DNA of 56,602 nucleotides, counting the filler, from an uncultured virus (IMG/VR IMGVR_UViG_2061766007_001428) (Duplodnaviria; Heunggongvirae; Uroviricota; Caudoviricetes). It is 16 parts of one record of this genome, joined end to end, with 100 filler letters (N's around TTAATTAATTAA, not from the genome) between each part and the next. Parts side by side here need not be neighbours in the genome. Positions count along the whole stretch, not along the records: positions 801 to 3,526 come from IMGVR_UViG_2061766007_001428; 15 more parts are not named here. One strand, written 5' to 3'. The position numbers were made by a program, and so were the translations under genes. The notes beneath the pieces were generated by a model, which worked only from the letters and a program-made list of their open reading frames with translations, had not been told where the DNA came from and made no database searches. Positions 1-56,602 of the stretch are shown here, piece by piece (the stretch's first letter is position 1; each line of letters starts with the position of its first letter).

Positions 1-2
1 GC

Positions 3-699
3 GATAATAAAATATTTTTAGAATATCTTGATGATAATAAAAATTTTTCAAATGATTTTGAAGTATTGGTTGCTTTGTGTAAACAGAATAAAGACTTTGT
101 ACGTTCTGATTATTTTAGAAAGCGTAAAGCAAGTATTATTGAAAACTATGTCCGTGGATTTAAGTTTGGTAAGGTAGTACAAAATGCGGATAATCTTGTT
201 TTCGTTGGAAACCCTTATGCTATGTTATTACATAGTGTAGGCGAAGATGTAGAGAACGACAAAACATTCAAACAGGAAGATAACGCTATTCAATGTTTTA
301 CTGAAAGATTTAAAGATGGTGAGTATCTTGCTTGTTTCCGAAGCCCACACAATAGTAAAAATAACATATCTCATTTACATAACGTTTATTCTGATGAATA
401 TTTTAAGTATTTTGATTTAGGCAAACAAATAATTGTGCTTAATGTATTGCATACTGATATTCAAGATAGAATGAATGGATGTGATTTTGATAGTGATGCA
501 GGATATGTTACCAATCAAAAGGATATTGTTCGTTGTGCTGAAAGAGCATATATAAAATATCCTACAATAGTAAATAATATACCAAAGGATAAAAATAAAT
601 ATAATGATTCATTGGAGAATTATGCAAGAATAGATAATACTTTGGCACACGCTCAAGGAGCAATCGGTCTTTCAAGTAACCTTGCTCAATTTGCTCAAA
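3..699 (+). CDS. yonO: YonO-like single-chain two-barrel DNA-dependent RNA polymerase (internal fragment, open at both ends)
   Basis: Frame is open from base 3. Contains RSPHN and DIQDRMNGCDFDSD (DxDxD Mg-binding loop), and sits next to HU-like and head genes as in SPbeta. Confidence 0.85.
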
Positions 700-800
700 C
701 NNNNNNNNNNNNNNNNNNNNNNNNNNNNNNNNNNNNNNNNNNNNTTAATTAATTAANNNNNNNNNNNNNNNNNNNNNNNNNNNNNNNNNNNNNNNNNNNN
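700..800. other. Artificial contig linker (N run + TTAATTAATTAA + N run); recurs about 15 times, e.g. near 3571, 5037, 15660, 19021, 31884, 48299, 54881
   Basis: The identical 12-mer with stops in all six frames is always embedded in N runs. Confidence 0.95.
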
Positions 801-801
801 T

Positions 802-1107
802 ACCTATATTGCAAATAATACAAGTTTAGAAAAGAAACAAGTAAGGGAATGTTTTAAGGCATATGGTGATATGATGGTGGGTTTAATCGAAAGCGATTAT
901 ACTCCCGAAGATTTGACCGTACTTTTACCCAAGATAGGAACTTTTTATTTCCACAAACATAAGGGTAGAAAAAATGGTAGTACATATAAGTTTTATGGTA
1001 AAGAAGTAGTTGCCAAAGATGAAAAGTCTTATTATAGACTAAAGTTTAAGACTTGTCACCAACTTAATGCCCTTATCAAAGAAAAGACAAAGCATTATGA
1101 AGAATGA
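802..1107 (+). CDS. HU/IHF-like DNA-binding protein (5' end in gap)
   Basis: IANNTSLEKKQVRECF...LPKIGTFYFHKHKGRK...LKFKTCHQLNALIK follows the HU helix / GTF / arm / F-x-x-x-x-x-L pattern. SPbeta yonN occupies a similar position. Confidence 0.65.
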   Translation, partial: TYIANNTSLEKKQVRECFKAYGDMMVGLIESDYTPEDLTVLLPKIGTFYFHKHKGRKNGSTYKFYGKEVVAKDEKSYYRLKFKTCHQLNALIKEKTKHYEE

Positions 1108-1249
1108 TATTAGTTATGATGATTTATGTAATTTAATTGCTAATGAAGTACCACGCAAAAGTGCATCACCAACTTCGGTAGGTGCATATTTACGTGCGTT
1201 ATACAAAGTAATATTAAGGCAATTAGAATTAAATCAAAGGATTAACATA
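1097..1249 (+). CDS. Second HU-like protein (N-terminal part, rest in gap)
   Basis: MKNDISYDDLCNLIANEV...VGAYLRALYKVILRQLELNQRINI resembles the N-terminal helices of HU. Start overlaps the previous stop. Confidence 0.45.
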
Positions 1250-1875
1250 NNNNNNNNNNNNNNNNNNNNNNNNNNNNNNNNNNNNNNNNNNNNNNNNNNN
1301 NNNNNNNNNNNNNNNNNNNNNNNNNNNNNNNNNNNNNNNNNNNNNNNNNNNNNNNNNNNNNNNNNNNNNNNNNNNNNNNNNNNNNNNNNNNNNNNNNNNN
1401 NNNNNNNNNNNNNNNNNNNNNNNNNNNNNNNNNNNNNNNNNNNNNNNNNNNNNNNNNNNNNNNNNNNNNNNNNNNNNNNNNNNNNNNNNNNNNNNNNNNN
1501 NNNNNNNNNNNNNNNNNNNNNNNNNNNNNNNNNNNNNNNNNNNNNNNNNNNNNNNNNNNNNNNNNNNNNNNNNNNNNNNNNNNNNNNNNNNNNNNNNNNN
1601 NNNNNNNNNNNNNNNNNNNNNNNNNNNNNNNNNNNNNNNNNNNNNNNNNNNNNNNNNNNNNNNNNNNNNNNNNNNNNNNNNNNNNNNNNNNNNNNNNNNN
1701 NNNNNNNNNNNNNNNNNNNNNNNNNNNNNNNNNNNNNNNNNNNNNNNNNNNNNNNNNNNNNNNNNNNNNNNNNNNNNNNNNNNNNNNNNNNNNNNNNNNN
1801 NNNNNNNNNNNNNNNNNNNNNNNNNNNNNNNNNNNNNNNNNNNNNNNNNNNNNNNNNNNNNNNNNNNNNNNNNAC

Positions 1876-3038
1876 GGAGAAACAGAAGAACAATTACTGT
1901 ATCGAATCGGTCAAATGAAAGACGAGTTAGGATATTCGTGGCAAGAAGTCGCAGATGTTATGAATAGTTTGTTAGACTATGATTATTCAGAATCAAAATA
2001 TAGAAAACAGTTTTGTGCTTTTAAGAAGATGTTAGAAGCCAATGACGATATATTTTCTAGTGATGATAGTTACAAACAGGAACTCGATAGTCTTAAACAC
2101 GATATAAAGTCGGAAAGACTTAAATTACAAACGCTCAATCTTGAAAGAAATAGACTTGACAGAGAAGAAGCACGACACGAACTATTTTATGAACAAATAG
2201 GTCAGTACATACAATCACGGGAAGTTGCAAAACTTGCCCCTCTATATGAACCTAGAAATAAAAACGTTAAGTATCTATTAGGTATTGCCGATATTCACGC
2301 AAACGCCAAATGGAGAACCAATACAAATGAATATTCTATGGATATTGTATCTCAAAGACTTATGAAACTTTTAGTTGAAGTGATACAATTTGTAAAAGAA
2401 AAAGGTTTGAACGAACTAAATATCGTTTTACTAGGTGATTTAATAGATGGTTGTCTTAGAATGTCTAATTTACAGACTATGGATTCTACGGTTGCTAAGT
2501 CTGTAGCAGATATTTCTGATATGCTTATTGGATTTTTAGAAACTTTAGTTGAAAGAACCCATATTCATATTAACCTGTTTGATGTGGTTTATAGTAATCA
2601 TTCGATGCCAAGATTTTTACAGAATTATGATATTCGTGAAGATTTAGGTTATACAATAAACAGATATATTAGAACAGGATTAAGAAATAATAAAAACATT
2701 GATATATATTCACCGCTTGATGGAGATATATGTTTAGACTTTAAGATATGGGATTTTGATATAATTGGTTTTCACGGTCATACTGAACGAAATCAAAGCG
2801 AAGCAATAAAGAACTTTACTATGGAACGCAGAAAGTTATATGATTATTCTGTATGTGGACACCTACATTGTAATCAAAAAACTGCGGTTTCGCTTGATGG
2901 ATTCCACGATGTNNNNNNNNNNNNNNNNNNNNNNNNNNNNNNNNNTCAATACATAAGATTTCTAAGGGTGCTTGTATGATTTGTGGCTTTGATGAAAAGT
3001 ACGGGTATGTTGAAAGTCACAAAATAATTTTAAATTAA
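1876..3038 (+). CDS. Calcineurin-like metallophosphoesterase with N-terminal coiled coil
   Basis: DIH, GDLIDG, SNH, HGH and GHLH metal-binding motifs. The frame extends upstream of 1915 into the gap, and the likely C-terminus (...ESHKIILN*) follows the gap in another frame. Confidence 0.8.
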
Positions 3039-3041
3039 CTA

Positions 3042-3070
3042 TTGACATTATGTTGTATCTGTGGTATAAT
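3042..3070 (+). promoter_or_regulatory. Consensus sigma-A promoter with extended -10
   Basis: TTGACA-17 nt-TATAAT with TG one base upstream of the -10 box. No sizeable + strand ORF follows. Confidence 0.9.
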
Positions 3071-3076
3071 ATATAT

Positions 3077-3527
3077 GTGATAGAGAAACAAAGGAATGTT
3101 TTAGTGAAGTAATGCCTCTTGCAAAGGTATGAAAACTATTAACCTCGTTTGTTTCGGAGGGGTTTGCAAGACCCCTTTAGGGCGATAAGCCCATCTAATG
3201 TCCTCTCAACTCTTTGCGGTGGTGCAAGAGTTATCCTAGGTAGAGAGGCTTTTAACCTAAAAGAAACTTGATTAAAGTTATTATGAGCGTTTCTCTCACT
3301 TGATAAAGAGTTCTTTTTACATAATAACGTATATAACGGAGAAGATAGTTTTAATATAGGTGCAATTCCTATACTCCGTATTTCTAATAATAAAATATTA
3401 CACAAGGGGGTATAAGAAGTGGTTAGATTTCTTGACGACTTTGGTATTGAAGCGACAAAGGGAGATACAATAATTATGCCCTTTGTGGTGGTCAATAATG
3501 ATAAATCAGTTTATCAAGTTCAAACAN
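3077..3527 (+). ncRNA. Putative structured non-coding RNA or RNA cluster (3' end lost at contig linker)
   Basis: Consecutive GC-richer helices after the promoter, an AGTA/GAA internal loop, a pseudoknot and a tRNA-like minihelix. Confidence 0.65.
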
Positions 3528-3627
3528 NNNNNNNNNNNNNNNNNNNNNNNNNNNNNNNNNNNNNNNNNNNTTAATTAATTAANNNNNNNNNNNNNNNNNN
3601 NNNNNNNNNNNNNNNNNNNNNNNNNNA

Positions 3628-4048
3628 GTTCATATTCAAACGGTTGATGATAAAAAAAGAGAATTAGATAATCTTGAAAGGACTTGGGGTAAACAAGATT
3701 GTGTAGAAGATTATGATTTCCTAGAAGAAACATTTGGTCGATACACAAAAGGTGTTGATTTTATAAATCCCCAACAGGAAGATTTATATAAAGACTTGTG
3801 CCGTGATAGATTATTATTGAGAAAGATAAATGATAATAGATATAGTGGTGAAGAAAGTTTAGACAAAGTTCAAAATAGAATTAGTAAGACTATGGCTATA
3901 CTTAAACTTGACCAATTTGAAGAAAATAAGCCTAAAACAATTAGTGAACAATTAATGTTTACTAAAATAGCCCAAATAGAACAAACAAAACCTGCTGATT
4001 TATATAAAGAGCCAAAGAAATATAGAGATTTTAATAAGATTAAGATGT
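3628..4048 (+). CDS. Phage protein of the SPbeta-like pre-terminase type, possible small terminase subunit (fragment)
   Basis: Open frame ...LERTWGKQDCVEDYDFLEE...IAQIEQTKPAD. Assignment rests mostly on context. Confidence 0.4.
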
Positions 4049-4059
4049 NNNNNNNNNNT

Positions 4060-4254
4060 GATGCCGAATGTATAGTTGAAAAGACTATTGATAATACCAC
4101 TTTAACATTAGTATTAGAACACGATGATACAAAAGGGCTTGAAGTTGGTGCGTATTATTATGATATTCAGATAACAAAAGCCGCAGATAATGAAGTTCAT
4201 ACTTTTATGAAAGGCATTATCAATATTACAAATGAAGTTTATGATAAAGATTGA
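4060..4254 (+). CDS. C-terminal fragment of a BppU-like small beta protein
   Basis: LEHDDTKGLEVGAYYYDIQI...VHTFMKGIINITNEV pattern. It is joined to the previous ORF only through an N gap. Confidence 0.5.
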   Translation, partial: DAECIVEKTIDNTTLTLVLEHDDTKGLEVGAYYYDIQITKAADNEVHTFMKGIINITNEVYDKD

Positions 4255-4257
4255 TTA

Positions 4258-4700
4258 TAAACACGGCTTTCCCATAGGCATCGCCCTCCTTTCTCGAAAG
4301 CGCATCGGATTGGAGATGTAAAACCCAATCAAGAGGTGATATTATTGGTTCACACCATAACAGAACCTTATAGACCTTTCGTGAATAGTCGGTGTGGGTG
4401 GCGACTTAAAATCCACCTACCACGGGCGGTAAGTGATGATAAGTAAACACCGTTCATACGGAGAGGGAAGTGCAATTCTTCCACCGTCCACTATCCCATC
4501 ACACCTAACACGTTTAGGATGTGAACCCGATTATCGTAAAGCGATTTTCGGTTTTTCTGCGTATAAAAATACGTTGCCTTGTTTACGGTACAAGGTTAAA
4601 AAACCGCACTGAAACGTAAGCGAAATAGATTAACCTTTTATCATATCATACATTCTGATATAATGTTATCGGAAAGGGGTATGTGAGTTGTAGCAATAGG
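4258..4700 (+). ncRNA. Second block of structured non-coding elements (pseudoknots, tRNA-like element, hairpins)
   Basis: About 450 nt with no sizeable ORF, higher GC than the flanks, and many helices identifiable by eye. Confidence 0.6.
4424..4490 (+). tRNA. Non-canonical tRNA-like element (CAT in a shrunken anticodon arm)
   Basis: 7-bp acceptor GGGCGGT/ACCGTCC + A, T-arm GGAAG-TGCAATT-CTTCC, weak D stem GTG/CAC. The anticodon loop is not a canonical 7 nt and there is no encoded CCA. Confidence 0.5.
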
Positions 4701-4720
4701 ATAACCGAAAGGAAAAGACT

Positions 4721-4900
4721 ATGACAGACAAAGAAGTAGGTTACATCGAGTGTCCATATTGCCATAATATCTTTCCGAGTGAAGTGGAATACAAGGAAAG
4801 TCCATCGAGGAATAAAATAGTATCAGATTTACTTGACGATATGGATAAGCGAAACAAAAAACCACATTCACGGGTTTTCGTAAGGGTTAAGTCTGACTAA
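4721..4900 (+). CDS. Small hypothetical protein (59 aa) with CPYC motif
   Basis: AAAGGAAA RBS, then MTDKEVGYIECPYCHNIF...VKSD*. Confidence 0.55.
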   Translation: MTDKEVGYIECPYCHNIFPSEVEYKESPSRNKIVSDLLDDMDKRNKKPHSRVFVRVKSD

Positions 4901-5092
4901 ATCTTATTTTTAGAGTGAATGAAACGTAAGCGAAGTAGAATATATGAATATTAAAGATTTACACCTTAATACATATAAATACCATATAAAAGNNNNNNNN
5001 NNNNNNNNNNNNNNNNNNNNNNNNNNNNNNNNNNNNTTAATTAATTAANNNNNNNNNNNNNNNNNNNNNNNNNNNNNNNNNNNNNNNNNNNN

Positions 5093-6613
5093 GATATTTT
5101 AATAACGTCATTTACACTTAATCAGAGTAATAACGTTATTGAGTCGAAAATAGACAAAGAACTTTCAAACACCAAGAGTGGAATTAGTCCTGTTCTAAGG
5201 CAACTTAGAAAAGATGGTTATATGGAAATTAAGAAAGACCAAAATACGGGTGCTAAATATGTTGAATTTGGTAATGGTTCTAAAATATTTGCAGTTACGT
5301 GTGGAGATTCAGCAAGAGGTAAGAGAAGTCAGATAGTAATTACTGATGAGTGTGTACTTATCAAGAAAAAAGATTACGAAGAAATAATTGAGCCTACATT
5401 AACACAACGTAGTTTTGTAGGAAAACCGTCTGATTATATTGAAGAGCCTAAACAGATTTTCCTAAGTTCTGCTAAAACACGTACAAATTGGATGTGGCGA
5501 CACTTAAAGAATTGTGTTGTTGAACATTATAAAAATAAAAGAATAAAATATGGATTCTTTGCAGTTGATGTTTTTACTGCGGTTGCTTCAACTATTCAAA
5601 CAAAGAATCAGTATCTACAAAGAAAGAAAACCGTTGATGATATGTCTTTCCAACAAGAATATCTAAATATTTTCTTGGGTAACACAGAAAACAGTTTATT
5701 CAAATTAGAAGATTTTGAAAGAAATCAAATATTGGAAAAACCTTTCTATCCAAGAACTTTAGATGAAATATTAGATAAAAAAGAAAATAGTTATATCTTT
5801 TCTGATAATTGGGTAAGAATAGTAGCATCGGATATAGCATTAGCAACGGGTAATGAAAACGATAATAGCGTATGGATATTTATGGCTATTAATACCGAAA
5901 CAGGTGAAAGGCGTGTTGAATATATTACTGCTCGACACGGATTAAATACTGTTGAACAAGTGTTGTTAATGAAACGGTTTTTCTATGAATACAAAGCGTC
6001 ATATTGTATTCAAGATACGAAAGGCGTTGGTCAAGGTGTTTACGACTTATTGACAGTTGAAACAGAAGATACTGAATATGGTAAAATATATCCTGCTTGG
6101 ACAGTATGTAGAGATAGAGAATTACAAATATCATCAGACAATGTTATGAATGATAAGATACAAAGGACTATTTCTACAGAAGCAGAAGAAGTTTTAATTC
6201 CATATGCAGGAACTTCTGAATTAAATAGTCAAATGCACTTACTTTTGCGTAAAGTTTTAAGGGATAATAATATTTCATTCCTTAAAGATGAAAGTGAAAT
6301 GAGAGCAATTATAGAAGATACCGACCCGACATTTATGACAAAATCTGCCGAAGAAAAAGCGTTGGTAATGTTGCCTTATTTGGAAACAAAATATCTAATT
6401 AATGAAGCAATATCACTTGAAATTAAATTTATGGAAAGTGGTAATATTAAATTGCAAGAAGCGTCAAGATTAGATGTAAAGGATAGATATATGACATTGG
6501 CTATGGCTAATTTTCTTGCAGATAAAATATATAATAAATACTCTAAGGACACCGATACCGAACTTAATATGGATGATTGGAAATGGTTAAGCGGTGATTA
6601 TAAGGGATTTTAA
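5093..6613 (+). CDS. terL: Terminase large subunit (5' end missing)
   Basis: ARGKRSQIVITDE Walker B region, LSSA coupling motif, FQQEY, nuclease DIA...ND and terminal KDRY. Confidence 0.9.
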   Translation, partial: DILITSFTLNQSNNVIESKIDKELSNTKSGISPVLRQLRKDGYMEIKKDQNTGAKYVEFGNGSKIFAVTCGDSARGKRSQIVITDECVLIKKKDYEEIIEPTLTQRSFVGKPSDYIEEPKQIFLSSAKTRTNWMWRHLKNCVVEHYKNKRIKYGFFAVDVFTAVASTIQTKNQYLQRKKTVDDMSFQQEYLNIFLGNTENSLFKLEDFERNQILEKPFYPRTLDEILDKKENSYIFSDNWVRIVASDIALATGNENDNSVWIFMAINTETGERRVEYITARHGLNTVEQVLLMKRFFYEYKASYCIQDTKGVGQGVYDLLTVETEDTEYGKIYPAWTVCRDRELQISSDNVMNDKIQRTISTEAEEVLIPYAGTSELNSQMHLLLRKVLRDNNISFLKDESEMRAIIEDTDPTFMTKSAEEKALVMLPYLETKYLINEAISLEIKFMESGNIKLQEASRLDVKDRYMTLAMANFLADKIYNKYSKDTDTELNMDDWKWLSGDYKGF

Positions 6614-6696
6614 TATATGAGGATAGGACGAAGAATCGTTTGGGTTCATTACCCAACTATCCTTTTCCGAATAATAATAGAGAAAGGAGGCAGAGC

Positions 6697-8302
6697 GTGA
6701 GCGAAGAAATCAAAATGCTATCAAGCGACCAATTAGATAGCGTACTACAATTTAGTCAAGGATTATATAATGGTTTTAATGGATATTCATTTTTTGCGAC
6801 ACCTTATTCGCAATATCAAAACCTTATAAGAATAAATAATAATCCTGCTAAACCTACATATGAGAAATTGGCTAAGGCGTTAGAATCTGCACCTTACGAT
6901 TATCAAACATTATCTTCATATTCCGAGTTTATGGAAATATGGGATGCTATTTATGCTAAAACATTAAGATATTTTGAAGGTCTTTTATCTTTTGATTTAT
7001 CTTATCAATGTACTAATGTAAAGAACGCAAATGAGTATAAATCTCAAGAATATAAAGATGATGTTAAAAGAGTAAATAAGTTTTTAGATAAATTCGATTA
7101 TAAGTCTGAATTTAGAAAAGTTGTCAAAGAAATTATGCGTAAAGAAACATCTTACGTGTGGTTTAGAGATTCACAAGAAATAAATAATCCTATTGAAATA
7201 GATGATGAAAAAGTTAAAAAAACTGAAAAGTTCGGGTTGCAAATTATGCCCGATAGATATNNNNNNNNNNNNNNNNNNNNNNNNNCGGGTCAATTACTTT
7301 ATGACTTTAATATGAATTATTTTCTAAATGCTACAGTAGATATTAATTTATTTGCTCCTATATTCAAGAAAAAGTTTAAGGAAGTTTTTGACGATTCCAA
7401 TGAAAAATACAATCCGTCTGCACAATTAGATTATAGAACAGGTGAGTTTGCTACTTGGGTACAAACTTCTCCCGTTGATGGTGCGTGGGCGTTTAAGTTT
7501 GACCTTAGCAATTTCAGACAAGTTCCACCTTTAGCGAACTTAATGAAAGGATGCTTAGACAAAGAAGATGCACAAGCACTACAAAAAGATAAGAATATGA
7601 TTTCTGCTTATCTTGTATTAGCAGGTGAAATTGCCACAATGTCTACTGAAAAGAGTGGTAACAAGGCTGACCAATTTAAGATTAGCCCTAACACAATGGG
7701 TAAATTTATGGCTTTGGTTAATCAAGGTCTTAAAGATAATGTTAAACCCGTTGCTTTACCATTAGAAGATATTAAAGGTTGGCAGTTTAACGATTCTAAT
7801 ACTAATATGGTAGAAAATCAAGAGAAGATAACTGCCGCAGATGGTGCAAGTGCGACTACTTTGATTTATACTAGCGATAAAATGTCACAGTTTGAATTAG
7901 AAAACGCTATCTATTCAGACTATTGTTTTATGAAGCCTTTATATGACCAATTTAATCAATTCTTGAATTTCTTTGTGAATAAAAAGACCAAGAAGTATAA
8001 GTTTGAGTTCTTCTTTGATGGTCTTGATAGACAATGGGATAGAGAGAAAAGGCGTGAGGCTTTAAGAAACTATGCAGACAAAGGAATAGTTTTAGATTCT
8101 ACTATGTGGGCTAGTGCTTTAGGTATGAAACCACAAGCATTTCAACGTAGTCTTGAATGTGCGCATAATTCTGATTTTGTAGAAAATCTTACAATGATGC
8201 TTAATGCTAATACTATGAAGAATGGTGGTGCATTAGGTGAAGATATAGGCGCACCCGAAAAAACAGGAACAGAAAAGTCCGACAAAACGGAAGAAGTACA
8301 AG
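6697..8302 (+). CDS. Portal protein
   Basis: GTG start after AGAAAGGAGG, about 540 aa, immediately after TerL, with a GAPEK-type C-terminal tail. Confidence 0.8.
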
Positions 8303-8326
8303 ANNNNNNNNNNNNNNNNNNNNNNT

Positions 8327-8814
8327 GTAACAGACGCAACAGTAAAATCATTACAAGCCCTTGTTCACGATGCTTTTGAAGTAAATTCAACTCTTGATAG
8401 AGTTAAAACAGTTATGACTACAACTTTAGTTTATCCTATCTTTGGTAATTTAGTGCATATGTTAGCACATAAATATTCATTAGATATGGGTGATGGGATT
8501 GGTGATTTATTAGAAGATTATAATGAACCTGTAGATTACGGTAATATTCCTACTCATACAGAAAATTATAATACAATCCAAGATGCTATTGATAAAGTAT
8601 ATAATATGGTTTTAACATATCAAAATGAATTAAATGAAGCAACTAAAATTGCTTTAGATAATATGGATATACATATTTATCAAGGGTTGTTAGACATTAT
8701 CGAAAAGCATAATATGTATGTAAAGCAAGTTATACTTTGGAAAGATATAACAGATAAATATGGAGATAAACCGAACCTTGATGTTCATAGTGCAAAATAT
8801 GATATTTTAGGATT
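8327..8814 (+). CDS. Ferritin-fold four-helix-bundle protein (ends in gaps)
   Basis: Helix/loop spacing matches ferritin (long BC loop PVDYGNIPTHTENY, then A..NMDIHIYQGL). Ferroxidase glutamates are not evident. Confidence 0.5.
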
Positions 8815-9071
8815 NNNNNNNNNNNNNNNNNNNNNNNNNNNNNNNNNNNNNNNNNNNNNNNNNNNNNNNNNNNNNNNNNNNNNNNNNNNNNNNNNNNNNN
8901 NNNNNNNNNNNNNNNNNNNNNNNNNNNNNNNNNNNNNNNNNNNNNNNNNNNNNNNNNNNNNNNNNNNNNNNNNNNNNNNNNNNNNNNNNNNNNNNNNNNN
9001 NNNNNNNNNNNNNNNNNNNNNNNNNNNNNNNNNNNNNNNNNNAGAAATTAAGTGAACAGGTGGTGAAAACA

Positions 9072-10713
9072 ATGGATAACAAAATATATTTTAGTATTGA
9101 TGATATTCAAGAAGTTGCCACCGAAGATTCAGTTGAATTTGCGATTGCCCGTATTGCCGTTTTATCAACAANNNNNNNNNNNNNNNNNNGATTTTGGAAA
9201 GAGATGGTAAAAGTGTTTTAGGTAAATGGGTTATTGCTGATTTTGATGGTACTGATGTTACTACTCACACTCAAAATACTCATATCATTGGTATTGTTCC
9301 AACAGATTCAAATATTGAGTTTGTTGAAAATCCCGATGGTACAACTACTATGTTTGTTGACGCTATAATTTCAAAATTATATGCTACTGAAATTTATAAT
9401 CTTTTCAGAACACATAACTTTAGAAATGTTAGTGTTGAAATGGCTACTGCAAATGACCGAGAAAANNNNNNNNNNNTGATGGATTAAATATCTATTCTAT
9501 TTGTGTTCTTGGCATATCAGTAGGTGGTAGTTGCCCCGATGCTAATATGAGCATTACGAGATTTAGTGAAAAGAGCGCAGAAGAATATTACCAAAATACT
9601 AAATCTTTTTCGTTGAAACAGTTAGCAGAGCAAAGGAACGAAAAATTGAAAGTTACTTCACATCCGATTGATAAATCAAAAGAAGCCGTTGATATGGGTT
9701 CTTGGGATGGCGATAAAGCCAAAGATGATTTATTAAAAGAAAAAAATTATAAAACTCTTGCAAAGAGTGTTTGTTTATTGTTAGAGGACGGTTGGGAAGA
9801 TAAAGAAAAAGGTGCGTTAAAATATCCTGTTATGAACCTTAAAAATGGTAAGTGGGTTTATAATGCACAAGGTTTATCAAGTGCAAGAGCATATGGTGAA
9901 CAACACGACCCAAGCGTTGCTGATAAAGCAATCTCAATTCAAAAGAAATTGGGTTTATATAAAGATAATAACGATACAGATAAGGAGGAAAATATGGAAA
10001 AAGATAAGAATTTCTCCGATTCCGAAAAAGATAAGGATATTATAATGGAAGAAAAAGATAATTCTGCCGATGAAAAGGAAATGTCTTGTGATGAAAAGAA
10101 GATGGCAGGAGAGTCAGAAGATGAGAAGTTAAAAGAAGAGAAGAAAGAAGAAGATAGCATCAAAGACGAAGAAAAGAAGATGGCAGAAGAATCGGAAGAT
10201 GAAAAGTTAAAGGAAGAGAAAGACGAAGAAGATGACATAAAGGACGAAGAGAAGAAGTTTTCTCTTAATGCTTATGTTGACGAAGCGGCTATGCTCACTA
10301 TGCTTGAAAATGAAACTGATGAAATGAAAGAACTTGCAGGTCAAATTACAAAGGAATTTTCTGCGGAAGAAATCGTTTCTAAGTTCATTGAGATGGCTAA
10401 GGAAAATGCAGAACTTAAAGCCGATAAGGAAAAGAATGATAAGGAAAAGACAGATAAAAGGTTTTCCGCTATTATGGCTTCTGTTAAAGAAGATTTAGAT
10501 GAAGAGTCTTATTCTAAACTTGCAGAAGAGGGAAAACAATTATCTCTTGAACAACTTGGTGCTTTTGAAAACAAGGTTAAGGCTTTTGCTTATGAAGCAA
10601 CCAAGAAAAATAATAAAAACGAAGAAGATAATTCTGAGATTATGAAATTTGGTAGTTCTAATAATGAGAACGAGGCTGAAACAGATGTTTTTGCCCGTAT
10701 ATCCAAAATGTAA
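9072..10713 (+). CDS. Prohead protease-scaffold fusion (split by N gaps)
   Basis: TTH..., VSVEM and CVLG protease-like motifs, then a long acidic coiled-coil region, upstream of the capsid genes. Confidence 0.75.
10093..10257 (+). repeat. 78-bp (26-aa) tandem repeat, about 2 copies, in the scaffold region
   Basis: EKKMAGESEDEKLKEEKKEEDSIKDE / EKKMAEESEDEKLKEEKDEEDDIKDE. GATGGCAG recurs at 10101 and 10179. Confidence 0.9.
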
Positions 10714-10739
10714 TTTAGTATAAAAAGGAGAATATTAAT

Positions 10740-11294
10740 ATGGCACACGGTGTTCTTATTGAATCAATGATTCAAGCAAAAAATATTGATGCACTTAATC
10801 GTAGCGTAAAGTCAGCAGTAGATATTGATGGTGGTAACCTTATTGCTCTTACTGCTCCTACAACGCAGGGTGATGATGTATGGACTGCGGCTAAACCTGC
10901 AACGGGTTCTCTTAAAGACCTTTGGATTGCATACAACCCCGAAGTTAAGTACACATATGTAAATGGTAAAGTATATGCAGGACTTTCTGCTGATGCTAGA
11001 GATTACACAAACGTAGCAGGTGAAGTATTTGATGCTTTCAAGCCCAAGTTAGGTGACGAAATCGTTGTTCTTGCTTCTAACGTTGACGCAAGTGATGTTG
11101 ACGATGTTCAAGCAGGTGATTTCCTTGAAGCCGCTAATGCTAAGGCAGTATTTGTTAGAGCAGCCGCAGGTACGGGTGCAACTGCAAATGTTACTGCATT
11201 TAAGGTAGAGTGGGTTGGTTCTATCGACTTCCCCAAGGCAGGTATCGGTCTTGATAAGGTTAAGGCTTTCAAGGCAGTTTGTGTACAGGAATAA
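10740..11294 (+). CDS. Head decoration / capsid accessory protein
   Basis: 184 aa, Ala/Gly-rich, strong RBS, between scaffold and major capsid genes. Confidence 0.6.
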   Translation: MAHGVLIESMIQAKNIDALNRSVKSAVDIDGGNLIALTAPTTQGDDVWTAAKPATGSLKDLWIAYNPEVKYTYVNGKVYAGLSADARDYTNVAGEVFDAFKPKLGDEIVVLASNVDASDVDDVQAGDFLEAANAKAVFVRAAAGTGATANVTAFKVEWVGSIDFPKAGIGLDKVKAFKAVCVQE

Positions 11295-11327
11295 TTTAGG
11301 TAAAAATATATAAAGGAGATAAATAGT

Positions 11328-12428
11328 ATGGAATTTGCTAATGTTAAGGCATTTGCAGAAATGTCAAAAGATTTAAGCGAAGCGATGAAAGCATACGCTC
11401 TTAACTATAATCTTCAAAGAAAGGGTCTAAAGGCTTTTGCTGACCATTCTCAAGAAGAGCAGAACAAACTTATCAATAAGGCTTTTGCTATTGAAGTCGC
11501 TAAACAGAGTGGAATGGAACTTCCTAACCTTGAGAACAAGACGGAAGTTAGACGTTACGCTATGAACCCTATGGTTAGATTCTTTGCTAATCAGATTCAA
11601 GATGTACTGATTGATATGATTCTTCCCGAAACTCTTATGACGGGTTCTCTCAAGTATTTTGCAGATATGAAGTTCGCTGACCTTGGCGATACAATTAAGT
11701 TTGATATTAAGTCTAATTCACTCTTTACTGTATCTAAGGCAGGTAACAGACAGAGAACTACAAATCAGCAAAAGACTTTCCGTACAACTGTTACAATGGC
11801 AGGTGTAAACCACGAGATTACTGTTGGAACAACTCTCTTTGAGATTCTTACAGGACAATCTTATCTTGCAGAAGAAGTTATGAAGGTTGCTCGTTCTATC
11901 GAAACTGCTATGCTTTTCGATGCTTATGATGCTTTCACAACTGAAATGGCTTCTCTTACAGGTAGCAAACTTGCAGTTGCTAACTACTCTGAGAACTCTC
12001 TTATTACTCTTTGCGAAACCGTTACGGCTTATAACCAAGGACGCAAGGCAGTTATTATTGGTACTCCTGTAGCACTCAAGTATGTTCTTCCTACGAACAC
12101 TAACTATAGATACCTTCTTGATGATGACTATGTAAAACTTGGTCACCTTCAAACATTCAATGGTTATGATGTTCTTCCTATGGAACAGGTTGCTAATCCT
12201 TATAATGCAACGGCTTATAGTCTTAAACTTAAAGATGATGTTATCTATGTAGTATCACCTGCAAGTGACAAGATTGTTAAGGTTGGTGTATTTGGTGGCA
12301 CATTCTCTCATCAAGACAATTCTTATGATAATGCAAATAAGACAATCGAGAATACAACCGAGAAGTCTTGGGAAGTTGCAGTTGCAACTAACTCTGTTGC
12401 AGGTATCGTAGAAGATTTAGATGACTAA
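11328..12428 (+). CDS. Major capsid protein
   Basis: 366 aa with highly expressed codon usage, GHLQTFNGYDVLPM-type HK97 segment, expected position, and a downstream hairpin. Confidence 0.85.
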   Translation: MEFANVKAFAEMSKDLSEAMKAYALNYNLQRKGLKAFADHSQEEQNKLINKAFAIEVAKQSGMELPNLENKTEVRRYAMNPMVRFFANQIQDVLIDMILPETLMTGSLKYFADMKFADLGDTIKFDIKSNSLFTVSKAGNRQRTTNQQKTFRTTVTMAGVNHEITVGTTLFEILTGQSYLAEEVMKVARSIETAMLFDAYDAFTTEMASLTGSKLAVANYSENSLITLCETVTAYNQGRKAVIIGTPVALKYVLPTNTNYRYLLDDDYVKLGHLQTFNGYDVLPMEQVANPYNATAYSLKLKDDVIYVVSPASDKIVKVGVFGGTFSHQDNSYDNANKTIENTTEKSWEVAVATNSVAGIVEDLDD

Positions 12429-12442
12429 TAATATTTAAAATA

Positions 12443-12466
12443 TAGGGGAACTTAATTGTTCCCCTA
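12443..12466 (+). terminator. Stem-loop after the capsid gene (attenuator or stabiliser)
   Basis: TAGGGGAAC-TTAATT-GTTCCCCTA, with a poor U-tract. Confidence 0.6.
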
Positions 12467-12488
12467 GTACATATTAAGGAGTTATAAA

Positions 12489-13184
12489 ATGGCAGAAACA
12501 AAGGCTAAGAGGGGTAGACCGCCCAAGTCGTCTACTGTTCCAAAAAAGACAGAAGNNNNNNNNNNNNNNNNNNNTAAGAAATTAATGGCTCAAATAGAAG
12601 AGCAAAATAAAAAGATGGCTGAGATGCAAGAGCAAATTAAAAATCAGCCCCAAGTTCCTACTATTATTCAACAAACAAATAATGGTCTGAGTGGTAAGAA
12701 GGTAAAAGTTGTTAACCTTATGCACAATACACTTAATATTGCTACTGAACCTAGAGGAATGGGTAGAGTTTATACATTCAAGGAATATGGTGATAGTAGA
12801 CTTATTAAGTATGATGACCTTGCCGATATAGTAGCGGCTTATCCTAGAACAATGGAAGGTGGATTTGCTTACATTTGTGATAAAGAAGTTGTAGAAGCCC
12901 TTGGACTTGCAGACGATTATCAGAAATTATTTGATAAAGAAACAATGGACAAGGTTATGAAACTTCGTGAAGAATCCGACCTTGAACTTTTCTTAGGAAT
13001 GGATATAAAATTACAAGAATCTACTGCAAAGAAAATTGCAGAACGTATCAATGCAAATGAAAGGGTTGATTATAACTATATTAGAATAATCAAAGAAAAA
13101 ACGGGCATTGATATAGAGGCTATTGCTAATGATTTAAAGGATTTTGGCAAGAAGCCCGAAAAAGAAGATAAAGAAGAAGAATAA
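12489..13184 (+). CDS. Head-module protein with N-terminal AT-hook-like motif
   Basis: KRGRPPK followed by a coiled coil, directly after the major capsid gene. Confidence 0.6.
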   Translation: MAETKAKRGRPPKSSTVPKKTEXXXXXXXKKLMAQIEEQNKKMAEMQEQIKNQPQVPTIIQQTNNGLSGKKVKVVNLMHNTLNIATEPRGMGRVYTFKEYGDSRLIKYDDLADIVAAYPRTMEGGFAYICDKEVVEALGLADDYQKLFDKETMDKVMKLREESDLELFLGMDIKLQESTAKKIAERINANERVDYNYIRIIKEKTGIDIEAIANDLKDFGKKPEKEDKEEE

Positions 13185-13265
13185 AAATATATTTTAGGCA
13201 TTAATTAAGAGTGTTGGAATTGAAATATATTTCAACNNNNNNNNNNNNNNNNNNGGAGTTTGTAA

Positions 13266-13751
13266 ATGGTCACTTTCAAAAATATCCTTGACCGTGCATA
13301 CACTACCCTTTTTACCGATTATAAATTGGATAAACTTGTGCAGGTAGATGAACAAGCGTTTTACGACTTTCTTGGTGGCTTTTTGGTAAACTCCATTGAT
13401 ATGTTTGACGGTTGTTTATCTGATTTATCATATCATACAACCACACGGGTTATAGAAAAAGACAACAAGTTTGTAACTGTAACCGATTATATATTTGACA
13501 ATGAACTCACAAGTAAAGAAATATATATCCTTTCTCTTGGTGTTGCTTTAGGTTGGTATAAGAAACAATTAGATGATGTTACTCAATATAAGTTACATTT
13601 ATCTAATAAGGATTTTAAGTCTTATAGTGAACAACAAAACCTGCAAAGACGTTTAGAGCGTTTAGGTGCTATGGAAGAAGATTTGTCGGAAGAGATACAG
13701 AAGTATCAGATTAATAACTTAGACAAGTTACCTTATTTTGGGGGTGCTTAA
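13266..13751 (+). CDS. Head-tail adaptor
   Basis: 161 aa helical protein (F.NELT.KE..IL; KDFK.YS) in the neck position. Confidence 0.6.
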   Translation: MVTFKNILDRAYTTLFTDYKLDKLVQVDEQAFYDFLGGFLVNSIDMFDGCLSDLSYHTTTRVIEKDNKFVTVTDYIFDNELTSKEIYILSLGVALGWYKKQLDDVTQYKLHLSNKDFKSYSEQQNLQRRLERLGAMEEDLSEEIQKYQINNLDKLPYFGGA

Positions 13752-15011
13752 TGTTTGAGTTTAATACAAAGAGTTATGTTGATAACGTAGCGCAAACGCC
13801 TAAAGAGTATTGGGATGGATTACATCAAGCAACATTAGATACTATGTGGAATGATACCACACAGATATATACTATAAAAGAACAAAACGCTTTACCGTTT
13901 ACTGATGAATATACTGAATATGAAGCGTGGATAAGTACAGTTTCAGATGACCTTATTAACTATTCAAAAGTATATTCTGATTTTGTAAGATTATTTTATC
14001 GTGACTTAAACCATAAGCAGAATTATAAAGGTCAATATTATAAAATGGCTTTGGATGGTGAACACGAAGAAACATACATTTGTTATGACAGAATGAACTT
14101 AACGACATTAACGGCTGATTTTAAAGTTGTTAGATGTAACAATGTTCTTACTTGGATAGATGAATATGGTAATGTAATAACGTTGCCCTGCTATTTAGGT
14201 ACTGATGTAACAAGTACAAATAACCTTATTGGTAAAGATGGTATTGTACCTAATGCAAGAATGATTATACTTGTTCAAGCAAATGATTTTACNNNNNNNN
14301 NNNNNNNNNNNNNNNNNNGAACATTCTACTGCATTTAAGGTAGAAGAAGTAAATAATTTTATGCAGGAACAAGGTACGGATGGTCAAGTTACTTGTGTTA
14401 AAATATATATAAATTATAGTGCTATTACACCAAAAGATAATCTTGAACTTAATGTTTGTGATTATTATGATGTAGGTTATACTGTAGAAATAAACCAAGA
14501 CAACATAGAACAGATTAATGGCTTTACAGGACAATTAACGGCAACCGTTAAGAATCTTGATGAAGTTGTTGATGATATGGAGGTCATTTGGGAAACAAGT
14601 GATAAAACTGTTGTTACTATTGATAGCGAAGGTAATTATAGTGTCGTGGGCTTAAATGGCGACAAAGCAACTATAACTTGCCGATTAAAAGAAAATATAG
14701 ACATACAAGATTCAATTACTATTGAAGTGGTTGGTGCAGTTGTGTCTAATCCTGTTATTGTTATTAATCCTAATGATGTTACTGTTCTTAAAGAAAAACA
14801 GAGTGTAGCATTNNNNNNNNNNNNNNNNNNNNNNNNNNNNNNNNNNNNNNNNNNNNNNNNNNNNNNNNNNNNNNNNNNNNNNNNNNNNNNNNNNNNNNNN
14901 NNNNNNNNNNNNNNNNNNNNNNNNNNNNNNNNNNNNNNNNNNNNNNNNNNNNNNNGCGCAAGTGGATGTACAGATGTTGTGGTAACAATTAAATTAATGG
15001 GATTATTATAA
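13751..15011 (+). CDS. Neck / head-closure protein with C-terminal Ig-like domain (split by gaps)
   Basis: RCNNVLTW motif; WETSDKTVVTIDSEG Ig-like (Big_2) signature. Confidence 0.6.
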
Positions 15012-15021
15012 GGGGGTATAT

Positions 15022-15604
15022 ATGTTAGCGAATGGCAATAGTTCAATGGCATTTAATAACTATAAAGAAATGCCCCAATTACCTTACAAGATTATAGCGA
15101 CTTTACTTACAGAAGAAAGTAAGTCTGCCGAAGATTTTTGGAAACTTTTAAAATATGCAGATGTTGAAGCCTTGTCAAAACCCAATTTAACTTATGATGA
15201 AAAGGTTNNNNNNNNNNNNNNNNNNNNNNNNNNNNNNNNNNNNNNNNNNNNNNNNTGCTGAGGCTCAAACACAATTAAGAATATTTAGATATACAACAAT
15301 GCCGACAACAAGATTTGAAGCGGTAATGACTATAGAAGCAGATTTTATTACAAATGAAAAAACCTGCTTAGTATATCAAGATGGATTATTATGTGAGCGT
15401 ACTGATTTAATGGAGTCTTTATTTTTAGATATAATGAATGGTAGAGATATTGAAATCGGTAGTGGCGTTGTTATGTTTGACAGAGAATTAAGTCGTTCTT
15501 GTAATTCACAATTAAATATAGGCAACTCAAAGAGTTTCTATGGTCGTTCGCTTGTAATGGCTTTAGAATTTATAAGCGGAGAAAGTGGTGGTCTTTGTGG
15601 TTGA
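15022..15604 (+). CDS. Putative tail terminator / tail completion protein (split by gap)
   Basis: FWKLLKY motif; located between neck and tail tube genes. Confidence 0.5.
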
Positions 15605-15717
15605 TATAAAAGAATNNNNNNNNNNNNNNNNNNNNNNNNNNNNNNNNNNNNNNNNNNNNTTAATTAATTAANNNNNNNNNNNNNNNNNNNNNNNNNNNNN
15701 NNNNNNNNNNNNNNNTA

Positions 15718-16765
15718 GCAGGTGTTGGTGATATTCAGTTATTCGACCAATCTACAGGCGAGATTATTGTAACGTCTAAGACATTAACGGATAGTGGTAT
15801 TAACTTTAGTGTTACGGCAGNNNNNNNNNNNNNNNNNNNNNNNNNNNNNNNNNNNNNNNNNNNNNNNNNNNNNNTACTGCTATGGAACTTACACTTACGG
15901 ATGCACTATTCTCACTTGAGTATCTTGCTCTTAACGTTGGTGGAACAATTACTGCTTCTTCTAACGTGCTTACAATGGAGCAGATTACAACAACTGTTGC
16001 TGACACAATTTCTGTAACAAATACACCTCAGCAATTTGGTAATATTGGAGTAATTGGTTGGTACTCTCTTGCAGGAAAAGATGATTGGAAGAAGATTACA
16101 TTTGAAGGTAAAGACGCTACTGTAGCAGGTCTTGCAGTTGGCACAACTGTATGTGTTAAGTATATTTATACAGATGCTTCTGCTGAACAGTTTACAGTAA
16201 GTTCTGCATTTATTCCTAATCAAGTACACGCAATCCTTACACTCCCTCTGTTTAAGTCAACACAGGGTTCTGATGCTAGTTTCACATCAAGTTCTAAGGT
16301 TGGTGAAGTACAGGTAGATATTCCTAACTTCTTACTTGCAGGCGCACAAGAACTTTCACTTTCTTCTTCGGGTGCGGCTACAACTGCTCTTAGTGGTTCT
16401 GCACTTGCTACCTATACAGGTCAAGAAGGATGTTCTGATGCAGGTTACTATGCGATGCTCAAGCAAATTGTTTATAATAAGGATGAGTTTGCAGATGTAA
16501 AGGCTATCGTTATCGCTGATTCTGATATTGACCTTATTGTTGATGAAACTCAGACGCTTGAGGTTTATGCACTTTATAGTGGAGTAAAAGCACCTCGTTT
16601 ACTTGAGGCTTCTAAACTTACATTCACATCAAGTGATGATACAGTAGCAGAAGTTGATGTAACAGGTAAGGTTACGGCTAAGGCGACAGGTTCGGCTACT
16701 ATCGAAGTAGTTGTTACAGGTCATTCAGACCTTAATGCTATGGCAGTAGTAACTGTTACGGCTGC
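15718..16765 (+). CDS. Major tail tube protein with C-terminal Big_2 Ig-like domain
   Basis: AGVGDIQLF N-terminus, Thr/Ala/Ser-rich body, FTSSDDTVAEVDVTGKVTA Ig motif. Confidence 0.75.
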
Positions 16766-17099
16766 NNNNNNNNNNNNNNNNNNNNNNNNNNNNNNNNNNN
16801 NNNNNNNNNTTAATTAATTAANNNNNNNNNNNNNNNNNNNNNNNNNNNNNNNNNNNNNNNNNNNNTTTCTATTGTAAGAACAGGTGGCTCTGCGGTTGAC
16901 CATAGTGCTGATTTACGTGGTCTTACAACCGATACAAAACCAACTAAGGCTAATGGCTATGATGTTCCCCACGGCTCAACGTGGATAAATNNNNNNNNNN
17001 NNNNNNNNNNNNNNNNNNNNNNNNNNNNNNNNNNNNNNNNNNNNNNNNNNNNNNNNNNNNNNNNNNNNNNNNNNNNNNNNNNNNNNNNNNNNNNNNNCG

Positions 17100-18976
17100 T
17101 AATTGGTATGGGCGCAATTAAAGGCGCACCTTGTGAAGTACAAAGTGTTAACAAGGTTGGTAAAACTACTACGGTAACTCTTAAATGGAAAGATACTACG
17201 GGTACAAGTCATACACAATCCTTTGATATAGAAGATGGTCTTGATGGTGTTTCTGTAACAGGTGCAACTATTAATTCAACAGGTAACCTAATACTTACAC
17301 TTTCGGATNNNNNNNNNNNNNNNNNNNNNNNNNNNNNNNNNNTACCTCAGTATGATACAATGCCTAGTCCTTCGGCATCTAATGCAGGACAGATATTACA
17401 ATATATAGGTGCTACAAATGTAAATTATACAAAAGGATATTATTATGAGTGTATAGAATATCCTGTAGGTTCGGGTACTTATATTTGGAAAAACATAAAA
17501 GTACAAGATTCAGAAGATATATTTAGATATAATGTAATTCCATCTCCTAGTGCAGATATAGAAGATGCAATTATTCAATATATTGGTGTTACTAATGCTA
17601 ATTATACAAATGGTTATTATTATCAATGTGTAGAATCACCTATAGGTTCGGGAACTTATGTTTGGGTACAAAAGAACGTACAACCTAATAATGGTGGTGG
17701 CGGTGGAGATGGCGTTGTAGATGGTTATTATAAACCTGCCGACCAATTATTCTATGAAGATAGTGCTTTCCTTAATCCAATTACGGGTGAAGATAATACA
17801 ATATATGTAGACCTTAATACTAATGGTTTATATCGTTATAATGGGGCTATATTTATAAAGGTGTCAAGTTCTGCCGAGAGTATTCAAGTTGATACAATGC
17901 CTACGGCTGATAGTACACAATTAAACAAGATTTATCAGTATATAGGTGTTACAGACGCTAATTATACTAATGGATATTTTTACAAGTGTACATTTGATGG
18001 CACAAATTATCAATGGGTAAATATACCTACGCAAGATTCTTATACAAAAGCGGAAATTGGTGCGTTATCTGATTTACCCGACCCTACCAAAACTGTAATA
18101 GAGAACATAGATGCTTTACAAGGTTCTCTTGCAGATATAGATAAGGATAAACTTGATAGATTAGAGCCAATATATCTTATAGGTTCGGGGCTTAGTCTTG
18201 ATTCCGACCCTACTTCACCTACTTATGGAAAACTTACGGCAACAGGAATGTCTATTCCTATAGATGACCATTTAGATGACACATCTATTAATCCTGTACA
18301 AAATAAAGTTATTGCACTTACGATTGACCAAATGCAAGGTTCTATATTAGAAAAGATACAAAAGAAATTAGCGGCTANNNNNNNNNNNNNNNNNNNNNNN
18401 NNNNNNTAGTGGAATATCTAAAGATGTTGTTCCGTCAACTGTAAGTGTAAGTAATAAACTTTTAGTTGCTAGTGACCTTTCGGCAAAAGCAGATAAGGTT
18501 AGTGGCGCAGTTAGTGGTAATTTTGCAGGTCTTGATGCTAATGGCAATTTAACTGATAGCGGTAGTAAGGCTAGTGATTTTGCAAGTTCAAGTGATTTAA
18601 ATGGAAAGGCTGATTTAGCAGACCTTGCTCCTGCATTTGACGATACTGCAAATTATGTTGTTGGTGATTATGTAACATATCAAGGTGATATATATAGATT
18701 TACGGCTAATCATACAGGTGCTTGGGCTAGTGGAGATGTTACAAAAGTTGATATTGGTGCTGAATTAAAGACTAAAGTTGGTACTTCTGCTCTTAATGGA
18801 AAGGCAGATTTAACTGATTTAGCACCTACTTTTGATGCAACAGTAGCCTATGCTCAGAATGATTATGTCAATTATAATGGTGACATATATCGCTTTACTT
18901 CTGCACATAGCGCAGGTGCGTGGATTGGTAGTGATGCAACACAAATAGTTATTACTACTGAGTTTAAGAATCCTGT
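17100..18976 (+). CDS. Repeat-rich virion fibre or adhesin (fragments)
   Basis: Three QYIG.T..NYT.GY.Y.C modules, followed after a gap by two CBM5/12-like modules. Confidence 0.6.
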
Positions 18977-19077
18977 NNNNNNNNNNNNNNNNNNNNNNNN
19001 NNNNNNNNNNNNNNNNNNNNTTAATTAATTAANNNNNNNNNNNNNNNNNNNNNNNNNNNNNNNNNNNNNNNNNNNNG

Positions 19078-22036
19078 TTTAATTACTATTACTGAAAAAG
19101 TAGGTAGTAATGGTGAGTATCTTAAAACTGTTGTTAGTAAATATACAGATGAAATGGGTCGTGCCGTTGAAAAAACGGAACAATTTGACAAAGCAGGTAA
19201 CCAAGTTGCTACAACTGCAAGAAAAATTACTGAACCTTTTTCAGAAGTTGCTAATAATGTTTCTCAAGTTCATAAATACGTCAATGCCATTGGCGATTTA
19301 ATTACTGAAACGGTTTCATTTAATGCACAAGGTGAGAAGATTGTTACAACCATTACTGAACAAACTAATGGTTTTGGTAGAACAACACAAGCAGTAAGGG
19401 TTTATAATGAAACTCTTGATAGATTAGTTAGTACCGATTTAAAGATAATTAATGATGAAGCAAAATTAAATCAATACCAACAACAACTAACTACTACTAC
19501 AAGAGAAAATTATCAAACTATTCAACGTGCAGGAGAAACATATAAAGCCGTAGTTAAAACTATTCAAGAAGAAACACACGAATATGGCACTTTAACTACA
19601 ACTATTATTACTTATAAAAACGCATTAGGTGAAACNNNNNNNNNNNNNNNNNNNNNNNNNNNNNNNNNNNNNNNNNNNNNNNNNNNNNNNNNNNNNNNNN
19701 NNNNNNNNNNNNNNNNNNNNNNNNNNNNNNNNNNTAAAGCCAATTATGGTGTTAAAAATTTAGGTTGGACTTTAAGCGATGCGTTTTCTAGGTTGGCAAA
19801 TTTTTATCTTGCAAGTTTGCCAATTAGAGCAATACAAACTGCTATTTCAGAAACTATTAAAACTATAACGGATTTTGATAGTGCTTNNNNNNNNNNNNNN
19901 NNNNNNNNNNNNNNTGCAGGTGAAAGTTTATCAAATTATGTAGATAAACTTGCTGAAATGGGTGAAGTTACAGGTTCTACGATGCAGGCGATGGTAGAGG
20001 CTTCTACTGAGTTTAGAAAGAGTGGATTCTCAGACGAAGATAGTGCCAAACTTGCAAGTATAGCCGAAATGTATCGTAATATTGCAGATGAAGAAATAAG
20101 TGCGGCTGATAGTGCTAGTTTTATAATTGCACAGATGAAAGCCTTTAATATAGAGGCAGACCAAGCAGAATCAATTATAAATGGTGTCAATGAAGTTGCA
20201 AATAATTTCTCAGTTTCTTCCGCAGACCTTGCAAAGAATCTTGGCAATATGTCTGCAATTATGGCTATCAATAATGTTTCTATGCAGGAACAGATTGGTA
20301 TGCTTACGGGTGTTACGGAAATTACACGTAATGCAAGTTCTGCATCCCGTGGTCTTGTAATGATTTCATCAAGACTTACACAAGTTCTTGATGATACAAG
20401 TTCTACAGGTAAGAAACTTACTGCCATATATGATAAATTAGGCATTGAACTTAAAGATGAAAATGGTCAGTTAAGAAGTCACTATGATATACTTGGTGAT
20501 TTGGCAGAACAATGGGATAGTTTAAGCGAAAACGAACAAAAATATATTGCCTTAACATCGGCAGGAGCAAGACAACAACAGAACTTTGTTTCGTTGATGG
20601 AAAATTGGGGGCAGGTTGCTAAAGCCACAACTACGGCTTACAATTCTTTAGGTTCTGCTCAAAAAGAAAACGAAAAGGTAATGGATTCTGTTGCCAAAAA
20701 GGTTGAAATTCTTAAATCACAATTTCAACAACTTGTAATTGGCGATGGTGGTTTACAATCTTTTGCTAAAACTATACTTGATATTGGTATTGCTTTATTA
20801 AAATTTGCTAATAGCAATATAGGTAAAGCGGTAATAGCGTTTGCTTTATTAGAAACTGCAATTCTTTCAGCAAGAAAGGCTTTATTAACTTGGGGGCAGA
20901 CTAATGTTGTAGTTAGTGCAATAACTTCACTAATTGCAGGTGAAGCGACTCTTNNNNNNNNNNNNNNNNNNNNNNNNNNNNNNNNNNNNNNNNNNNNTTA
21001 ATTAATTAANNNNNNNNNNNNNNNNNNNNNNNNNNNNNNNNNNNNNNNNNNNNAATACTTATCTGAAAAAGCATATGAAGATGAGTTAGCAAGACTTGAA
21101 GCATTAAAAGATGCCGAAATGGATAATTATGAGAAGCGCATAGACGCTCTTAATGATTATAAAGATAAGGTATCTAAATCTTACGAAGAACAAATAGACG
21201 CATTAAACGCACATAAAGAAGCATTAGAAGAACAATATGATGCTGAAATCGAAATGTACGAGAAGTACAAGCAAGAGTTCGAGGATATGGTTAATGCGTA
21301 CCAAGAACAACAAGATAAACTGTTGTTTGAACAATTAACAGGTATCAAGGCTGAAAGCGATAATTGGATGACAAGGCTTGACAACCTTGCCGAGTTTGTT
21401 CGTAAGTACAATGAATTACAAAAACAATTAGATACAGGAAATACTGCCGTATCTAATGACGCTTCAATGAAGAGCGGTGGAGGCGGTGGAGGTTCTACAA
21501 GGAATGTTACTACTGCTACAAAATCTGTAAATGCTTCATCAAGTAAAACAAGTCAAGGACAAGGCGTTATTGGCTCTAGGGATTTAAGTCAATCTACTTT
21601 CTCTCAAGCAAGTTTAGAAGAAGCCCGTAAGAGAGCAAACTTGTTAACGAAATCGGGTGGAGTAATTACTTATGTTTCTTCACACGCAAACGGTGTCGGC
21701 TCTATTAAAGATGATGAATTAGCCATTGTAGGTGAAAATCCTAATCAAGAAATTGTAATAGGTTCTAAACTTAACAATGGTGAATTAATGTCACTTAATA
21801 AGGGTTCGGGCGTAGTAAATGCTGATTCTTCAAGTACACTAGCAGGTATGCTTAATCAAGTAGGTAAATTTGGTGCAAGTGGATTTGGTAGTGGAAATGG
21901 CACTCTCAATNNNNNNNNNNNNNNTATAAATGGTGTAACAATTCAAGGCTCTAACATTAAAGACCCCGAAACATTTGTTAACGGATTACTTAATCTTAAA
22001 GCAGAAGCATTACAACGTGCATATAAGCATCGTTAA
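19078..22036 (+). CDS. Tail tape measure protein (fragments on two contigs)
   Basis: TP901-type core (EASTEFRKSG, NEVANNFSVSS, LGDLAEQWDSLS), coiled coil, and C-terminal HANG...AIVGE motif. Confidence 0.85.
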
Positions 22037-22079
22037 TATAAAGAGTGGGATATTGAAATATATATCCCACTTGGTACAT

Positions 22080-22110
22080 ATATAAAATATATTTTAATTA
22101 GCCACATTTG
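22080..22110 (+). terminator. Rho-independent terminator
   Basis: AGCCAC...GTGGCT stem followed by a T-tract. Confidence 0.7.
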
Positions 22111-22242
22111 ACTATTAAGTGGCTTTTTATNNNNNNNNNNNNNNNNNNNNNNNNNNNNNNNNNNNNNNNNNNNNTTAATTAATTAANNNNNNNNNNNNNN
22201 NNNNNNNNNNNNNNNNNNNNNNNNNNNNNNACGGAGATAAAT

Positions 22243-22400
22243 ATGAATGGATTAAATACATTAATGGAAGATTTACATAGTAAATTAATAAAAGATATAA
22301 ATTCGTGTAATCTTCCTGTTGGAATTGTATATTATGTTGCTAAAGATGTTTTTAGAGAAATAGAGTTAGGTTATCAAAAACAACTTTCGATAGAAAAGCA
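22243..22400 (+). CDS. Small hypothetical protein (3' end in gap)
   Basis: GGAG RBS and open frame. Confidence 0.5.
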
Positions 22401-22492
22401 NNNNNNNNNNNNNNNNNNNNNNNNNNNNNNNNNNNNNNNNGCAAAATCAAGAGTAATAAATATATTTCAATAATTCAGAAAGGAGGTAGAAT

Positions 22493-24496
22493 ATGGCGTT
22501 AGTTAAGCCAATTATCAATGAAATAGTTGCATTTGACGCTAATGTTGGTTCATACATAACGTTTTCTGCGAGTGGTGGCGACCAAGTAACCGCTAATGAG
22601 ATTAAAATTGCAATAAATGACTCAGAACAATCTGAAACTATAGTTTATCAAAATAAAACTACGACTTATAATTTATCTCATACCATACCACCTTATATAT
22701 TAAATAATGGTGTATATTATAAAGTTGCAGTAAGAACGTATGATGTATTAAACAATTATAGTGAATGGTCAAGTTATCAACCGTTTTATTGTTATACTAC
22801 CCCTACTATAACGCTAAATATAAGGNNNNNNNNNNNNNNNNNNNNNTAGTTATAATGTAACTGCGATATATCGACAAGCGCAAGGTGAAAGAATAGAATA
22901 TGCTATTATTCAATTATTTAACGAACAAAATGTATTAGTTGAAAGCAGTGGAAATATTTATAATTCTACATCGCCCCCGTTAACATTCAACTACTTTATA
23001 AGTGGTATGAATAATAATGCACGATATACTATTAGTGCAACCGCAGTTACAGTTAATGGTACAGTTGTTACTAGCAAAGCGAATTTTCGTACCGATTATG
23101 GAACAATAACATCTACAGGTGTCTTAAATGCTACAATAGATTCTTGTAATGGTTATGTTAATCTTAAATCAAGNNNNNNNNNNNNNNNNNNNNNNNNNNN
23201 NNNNNNNNNNNNNNNNNNNNNNNNNNNNNNNNNNNNNNNNNNNNNNNNNNNNNNNNNNNNNNNNNNNNNNAGGTTTAATTATTCCAAGTGATTTCTTATT
23301 AAGAGTATGGTTTTATCCTGCAAGACAACCATTTAAAGTTATTGAATTAACAGATGGCGACAATGGAATAGAATCATTAACAATTAGTTTTCAAAAAAGT
23401 TCTACTACAGATTATTTATCTATTAGAACTAATNNNNNNNNNNNNNNNNNNNNNNNNNTTTAGGTACTATTTGTAATGGTAATACTAAAGTATTTTTATG
23501 GTTATGTGTTTCGGGAAGTACGTGGACAGTACAAACTGAAATATTAGATACTTTAGCAACTGTAATAGAATGGAATAATACATCTGCTAATACATTGAAA
23601 TATAATGTAACATCTGATGTTGCTTATGCAGGAGAATCCCGTGGTTCGTTTACACCAAGTTCTTCCGTTTATCACGCATTAACAGATAATTTGTTTACAT
23701 TAAAATTTGGTAATGGTATTTTTGACGAACTTGATATTACAACAGATGTAACACTTCCTTACACTACAGATATACCGAGTTATGATGGTACTACTATAAT
23801 TAGTTTAAGTTTTAAAGGAAATATTGATAACAATGTACCTCATTATGATAAAGCAGTATTAAAACGTAAGGATTCAGAAGCATTTACTTGGATTGATTTA
23901 CAAGAAATATATATTACTGAGCCTAATGTACCTTATTATATTGNNNNNNNNNNNNNNAAACTTATGCTCTTGTAACATATATAGAAGGTGCAGAAAGTGA
24001 ATACTATACTGTAGAAGTAACTCCACAATGGGGAAAAGTTTTTATTTCTGAAAAGGATAAGAGATTTGCTTTAAACTATGCAGTTATTTATAGTAATCAT
24101 AATCAAAATATTCAAAATGGTGTATTAATGCCTATAGGCGCACAATATCCTATTGTAATTCAAAATGCTAATGGTAATTATCGTAGTGGTAGTTTACAAT
24201 TTAAAGTTTTGGGTTATCAATTTGAAATTGATAAGCGTCTTAGCAGACCTAGTATTGTTCAAGAAACGAATGATATTTTGGCGTTCTTAACAAACGGAAA
24301 GGCTAAATGTATTGTAGATTATAATGGCAATATATTTATTGTTAAAGTTATTAATAGCCCTCAAATATCTTATGATGGTAATTGGGGAAATGGTATTACT
24401 ACAATTTCATTTGATTGGGTTGAACAAGCAAAATATAATGATTATGAGAGTATGGCAGAATTAGGATTAATTGACAATTTCTCTGCAACAGAATAG
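22493..24496 (+). CDS. Baseplate / distal tail protein with N-terminal FN3-like domain (split by gaps)
   Basis: YKVAVRTYD...SEWS FN3 motif; C-terminal YPIVIQN.NGNYRSG and FLTNGKAK. Confidence 0.65.
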
Positions 24497-24508
24497 GAGC
24501 GTGATAAT

Positions 24509-25652
24509 ATGGATATAACACAAAGCGAATATAATGTTGCAAAACAAAATGGTCGAATAATTCATACTAAAATAAACGTACTCAATTTTGATTTACAAGT
24601 CGTTAGTGAAATTAGTGGTGTCGTGTTAGAAGGTTCTACCTATAACATTGATGCCACTAGCGATATTAGACGTACTTGTAGTATTTCTCTTGTACCAACA
24701 GACAATAGTTTTAATATTGAATATGGTGGTAAGTTATGGATGGACAAATATGTTCAAGTATTTGTCGGAATTGAAGATGTTAAAAATAATAATGNNNNNN
24801 NNNNNNNNNNNNNNNNNNTCTTGTTAATAACCCTAGTCAAGTTTATGATGCTACTAATAATACTATTACTATTAATGGTATTGATTTAATGGCAAAAATA
24901 ACGGGTATGAGAAACGGATATTTGGAAGGTATTACTTATCAAATACCCGTTTATAGTGGGATAAAACAAGCGATGACCGCATTAATAAATGGAGAATGTG
25001 GATTTCCTAAATATAGTATAGACCAACCTTCGCCCACTATATTAACACCATATGAAATGTCTTTTGGTTTAGGTTCAACTGCTTATAACATTTTATCTCA
25101 ATTAAGAGATATTAACTCTAATTATCAAACATATTTTGACCAAGAAGGTGTATTTTGGTTTAATGCAATCCCTAGTGGAGATGATGAACAAATTAGAGTT
25201 GATGATGATATTTGGAAAAAAGTATTAATCAGTTATAAAAAAAGTACAGACTTTGAAAGTGTAAAGAATTATATTGAAGTTTTTGGTAAAACTCAAGATA
25301 CGGGTTATCAACCATCGGNNNNNNNNNNNNNNNTTATGGTGTAGCGTATGACAACAATCCCGATAGTCCATTTTATGTTGGTGATAATTTTGAAAACAGA
25401 ATTAGAATTGTATTGAGTGGTGGAGAATATGATAATATATTTCCTATTAGAAATCAATACACGGGGCAAATTGAGAGTTTGGAAGATTTTAATTCACTTG
25501 CACAACAAAGGGCTAATTATGAACTTTATACAAGATGTAGACTACAAGACCAAATTGAGTTAACGTGTGTTCCTGTTTATTGGTTAGATGTAAATTGGTT
25601 AGTAAGTATTACATTACCAAATAAACAAGGAAAAGAAGAATTACAAAAATAT
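24509..25652 (+). CDS. Baseplate hub protein, DUF5048-like (split by gaps)
   Basis: IDATSDIRRTCSISL, KNYIEVFG and PVYWLDVN motifs. Confidence 0.65.
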
Positions 25653-25895
25653 NNNNNNNNNNNNNNNNNNNNNNNNNNNNNNNNNNNNNNNNNNNNNNNN
25701 NNNNNNNNNNNNNNNNNNNNNNNNNNNNNNNNNNNNNNNNNNNNNNNNNNNNNNNNNNNNNNNNNNNNNNNNNNNNNNNNNNNNNNNNNNNNNNNNNNNN
25801 NNNNNNNNNNNNNNNNNNNNNNNNNNNNNNNNNNNNNNNNNNNNNNNNNNNNNNNNNNNNNNNNNNNNNNNNNNNNNNNNNNNNNNNNNNNNNNN

Positions 25896-28431
25896 AGTTG
25901 ATGGTCAATTCTTAGTTGAAACAGACCAAGGCGTAGACAATATGATATATATGGATGAAGGGTCTACGAGAACTATAGTCGGTGGTAATACTGTAACAGG
26001 CGTATTGCCCGAATTATATATTTATTCTGAAACAGGTTCAGTTGTAACTGTTGAAGATGCAGGTGGAACATTAATTCCTACTTCACAAATTGGTACAGAC
26101 CATTGGATTTGCGAAGTTCCCGATTATGGTGTTTATACTGTTTATTCGGTATTAAGTGGAGATACAACAACACAATCTATTAATGTTACTGATTGTATGA
26201 TTTATACAATAGATGATTCTCACTTCCATTGTAATGTTGTAGTAACATATCCAAGTGGAGTTGGTGCATCTTGTCAAATTTCGGGTGGTGGAGAAACATA
26301 TTCTGCACCTTCACTTAATCCACCCGATACATCATATAAGTTTGTAGTACACGGTCAGAATACGACTTATACTATTACTACAAATGTTGACGGAGCAACT
26401 AAAACTCAGACAGTAACGACAGGTACAACATTAGACCAAACCTATGAAATTACTATGCCTTATGCGAGAGTTAATCTCACAGTTGAAACACCTCCAATCA
26501 CAGGTAATGTTACTTGTACAGATGGAACAACAACTATTGTAAAAGCCGTTGCTCCAAATATGGTATTTTATTTACCTAATACGGGTACTTGGACATTTAC
26601 GGGTAGTGATGGTGTTGAACCTTATGATACAACAGTAGAAGTAAATGATTTAAGTATTGTATATAATGAAGATTTATCATCTGCGCCCGATGGTGCTACT
26701 GTATTGCCTACTGATGATATTCAAACTTGGCTTCGATGTGCTAAAATTAAGGATAAAACAAGTTATACAACACTTGATGATGTTTTTAATGATAATGAAA
26801 CCTTACAAAAATTAATAAGTAGTAATAATGCTATGAATTATTTAGTAAGGTCTAAATTATTTGCTAAGTATGTAGAAACACCTGTAATGACAGGATATAA
26901 TACTCCTTCGGGTACGGCTTCTGCTTCGGGAGAACATCCAAATACTTATGCTTGGCAACTTTATGAAGATTTAAATGCTAATGATGATGGATGGATAGTA
27001 CAAAGTGGACAAACTAATACTTGGAATGAATATGATTTTGATAATGCTGAATTAATTAAATNNNNNNNNNNNNNNNNNNNNNNNNNNNNNNNNNNNNNNN
27101 NNNATATTACTGCATATGATACAGATACTAATACTTGGGAAAATATAGGTAATTTTGGAACTATAACTCTTGTGGTTAAGCCTAGTAGTCAAAATCCTAG
27201 AGTTTGGGAAGAATATACAATTAGCCTTAATACTACTAAACCTTATGCAAAATATAGAATTAATTTCCCCGAAATAATGCACAATTCGGGAGCAGGAGGA
27301 AGTTATTTAAAACTTAAATATTATTCCGCAGAAGGTATTACCGATGATTCAACCGCTATGCGTCTTATTGGTGAAAAGAATTATGCGTCTAATACATTAC
27401 TTGATGATGCTGATTGGCGTGAAGCGATTTGTGATTCTGAGTATATGGAATCGGTGTTGAATGTTAAAGTTCCTACGTTGTCTGCCGCTAGTAGTTCGTG
27501 TATATCAAGTTCTGTAAGACCGAGCGGTAGTGGACAAAACTTTTATAATTGGTATGCTTTTGACGGAAATACAAGTACGTTTTGGGCTAAAGCCGATGGA
27601 GATACTGAATCTTATATTGGATATGATTTTGGCGAAAACGTTGGTATTGTTTTTGCAACGTTTAGACACAGACCGAGTGGAGCAAATGCGGCAAAAAAAG
27701 TACAAGTTAAAGCAACGAATAACTCTACTTGGGAAAATATATCAAATGTACTTGATACTAATTATTCATCTGATGCACTTAATCAATATATAATGCCTAC
27801 TTACGAAAAACGTGATAAATGGGCGTTATTTGGGTCGGATTTTGTTCAGACAACATATAATTATTGGAACGTTACCGAAGCAATGTTCTATGGTCGTAAA
27901 GATGTAGACGAAACTGTATATAATATTTATTCAGCCGCAGATGATACTATTACTGCAACACCTCAAGGTGGTGGTACGGCAGTAACCATTACTACAAACA
28001 ATGATGGTTATGGCACAATAGCAAAAACAAGTCTGCCTAATGGTACTTATACTTTTGTGTCTAGTAAGGCAGAAAACCCCAATAATCTTGGTGCTAGTGA
28101 TTATTATAGTAAAACTATAACTATATTTAATGGTATGATTGAAGTTGCTTTTATGCCCGATAAAGCGTTGTATTGGTGGGGATGGAGAAGTGATAATGCA
28201 GTTCTTGATATAACTATGGCAGGTCAGAATTTTACATTACCAAATTTCAATACTAATGATGCTGATTTTGTAGGGGCGCAAAATAGTGGAAGATGTCTTA
28301 ATTCAAAGAACAGTTTTACTAATGTTAATAAATTAAAAGCCATAATAAGTAATAATACACAAACTACGGGAAATGCGATAATGTTAGCTGATTCTAAAGA
28401 TATAATAACATCCACTACTAGAGATTATGTT
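25896..28431 (+). CDS. Tail fibre / receptor-binding protein with discoidin-like domains (partial)
   Basis: Thr-rich Ig-like N-terminal repeats and two galactose-binding-like segments (YAFDGNTSTFW; WNEYDF, YIGYDF). Confidence 0.7.
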
Positions 28432-28806
28432 NNNNNNNNNNNNNNNNNNNNNNNNNNNNNNNNNNNNNNNNNNNNTTAATTAATTAANNNNNNNNNNNNN
28501 NNNNNNNNNNNNNNNNNNNNNNNNNNNNNNNGAAATGCCAATATATAGGTAGCACTCTAAAAGAAAGTGAGGGATGTATGGGAAACTTTGGTTATATATT
28601 TGGATATGCTTTATTTGCTTTATTTTCTTTAGGTTGCATTATTGGTTATTTGATAGGATATTACCAACGAAAAAATGAAGAACCACCACATATACAAGTA
28701 TTGGTGGATAAATGGAAAAAAGAACATCAACACGAATATTAAGTCAAGGTCATATGCCTTGGCTTTAATTTTATACAAAAATAANNNNNNNNNNNNNNNN
28801 NNNNNA

Positions 28807-29247
28807 CAAATAAATATACAAACAATAATCCTTTTAGGGGTTGTTGTAATAGGAGTATGGGAGTTTGCAAAAAAGATTATGGAAATGTTAAGTGCATTTG
28901 GAAAACAACACGACAGGGCTAAAAAATGGGATGAAATGTCGGTTAAGATAGATGAAATGTCTAAAGAAACTGACAAGATACGGGAGAAAATAGTCATTGA
29001 ATTTAACCAACGTCTTGACGAAATGAATGAAGATTTTAATGAGCGTATTGATACTATTAATAACAAGATAGACGAAAATCATACCGATACAGAAGCAAAA
29101 ATTCAAGAACTTAATACTCGTATGCTTATTCTTACAAGAAGTGTTAGTGCGGTATTAGACGGATTAAAACAACAAGGATGTAACGGTCAAGTTACTAAGG
29201 CTAAAGAAGAACTTGATGCGTTCTTAATGGAGAGAGCCTATGATTAA
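28807..29247 (+). CDS. Lysis-module membrane protein (one TM helix plus coiled coil; holin-like)
   Basis: IILLGVVVIGVWEF TM segment; LDGLKQQGCNGQVTKA C-terminus. Confidence 0.55.
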   Translation, partial: QINIQTIILLGVVVIGVWEFAKKIMEMLSAFGKQHDRAKKWDEMSVKIDEMSKETDKIREKIVIEFNQRLDEMNEDFNERIDTINNKIDENHTDTEAKIQELNTRMLILTRSVSAVLDGLKQQGCNGQVTKAKEELDAFLMERAYD

Positions 29248-29354
29248 AATAAGAATGGGTGACATTTTCGGTGAATTTGATGATGCCGAAATTATTGAAC
29301 TTATTGAACTCGAAAAAAAGAACGAAAAAGATAATTTTGATAAGGGAAAATTAA

Positions 29355-29555
29355 ATGATTATAAGCAAAATCAAGTCGAAATTTAAGAACATAAGTGCTT
29401 TGGATGTATATGTTACTTTTTCCATATTGTCACTTGTAATTTATACAATAGTATCTCAATTACTTGCTATTAATTTTGGAGTAATATTAGATACTTTAAC
29501 CACTTGTTTCTTTGGATTTTTTGGTGGAGAAATAGTAACGTGTGGTCTTATTAAA
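29355..29555 (+). CDS. Putative holin (partial)
   Basis: Two hydrophobic segments, upstream of the endolysin. Confidence 0.55.
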
Positions 29556-29656
29556 NNNNNNNNNNNNNNNNNNNNNNNNNNNNNNNNNNNNNNNNNNNNT
29601 TAATTAATTAANNNNNNNNNNNNNNNNNNNNNNNNNNNNNNNNNNNNNNNNNNNNT

Positions 29657-30817
29657 AACAGATGAAAAATATTTAACATCTGACAAATATCTTAAACGGG
29701 GAGATATTATTGTTGCAATCGGTTCTCATACAGTAATGGTATTAAGCGATGGTGAATTAGCCGATATATCGCAGAAAGTAAATATGCAACAATTAGAGAT
29801 AAANNNNNNNNNNNNNNNNNNNNNNNNNNNNNNNNNNNNNNNNNNNNNNNNNNCAAGTCAAATTAGCCATATTATTATTCGTATAGGTTATCGTGCTAGT
29901 AGGTCGGGAATTATAACAGAAGATGATTTGTTTAAGAAACATATAGAGAATTGTCTTGCTAATAATATGCACGTAGGCATTTATTTCTATGACCAAAGTA
30001 TTTCAGAAGTAGAAGCCATAGAACAGGCTAATTGGGTTGTAGAAAAGATTAAGCCTTATAAAGTAGAATTGCCTATTTATATTGATTCTGAATATTCAGA
30101 CAGTAAAACACACGGTGGTCGTGCTGACAATATTTCTAAAGAGCAAAGGACTAAGAATATAGTAGCCTTTTGTAATAGAATTAAATTGTTANNNNNNNNN
30201 NNNNNNNNNNNNNNNNNNNNNNNNNNNNNNNNNATTTTAACCAATTAAAAGATTATAATATTTGGTGTGCTAGATATTCAACTACCAAACCCGACATACC
30301 CAAGTATGATATTTGGCAATATGGCTCAGAATACTTTATTTGGAGTCAAAATCCGCTTGATGTGAATTGGATATACAATTTATCCACTAACACACAAAAA
30401 GTCGAAAATGGGGCAAATACGAGCGAAATAAAGCCACTTGAGATTTATAATAAGGTTGTGGTGTCAGATTATTTAAATGTCAGACTCCAACCGTCAACTT
30501 CTGCACCGATAGTTGATAAACTGTATAATAATAATCAAGTACAGATATTTGGCTATGTTCACGATTGGTATATGATAAACACAGATATGAATAAATGGGT
30601 TAGTAGTAAGTATATAACTACCAAAACAGGTAAAACAACGGCTAACCTTAATTATCGTGAAGGTGTTGGTCAAAATAATAAATCACTTGGAATATATGAA
30701 AAAGGAACAGTTGTTCGGTTATTAAACCGTTCTACATCTAATGGAGAACCGTGGTATCTTTGTCTTGATGATAAGGATAGATTCGGTTGGTGTAGCGGTA
30801 AATATATTTCAAATTAA
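29657..30817 (+). CDS. Modular endolysin: peptidase remnant + GH25 muramidase + two SH3b domains (split by gaps)
   Basis: GDII...HTVMVL, IIRIGYR, YIDSE, IWQY, LNVRLQPST and LNYREGVG motifs. Confidence 0.85.
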
Positions 30818-30819
30818 TT

Positions 30820-30859
30820 AAAAAAAAGGGAAAAGATAAAATATATATCTTTTCCCTTT
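30820..30859. terminator. Bidirectional terminator between the convergent arms
   Basis: AAAGGGAAAAGATA...TATCTTTTCCCTTT inverted repeat with an A-tract. Confidence 0.8.
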
Positions 30860-30888
30860 NNNNNNNNNNNNNNNNNNNNNNNNNNNNN

Positions 30889-31361
30889 ATACCTTGATAT
30901 AAACACATAGGAACTAATATATTCTTAAATTCGGGATTTGTTTCAAGCACTTGTTCTTTGATAAGATTCATTACATATCTTGTTTCTTCTGATGCCTGTC
31001 CACATAATCTACGTCTTGCCATAAACATNNNNNNNNNNNNNNNNNNNNNNNNNNNNNNNNNNNNNNNNNNNNNNNNNNNNNNNNNNNNNNNNNNNNNTTG
31101 AGATTGAACAAAGTGTTCTACTCCTATATGGTGACGAACAAAATGAACACTAACCCAATAAGGTATTTCCATCTTAAAAGCAAACCATAATGTTCTGATT
31201 GGACTATGTTCTGCATTTAATATTTTGGCTTTCCATTCATCTGTTGGTAATGTTGTAGAACTTTTACCAATAGTATTTAACGCACATTGTTTACAAAACA
31301 ACCAATCTTCATCTGTAGGATGCTTTATCATTTCAACTTTTATTTTATCTATTTCATTCAT
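30889..31361 (-). CDS. thyX: Flavin-dependent thymidylate synthase (partial)
   Basis: EHSPIR, VHFVRHH...VQSQ, RRLC..A..ETR motifs. Confidence 0.8.
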
Positions 31362-31839
31362 TTGTTGAACCAAAGNNNNNNNNNNNNATTATCATTATCA
31401 ACCTTTAGATATTCCATAAAAATACCTTGAGCAATTTTGTCATCACGCTTTATATGCTGAGTTTCATTTGAAATGTTCTTTAAGAAAATTCCAATATTAC
31501 CATCGTTATCGGGATTCTCATAATAATCACTATCAATAATTCCAATGGTATTGGCTAACATAAACTTGCCACCCATAGAACTACGAACATCAAGCATAAG
31601 AAACTCATTAGGATTCATATAAGCCTTAATATCCGTCCACACCTTAATTATTTCATTTGGTGCTACAACATAATCTTTATTAGCATAAAAATCATATCCT
31701 GCTGAATTAGTTGTACTTCTTGTAGGAGAATGAACATAATCAGACTTTCTCATTTCGGGTTTAACGATTTTAAATCCACGTTTCGGTTTACTGTCAATAT
31801 CATATATTTCAAAAGTAATACCCATAGCAGACAAAATAC
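31354..31839 (-). CDS. dut: Trimeric dUTPase
   Basis: SAGYDF, RSS, GIIDSDY, KIAQGIF, and C-terminal FGST after the gap. Confidence 0.9.
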
Positions 31840-31939
31840 NNNNNNNNNNNNNNNNNNNNNNNNNNNNNNNNNNNNNNNNNNNNTTAATTAATTAANNNNN
31901 NNNNNNNNNNNNNNNNNNNNNNNNNNNNNNNNNNNNNNN

Positions 31940-32231
31940 TATTTGGAACAATCCGACAATATAATGGAGAATATATTTTATTTCCTTTAACTAATATATC
32001 TTTATCAAGACACATTTTTTCGTTAGGAATTTCATAATAATTTTTGTCAAACCATTTTTCAAAATTTTCAAAATACAACCATTCATCACAAACAGAACAA
32101 TTCTTATATGTAGGTCTATCNNNNNNNNNNNNNNNNNNNNNNNNNNNNNNNNNNNNNNNNNNNNNNNNNNNNNTATTATTTCTTGAAGATGTATTTCCTA
32201 AGTGTCCTATACCATACACCATTTTATTCAT
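31940..32231 (-). CDS. HNH-type homing endonuclease (partial)
   Basis: PTYKNCSVCDEW..F.NF and LDKDILVKGNKIYSP..C..VP. Confidence 0.7.
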
Positions 32232-32257
32232 CTCCTTTTACTATTACACCTAGTTCC

Positions 32258-32434
32258 TTAATCATTTTTTTCTGCTCTTATAAATAACTTATAATTATTA
32301 TTTTGATTACATTCCTGTTGTAAATCACTTACTGTATAAATACCATCGGGGCGTTTATATCCATCCCCTCTCAAACATTCACTATATCTAGGACATTTAA
32401 TTGATGCGCATACGCATATATCTTCTATTGCCAT
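32258..32434 (-). CDS. Small Cys-rich hypothetical protein (58 aa)
   Basis: MAIEDICVCASIKCPRYSECLR..., overlapping the deaminase stop. Confidence 0.5.
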   Translation of the reverse strand: MAIEDICVCASIKCPRYSECLRGDGYKRPDGIYTVSDLQQECNQNNNYKLFIRAEKND

Positions 32435-32853
32435 TTTTCGTAATTATATCCTTTCTCACTTGTATAATATATATTTTTTATTCCTCTGTCTTTTAATGCT
32501 TTTTCGCAACTAGGACAGGGGCGACACATTCTTGTCTTATGTCCACTTTCACGATACACAAATAATGAAACTTTTGACCAATCTATATCCATATCCTTAC
32601 TATCTATAAGACATTTCATTTCTGCGTGAATACACGGTGGGTGGTCATTTGCAGAAAAGAATCTGTCCACATCTAAATTTTGTCTATATAAGTTATATTT
32701 ATATTGAACAGGACTCGTTTTCTGCGTATTCCACCCACTTGCAATTATCTTATTTTTATAAACTAAGATTGAGCCAATGTGTATCTTTTTTCTGTTGTAG
32801 TCACTTAATTTTGAAGCATTTTTAGCCAATTTAAAAAATCTGTTAATATTCAT
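32425..32853 (-). CDS. Zn-dependent cytidine/deoxycytidylate deaminase family protein
   Basis: IIASGWN, HAE and PCPSC motifs. Confidence 0.85.
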   Translation of the reverse strand: MNINRFFKLAKNASKLSDYNRKKIHIGSILVYKNKIIASGWNTQKTSPVQYKYNLYRQNLDVDRFFSANDHPPCIHAEMKCLIDSKDMDIDWSKVSLFVYRESGHKTRMCRPCPSCEKALKDRGIKNIYYTSEKGYNYEKWQ

Positions 32854-32859
32854 AGATAT

Positions 32860-32888
32860 ATTATATCACAGATTTGGTTATTTGTCAA
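32860..32888 (-). promoter_or_regulatory. Consensus sigma-A promoter (probably leaderless transcript)
   Basis: TTGACA-17-TATAAT, then 6 nt before the ATG. Confidence 0.85.
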
Positions 32889-33118
32889 GTCTATTCTGAA
32901 TAATCTTCGTCATTAAGTTCTACTAAAAATTGTTGTTCACCATTAATATTATCTGTATCTGTTATAAAGTCAATCCAAGAAGGTAATAATGCAAAATCAT
33001 CTTCTTTTACACGTTCTGCTAAATAGGCGTTCCAAAACAACCAATCTTTACCTGTTACTNNNNNNNNNNNNNNNNNNNNNNNNNNNNGAGTTAACTTGAA
33101 ATATTAACATATCACCAC

Positions 33119-35280
33119 CTACTTATGTTTAACTCTCATTTCAACTTCTTGTTGTTTACCTAGGTTAAATGCACTTTTATAATCTCCCGTTAAATAGCCC
33201 GTTACACGCCTTAATCGTCTTATATTATGGCTANNNNNNNNNNNNNNNNNNNNNNNNNNNNNNNNNNNNNNNNNNATTACACATATCATTAGGAACATTA
33301 ATAGCAAAATATGGTATATCTTTATCCATAGCATAGTTTACTATTGTTTCAAGTGCTTGTAGATTATTTTTAACAGACCCATCTAATTCAACATAAGTAA
33401 TACAACCTGCCGAACTATATCCTGTAAGTTCTGATTCTATATTTATCTTTTCGATAGGTGTCATTTGTTTCCATACGGGTACGTGAATTGAGTTTGTAAN
33501 NNNNNNNNNNNNNNNNNNNNNNNNNNNNNNNNNNNNNNNNNNNNNNNNNNNNNNNNNNNNNNNNAGCAGGAGTATAATATACACCAAAATTAAGATAATA
33601 TGTATAATCAGTAACTTCGCCATTAATTACTAACTCTTTATGATGTAATTCTTTCTTAAATTCGGCACATCTATCTTTGAATAATTGTTCTATTCTCTTT
33701 GCTAATTTCATTCCTTTAGGTTCTGTATGGTCACAACCTATAAGGATTTGTAATGTTTCGGCAAGTCCTAATTGTCCTACGGCAAGTGTACCGTGTTTAA
33801 GTGCAGATATAATACCTTCTTCGGGTACATATCCTGCCATTGTATTATTTTCATACATAAATCTTGCCGCTTCGGGAGATTGAGAACATATCCAATCAAA
33901 ACGCTCAATAAGCATATCTTTAGCATCGTGGATTGCTTCATCTAAAAGTTGCATAAAGAAATCTATTGTATCGTTTTCTAAATCCCCACAAGGTTTATCA
34001 TCATAATAATGAGCCGCCTCCATAGCAAGAGTAGGCATTATAATAGTTACAGGACAAATATTTCCTCTACCATCTTTAAGTTGTCCAAAACCATTTGCAT
34101 CCCAACCNNNNNNNNNNGTTGAAAAATAGGTCTTAGGGTCGTTTATATCATAATTTGCATTACCACTCCAATCAACATTTGCATAGTTAGGATATAACCT
34201 TTGTGCAGTTGATTTAAGTGCTAATTGAAATAAATCATAATTAGGGTCACCCTTATGGCGATTTACGCCTTTCATACATTGAAAAATCCCACAAGGGAAA
34301 ATACTTGTCTTATGAAATTTTCCAACACCTTTAATACTACCCTCAATTAAGGCTCTTGTTACCATACGACCTTCGGGTAATGTACAAGTACCATAGTTAA
34401 TACTTGTAAAGGGTAACTGATTTCCCGAACGAGATTGAAGAGTATTTAAGTTGTGATACATACCTTCAACGGCTTGTTTCAATTCTTTCTCGGTTTTCTT
34501 TAAAGCATATTTNNNNNNNNNNNNNNNNNNNNNNNNNNNNNNNNNNNNNNNNNNNNNNNNNNNNNNNNNNNNNNNNNNNNNNNNNNNNNNNNNNNNNNNN
34601 NNNNNNNNNNNNNNNNNNNNNNNNNNNNNNNNNNNNNNNNNNNNGTTGTAAACTTTGTAATTGAAATATTACCGCAACTAACTGAAATGCAGTATTAACT
34701 GAATTAGCAGGTCTTACATCTGTTTGTCTTGTGTTAAATCCGTTGGCAAGTAAATCATCAAATGGAATACTAAGACAGTTATGACTACCAATGGCGTAAC
34801 TATCAAGGTCGTGTATATAAATAATATTATTTAGATGGTTCTCTTTGGATTTACGACTCATACAGTTATTTAGTGCATATTNNNNNNNNNNNNNNNNNNN
34901 NNNNNNNNNNNNNNNNNNNNNNNNNNNNNNNNNNNNNNNNNNNNNNNNNNNNNNNNNGTTTTCTACATTAGTAGCCTTTAATCGTCTTGTAATTGTTCTG
35001 TTAAGTTTACTGCGCTTATTTCTTTCTAATGTTCTATTATTTCTATACAGAATATAACTCTTTGCAACATCTTTACGGTTAGTTGCCATTAGTTTCTTTT
35101 CAATTATATCCTGTATATCTTCTACATTAAACTCTTTATTTTCGCTTTCTTTCTCAATACTTGTAGCGATTGATTCTATTTTCTNNNNNNNNNNNNNNNN
35201 NNNNNNNNNNNNNNAAGTGCCTTTACAATTTTGTCCTTATTGAATTGAACTATTCTCCCGTCACGCTTAGTAACATTCAT
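33119..35280 (-). CDS. nrdD: Anaerobic (class III) ribonucleotide reductase with ATP cone (split by gaps)
   Basis: KRDGRIV.F ATP cone, HDLD, RSGNQLPFTSINYG, and RRVTGYL glycyl-radical motif. Confidence 0.95.
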
Positions 35281-35308
35281 AGGTAAAACTCCTTAATTAA
35301 AATATATT

Positions 35309-35503
35309 TTACCCTAACCAAACTTCAATCCAATCTTCATCATCAAAAGTCTGAGTTTCCCTAACTTCCATATCCATCATAGACTTGGCTTGGTCGGTTA
35401 ATTGATTTGGGTAATTATAATCCGTCTGTAGTTCATCACCCTCAAACCACAAGAGAATAAGTTTTCTGTCGGGATTATCTCGTATAAACTCTCTAAGTGT
35501 CAT
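35309..35503 (-). CDS. Hypothetical protein
   Basis: AGGAGG RBS before MTLREF. Confidence 0.55.
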   Translation of the reverse strand: MTLREFIRDNPDRKLILLWFEGDELQTDYNYPNQLTDQAKSMMDMEVRETQTFDDEDWIEVWLG

Positions 35504-35517
35504 ATGCCCCTCCTTTC

Positions 35518-36015
35518 CTAAGAATGAATATATCCGTTGACGCAATATTTAAAATTAGCGTAACATTCTTCAAGTGTGTCAAATGCAGTAACATTTGCAA
35601 ACATAGCGTGAAATCCGTCTAATTCGGTATTATAGTTATGTTCTTTCATAAATTTTGTAAAACACTTTAATAATCTTTTAAGGTATTTCTTTTTACCTTC
35701 TCTATTCGGAAAAGAATAAATATATTCCACATTCCAAGAATAAGTCCTGTTATGTTTATCATAGATAACATCAAGGTCATTCATTGTTAGCAAGTTGGGT
35801 CTATTTGATGTTAAATCATCATAAGAGATAACTCCAAATATATATTTTATANNNNNNNNNNNNNNNNNNNNNNNNNNNNNNNNNNNNNNNNNNNNNNNNN
35901 NNNNNNNNNNNNNNNNNNNNNNNNNNNNNNNNNNNTTACTAAAGATTGCTTTATGACACGCTTTTTTATTATTTTTATATTTACATAATATACATTCAAA
36001 TTTCATTTTAATCAC
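35518..36015 (-). CDS. Hypothetical protein(s), gap inside
   Basis: Open frame in operon orientation. Confidence 0.45.
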   Translation of the reverse strand: MIKMKFECILCKYKNNKKACHKAIFSXXXXXXXXXXXXXXXXXXXXXXXXXXXXXIKYIFGVISYDDLTSNRPNLLTMNDLDVIYDKHNRTYSWNVEYIYSFPNREGKKKYLKRLLKCFTKFMKEHNYNTELDGFHAMFANVTAFDTLEECYANFKYCVNGYIHS

Positions 36016-36479
36016 TTCCCATAATATTGTGCGCCTATTTTAATTGGATTTTTCCCGATAGGTCTGTTATTAAATTTCATACTATCCATTTCTAATACAT
36101 TTGTCTGTCCGTTTAATACCATACTAATACAAGCATAAGTATCTTCGGTAGGTGTTGCTTTAGAGATATTCCTGTTTTTCCAAGTGCTAAATTGCCCCTT
36201 CTGTGATAGCACTTCTTCTAATGTGTTAGGGTATCTCGTATCTGCCATTCTATTAAAGATGGTTTCAATAGTAGCGTATTTACTTTCGTGAATATCGTGT
36301 CCACATTCTAATTGAACAATTCTACCAAGAAGGTCAACTTCTTCCATTGTTAGCATAATTCCCCATCTATTAGCAGGAATTATCGCACCATCTTCTGCCT
36401 TTACATTTGTAGTGAAAAAAGTTACGAAAAGTAAAGATGAAACTATTAGTATCTTAGTCAGCATTTTCATTGTTTTCAT
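36012..36479 (-). CDS. SleB-like cell wall hydrolase (Hydrolase_2) with signal peptide
   Basis: LLGRIVQLE, NR...YPNTLEEVLSQKGQFS and IGAQYY motifs; hydrophobic N-terminus. Confidence 0.85.
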   Translation of the reverse strand: MKTMKMLTKILIVSSLLFVTFFTTNVKAEDGAIIPANRWGIMLTMEEVDLLGRIVQLECGHDIHESKYATIETIFNRMADTRYPNTLEEVLSQKGQFSTWKNRNISKATPTEDTYACISMVLNGQTNVLEMDSMKFNNRPIGKNPIKIGAQYYGK

Positions 36480-38638
36480 TATTATCACCCCTTAATAAGT
36501 CTTTTAACCAAGTATTTCTTCGGTCTACAACATCAATAAGTAAACTTTCTGTAAATGCTTTTTTGTTCCCTATGTCACAATGAAACTCTTTTGCTCTAGT
36601 TACGGCTACATATAATAACTGTTTTGAGAGTAAACGTGAGTGCATTTCGCTTACTACGTTTATTACTGCTTTCCACTCTCCACCTTGACTACGGTGTGTC
36701 GAAATAGCCCTTGCAAGTAATAAGGTATTAAGTTTAGGCTTTTGAATTACTATTAGTTCTTCATCAAACTGACATACTAAATACTTTTCCTGTACTTCTC
36801 TCACAACGCCAATTTGACCATTGAACAACTGTGTTAAAGGTACATCTTCTTCGGTAAGGATGCCGTTAGAATCGTTAATCATATTCCAACTTTCTAAAGG
36901 CAAAGCCTTATAATCGTTTTTAGTATTAACAACACGGCTACCTTTTCTNNNNNNNNNNNNNNNNNNTTTGGGTGCATTGTATTCATTTTCAATATATTCA
37001 TTTATTCTATAAGTACCACAATCGCCTTTATTATAAGGTGAAAGAATAATTATTTCATCTTCTTTGTATTTCTTTACAAGACGTTCATATTCTTTAATAA
37101 TCTCTTCAAAGATTTCTTCACTTTCTACAAACTTGTAGTTCCCCGATATAGTAAGGATATTTTCTTTTTCTTTTACTCTATCACTATCAAAGAAATTCTT
37201 TCCCTGTCTTACATTCTCACCTACAAAAGCACCACCACTTGTATCATATCTGAATACTTTTGTAAGTTCTGCGGTAGGCACTTTATGACTTTCAATAAGG
37301 TCGCTAAATACACAACCCTTTGAAATACTCGGTAATTGGTACATATCACCACAAAGTACAAACTTGGCATTAGGATTTGTAACACAGTTAAGCATCATTA
37401 CAAATACGTCTAATCCGACCATTGACATTTCATCAATAATAATAACGTCTGAATAAATCTCTTGGTCTTTAAGACACTTTCTATGAATCGTACTAGCCTT
37501 GCGTCCTGTTTGATTAGAAAGCCTTAAAGCCGCCGCCCCTGTAGGTGCAAGAAGGGAATATGAAAGTCCATTATCTTCCATAAGTTTAACAAGTGCCTTA
37601 ACTGAACTTGTTTTACCCGAACCTGCTTTACCTGCAAGAATGGCTATATCATATTCACAAACGCTACTTAAAAGACTACTCTGCTCTTCTGTAAGTTCAA
37701 AACCATCTACATTTGTGTATTTATGCCAATCTATATCTAACTTGTGTGGATTATTAACCTTTTCATCTACAAGGTTAGAAATCATACATTCCCCATTGTA
37801 TGTTTCTGCTATTGCCACCCTATGAGTTTCTTCATCGTAGAAGAATAATTCGCTTGTTTTAACAACAGGAACAATTAAATCCTGTAAATCTTTAGCAATA
37901 GTGTATTCGTTAAGAATATAGAAATAAAGGTCATTAGCATCTGTATAAGTATCACCTTCATTTTCGCTTTGGTCGAGTACACTAAGTACAAGATATGCAC
38001 AACGTTCTTCTGTATGCTTTAATTCGGGTCTAATGTTCATAAGGAGTTTGTCAGATACTTCAAACGACCTTTTTAAGACCGATATAAGCACCATATAAGG
38101 CNNNNNNNNNNNNNNNNGTTGTTGCTTCATCACAGAAAACGCTTAAAAGAGCCTTACAATCGGTTGTATTAACCTCGTAATCTTTAAGGTTCTGTACCAT
38201 AGAATAATATTTATATCTCTCGGTAAGAGTTCTTGCATATGAATTAAGATATGCCGTACCTACACCGTGAATTAAAGACAGGTCGATGCTTNNNNNNNNN
38301 NNNNNNNNNNNNNNNNNNNNCTTTTCGCTTGACGTACAATCCATAAGGATTTCAAATGATTCCTGTTCTGTAAGATTCTTAATGTCTATATCTGTCATAG
38401 ATGGTACACTAATAATACGCACACAACTACCAAATCTAGGGTCACACGATATTTCTTCAACTTCAAGTTCATACTCTTTACCTTCTACAAGGTAAGAATC
38501 TTCCCCTTTACTTGAAAACGTAAAGTATGAAGAAAGTTTAAGATTTCCGAAATCCCCGATTGGCGACCAATTAATAATACAGAAATCCCCGTTCTTGAAA
38601 TTACATTTAAGATATTTTGCTCTAACTTTCATTGACAT
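36454..38638 (-). CDS. RecD2-like SF1B helicase (split by gaps)
   Basis: GKAGSGKT, LAPTGAAA, IIDEMSM, GDMYQLPS, HRSQGGE, LYVAVTRAK. Confidence 0.9.
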
Positions 38639-38669
38639 AAAAAACAACCGCCTTTCATCTGATAGGTAT

Positions 38670-38698
38670 ATTATACCATAATGAAAGGCGATTGTCAA
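38670..38698 (-). promoter_or_regulatory. Consensus sigma-A promoter nested in an inverted repeat
   Basis: TTGACA-17-TATAAT with TG extension. Confidence 0.85.
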
Positions 38699-38790
38699 GT
38701 CCTTATCTGAAAATTAACAACACAATAAACTAAAAAGTATAAAAGTAAAAAGTATATCTAATATTATTACACAAAATTGCAATTTTGTCA

Positions 38791-39352
38791 TTAATATCCA
38801 TACTCCTGCGACCAATAATATGTGCCATCTTCTTCGTATATTGATATTGCANNNNNNNNNNNNNNNNNNNNNNNNNNNNNNNNNNNTATGTGTCGGGCTA
38901 TCCATCCAAGCGTCTACTACATCTCCTGCATTATCAAAACCATATGCTAAATTTTCTCCACCTTGTATTTTACTATTAACTGTGTACCATTGTTTACCAT
39001 TTGGTCTTGTGTGAGAGAAGTTTTCAGATATTTCACTAGCACGAACATCGGCTACAGATTCAAGGTTAGCATCNNNNNNNNNNNNNNNNNNNNNNNNNNN
39101 NNNNNNNNNNNNNNNNNNNNNNNNNNNNNNNNNNNNNNNNNNNNTATCGCTTGAAGATTCAGATAAAGCAATAGCCTCATCATCAAAAGAATATGGTTCT
39201 TGAATTACATCTGCCACCGTTCTAAATGCTTTTGTTTTATCTATGCCCGAACTAGCACCAAAATTAAGTATAATCATAAGTGTTAATAACAGGACAAAGA
39301 TTAAAAGCGTAATACCAACATCTCTTAACTTTAATAATTGTGCCTTGTTCAT
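38791..39352 (-). CDS. Membrane-anchored CAP/SCP domain protein
   Basis: FSHTRPNG, GENLAYG and WMDSPTH. The true end YYWSQEYGY* lies in another frame after the gap. Confidence 0.85.
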
Positions 39353-39354
39353 AA

Positions 39355-40650
39355 TTAATCCTCCTTAAAACTTTTAATAATGCTAAAGTTTTTTAATACT
39401 TCTTCCTTTTCTTCCGATTTAGTCCATTCGCCATCTACTTGTCTGCGCTTAAATTGCGTGTTAAACACAACTTTAATTATATCNNNNNNNNNNNNNNNNN
39501 GCGTAAGAATATTTGTTAATCTTTCTTTGATAATATTCTCCGTATTTAGGACTATAAAGTGTAGCAAATTTATTTCCATATTTGTTAGTTTCTACGTTTC
39601 CTACGATAAGAATATTCTCATCAATACTTTTATCGACATAATCTGTATGACCTAAAATACCCATTTCGTTTGACATACGTTCAATATTANNNNNNNNNNG
39701 TATTCGTTACGTTTATTTAAAGGTATATTATCCCTATCCATTACTTTATCAAAATTATCATTAAGATAATCTACTAATATTTGATATTTTTCTTCATCTG
39801 TTTTATTAGGATAAATAGTAGGCATTTTAATATCAGTATTAATATCTATGTTTTCAATTTCATCAAAAATAAGAGTATTATCAATAGCCTTAATTATTTG
39901 TTCTTCTGAAAGTATACCTTGTGTAATAAATCTTTCAACCATAGTATCATAATCGGGATAATCTAATACAAAACTATCTTCATCATCATATGTAATACCC
40001 TTACCTTTAAGTAATTCAAGTCTTTCAATAGATTGTTCGGGATAAATATAATGTGAATCATTAGCGGCTATAAGTTCAAGTCCATATCGTACTTGACACC
40101 AAATAGCCTTTTCGTTAATTTCTTTTTGAATATCAAAGTTATGATTTTGCACTTCAAGAAAAACATTTTTACCAAAATGTTCTACAAGTGGTAAAAATAT
40201 TTCATTATAACTATCACTATCTTTTAATAAACCTGCAACACAAGCAGTTGTAATATATATTTCATCTTTTCCAATTTTAAGTAAATCATCTAAAAACAAA
40301 CGTGGTTTATAATAATACCCTTCTGTGTTTGCATGAGAACTAGCAAGGTTTAATTTCTTCCTTGCTACATTAGTTTTCGGTATTAAAATTATATGATAAT
40401 TACGTGGGTCTTTTTCTAACGGATTAGGTACAATATAACCTTCTATTCCAAATTTAACATTTAATCCATTAGCGTCTGCAAATTGTTTTGCTTCAAATAT
40501 ATCTCCACCACTACCGTGATTGGTTGTCCATACATTAGTTTCACCCAATTCCAAAGCACGATTTACATAATCAATAAAATGTGCGTTTGTATCGGGTGTA
40601 AATATATTGCTTATATGGTCATGCTTATGATAATTATTATATCTTTTCAT
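39355..40650 (-). CDS. dnaE: Second DNA polymerase III alpha-like gene (PHP domain plus probable C-terminal piece; middle absent at a short gap)
   Basis: HKHD, TNHG, GIEGY, YYYKPR, LEVQNH and ANDSHY PHP motifs. Confidence 0.75.
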
Positions 40651-40672
40651 TGTTTTCTATAAATTCCTTAAT

Positions 40673-41086
40673 TTATATATAAAAATTTCTTATTATATTA
40701 TTCCATTCTTCTTTAGGTATTCCACCACAATCATATTTTTCTTGTAAATTATATAAACATTGTTTTAAGTATCTAGTATTATGCCAATCTTTAAATATTT
40801 TATTTTCAACAACTCTGATATCAATTTCAAAGTCTATATAGTCTTGTAATTTTTTAATTGTTGTGGTGCTAACTGTATAATTACGATTACATATCATTTC
40901 ATATATAACCATATTACAGTATATTCTAAATTCAGATAAGTCATAATCCATAATTTTATTTACAAGAATATGATTTGGAGTTCCCTTTTCATATATAGAT
41001 TTAGATATTGCAACACATTCACGTAACTGTGCAACGAGCCTTTGTTTATCAAGATATGGTATAAGTTTGTAATGCCAAAGACGCAT
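40673..41086 (-). CDS. Pyrimidine-dimer DNA glycosylase (T4 endonuclease V family)
   Basis: MRLWH..LIP.L..Q.LVAQ.RE N-terminal signature. Confidence 0.75.
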   Translation of the reverse strand: MRLWHYKLIPYLDKQRLVAQLRECVAISKSIYEKGTPNHILVNKIMDYDLSEFRIYCNMVIYEMICNRNYTVSTTTIKKLQDYIDFEIDIRVVENKIFKDWHNTRYLKQCLYNLQEKYDCGGIPKEEWNNIIRNFYI

Positions 41087-41101
41087 ATGTTCTCCTTTTA
41101 T

Positions 41102-41866
41102 TTATTCAACATTTTCAAAATGATAATTATGAAAATGTTTTAATTCTCCTCTACATACTTTTGAAATAGAACTGTTGTCTATTCCCATTTGTCGCCCACA
41201 TTCAGAATAAGACCTATATATAATTCCTGTTTCAATACATCTAACCTTTATATTAGTTGGATGATTTCTATATTTTTCTCTTGTTTCTTCTGATATAGTT
41301 TTACCCCACATAGGATTTTTATTCCCTACTTTTTGTTCACTTAATTTCTTTTTAGTTTCTTCTGACCTCTTTTTCCCTGTTAGTTTATTAATTATTTTTT
41401 CTCTTGTTTCTTTATTTTCCCACATTTTTTTAGTTCTTTCAGATTGTTCTTTTTTATATTCTTCACGATGTAAATGATTTAATATTTTATTTTTATATGT
41501 ATCTGTTAACCAAAGTTCTTTCATTTTTTTACTTCGATTTTCTTTCATTTCTTTAGTGTATATTCTACAATCTCCTCCTAATAAATCATTATATCCATAT
41601 TTATTATTTGTTGTATTATATTTTTTTATATATTCTATTTCTAATTTATTTGCTTCTTCAAGACTTAAATTATCTTTTATTATATCGTGATTAAAGTTTT
41701 CCCATCCGTATTTTTTAATTGCACTATAAAAATGTGGACTACCTTCATAACCTAAACCATTTTTCCATCTTTTTTCGGGTGGATGTTGGCAAGTAATTCC
41801 TATATAAATTTTATTATTTATTTTATTAGTGTGTTTATATAATATCCAAGTTTTTATGATAATCAC
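41102..41866 (-). CDS. GIY-YIG homing endonuclease with NUMOD3/NUMOD1-like DNA-binding modules
   Basis: ILYKHTN...YIGIT, GYN, GKKRSEETKKKLSE, NPMWGK and ISKVCRG. Confidence 0.9.
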   Translation of the reverse strand: MIIIKTWILYKHTNKINNKIYIGITCQHPPEKRWKNGLGYEGSPHFYSAIKKYGWENFNHDIIKDNLSLEEANKLEIEYIKKYNTTNNKYGYNDLLGGDCRIYTKEMKENRSKKMKELWLTDTYKNKILNHLHREEYKKEQSERTKKMWENKETREKIINKLTGKKRSEETKKKLSEQKVGNKNPMWGKTISEETREKYRNHPTNIKVRCIETGIIYRSYSECGRQMGIDNSSISKVCRGELKHFHNYHFENVE

Positions 41867-41889
41867 CTGCTTTCAAAATTGATGATTAT

Positions 41890-41918
41890 ATTATATCATA
41901 TCAATTATTATTTGTCAA
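41890..41918 (-). promoter_or_regulatory. Consensus sigma-A promoter
   Basis: TTGACA-17-TATAAT with TG extension. Confidence 0.85.
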
Positions 41919-41922
41919 GGTA

Positions 41923-42150
41923 TTATTTTAATAATCCTTTATATTCTCCTAATAATTCTATTGCTCTAATCATAGCCATTTGATTAGCAAATCTTTCATA
42001 GTTATCTTCTGTACCATCATGATTATATGAATAGTCGGGTAAATAACCTCTTTTTATCCAACCTAATCTTTCTATTACGTCACTAATTCCCATATTTCTA
42101 GCACGTTCATAATCTTCTTCTTCATATTCTGTTACTGTATATGTTCTCAT
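41923..42150 (-). CDS. Hypothetical protein
   Basis: AAGGAG RBS before MRTYTV. Confidence 0.55.
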   Translation of the reverse strand: MRTYTVTEYEEEDYERARNMGISDVIERLGWIKRGYLPDYSYNHDGTEDNYERFANQMAMIRAIELLGEYKGLLK

Positions 42151-42803
42151 TTGTTTTCTCCTTATCTTCTTTCTCACATATCCCACTAATATACATAGTA
42201 TCTTTAAAATATATTTTAACTTCTTCCCCTATTTGCCATTCGGGAACTTTTATTCTTATAATTGCATCTACATAATTATTCATATTATACCTCATACACT
42301 AGCCCTAATTTGAATAACCTTTTTCCAATAAGGTTCATACTCTTTTAATTTATTTTCTATCATTTCATCAAACTCATAATTNNNNNNNNNNNNNNNNNNN
42401 NNNNNTTCTATACTATTGACAGTTGTATATTTTCTATCCATTACACACTAGCCCTTATCTGAATAACTTTTCTCCAATACGGTTCATACTCTTTTAATTT
42501 ATTTTCTATCATTTCATCAAACTCATAATTNNNNNNNNNNATCATCTACATCTTGTTCACAATCAAGTATTTCACCTATACCAAATCTAATTTCGGGTGC
42601 ATACCANNNNNNNNNNATCAAGTTTCTCATATTCTTCATCATCTTCATATTTGTTATACATATCTTCTTCAAACTCATCACGGTCAATATAAGTTTTCTC
42701 TTCGTCTATATCTTGTTCACAATCAAGTATTTCACCTATACCAAATCTTATTTCGGGTGCATACCACCAACCATAATCATAATCAGCAACAANNNNNNNN
42801 NNA

Positions 42804-45238
42804 ATTATCACCACAATTATTTCCTATACCTTTAATTGAACCTATACCTTTATATATTATCTTATTTTCGGCATCGCATCCATATTCACTTGTTGAAAAT
42901 CTAAATATTGGAGATTTAATCTTAATTCCTTTATTCTGCGCAAGAATTGTTCCGTTAGATATATCTTCATCATTCTTGGCACAATTAAGNNNNNNNNNNN
43001 NNNNNNNNNNNNNNNNNNNNNNNNNNNNNNNNNNNNNNNACGTAACCCAACATAGCATATGATTCAGCGTGATTAAAGTTAAATGAATATCCACTTGCAT
43101 CTTCAATAACTTTAAGGAATTGTTTTGCTTCTTCCATCGCTATTTCTTTAGGCTTATCTGATTTATTACAATACCCTTCAAGGATTTGTGGTAATGCCTT
43201 ATCTATTTTGTCTTTTTGCTTTTTACCTATCGCTCTACGGATATTATCGGCNNNNNNNNNNNNNNNNNNNNNNNNNNNNNNNNNNNNNNNNNNNNNNNNN
43301 NNNNNNNNNNNNNNATCAGATAATAAATCGTCTATGATTTTACTTGGGTTCTTATTCCATTGTCTATTATAAACCTGCTCACGATAACTTTCACCACTAG
43401 GTCTAAGACAAGCAGAACATAAACAAACATCATCTACACTCATTGGGTGCATTTTCTTAATAGATTGTTTTGCAAAGTCTGACTCAAATTGGAATATAGC
43501 CGTACTATCTTCGGTTATATCTTCAAATACATCCTTATCTTCCCAATCTACTTCATATGCTTTCGGGAAATGAGTGCCTATAAGTTTACACGTTTTATCT
43601 ATAACACCTACTGATTTAAGTCCAAGAATATCAAACTTAATTAGTCCTAATTCGTGACACTCATCCATATCAATAGGCAAAATCTGTTGATTATCAGCAC
43701 CATAAAACATACCGTAATTATCAGCAAGTGTTACAGGACTAACTATCAGACCTGCAGGATGTTGGGATTGTGATACTACACATCCACATAACCCATCGTA
43801 ATAATAAAACAAATCTGAATATCTCTTTTTTGTTGCTTCGGGATTAGCCTCGTATTCCTTTTTAATCTCTTTAATTCTATCAAGTGTATATTCAGTTTCG
43901 TTATTTGTTTTAACCCTAAAAGCCTTACCGATTGTATCAATAACGGCTTTATCTGCTAATGTTCCTACGGCAAGGATATATGAAGTATTTGGTACTCCAA
44001 AACGATTTATGATATAATCATAAACCTTTGGTCTATCATCTTCGTACCAATCCGTATCAATATCTCCTGCTTCTACTCTATATTCGTTAGCAAAACGAGA
44101 AAATACCGTATGCCACTTAATAGGGTCAATATCTGTTATATCTGATATGTACGCAACTGTNNNNNNNNNNNNNNNNNNNNNNNNNNNNNNNNNNNNNNNN
44201 NTATATTATTGTCTTTAGCCCACGACATAATCTCCGACATTAAGAGCATAAAACCAATCATATTGATTTTCTTAAATACTCTCATTTCTTCGTTGATGTT
44301 TTCCCAATATTTAGGATTATCTTCGATTTCGCCACGAGCGACTTTTTCATTATATTTTCTTTTTAAGGTTTCCCATAAAACCTTTTCATCATCTTCTCCG
44401 TAGAGAATAGGATATTTGTCTGACCTGTCAAANNNNNNNNNNNNNNNNNNNNNNTTTCAATGGCAGTTAAAACAACATCCATAGGTAATGAATCTTGTAT
44501 TCTAAATGCTTCTACAAGTTCATCATAACTCTTATATGTTAAATCACATTCATTTTCTTCGTCACCCCATACACCATCGGTTTTACCGTATTGTAAAATT
44601 GTTCTACATTCAGCCTTATAATTATCAAGTGAGTGCGTATCAGTAGCGGATATAAGGGGTTTATTATAAGAGATAGACATATCGTAAAGGAAACGGTTAT
44701 AATCTATCTGCTCTTGCATATTATGATATTGTATTTCGTAGTAATCGTATTTTTCTAAAAGTGAAATATATTTTAATCTGCGNNNNNNNNNNNNNNNNNN
44801 NNNNNNNNNNTACTCTTATGGAACTTATTTAATGGCGATTGAACACAGGCAGATATTTTAATTATATTATCACTAATTGCTAAGAACTCATCAAAACTTA
44901 ATCTTGGCTTGTAATAAAAATGGTCTTTTTGCGTAGAAAGAAAGAACAGTTTATTAAGTTCCTTAAACCCTTCTTTGTTTTTAGCAATTAGAATAGTGTG
45001 GTAATTATCTCTGATACTTTCATCAAAAGTTTCAGTAAGATATACCTCTATCCCGTGTAGGTATTTAATGCCCTTTTCTTTACAATAGAGCCACTTTGAA
45101 ACCCAATTATATATGNNNNNNNNNNNNNNNNNNNNNNNNNNNNNNNNNNNCACAACGGTCTATATATGACTTGTAATCAGTACAGGAATCTAATAATGAA
45201 TCCTGTGTATGTAAATGATAACAAACATAATTAGACAT
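42804..45238 (-). CDS. dnaE: DNA polymerase III alpha subunit (C family), 3' part missing
   Basis: HLHT..S.LDS, ATDTH, catalytic DIDTD, SQHPAG, KFDILGL, FQFES, YSFN.NHA..YA. Confidence 0.95.
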
Positions 45239-45349
45239 TTTAACACCTCCCTTCAATTCTTATATGCNNNNNNNNNNNNNNNNNNNNNNNNNNNNNNNNN
45301 NNNNNNNNNNNNNNNNNNNNNNNNNNNNNNNNNNNNNNNNNNNNNNNNN

Positions 45350-45528
45350 TTACCATTAACCATTATTCGAGCAATATATTTGCCTTTTGTTTGGGCTTCT
45401 GCTACACCTTTAATACCTAATGTACTATTAATATTTGCTTTTCTGTTTATCTGATTAGTTTGTTGTGTAGCAATTCTTAAATTTTTCTTTCTATTGTCAT
45501 TTCGACAATTATTAATATGGTCTATTAT
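45350..45528 (-). CDS. HNH-AP2 homing endonuclease fragment
   Basis: Manual translation gives IIDHINNCRNDNRKKNLRIAT...GIKGV...KYIARIMVNG. Confidence 0.75.
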
Positions 45529-46314
45529 NNNNNNNNNNNNNNNNNNNNNNNNNNNNNNNNNNNNNNNNNNNNNNNNNNNNNNNNNNNNNNNNNNNNNNNN
45601 NNNNNNNNNNNNNNNNNNNNNNNNNNNNNNNNNNNNNNNNNNNNNNNNNNNNNNNNNNNNNNNNNNNNNNNNNNNNNNNNNNNNNNNNNNNNNNNNNNNN
45701 NNNNNNNNNNNNNNNNNNNNNNNNNNNNNNNNNNNNNNNNNNNNNNNNNNNNNNNNNNNNNNNNNNNNNNNNNNNNNNNNNNNNNNNNNNNNNNNNNNNN
45801 NNNNNNNNNNNNNNNNNNNNNNNNNNNNNNNNNNNNNNNNNNNNNNNNNNNNNNNNNNNNNNNNNNNNNNNNNNNNNNNNNNNNNNNNNNNNNNNNNNNN
45901 NNNNNNNNNNNNNNNNNNNNNNNNNNNNNNNNNNNNNNNNNNNNNNNNNNNNNNNNNNNNNNNNNNNNNNNNNNNNNNNNNNNNNNNNNNNNNNNNNNNN
46001 NNNNNNNNNNNNNNNNNNNNNNNNNNNNNNNNNNNNNNNNNNNNNNNNNNNNNNNNNNNNNNNNNNNNNNNNNNNNNNNNNNNNNNNNNNNNNNNNNNNN
46101 NNNNNNNNNNNNNNNNNNNNNNNNNNNNNNNNNNNNNNNNNNNNNNNNNNNNNNNNNNNNNNNNNNNNNNNNNNNNNNNNNNNNNNNNNNNNNNNNNNNN
46201 NNNNNNNNNNNNNNNNNNNNNNNNNNNNNNNNNNNNNNNNNNNNNNNNNNNNNNNNNNNNNNNNNNNNNNNNNNNNNNNNNNNNNNNNNNNNNNNNNNNN
46301 NNNNNNNNNNNNNA

Positions 46315-47351
46315 TCTTCAAGACGCTTCTTATAGTTGTTATCAAGAATAACCTCACGCTCTTCAAGTGCTTTCTTAATAATCTCGGTATCGTATTGGTC
46401 GGCATCTTCAATAATATCTCCTGCCTTGACCGTCCACTCAATACGTGTGAATCCCGACTTAACTGACTTAGCACCACCACCGAATGTCTTTTTAGCGGTT
46501 GAAGCGGTTTGTACTGCGCCAAAGGAATGACCCTCAATATCACCACTAAGTTTTACAGTATCGCCAAGTTTGCAGAACGAATCATTGTCGTTAGGCACAT
46601 AGAACATATCCTTTGTAATCTCGACTTCTTCACCATCAATTACGTTTGTCCACTTCTCAAGCATAATGAGGTTGAATATATCTACTCCAAAGTAATTAGG
46701 AACTACGAGGTCGATAATGTACCTGCCTGTTGTGCCACCATTACTATCAAGTTCATCCACAATATCCTTAACAACACCCTCAACAGTAAACCTAGCACTA
46801 TCTTCATCTGATACACCGCTTGTTGAAATATATGAAACAGGAAGTTCATTATAGAACGCAAGGTCTGATTGGTCACGGTTAAGCCCTTCCTGTAAACCTA
46901 ACTTAGACGTTATCTTAACTCTTGTCGGCTCACCCGACTTTCTAACAGTTTCGGTATTAACCACGTTCTTATTAACATCAACGAATGTAATCTTACCTTC
47001 AATCTTAGGAATAAGACCTTCGCCTGTCTTGGTATATGTAAGTTTCTTTGCAGTTGTATCAAACTCTACATCGTAACCAAGTGCGGTCATAATACCCTTG
47101 AAAATCTTGTTCTCGTCACCATTCTTCTTATGACGAATAGTATCAAGGTATCTGAATGTGTGCTTTACGGGATTGCCATTAACTTCAACAATCATCGAGC
47201 CACCAATCCAAGCACTATTAATCTTCTTAGGCTCTCCGTCAATCTCACACTCTCTTACACAATCCGCAACTCTAATATCAAACTCTGATACTGTACCTAC
47301 GGTTACTTCATTATTTTCTGCCTGTCTAACTTCTACATCATTAATTGTCAT
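46315..47351 (-). CDS. Putative OB-fold single-stranded DNA-binding protein
   Basis: Beta-rich tandem domains (RFTVEGVV, GDTVKLSGDI), highly expressed codon usage, located between the Sak4-like gene and dnaE. Confidence 0.55.
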
Positions 47352-47581
47352 AATAGTTTTCTCCTTTAATTAGTTTTCTTCTGTCGTTTCTTCATCTTCA
47401 AAAGGTAATTCTAAATCTTCTTCTGTTTCTTCGGCAGTTTCTTCTTCGGATTCTTCACTAAGAGCAAATACACAATCCATACACATAGCCTTACCGTATG
47501 TTTCTTTAGACTTTGCTACAATCTCTTCTGCGCTCATTGTAGTTCCATCTTCAAATGTATANNNNNNNNNNATTTTCTCCT

Positions 47582-48091
47582 TTAATTATTCGTGTCGTTA
47601 TCAAATTCTAACTCTAAATTCATATTTTCTTCTTCTGCTTTTTCAATCTCTTCTTCGGCAGTTTCTTCTTCGGCTTCTTCACTAAGAGCAAATACACAAT
47701 CCATACACATAGCCTTGCCATATGTTTCCTTAGATTTTGCTACAATCTCTTCTGCGCTCATTGTAGTTCCATCTTCAAATGTATATGCCTTAATCTTCTT
47801 GCCACACTCTTCGCAAGTGTAAATAGTAGGTTCTACACCATCATTCATCCACTCTCTTAACTGTCTGCCAAGTTCGGGTGTAATTCTACCATAGAAACCT
47901 TGAGCATCAAGGAATGTATTATCCTTAATAATTGTTGCATTATGCGTGTCTTTATCACAATCCATAACAAGCATAAACTCATACTCAAAGTCATCTCTCT
48001 GTACAGGTGCAAGACCTAACTTTTTAACTGTACTCTTGCCTGTTTCGGGGTCTTTCTCTTGTACATATTCAGACTTCGACCTAAGTGTTAC
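47582..48091 (-). CDS. Sak4/AAA_24-like ATPase C-terminal part with Zn finger (variant copies flank it)
   Basis: TLRSK.EY, KLGLAPVQRDDFEYEF and CEEC...CMDC. Confidence 0.7.
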   Translation of the reverse strand, partial: VTLRSKSEYVQEKDPETGKSTVKKLGLAPVQRDDFEYEFMLVMDCDKDTHNATIIKDNTFLDAQGFYGRITPELGRQLREWMNDGVEPTIYTCEECGKKIKAYTFEDGTTMSAEEIVAKSKETYGKAMCMDCVFALSEEAEEETAEEEIEKAEEENMNLELEFDNDTNN

Positions 48092-48354
48092 NNNNNNNNN
48101 NGTTATGCGTGTCTTTATCGCAATCCATAACAAGCATAAACTCATACTCAAAGTCATCTCTCTGTACAGGTGCAAGACCTAACTTTTTAACTGTACTCTT
48201 GCCCGTTTCGGGGTCTTTCTCTTGTACATATTCAGACTTCGACCTAAGTGTTACNNNNNNNNNNNNNNNNNNNNNNNNNNNNNNNNNNNNNNNNNNNNTT
48301 AATTAATTAANNNNNNNNNNNNNNNNNNNNNNNNNNNNNNNNNNNNNNNNNNNN

Positions 48355-48492
48355 GATTTAGGCATATGTCAATTCACGACATTCTAGGGCATATGCTAGA
48401 CCCTGTTAGCCTTGTAGGTGACTAACGAACCGTGTTCGGAGGGAAGATTAAGTATGAATGAAAAAACAACGACAAGGTTTTCTCAACTCACA
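48355..48492 (-). ncRNA. Putative small RNA with anti-RBS 5' half and structured 3' half
   Basis: Directly behind a perfect promoter, no convincing minus-strand ORF, several hairpins. Confidence 0.55.
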
Positions 48493-48497
48493 ATCAT

Positions 48498-48526
48498 ATT
48501 ATATCATACTTTATATCATTTGTCAA
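48498..48526 (-). promoter_or_regulatory. Consensus sigma-A promoter
   Basis: TTGACA-17-TATAAT with TG extension. Confidence 0.85.
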
Positions 48527-48732
48527 TACCTATAATTCATAAATTTTTCAAAGGTTTGTTCTTTGATATAAAGTCGATAGGCTCTTTCAACTTCTTTTAT
48601 ACTTGCATTAATAACATTAAGGTAAGGTTGTATCATTTCTCGTGCCTTTTCTTCGGTCACTTCACCTTTAATAAATAACTCTTTATAATGTTCTGCCTGT
48701 TTTCTTAATTCTTCTTTATAACTCTTAGCCAT
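48523..48732 (-). CDS. Small hypothetical protein
   Basis: 69-aa ORF between two promoter-RNA units. Confidence 0.6.
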   Translation of the reverse strand: MAKSYKEELRKQAEHYKELFIKGEVTEEKAREMIQPYLNVINASIKEVERAYRLYIKEQTFEKFMNYRY

Positions 48733-48749
48733 TGTATTCTACTCTATAT

Positions 48750-48890
48750 ATAAGGTCGGGAGTGCAGTTTCAATCACTCGATACTACTATGGATTTCGTA
48801 GATGTTGATAATGGAGTTCTCTCTCCAAGCGTTCCACGGACGTAGCCCCTATTGTCTTAGTAACTTTTAATACTTGTTCACCGACCTTAT
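48750..48890 (-). ncRNA. Putative 141-nt structured RNA closed by a 10-bp terminal stem
   Basis: ATAAGGTCGG...CCGACCTTAT starts at the predicted +1, with nested internal helices. Confidence 0.6.
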
Positions 48891-48896
48891 GCGTAT

Positions 48897-48925
48897 ATTA
48901 TACCATACTTTGTATTATTTGTCAA
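48897..48925 (-). promoter_or_regulatory. Consensus sigma-A promoter
   Basis: TTGACA-17-TATAAT with TG extension. Confidence 0.85.
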
Positions 48926-49090
48926 TACTTGTTTCAAAATAATTTTTGGCAACCATTATATAATATTCATCTTGATGATTAAATACACAANNNNNNNNNN
49001 NNNNNNNNNNNNNNNNNNNNNNNNNNNNNNNNNNTTAATTAATTAANNNNNNNNNNNNNNNNNNNNNNNNNNNNNNNNNNNNNNNNNNNN

Positions 49091-50736
49091 CTTAAATACA
49101 TTTTCTCTTATCCTTAGAACATATTTCTTAATGTTAAAACTATCTACTACAATCTGCTTATTTACATAGGTTTTGCCGTATGGAGTAGTATAAATATTTA
49201 TACTCGGTGTACCGATAATTGACAAATTTAACTTAGTATCTTTTTTATCTTCGTTATCTATACATAAACGTTCACGGTCTTTGTTAGTTATGTTAAAGAA
49301 TAGATAACTTATGTTATTCGATATTAACTTAACTGTCCTATGATTTTTACCTAATATCTGTAATTCACTTGGGGTAAAAATTATATTATGTAATTCAAAT
49401 ATAGGCTTTGGTATTCCATTACCCCATAAAACATCCGTATTGGCTTCAAATAGGTCGAAAAGATTATAAGGTACATCTTCTATCGCATACGACCTTAAAA
49501 CGTCAATACAAGGCTCATATGAGAGTTCTATACTATTATAATAATCAATAAGTGGTTGTAAGTTTTCTTGCTTAATTAGGACACCACAACTTTGCTCGTG
49601 ACCCCTAGCCCATTCTACAAGTTCATTATTATCAAGGTCGCTCTGTAACGGGATAGGACTTCTTAAACTACCTACAAACTCATCATTGATAATCTTTCCT
49701 ACAAGTGTGGGCTTACCACCACTCATATCCATTATTTTTCCTGCGATAAGACCACTATAACTTTTAGGCATATCATCACAGGAGAATACAACTATATTAT
49801 TTCCCGAAAGAGTATTTATCTCATCCGTGTAGTTTTCAATGATTGAATTAACAATTTCAACCTGTTCCTTATGTGCATTAGCGCATATCNNNNNNNNNNN
49901 NNNNNNNNNNNNNNNNNNNNNNNNNNNNNNNNNNNNNNNNNNNNNNNNNNNNNNTCTCTTTGAGAATAAGCCTTATCTTCTCCAATGAAAGTGTTAAAGA
50001 GTGCTTTAAGGAACTTATTATTGATACATTCAGCCACTTCAAGACCAAAATGATAATATGTTCTATTCTGCTCATCTGACATATTCATAACATCAGATAC
50101 AAGACTTAAAGCAACTAAATCAATATATTCTCCCGAATAATCGGTGTCATATTTAGCATCTAAAGCCTGTAAAAATTTATGAACTACAAGACAACCGCTA
50201 CCATTCTTGGAAACATTCTTATTACGCTCATCTTGATTATTAACAAGAATACCATTAGTAATAGGTGTCGTTATCATATGATGGTCTAATACTAATATAT
50301 CTATATCAAGAGCATCGGCTTCTGCTTTATCATTAGTACCACCATCGGGAATAATAAGAAACTTGGCATCAAAATTATATTTTTCTTTGGTATTTTTAAT
50401 ACCATCAAATATAACTTCGTCTTGCAAACCACGTTCTTTACCTTCGTGGACTAAAACCCTTATATTCCAATCGGGTTTTACTTTCTTCATATAACGTGCA
50501 AGAATGACCGTACTTGTAATACCATCCACATCATCATCACAAAGGATATAAGTATCATCGCCAATATGCCGACTAAACATTTCTACGGCATCAAGCATAT
50601 TATAATAGTCGCAATAGTTGTCAAGATATTTTCCCGTAGGATTAAGGAACTCTTCTATATCCTTAACCCCACATTTATTAAGATAACTGTCAAGACTAAT
50701 TGCTTCGTCCTTTTTGTATAATTGTTTAATCTTCAT
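49091..50736 (-). CDS. recJ: RecJ-like DHH ssDNA exonuclease (split by gap)
   Basis: DDDVDG, LDHH, LVSDVM, GSLRS and GHEQSCG. Confidence 0.9.
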
Positions 50737-51169
50737 TATGGTCTATACCCTGTACATAATCTATTATATAATCAGAAATTGCATTACAGTAATCAACACA
50801 CATATTATTTATAAAAGCCAAATCTGATTGTATATCTAATATTGCTCTAAAAAGTACATCATTGATTTCATTAATAGCATATTGCTCATACTTTTTACAT
50901 TTATCTTTAATGCGAGGAATACTATAGTGCATATACCAACACTTTTCTAAACTACCCCAACTTATCCAACCAATGTGCATTTCATAATCATTGTCTGTAT
51001 AAACATATAAGTTGTAAAAAGGTTCTTCTTCTGTTTCGTCTTTACGCCATTTANNNNNNNNNNNNNNNNNNNNNNNNNNNNNNNNNNNNNNNNNNNNNNN
51101 NNNNATAATGTTCATTAGCACATTTTTCTTCTTGTTCTTTATCACACGTTGAACAATATACACACGCAT
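50726..51169 (-). CDS. Hypothetical protein
   Basis: Open frame in operon orientation, with a gap inside. Confidence 0.45.
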   Translation of the reverse strand: MRVYIVQRVIKNKKKNVLMNIXXXXXXXXXXXXXXXXXXKWRKDETEEEPFYNLYVYTDNDYEMHIGWISWGSLEKCWYMHYSIPRIKDKCKKYEQYAINEINDVLFRAILDIQSDLAFINNMCVDYCNAISDYIIDYVQGIDHNED

Positions 51170-51895
51170 AACATCTTGGTGAAATCTTCATAATCTTTCT
51201 CCACTATTATTTCACTATTTTTCATTATTTCAATGTTTTACTGAAACTTCGTTTTTCACATTTTCACATTTTCTAATATCTCATCCATTTCTCCTAAATA
51301 TATTCCCNNNNNNNNNNNNNNNNNNNNNNNNNNNNNNNNNNNNNNNNNNNNNNNNNNNNNNNNNNNNNNNNNNNNNNNNNNNNNNNNNNNNNNNNNNNNN
51401 NNNNNNNNNNNNNNNNNNNNNNNNNNNNNNNNNNNNNNNNNNNNNNNNNNNNNNNNNNNNNNNNNNNNNNNNNNNNNNNNNNNNNNNNNNNNNNNNNNNN
51501 NNNNNNNNNNNNNNNNNNNNNNNNNNNNNNNNNNNNNNNNNNNNNNNNNNNNNNNNNNNNNNNNNNNNNNNNNNNNNNNNNNNNNNNNNNNNNNNNNNNN
51601 NNNNNNNNNNNNNNNNNNNNNNNNNNNNNNNNNNNNNNNNNNNNNNNNNNNNNNNNNNNNNNNNNNNNNNNNNNNNNNNNNNNNNNNNNNNNNNNNNNNN
51701 NNNNNNNNNNNNNNNNNNNNNNNNNNNNNNNNNNNNNNNNNNNNNNNNNNNNNNNNNNNNNNNNNNNNNNNNNNNNNNNNNNNNNNNNNNNNNNNNNNNN
51801 NNNNNNNNNNNNNNNNNNNNNNNNNNNNNNNNNNNNNNNNNNNNNNNNNNNNNNNNNNNNNNNNNNNNNNNNNNNNNNNNNNNNNNNNNNNNNNN

Positions 51896-52528
51896 TTTTA
51901 CAAGCAACGCCTGTTGTACCTGTTCCCATAAACAAATCTAAAACTACGTCACCTTCATTTGTAGATAATAATATACAAGTTTCGGGTAATTGTACAGGAA
52001 ATCCACTATGACCATATGCTGATTTAGTTTCTTTTCTACCAAAAGATACATTAGTTGATTTTCCACTATTAAATGGTAATTCCCATACATTACCTACATT
52101 TTTAGTTTTAAACATTTGTGGATTGCACTCATAAGCATCTTGTTTATTAAAATTAACTCCTGCTGATGTATGTCTTAAACAAAAAATATATTCACATTGA
52201 TTAGTTAATTGTCGAGATGTATTAGCAGGTTGCTGATTATAACGATACCAAATAACTGTTTCGTGTAATTTATACATTAACTTTCGTGTGGCAATTTCCA
52301 TAATTTCAAATGCACGTANNNNNNNNNNNNNNNNNNNNNNNNNNNNNNNNNNNNNNNNNNNNNNCACTCTTTTAACCACTTTTCACACCATTCAAGGTAT
52401 TGTGCATAGGAATTAAAATAGGCTTCATACTCAAATCCTTTCCAATATGGAGGAGAAGTTACAATACAATCTATTGAACTATCTGCCAAATCTTTTATTT
52501 TTTCAAGACAATCACCATTAATAATCAT
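51896..52528 (-). CDS. N4-C/N6-A DNA methyltransferase, beta class
   Basis: TSPPY precedes VLDLFMGTGTTG. Confidence 0.9.
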
Positions 52529-52792
52529 ATTATTTTTTCACTTTCCTAATATCAAATCTTTTGCTATACTCATACTAACCTGCTGACACATCTTGCCACC
52601 GAACTCACCACATTGTTGTACAAGTTCAAGTTCCTCTTTTAATAAATCAGCGTAGATGCGTTTAGGTAAATTCATCGCAACAGTTCTAAAATNNNNNNNN
52701 NNNNNNNNNNNNNNNNNNNNNNNNNNNNNNNNNNNNTTAATTAATTAANNNNNNNNNNNNNNNNNNNNNNNNNNNNNNNNNNNNNNNNNNNN

Positions 52793-53203
52793 ACCACAAT
52801 AATGATTATATCTATAACATTCTTTCTTTTCCCCGATGCGTTCTTTCATTTGTGGATTATAAGTTGACTTACTACCTTTTTGAAATACTAATATCTCTTC
52901 ATAATATTTCATAGGGCGATATTTTGCGCTACTCATACCTGTTGGTACATTCTTTTTCCAAATCAATTTATATTTATACTGTTTAGGATTACTCTCATAT
53001 AACTTGTAAGTAAATAATCCACTTGAAAATAAAATAATAATTGAATTATCTTTTNNNNNNNNNNNNNNNNNNNNNNNNNNNNNNNNNNNNNNNNATTTTA
53101 TGCCTGTAACTCCATAAGGTAAATCACAAATAATGCAATCAATACTATTATTAGAAATTTCTTTCATTATTTCTAAACAATCACCTTGTCTTAATTCAAT
53201 CAT
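52793..53203 (-). CDS. DNA methyltransferase, beta class (partial)
   Basis: GDCLE, CDLPYG, IWKK and EEILVF. Confidence 0.85.
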
Positions 53204-54737
53204 TATTGCTCCTTTTAAGTTCTGTTTTTGGCACTTTAATAACTTTGTTTTGCCAATCTGTACAAAAACAATCTATCATTCTTCCTGTACCTAAATCTAC
53301 ATTTACCCATATCTTTATATTCTGCGGATATGAACCAAAACGAACCTTATACATATGATAAATATGTGTGGCGTGTGGTAATCCGAATCCACGATAACTG
53401 ATTTCTTGTTCTATGATTTCTCGTGCTTTAAGTTCTTTAGGTCGTAATGGTAAGAACACACCACCTATATCAAGTTTATTTGCAACGGCTCTTGAACCTG
53501 CGATTGATTCTACACCGATTGCTTCTACACTACCTAAGTTTGCATTGGTCTGAGTACAAGTATAAACAGGAATATTATATGTTCTTGCCATTAACTTTAA
53601 GAAATCAGATAAGTTCGCTAATACTTGGTCGGTTCTTAATCCTACACCACCATTAGCCCTTACCATTTCGGCATTGATAGCACCACCATCTTGAATATAA
53701 TCATATACCAAAAGTTCAATGCCGTGGTTTAAAACGTGGTCTTTAATTTCCTGTTCAATATTTTTCATTGTAAAGTTTGGCATATAAACCAAATGAATAT
53801 TGCTATTTTGTAATATATCAATAGCCGTATCTATACGCAAACTTTGTTCTGCCGTATAATGTCCATTAAGTATCGTACTAACAGGAATATTAGCAATATA
53901 AGATAAAAACTTAACTGATAACTCTTGAACATTATCTAACTCAAACTGAATGTATAAACCACCATTCTTTGTTTGATAAGGATTATCTATAAACGAATCT
54001 GCTTTATCATCCCATAACTGTTTAGCACAAAGTTTTGTCATTGTAGCAACCGCTATTGACGTTTTACCTGTACCCGATGGGCTTGAAAAACAAGTTAACT
54101 GACCATCCATTAAACCCCTTGTAACTGTATTCATCAACTCAGAACAAAAGGAATGACCATATAGGGGTTCTTCTTGTAACTGTGTTTTAAGTTCTTCAAG
54201 CCCAAATCCTGCCTTAGTTTCTTCAAGGTCTTTTTCTTTAGGATAATAAACCTTATCTATTTGTAATTGAAGATTATCGTAATAGTTTAATATATCTTCA
54301 ATTTTGTATTGATTGAGATTTTCCATATTCTTCTCATCAGAAATCTCTTCATTCCAAAATTTTGAAATATCAAAACCATTCTCTTTATAAACTGTTAAAC
54401 AGGATAGTTTACGAAACTCTTTATAATATCCGTCAAAGTTATCTACATCTGTAAGTTCAATAATTGTGGCAATATAACTATCTCCACTATTATCAAGATA
54501 AACGTTATACTGTGCTTCGTATGGTTTAAGAAACTCATTTAAATCCATAATAGAGATAGTCTTATATCCATTACAGGCAAGATTATAAATACTTACATAA
54601 AGTATTTGATGAAACTTATTAACGGCAAATTCACTTTTGTCTAATTTGTATTTTTCATCCAAACATAATGTTGGATTCTGTACTAAACANNNNNNNNNNN
54701 NNNATTTGAATATATTGCGCTCATTCGTTTTGCTCAC
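53196..54737 (-). CDS. DnaB-like replicative helicase
   Basis: SPSGTGKT Walker A, YDYI, TQTN, and K.RFG arginine finger. Confidence 0.85.
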   Translation of the reverse strand: MSKTNERNIFKXXXXXCLVQNPTLCLDEKYKLDKSEFAVNKFHQILYVSIYNLACNGYKTISIMDLNEFLKPYEAQYNVYLDNSGDSYIATIIELTDVDNFDGYYKEFRKLSCLTVYKENGFDISKFWNEEISDEKNMENLNQYKIEDILNYYDNLQLQIDKVYYPKEKDLEETKAGFGLEELKTQLQEEPLYGHSFCSELMNTVTRGLMDGQLTCFSSPSGTGKTSIAVATMTKLCAKQLWDDKADSFIDNPYQTKNGGLYIQFELDNVQELSVKFLSYIANIPVSTILNGHYTAEQSLRIDTAIDILQNSNIHLVYMPNFTMKNIEQEIKDHVLNHGIELLVYDYIQDGGAINAEMVRANGGVGLRTDQVLANLSDFLKLMARTYNIPVYTCTQTNANLGSVEAIGVESIAGSRAVANKLDIGGVFLPLRPKELKAREIIEQEISYRGFGLPHATHIYHMYKVRFGSYPQNIKIWVNVDLGTGRMIDCFCTDWQNKVIKVPKTELKRSNND

Positions 54738-54936
54738 TTTCTAAATCAAGTTGTTTACCACAAAAAGGACAATATATTATTTTTGCAGTATGCCACATAA
54801 ATGTACTATCCCATTCATTATCAGTTTCCAATGAACNNNNNNNNNNNNNNNNNNNNNNNNNNNNNNNNNNNNNNNNNNNNTTAATTAATTAANNNNNNNN
54901 NNNNNNNNNNNNNNNNNNNNNNNNNNNNNNNNNNNN

Positions 54937-55323
54937 GATATATATAATCGCCATTCATAGGACTAGGATTAGTCTTTTTCCATATACAGTTCCCTTATGT
55001 TGTTTGGCGTAATTATCAAAATAATTAAATATATCTGAAACTTGATTCATTCCACAAAAAATAATAATTGTACCTTTTGTAATGCGATATAATTCATCAA
55101 GAAAAGTTTGTAAATCAAAAGTTAAAATATCTGCACAACCTTTATCAAGATTTCTAAGTCCATTACTTTCTCGATTAACACTATCATAAGGAATATCTGT
55201 AAGGGTTAAGTCTATCGTACTCCCTTCTATATCTTTCATTAATTCTATACAATCTTTATTAAACAACATTCCACGTTCATCTGTAAAATCTGCAATATTA
55301 AAAAGTTCTGATAATTCCATCAT
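54937..55323 (-). pseudogene. DNA methyltransferase with apparent frameshift (partial)
   Basis: TDIPY motif. The conserved IWKKTNPSPMNG continues in a different frame near 54985 with no N gap there. Confidence 0.65.
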
Positions 55324-55333
55324 TATTACTCCT

Positions 55334-55671
55334 TTATAGCCATCTTATAACGGGTTCGGTTTTGCTATCTTTTTCCCAAATAAACCAAGCGTGACACATT
55401 GTAGTAGCCCATTTTTTACCTGTGTTTGGGTCTAAAGATTGTCCATTGTTCCAAGTTGCCATTCTATTTCTAAATACATAAACATATTTAGGTGGATATT
55501 TATTAAATAATTCTTCTCTTTTTTGTCCTTCGAGAAATTGAATTNNNNNNNNNNTCCAAATATATCATATTTTGATAACAACATAGTTACCGCTTTTGGG
55601 TCAGTAGCATAATAATCATTCTCAACTCTGTTGTTTTTAGGATTTCCACCTGCTAATTTTCCACCTTGCAT
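55334..55671 (-). CDS. Phage-type adenine DNA methyltransferase (middle lost in gap)
   Basis: DYYATDPKAV N-terminus; QFLEGQKR...PPKYVYVF..R...AWFIWEK C-terminus. Confidence 0.75.
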
Positions 55672-56602
55672 TATATAATCTCCCTATTTTCAAATAATGT
55701 CATAAACACTTCTTCGCCTTTATCTGTTGGGCTATCTTTATAGTCTAATAATCTGTCAGTATCATTATCATAGATTATACTAATCTCTTTTGCATAAGGT
55801 CTTATAATATCAATTATCCTATTAACTTTAACCTTATACTTTTCCCATTCCCTGCCACGCATAACATCATATTGACGGTCTAATGCTATTATAAATTTCT
55901 CTACACCTAAGTTTAATAATAACTTTAACTTCTGAATAGAAAAGTTCATACCGAACATCCCTACACAGATATTAGGCATATTAAAACTATCGAATTGCAT
56001 AACAGATTTAGGTGATTCTAATAGGATAACTTGCTTAGACTTTTCAATATTAATTTTATTATAGTTAAGCCCAAACAATTCTAATCCCATTTGAAACTTG
56101 TATTCATCACCATTGAGCATTTTAAGATGAAAATATTTCAATCCATCATTTATTAATTCGGGATTAGTATTACGACAATGCGTACCTACAAGTTTACCAT
56201 CAACATTTCTAACAGGAATAACCACCTGCTGACTACGATTATACCACTTGATTTGATACTTTTCTTGCGTTTCTTCACTAATACCTTCTTCAAGCCACGG
56301 AAGATAAATACAATCGTCAAGTTTAGAAAGGACATAATTATCATATATTTTATTTTCTGATAAATTCTGTCCTTTTGTATATCTTAGTAATCCTTGCCAA
56401 TTATAGATATTGTTTTTAACCTGCTTTACTTCTTCCTTAAAGTTAAAATCAATCCCTACTTGTTCACATATCCATTTCATAGAACGATATGTAGTACAAG
56501 GCTCTCCAAGAAGTTCTCTACGTTTTTTGACTAAACTTAAAAGTGAATATGAGCAACCACATTCACTAAAACAGGTAAAATATCTATCTTCTTCGTTAAA
56601 TG
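55671..56602 (-). CDS. DNA primase (Toprim), 5' end outside window
   Basis: F.CFS.C Zn-finger tail, IPVRN..G.LVG..CR, LFGLN, ESPKSV, ALD and KDSPTD. Confidence 0.85.
   Translation of the reverse strand, partial: FNEEDRYFTCFSECGCSYSLLSLVKKRRELLGEPCTTYRSMKWICEQVGIDFNFKEEVKQVKNNIYNWQGLLRYTKGQNLSENKIYDNYVLSKLDDCIYLPWLEEGISEETQEKYQIKWYNRSQQVVIPVRNVDGKLVGTHCRNTNPELINDGLKYFHLKMLNGDEYKFQMGLELFGLNYNKINIEKSKQVILLESPKSVMQFDSFNMPNICVGMFGMNFSIQKLKLLLNLGVEKFIIALDRQYDVMRGREWEKYKVKVNRIIDIIRPYAKEISIIYDNDTDRLLDYKDSPTDKGEEVFMTLFENREII

What the first reader, a model, noticed from the sequence alone, without database searches (positions are those of the whole stretch)
3336..3380. 45-nt minimal tRNA mimic lacking D and anticodon arms
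Seen: ACGGAG/CTCCGT (6 bp) stacks on TATAGG-TGCAATT-CCTATA (6 bp, 7-nt loop). That gives 12 bp from the end to the T-loop, as in tRNA (7+5), bridged by a 13-nt strand and followed by an unpaired A. It has the same loop as the element at 4424. Established: RNase P, RNase Z and the CCA-adding enzyme recognise the acceptor-T domain. Inference: a processing punctuation mark, or a decoy for tRNA-targeting defence enzymes.
Basis: partly seen in the sequence, partly recalled or inferred. Interest (0 to 1): 0.7.

Follow-up and report, generated by a model that had tools for sequence, protein, structure and literature searches.

The report
Shrunken phage tRNA-Met gene remnant
The 45-base hairpin is what is left of a phage tRNA-Met gene that lost its two middle arms but kept the 12-base-pair end that tRNA-cutting enzymes recognise, so it may still mark a cutting site in the RNA, which is a modest curiosity and not a new kind of element.

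Summary
The sequence and pairings at 3336-3380 are as described, and ViennaRNA predicts that fold. The geometry alone is at chance frequency in the window (143 sites observed, 148 expected).

Homologues give it meaning. Two gap-free metagenome contigs of closely related rumen phages carry a relative of the element at the same spot, between a conserved promoter-driven GC-rich RNA and a small Ig-like gene:
- L030 has a real tRNA-Met(CAU) (ARAGORN; Rfam tRNA 39.2 bits).
- L026 has a degenerate form with no D arm (27.3 bits, below the 29-bit threshold).
- The window has only the acceptor stem and T arm.

All three keep 11-12 stacked pairs. Two pairs changed on both sides and none is broken. The window and L026 share a U55-to-G change in the T loop.

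So the element is a tRNA-Met gene reduced by internal deletion. My best reading (about 0.45) is that the acceptor/T minihelix is retained as an RNase P/Z cutting or 5'-end signal in the operon transcript, like plant mitochondrial t-elements. A decaying pseudogene is nearly as likely (about 0.38). Processing was not tested, and the decoy idea has no support. The element at 4424 is a separate, well-conserved tRNA-like domain. Interest is moderate.

The parts
3336..3341 (+). 5' strand of the acceptor-like stem (ACGGAG)
   Evidence: It is homologous to GCGGAG of the L030 tRNA-Met and ACGGAGA of L026.
3342..3354 (+). 13-nt unpaired linker that replaces the D arm, anticodon arm and variable region
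   Evidence: The linker is 34 nt in L026 and 42 nt (D arm, anticodon arm, variable region) in L030.
3355..3373 (+). T arm: 6-bp stem TATAGG/CCTATA with the 7-nt loop TGCAATT (3361-3367)
   Evidence: L026 has GTAGG-TGCAACT-CCTAC and L030 has GTAGG-TTCAATT-CCTAC. The G-C to A-T change is compensatory.
3374..3379 (+). 3' strand of the acceptor-like stem (CTCCGT), stacked directly on the T stem
   Evidence: The outermost pair is A-T here and in L026 and G-C in L030, a compensatory change.
3380..3380 (+). Unpaired A at the discriminator position; no encoded CCA follows (ATTTCT)
   Evidence: L026 has the same A.
3042..3070 (+). Sigma-70-type promoter TTGACA-17-TATAAT with TG extension that would drive the transcript carrying the element
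   Evidence: 12 of 12 matches. It is conserved in L026 and L030. No terminator-like site lies between it and 3526.
3080..3335 (+). GC-rich conserved non-coding RNA 'A' directly upstream of the element
   Evidence: GC reaches 0.51 against about 0.30. It is 94% identical to L026 and 87% to L030. Of 67 predicted pairs, 4 show compensatory change. A 209-nt metatranscriptome contig covers 3094-3300. There is no Rfam match.
3419..3526 (+). Start of a small Ig-like gene (phrog_1084 type). Its GTG start lies 39 nt after the element and its 3' part is at 4059-4254 of this scrambled scaffold.
   Evidence: The gene is intact in L026 (2482-2823) and L030 (2670-3014).
4424..4490 (+). Second, separate tRNA-like domain inside RNA 'B' (4262-4556), with the same loop TGCAATT (4471-4477), a 7-bp acceptor stem with G3.U70, and A73
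   Evidence: All 24 pairs are kept in 4 of 4 sequences, and 4 pairs show compensatory change.

Best explanation
The element is a phage tRNA-Met(CAU) gene reduced by internal deletion to its acceptor stem and T arm.

Shown:
- At the same place in two related rumen phages there is a full tRNA-Met (L030) and a half-decayed form without a D arm (L026).
- All three keep an 11-12 bp coaxial acceptor/T helix on the + strand.
- All three sit in one operon: strong promoter, structured RNA A, element, Ig-like gene.

Inferred:
- The helix is still under selection, because it is the part of a tRNA that RNase P measures and cuts at its 5' side (before A3336), and that RNase Z and the CCA-adding enzyme recognise at the 3' side (after A3380).
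- The element would then work as a cutting mark. It would separate the upstream RNA from the mRNA of the Ig-like gene, or leave that mRNA with a flush structured 5' end.
- This is the role of a tRNA or a 't-element' in plant mitochondrial transcripts.

The element cannot decode, because it has no anticodon. Confidence in the origin is about 0.9. Confidence in the retained processing role is about 0.45, and that is the figure given.
For: Synteny and homology:
- Window 2982-3335 aligns to L026 at 94% and to L030 at 87%.
- The alignment resumes at the T arm and runs into the Ig-like gene.

Gradient of tRNA-likeness:
- L030:2560-2635 is tRNA-Met(cat) by ARAGORN and scores 39.2 bits on the Rfam tRNA model, E 2e-6.
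- The L030 tRNA resembles annotated phage tRNA-Met genes; 20 records matched.
- L026:2378-2443 scores 27.3 bits, below the 29-bit threshold.
- ARAGORN does not call L026 under default, -ps80 or -mt settings.
- The window element has no ARAGORN call and no Rfam match at E up to 10.

Helix kept:
- Stacked pairs are 6+6 in the window, 7+5 in L026 and 6+5 in L030.
- Two pairs changed on both sides and none is broken. The outer acceptor pair is A-T or G-C. One T-stem pair is A-T or G-C, and that change lies on the window's own lineage, after the D arm was already lost.
- The chance that 2 random substitutions in 11 pairs leave all pairs Watson-Crick is 0.016. For 4 substitutions it is 0.0008.
- The minihelix or cloverleaf is the MFE of all 3 sequences in a 100-130 nt context.

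One transcript: a 12/12 promoter and no terminator-like site before the gene.

Precedent: t-elements with an acceptor stem and T arm direct RNase P/Z cuts and receive non-encoded C/CA (PMC1920247, passages read). M. smegmatis YrlA, with a 7-bp acceptor-like stem, is cut by RNase P RNA and receives CCA (PMC4201824, passages read).
Against: - There are only 3 sequences, and L026 and the window are close relatives, so the covariation rests on two events.
- Template-switch mutation within hairpins can create compensatory changes without selection.
- No RNA data cover the element. The only RNA contig nearby stops at 3300, so no cut at 3336 or 3380 is shown.
- In L026 a 312-nt insert with a 61-codon ORF separates RNA A from the element. 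A role in forming the 3' end of RNA A therefore cannot be general.
- The T loop has G in place of U55, there is no D-loop partner, and no CCA is encoded. How well bacterial RNase P or RNase Z would accept such a substrate was not tested.
- The 12-bp geometry is common by chance in this AT-rich window.
- In one folding context (2980-3420) a competing structure wins.
Confidence: 0.45

Rival explanations
1. The element is a decaying tRNA pseudogene with no present function. The tRNA-Met gene died, internal deletions removed the middle, and the two outer helices are still intact only because the event is recent and they are short.
For: There is a stepwise loss of score: 39.2 bits, then 27.3 bits, then no match. 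Large indels separate near-identical phages exactly here. A related 75.6-kb phage record has no tRNA at all, with 0 matches, so the tRNA is dispensable in this group. Another relative (L025) carries a degenerate tRNA between TerS and an HNH gene, which shows that tRNA wrecks are common near these genes. tRNA gene fragments are a known, widespread by-product of mobile DNA (PMC9897764, passages read).
Against: Two both-sided changes and no broken pair in 11-12 pairs is unlikely under neutral decay (0.016 for one event, 0.0008 for both). The two decayed forms each restored 12 pairs in a different way, 6+6 and 7+5. The flanks and the spacing to the start codon are conserved.
Confidence: 0.38
2. 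The element is a translational switch. Its 3' strand (about 3370-3377, UAUACUCC) can pair with the Shine-Dalgarno region of the Ig-like gene (3407-3414, GGGGGUAU). The minihelix would then be the 'on' conformer and the alternative pairing would hide the ribosome site.
For: In the 2980-3420 context the MFE pairs 3366-3379 with 3405-3418, and the minihelix pairs drop to about 0.2 probability.
Against: In 3 of 4 contexts, including those that start at the predicted transcription start, the minihelix is the MFE with probability 0.76-0.97. By eye, the complementarity to the Shine-Dalgarno region is weaker in L026 and L030 (sequences). No ligand or partner is suggested.
Confidence: 0.07
3. The element is a decoy or sponge for a host enzyme that acts on the acceptor end of tRNAs, for example toxins that modify or trim the 3' end.
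For: This rests only on the retained acceptor/T domain and on the U55-to-G change shared with the separate tRNA-like domain at 4424.
Against: No CCA is encoded. There is one copy in the 56.6-kb window. No defence-related neighbour was found. The tRNA-cleaving defences I recall target anticodon loops, which are absent here. Expression level is unknown.
Confidence: 0.05
4. The element is a chance hairpin, an intrinsic terminator, or an attP-type tRNA fragment.
For: The geometry is at chance frequency and the stems are AT-rich.
Against: Homology to a tRNA at the same locus rules out pure chance. No terminator-like site was found in 2946-3526 and no U tract follows. Both acceptor strands are present, the T loop is non-canonical, and none of the 54 ORFs scanned was an integrase; small ORFs were not scanned. 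An attP copy of a host tRNA 3' end therefore does not fit.
Confidence: 0.03

Closest known systems
t-elements of plant mitochondria (tRNA-like elements that direct RNase P and RNase Z cuts at mRNA ends; PMC1920247, passages read)
   Same: Both are a non-decoding, tRNA-derived structure with an acceptor stem and T arm, embedded in a longer transcript next to an mRNA. The proposed mode of action is the same.
   Different: t-elements keep the canonical GGTTCRANYCC T-arm motif and mostly a cloverleaf-like shape. Their ends were mapped and non-encoded C/CA was seen. Here the motif has one mismatch (GGTGCAATTCC), both middle arms are gone, the host is a phage of bacteria, and no ends are mapped.
Canonical phage tRNA-Met genes (Rfam RF00005)
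   Same: The element shares ancestry with the L030 tRNA-Met at the same locus, and it has the same acceptor and T-arm strands.
   Different: It has no D arm, no anticodon arm and no anticodon, and it has G at position 55. ARAGORN and Rfam do not detect it.
tRNA gene fragments and pseudogenes left by mobile DNA (PMC9897764, passages read)
   Same: [quoted passage not shown]
   Different: Those fragments are one-sided: the 3' or 5' part is duplicated at integration sites. Here both acceptor strands are kept and the middle is deleted, so a closed 12-bp helix remains.
Acceptor/T-arm minihelix model substrates and mascRNA-type tRNA-like 3'-end signals
   Same: A 12-bp acceptor/T helix is the minimal shape recognised by RNase P and the CCA-adding enzyme. 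A tRNA-like element downstream of a non-coding RNA can create that RNA's 3' end.
   Different: Those cases are laboratory constructs or eukaryotic nuclear RNAs. Nothing comparable was found in print for phage operons in my searches, which cover open-access text only.
tRNA-like domains of bacterial and phage Y RNAs (YrlA; PMC4201824, passages read)
   Same: Both are a tRNA-like module without a decoding function. One member with a 7-bp acceptor-like stem is cut by RNase P and receives CCA.
   Different: YrlA keeps D- and T-arm mimics and a Ro60-binding stem, and it lies next to rsr. None of these features is present here, and no Rfam family, YrlA or other, matched this region at E up to 10.

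Membership tests
tRNA (Rfam RF00005 / ARAGORN) | Cloverleaf with D arm, anticodon arm and a 7-nt anticodon loop | tested here: not met
   ARAGORN found 0 genes in the window and nothing at relaxed (-ps80) or mitochondrial (-mt) settings. Rfam gave no tRNA match at E up to 10 in 2900-5300. Only 13 nt lie between the stems.
tRNA (Rfam RF00005 / ARAGORN) | Acceptor stem stacked on the T stem, about 12 bp, with a 7-nt T loop | tested here: met
   6+6 Watson-Crick pairs and a 7-nt loop.
tRNA (Rfam RF00005 / ARAGORN) | T-loop consensus UUCRANN (T54, psi55, C56, R57, A58) | tested here: not met
   The loop is UGCAAUU. U54, C56, A57 and A58 fit, but position 55 is G. L030 has UUCAAUU.
tRNA (Rfam RF00005 / ARAGORN) | Common descent with a tRNA gene | tested here: met
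   A tRNA-Met sits at the syntenic position in L030 and an intermediate form in L026.
t-element-like processing signal | tRNA-like acceptor/T-arm structure inside a longer transcript | tested here: met
   A promoter lies at 3042-3070, no terminator-like site precedes the gene, and the fold is predicted in context.
t-element-like processing signal | Conserved T-arm motif GGTTCRANYCC (criterion used in PMC1920247) | tested here: not met
   The window has GGTGCAATTCC, a mismatch at the fourth base. L030 has GGTTCAATTCC, which fits.
t-element-like processing signal | RNA ends that coincide with the borders of the structure; non-encoded C/CA at its 3' end | tested here: inconclusive
   Of the four runs laid, one gave no contig at all and the others gave none over 3306-3385. 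Only contigs were available, not raw reads.
t-element-like processing signal | Cleavage by RNase P and RNase Z | not testable with these tools
   This needs an in vitro assay or in vivo end mapping.
Intrinsic terminator | GC-rich hairpin followed by a U tract | tested here: not met
   0 terminator-like sites in 2946-3526. The tail is AUUUCUAAUAAU.
attP-type tRNA fragment | One-sided copy of a host tRNA 3' part next to an integrase gene | tested here: not met
   Both acceptor strands are present. None of the 54 ORFs scanned against PHROGs was an integrase; small ORFs were not scanned.

The most novel reading that the evidence does not exclude
This phage lineage keeps a small class of anticodon-less tRNA-like domains that share the unusual T loop UGCAAUU. 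The conserved one at 4424 carries the alanine identity set (G3.U70, A73; recalled) and could be charged after CCA addition. The 45-nt element would be a former tRNA-Met being recruited into the same class, through U55-to-G and restoration of 12 bp after losing its core. The two would serve one partner, or pair with each other through the self-complementary UGCA/AAUU loop letters.
Probability: 0.1. Interest if true: 0.75.

Novelty: new variant of a known kind. Interest (0 to 1): 0.4.

Why it matters
If the helix is really maintained, this is a natural series showing a tRNA gene turning into a bare RNase P/Z recognition signal in a bacterial virus: cloverleaf, then a form without the D arm, then a minihelix. 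That would extend the tRNA 'punctuation' principle, known from mitochondria and from a few nuclear non-coding RNAs, to phage operons. It would also give a naturally occurring minimal substrate for testing what bacterial tRNA-processing enzymes need.

If it is only a pseudogene, it is an ordinary by-product of phage genome turnover. It would still be a useful warning that acceptor/T hairpins near phage packaging genes can be tRNA wrecks.

Tried and rejected
- Known RNA families: Rfam gave 0 matches at gathering scores in the whole window. At E up to 10 it gave only two chance-level matches in 2900-5300, neither on the element.
- Public phage records: GenBank phages had no near match for 2900-5300. 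Distant searches for 3080-3420 gave only a 26-nt chance match and for 4262-4560 gave nothing.
- IMG/VR: no relative of the exonuclease, of RNA A's core 24-mer or of the Ig-like protein. The comparative set therefore stayed at 3 sequences for the element and 4 for the 4424 domain.
- Whole genome: none is held for the window. Of 4 handles asked for, only the L002 record could be searched.
- RNA evidence: one search found 20 rows that hold the stretch, from 12 studies of ruminant gut samples. Four runs were laid. No contig covered 3306-3385, and the DNA run X10 gave no contig at all. This shows nothing about processing either way.
- Model of the 4424 domain: it does not match the 45-nt element. 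It hit 4 of 36 sources, all being the domain itself, plus two E>5 noise hits. The two elements share only the loop.
- Split TerL or intron idea: I first suspected that the GC-rich regions were introns in a split terminase gene. The apparent split is a scaffold artefact.
- 'GUGC' T loop: I recalled that cell-wall tRNA-Gly species have such a T loop. The two papers I searched did not contain it, so I make no use of it.
- Earlier findings of this scan: nothing for this place or these sequences.

Full report
**What is there**

ACGGAG (3336-3341) pairs with CTCCGT (3374-3379). TATAGG (3355-3360) pairs with CCTATA (3368-3373) around the loop TGCAATT. The two helices abut on the 3' side, a 13-nt strand bridges them on the 5' side, and an unpaired A follows.

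The isolated 45-mer folds to this structure:
- MFE -11.6 kcal/mol
- 67% of the ensemble
- z = -2.55
- 2 of 200 shuffles fold as well

The structure is also the MFE in 3 of 4 larger contexts, with pair probabilities of 0.76-0.97 when the RNA starts near the predicted promoter. In the 2980-3420 context a competing structure wins. The 9-mer GTGCAATTC occurs twice in the window, here and at 4470, against 0.25 expected.

**Is it more than chance?**

By geometry alone it is not. I used a descriptor for a 7-nt loop closed by stems that stack to at least 12 pairs, with a linker of up to 60 nt. It finds 143 sites in the window against a mean of 147.7 in 30 dinucleotide shuffles. With a T-loop-like loop it finds 2 sites against 1.5. 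The case rests on homologues.

**Context**

The window is a phage of ruminant gut samples. It has a TerL distantly like those of Thomasclavelia, phiCD211 and SPbeta-type phages; the best match is 34% identical and 76 records matched. It also has portal, tape-measure, replication and nucleotide-metabolism genes.

The window is a scaffold. Pieces are joined by N44-TTAATTAATTAA-N44 at 701-800, 3527-3626 and 4993-5092, and their order is wrong. A small-terminase fragment (3627-4048) sits inside a small Ig-like gene (3419-3526 plus 4059-4254). The gap-free contigs L026 (94-97% identical in this region) and L030 (87-91%) give the true order:

1. exonuclease gene
2. promoter
3. GC-rich RNA 'A'
4. the element
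5. Ig-like gene
6. GC-rich RNA 'B', which holds the 4424 domain
7. a variable stretch
8. terminator
9. TerS
10. TerL

The stretch 2946-3526 that holds the element is continuous. The promoter at 3042-3070 matches the sigma-70 consensus 12 of 12 with a TG extension. It is conserved in both relatives, and no terminator-like site lies between it and the gene. The 118-codon ORF on the opposite strand (3139-3495) has no family match and would be broken by the L026 insert, so I take it to be spurious.

**The decisive comparison**

All three phages carry a related element between the same flanks. The upstream flank ends CATAATAACGTATA. The downstream flank is the AT-rich leader and AAGGGGG ribosome site of the Ig-like gene.

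| Phage | What sits there | ARAGORN | Rfam tRNA model | Stacked pairs | T loop |
|---|---|---|---|---|---|
| L030 | 76-nt tRNA-Met(CAU); resembles annotated phage tRNA-Met genes, 20 records | called | 39.2 bits, E 2e-6 | 6+5 = 11, plus a terminal C.U mismatch | TTCAATT |
| L026 | 7-bp acceptor stem, 34-nt middle with one hairpin and no D arm, 5-bp T arm | not called at any setting | 27.3 bits, under the 29-bit threshold | 7+5 = 12 | TGCAACT |
| Window | acceptor stem, 13-nt middle, T arm | not called | no match at E up to 10 | 6+6 = 12 | TGCAATT |

In L026 the element is preceded by a 312-nt insert with a 61-codon ORF. The three form a reduction series of one gene.

**Signs of constraint**

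Two pairs differ on both sides and none is broken:
- The outermost acceptor pair is A-T in the window and L026, and G-C in L030.
- One T-stem pair is A-T in the window, and G-C in L026 and L030.

The second change happened on the window's own lineage. By then the D arm was already gone, because the window and L026 share the loss, the U55-to-G change and an extra base at the T/acceptor junction.

That extra base pairs as a sixth T-stem pair in the window and as a seventh acceptor pair in L026. Both decayed forms therefore reach 12 stacked pairs by different routes.

With random substitutions, the chance that 2 hits in 11 pairs leave all pairs Watson-Crick is 0.016. For 4 hits it is 0.0008. This is suggestive and falls short of proof. 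There are only three sequences and two events, and hairpin template-switching can mimic compensation.

**How it most likely works**

Shown: the element is tRNA-derived, it lies on the + strand, it sits in a promoter-driven operon transcript, and the helix is kept.

Inferred: the retained acceptor/T helix is the part of a tRNA that RNase P measures and that RNase Z and the CCA-adding enzyme accept. The element would then still be cut out of the transcript. That would separate upstream RNA from the Ig-like gene's mRNA, or give that mRNA a flush structured 5' end.

The closest described system is the plant mitochondrial t-element (PMC1920247, passages read). Another precedent is M. smegmatis YrlA, which is cut by RNase P RNA and receives CCA (PMC4201824, passages read).

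Several things count against this reading:
- No RNA run covered 3306-3385. A 209-nt metatranscriptome contig covers only 3094-3300.
- The L026 insert shows that the element is not tied to the 3' end of RNA A.
- The T loop departs from consensus and there is no encoded CCA.

I put the processing role at about 0.45 and a functionless pseudogene at about 0.38. A related 75.6-kb phage record has no tRNA at all. Another relative, L025, has a degenerate tRNA between TerS and an HNH gene. Among more distant relatives, 5 of 24 loci and 1 of 12 carry a tRNA-Thr upstream of TerS. tRNAs and their wrecks are therefore common in this neighbourhood.

**Other readings**

- Shine-Dalgarno switch. In one folding context the element's 3' strand pairs with the Shine-Dalgarno region. 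This alternative loses in the other three contexts and looks weaker in the relatives.
- Decoy. This reading has no specific support.
- Terminator, attP fragment and chance hairpin. All three are contradicted.

**The element at 4424**

It is a different thing and is better supported as a functional RNA. It is a 66-nt tRNA-like domain inside RNA B, made of:
- a 7-bp acceptor stem, GGGCGGU/ACCGUCC
- an invariant 19-nt linker
- a 4-bp mini hairpin
- a T arm with the same UGCAAUU loop

All 24 pairs are kept in 4 of 4 sequences, and 4 pairs show compensatory change. A covariance model of the domain finds only these four and does not match the 45-nt element. Its third pair is G.U and the next base after the stem is A, which I recall as the alanine identity set of tRNA-Ala and tmRNA. 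That reading is a lead and was not tested.

**Novelty and score**

tRNA pseudogenes, tRNA-like processing signals and minihelix substrates are all known. A natural phage series from cloverleaf to bare minihelix, with the helix kept, was not found in my literature searches, which cover open-access text only. I rate it a new variant of a known kind, with interest 0.4.

Noticed in passing
window 4262-4556, core 4424-4490: Conserved structured RNA 'B' with a 66-nt tRNA-like domain that lacks D and anticodon arms. It has acceptor GGGCGGU/ACCGUCC (G3.U70) followed by A, an invariant stop-rich linker AAGUGAUGAUAAGUAAACA, and the T loop UGCAAUU. All 24 pairs are kept in 4 of 4 sequences, 4 of them with compensatory change. 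It has no Rfam family. The alanine-identity reading is recalled and untested.
   Followed up: partly
window 3042-3335: A perfect sigma-70 promoter is followed by a GC-rich RNA 'A' of about 250 nt, 87-94% conserved in two relatives, with some covariation and no Rfam match. A 209-nt metatranscriptome contig lies wholly within 3094-3300.
   Followed up: partly
window 701-800, 3527-3626, 4993-5092; also 4049-4058: The window is a scaffold joined by N44-TTAATTAATTAA-N44 linkers and its pieces are out of order. A TerS fragment (3627-4048) interrupts the Ig-like gene, and the TerS ends and the TerL N-terminus are missing. Apparent 'split genes' here should not be read as biology.
   Followed up: yes
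L002 about 4130-4360 (TerL gene): The TerL reading frame of this relative is interrupted after GDSARGK by about 230 nt containing stop codons, then resumes. This looks intron-like. ARAGORN called no tRNA in L002, and no Rfam scan of that stretch was run.
   Followed up: no
L025 1117-1239: Between TerS and an HNH endonuclease gene lies a degenerate tRNA with a canonical T arm (TGGGG-TTCAAAT-CCCCA) and an imperfect acceptor stem. ARAGORN calls it only at a lowered threshold.
   Followed up: partly
window 4611-4630 and 4919-4938: Two 20-nt direct repeats (TGAAACGTAAGCGAA[A/G]TAGA) flank a 59-codon zinc-ribbon-like ORF (4721-4900). This stretch is variable among the relatives.
   Followed up: no
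window 3361-3367 and 4471-4477: The shared loop UGCAAUU contains two self-complementary tetramers (UGCA, AAUU), so loop-loop pairing between the two elements, or between copies, is possible. This was not tested.
   Followed up: no
window 39655-45153 (- strand) and 33418-35089: The DNA polymerase is in several pieces with a GIY-YIG homing endonuclease between them, and NrdD and RecJ-like genes are also in two pieces each. Some of this may be scaffold artefact and not introns or inteins.
   Followed up: no
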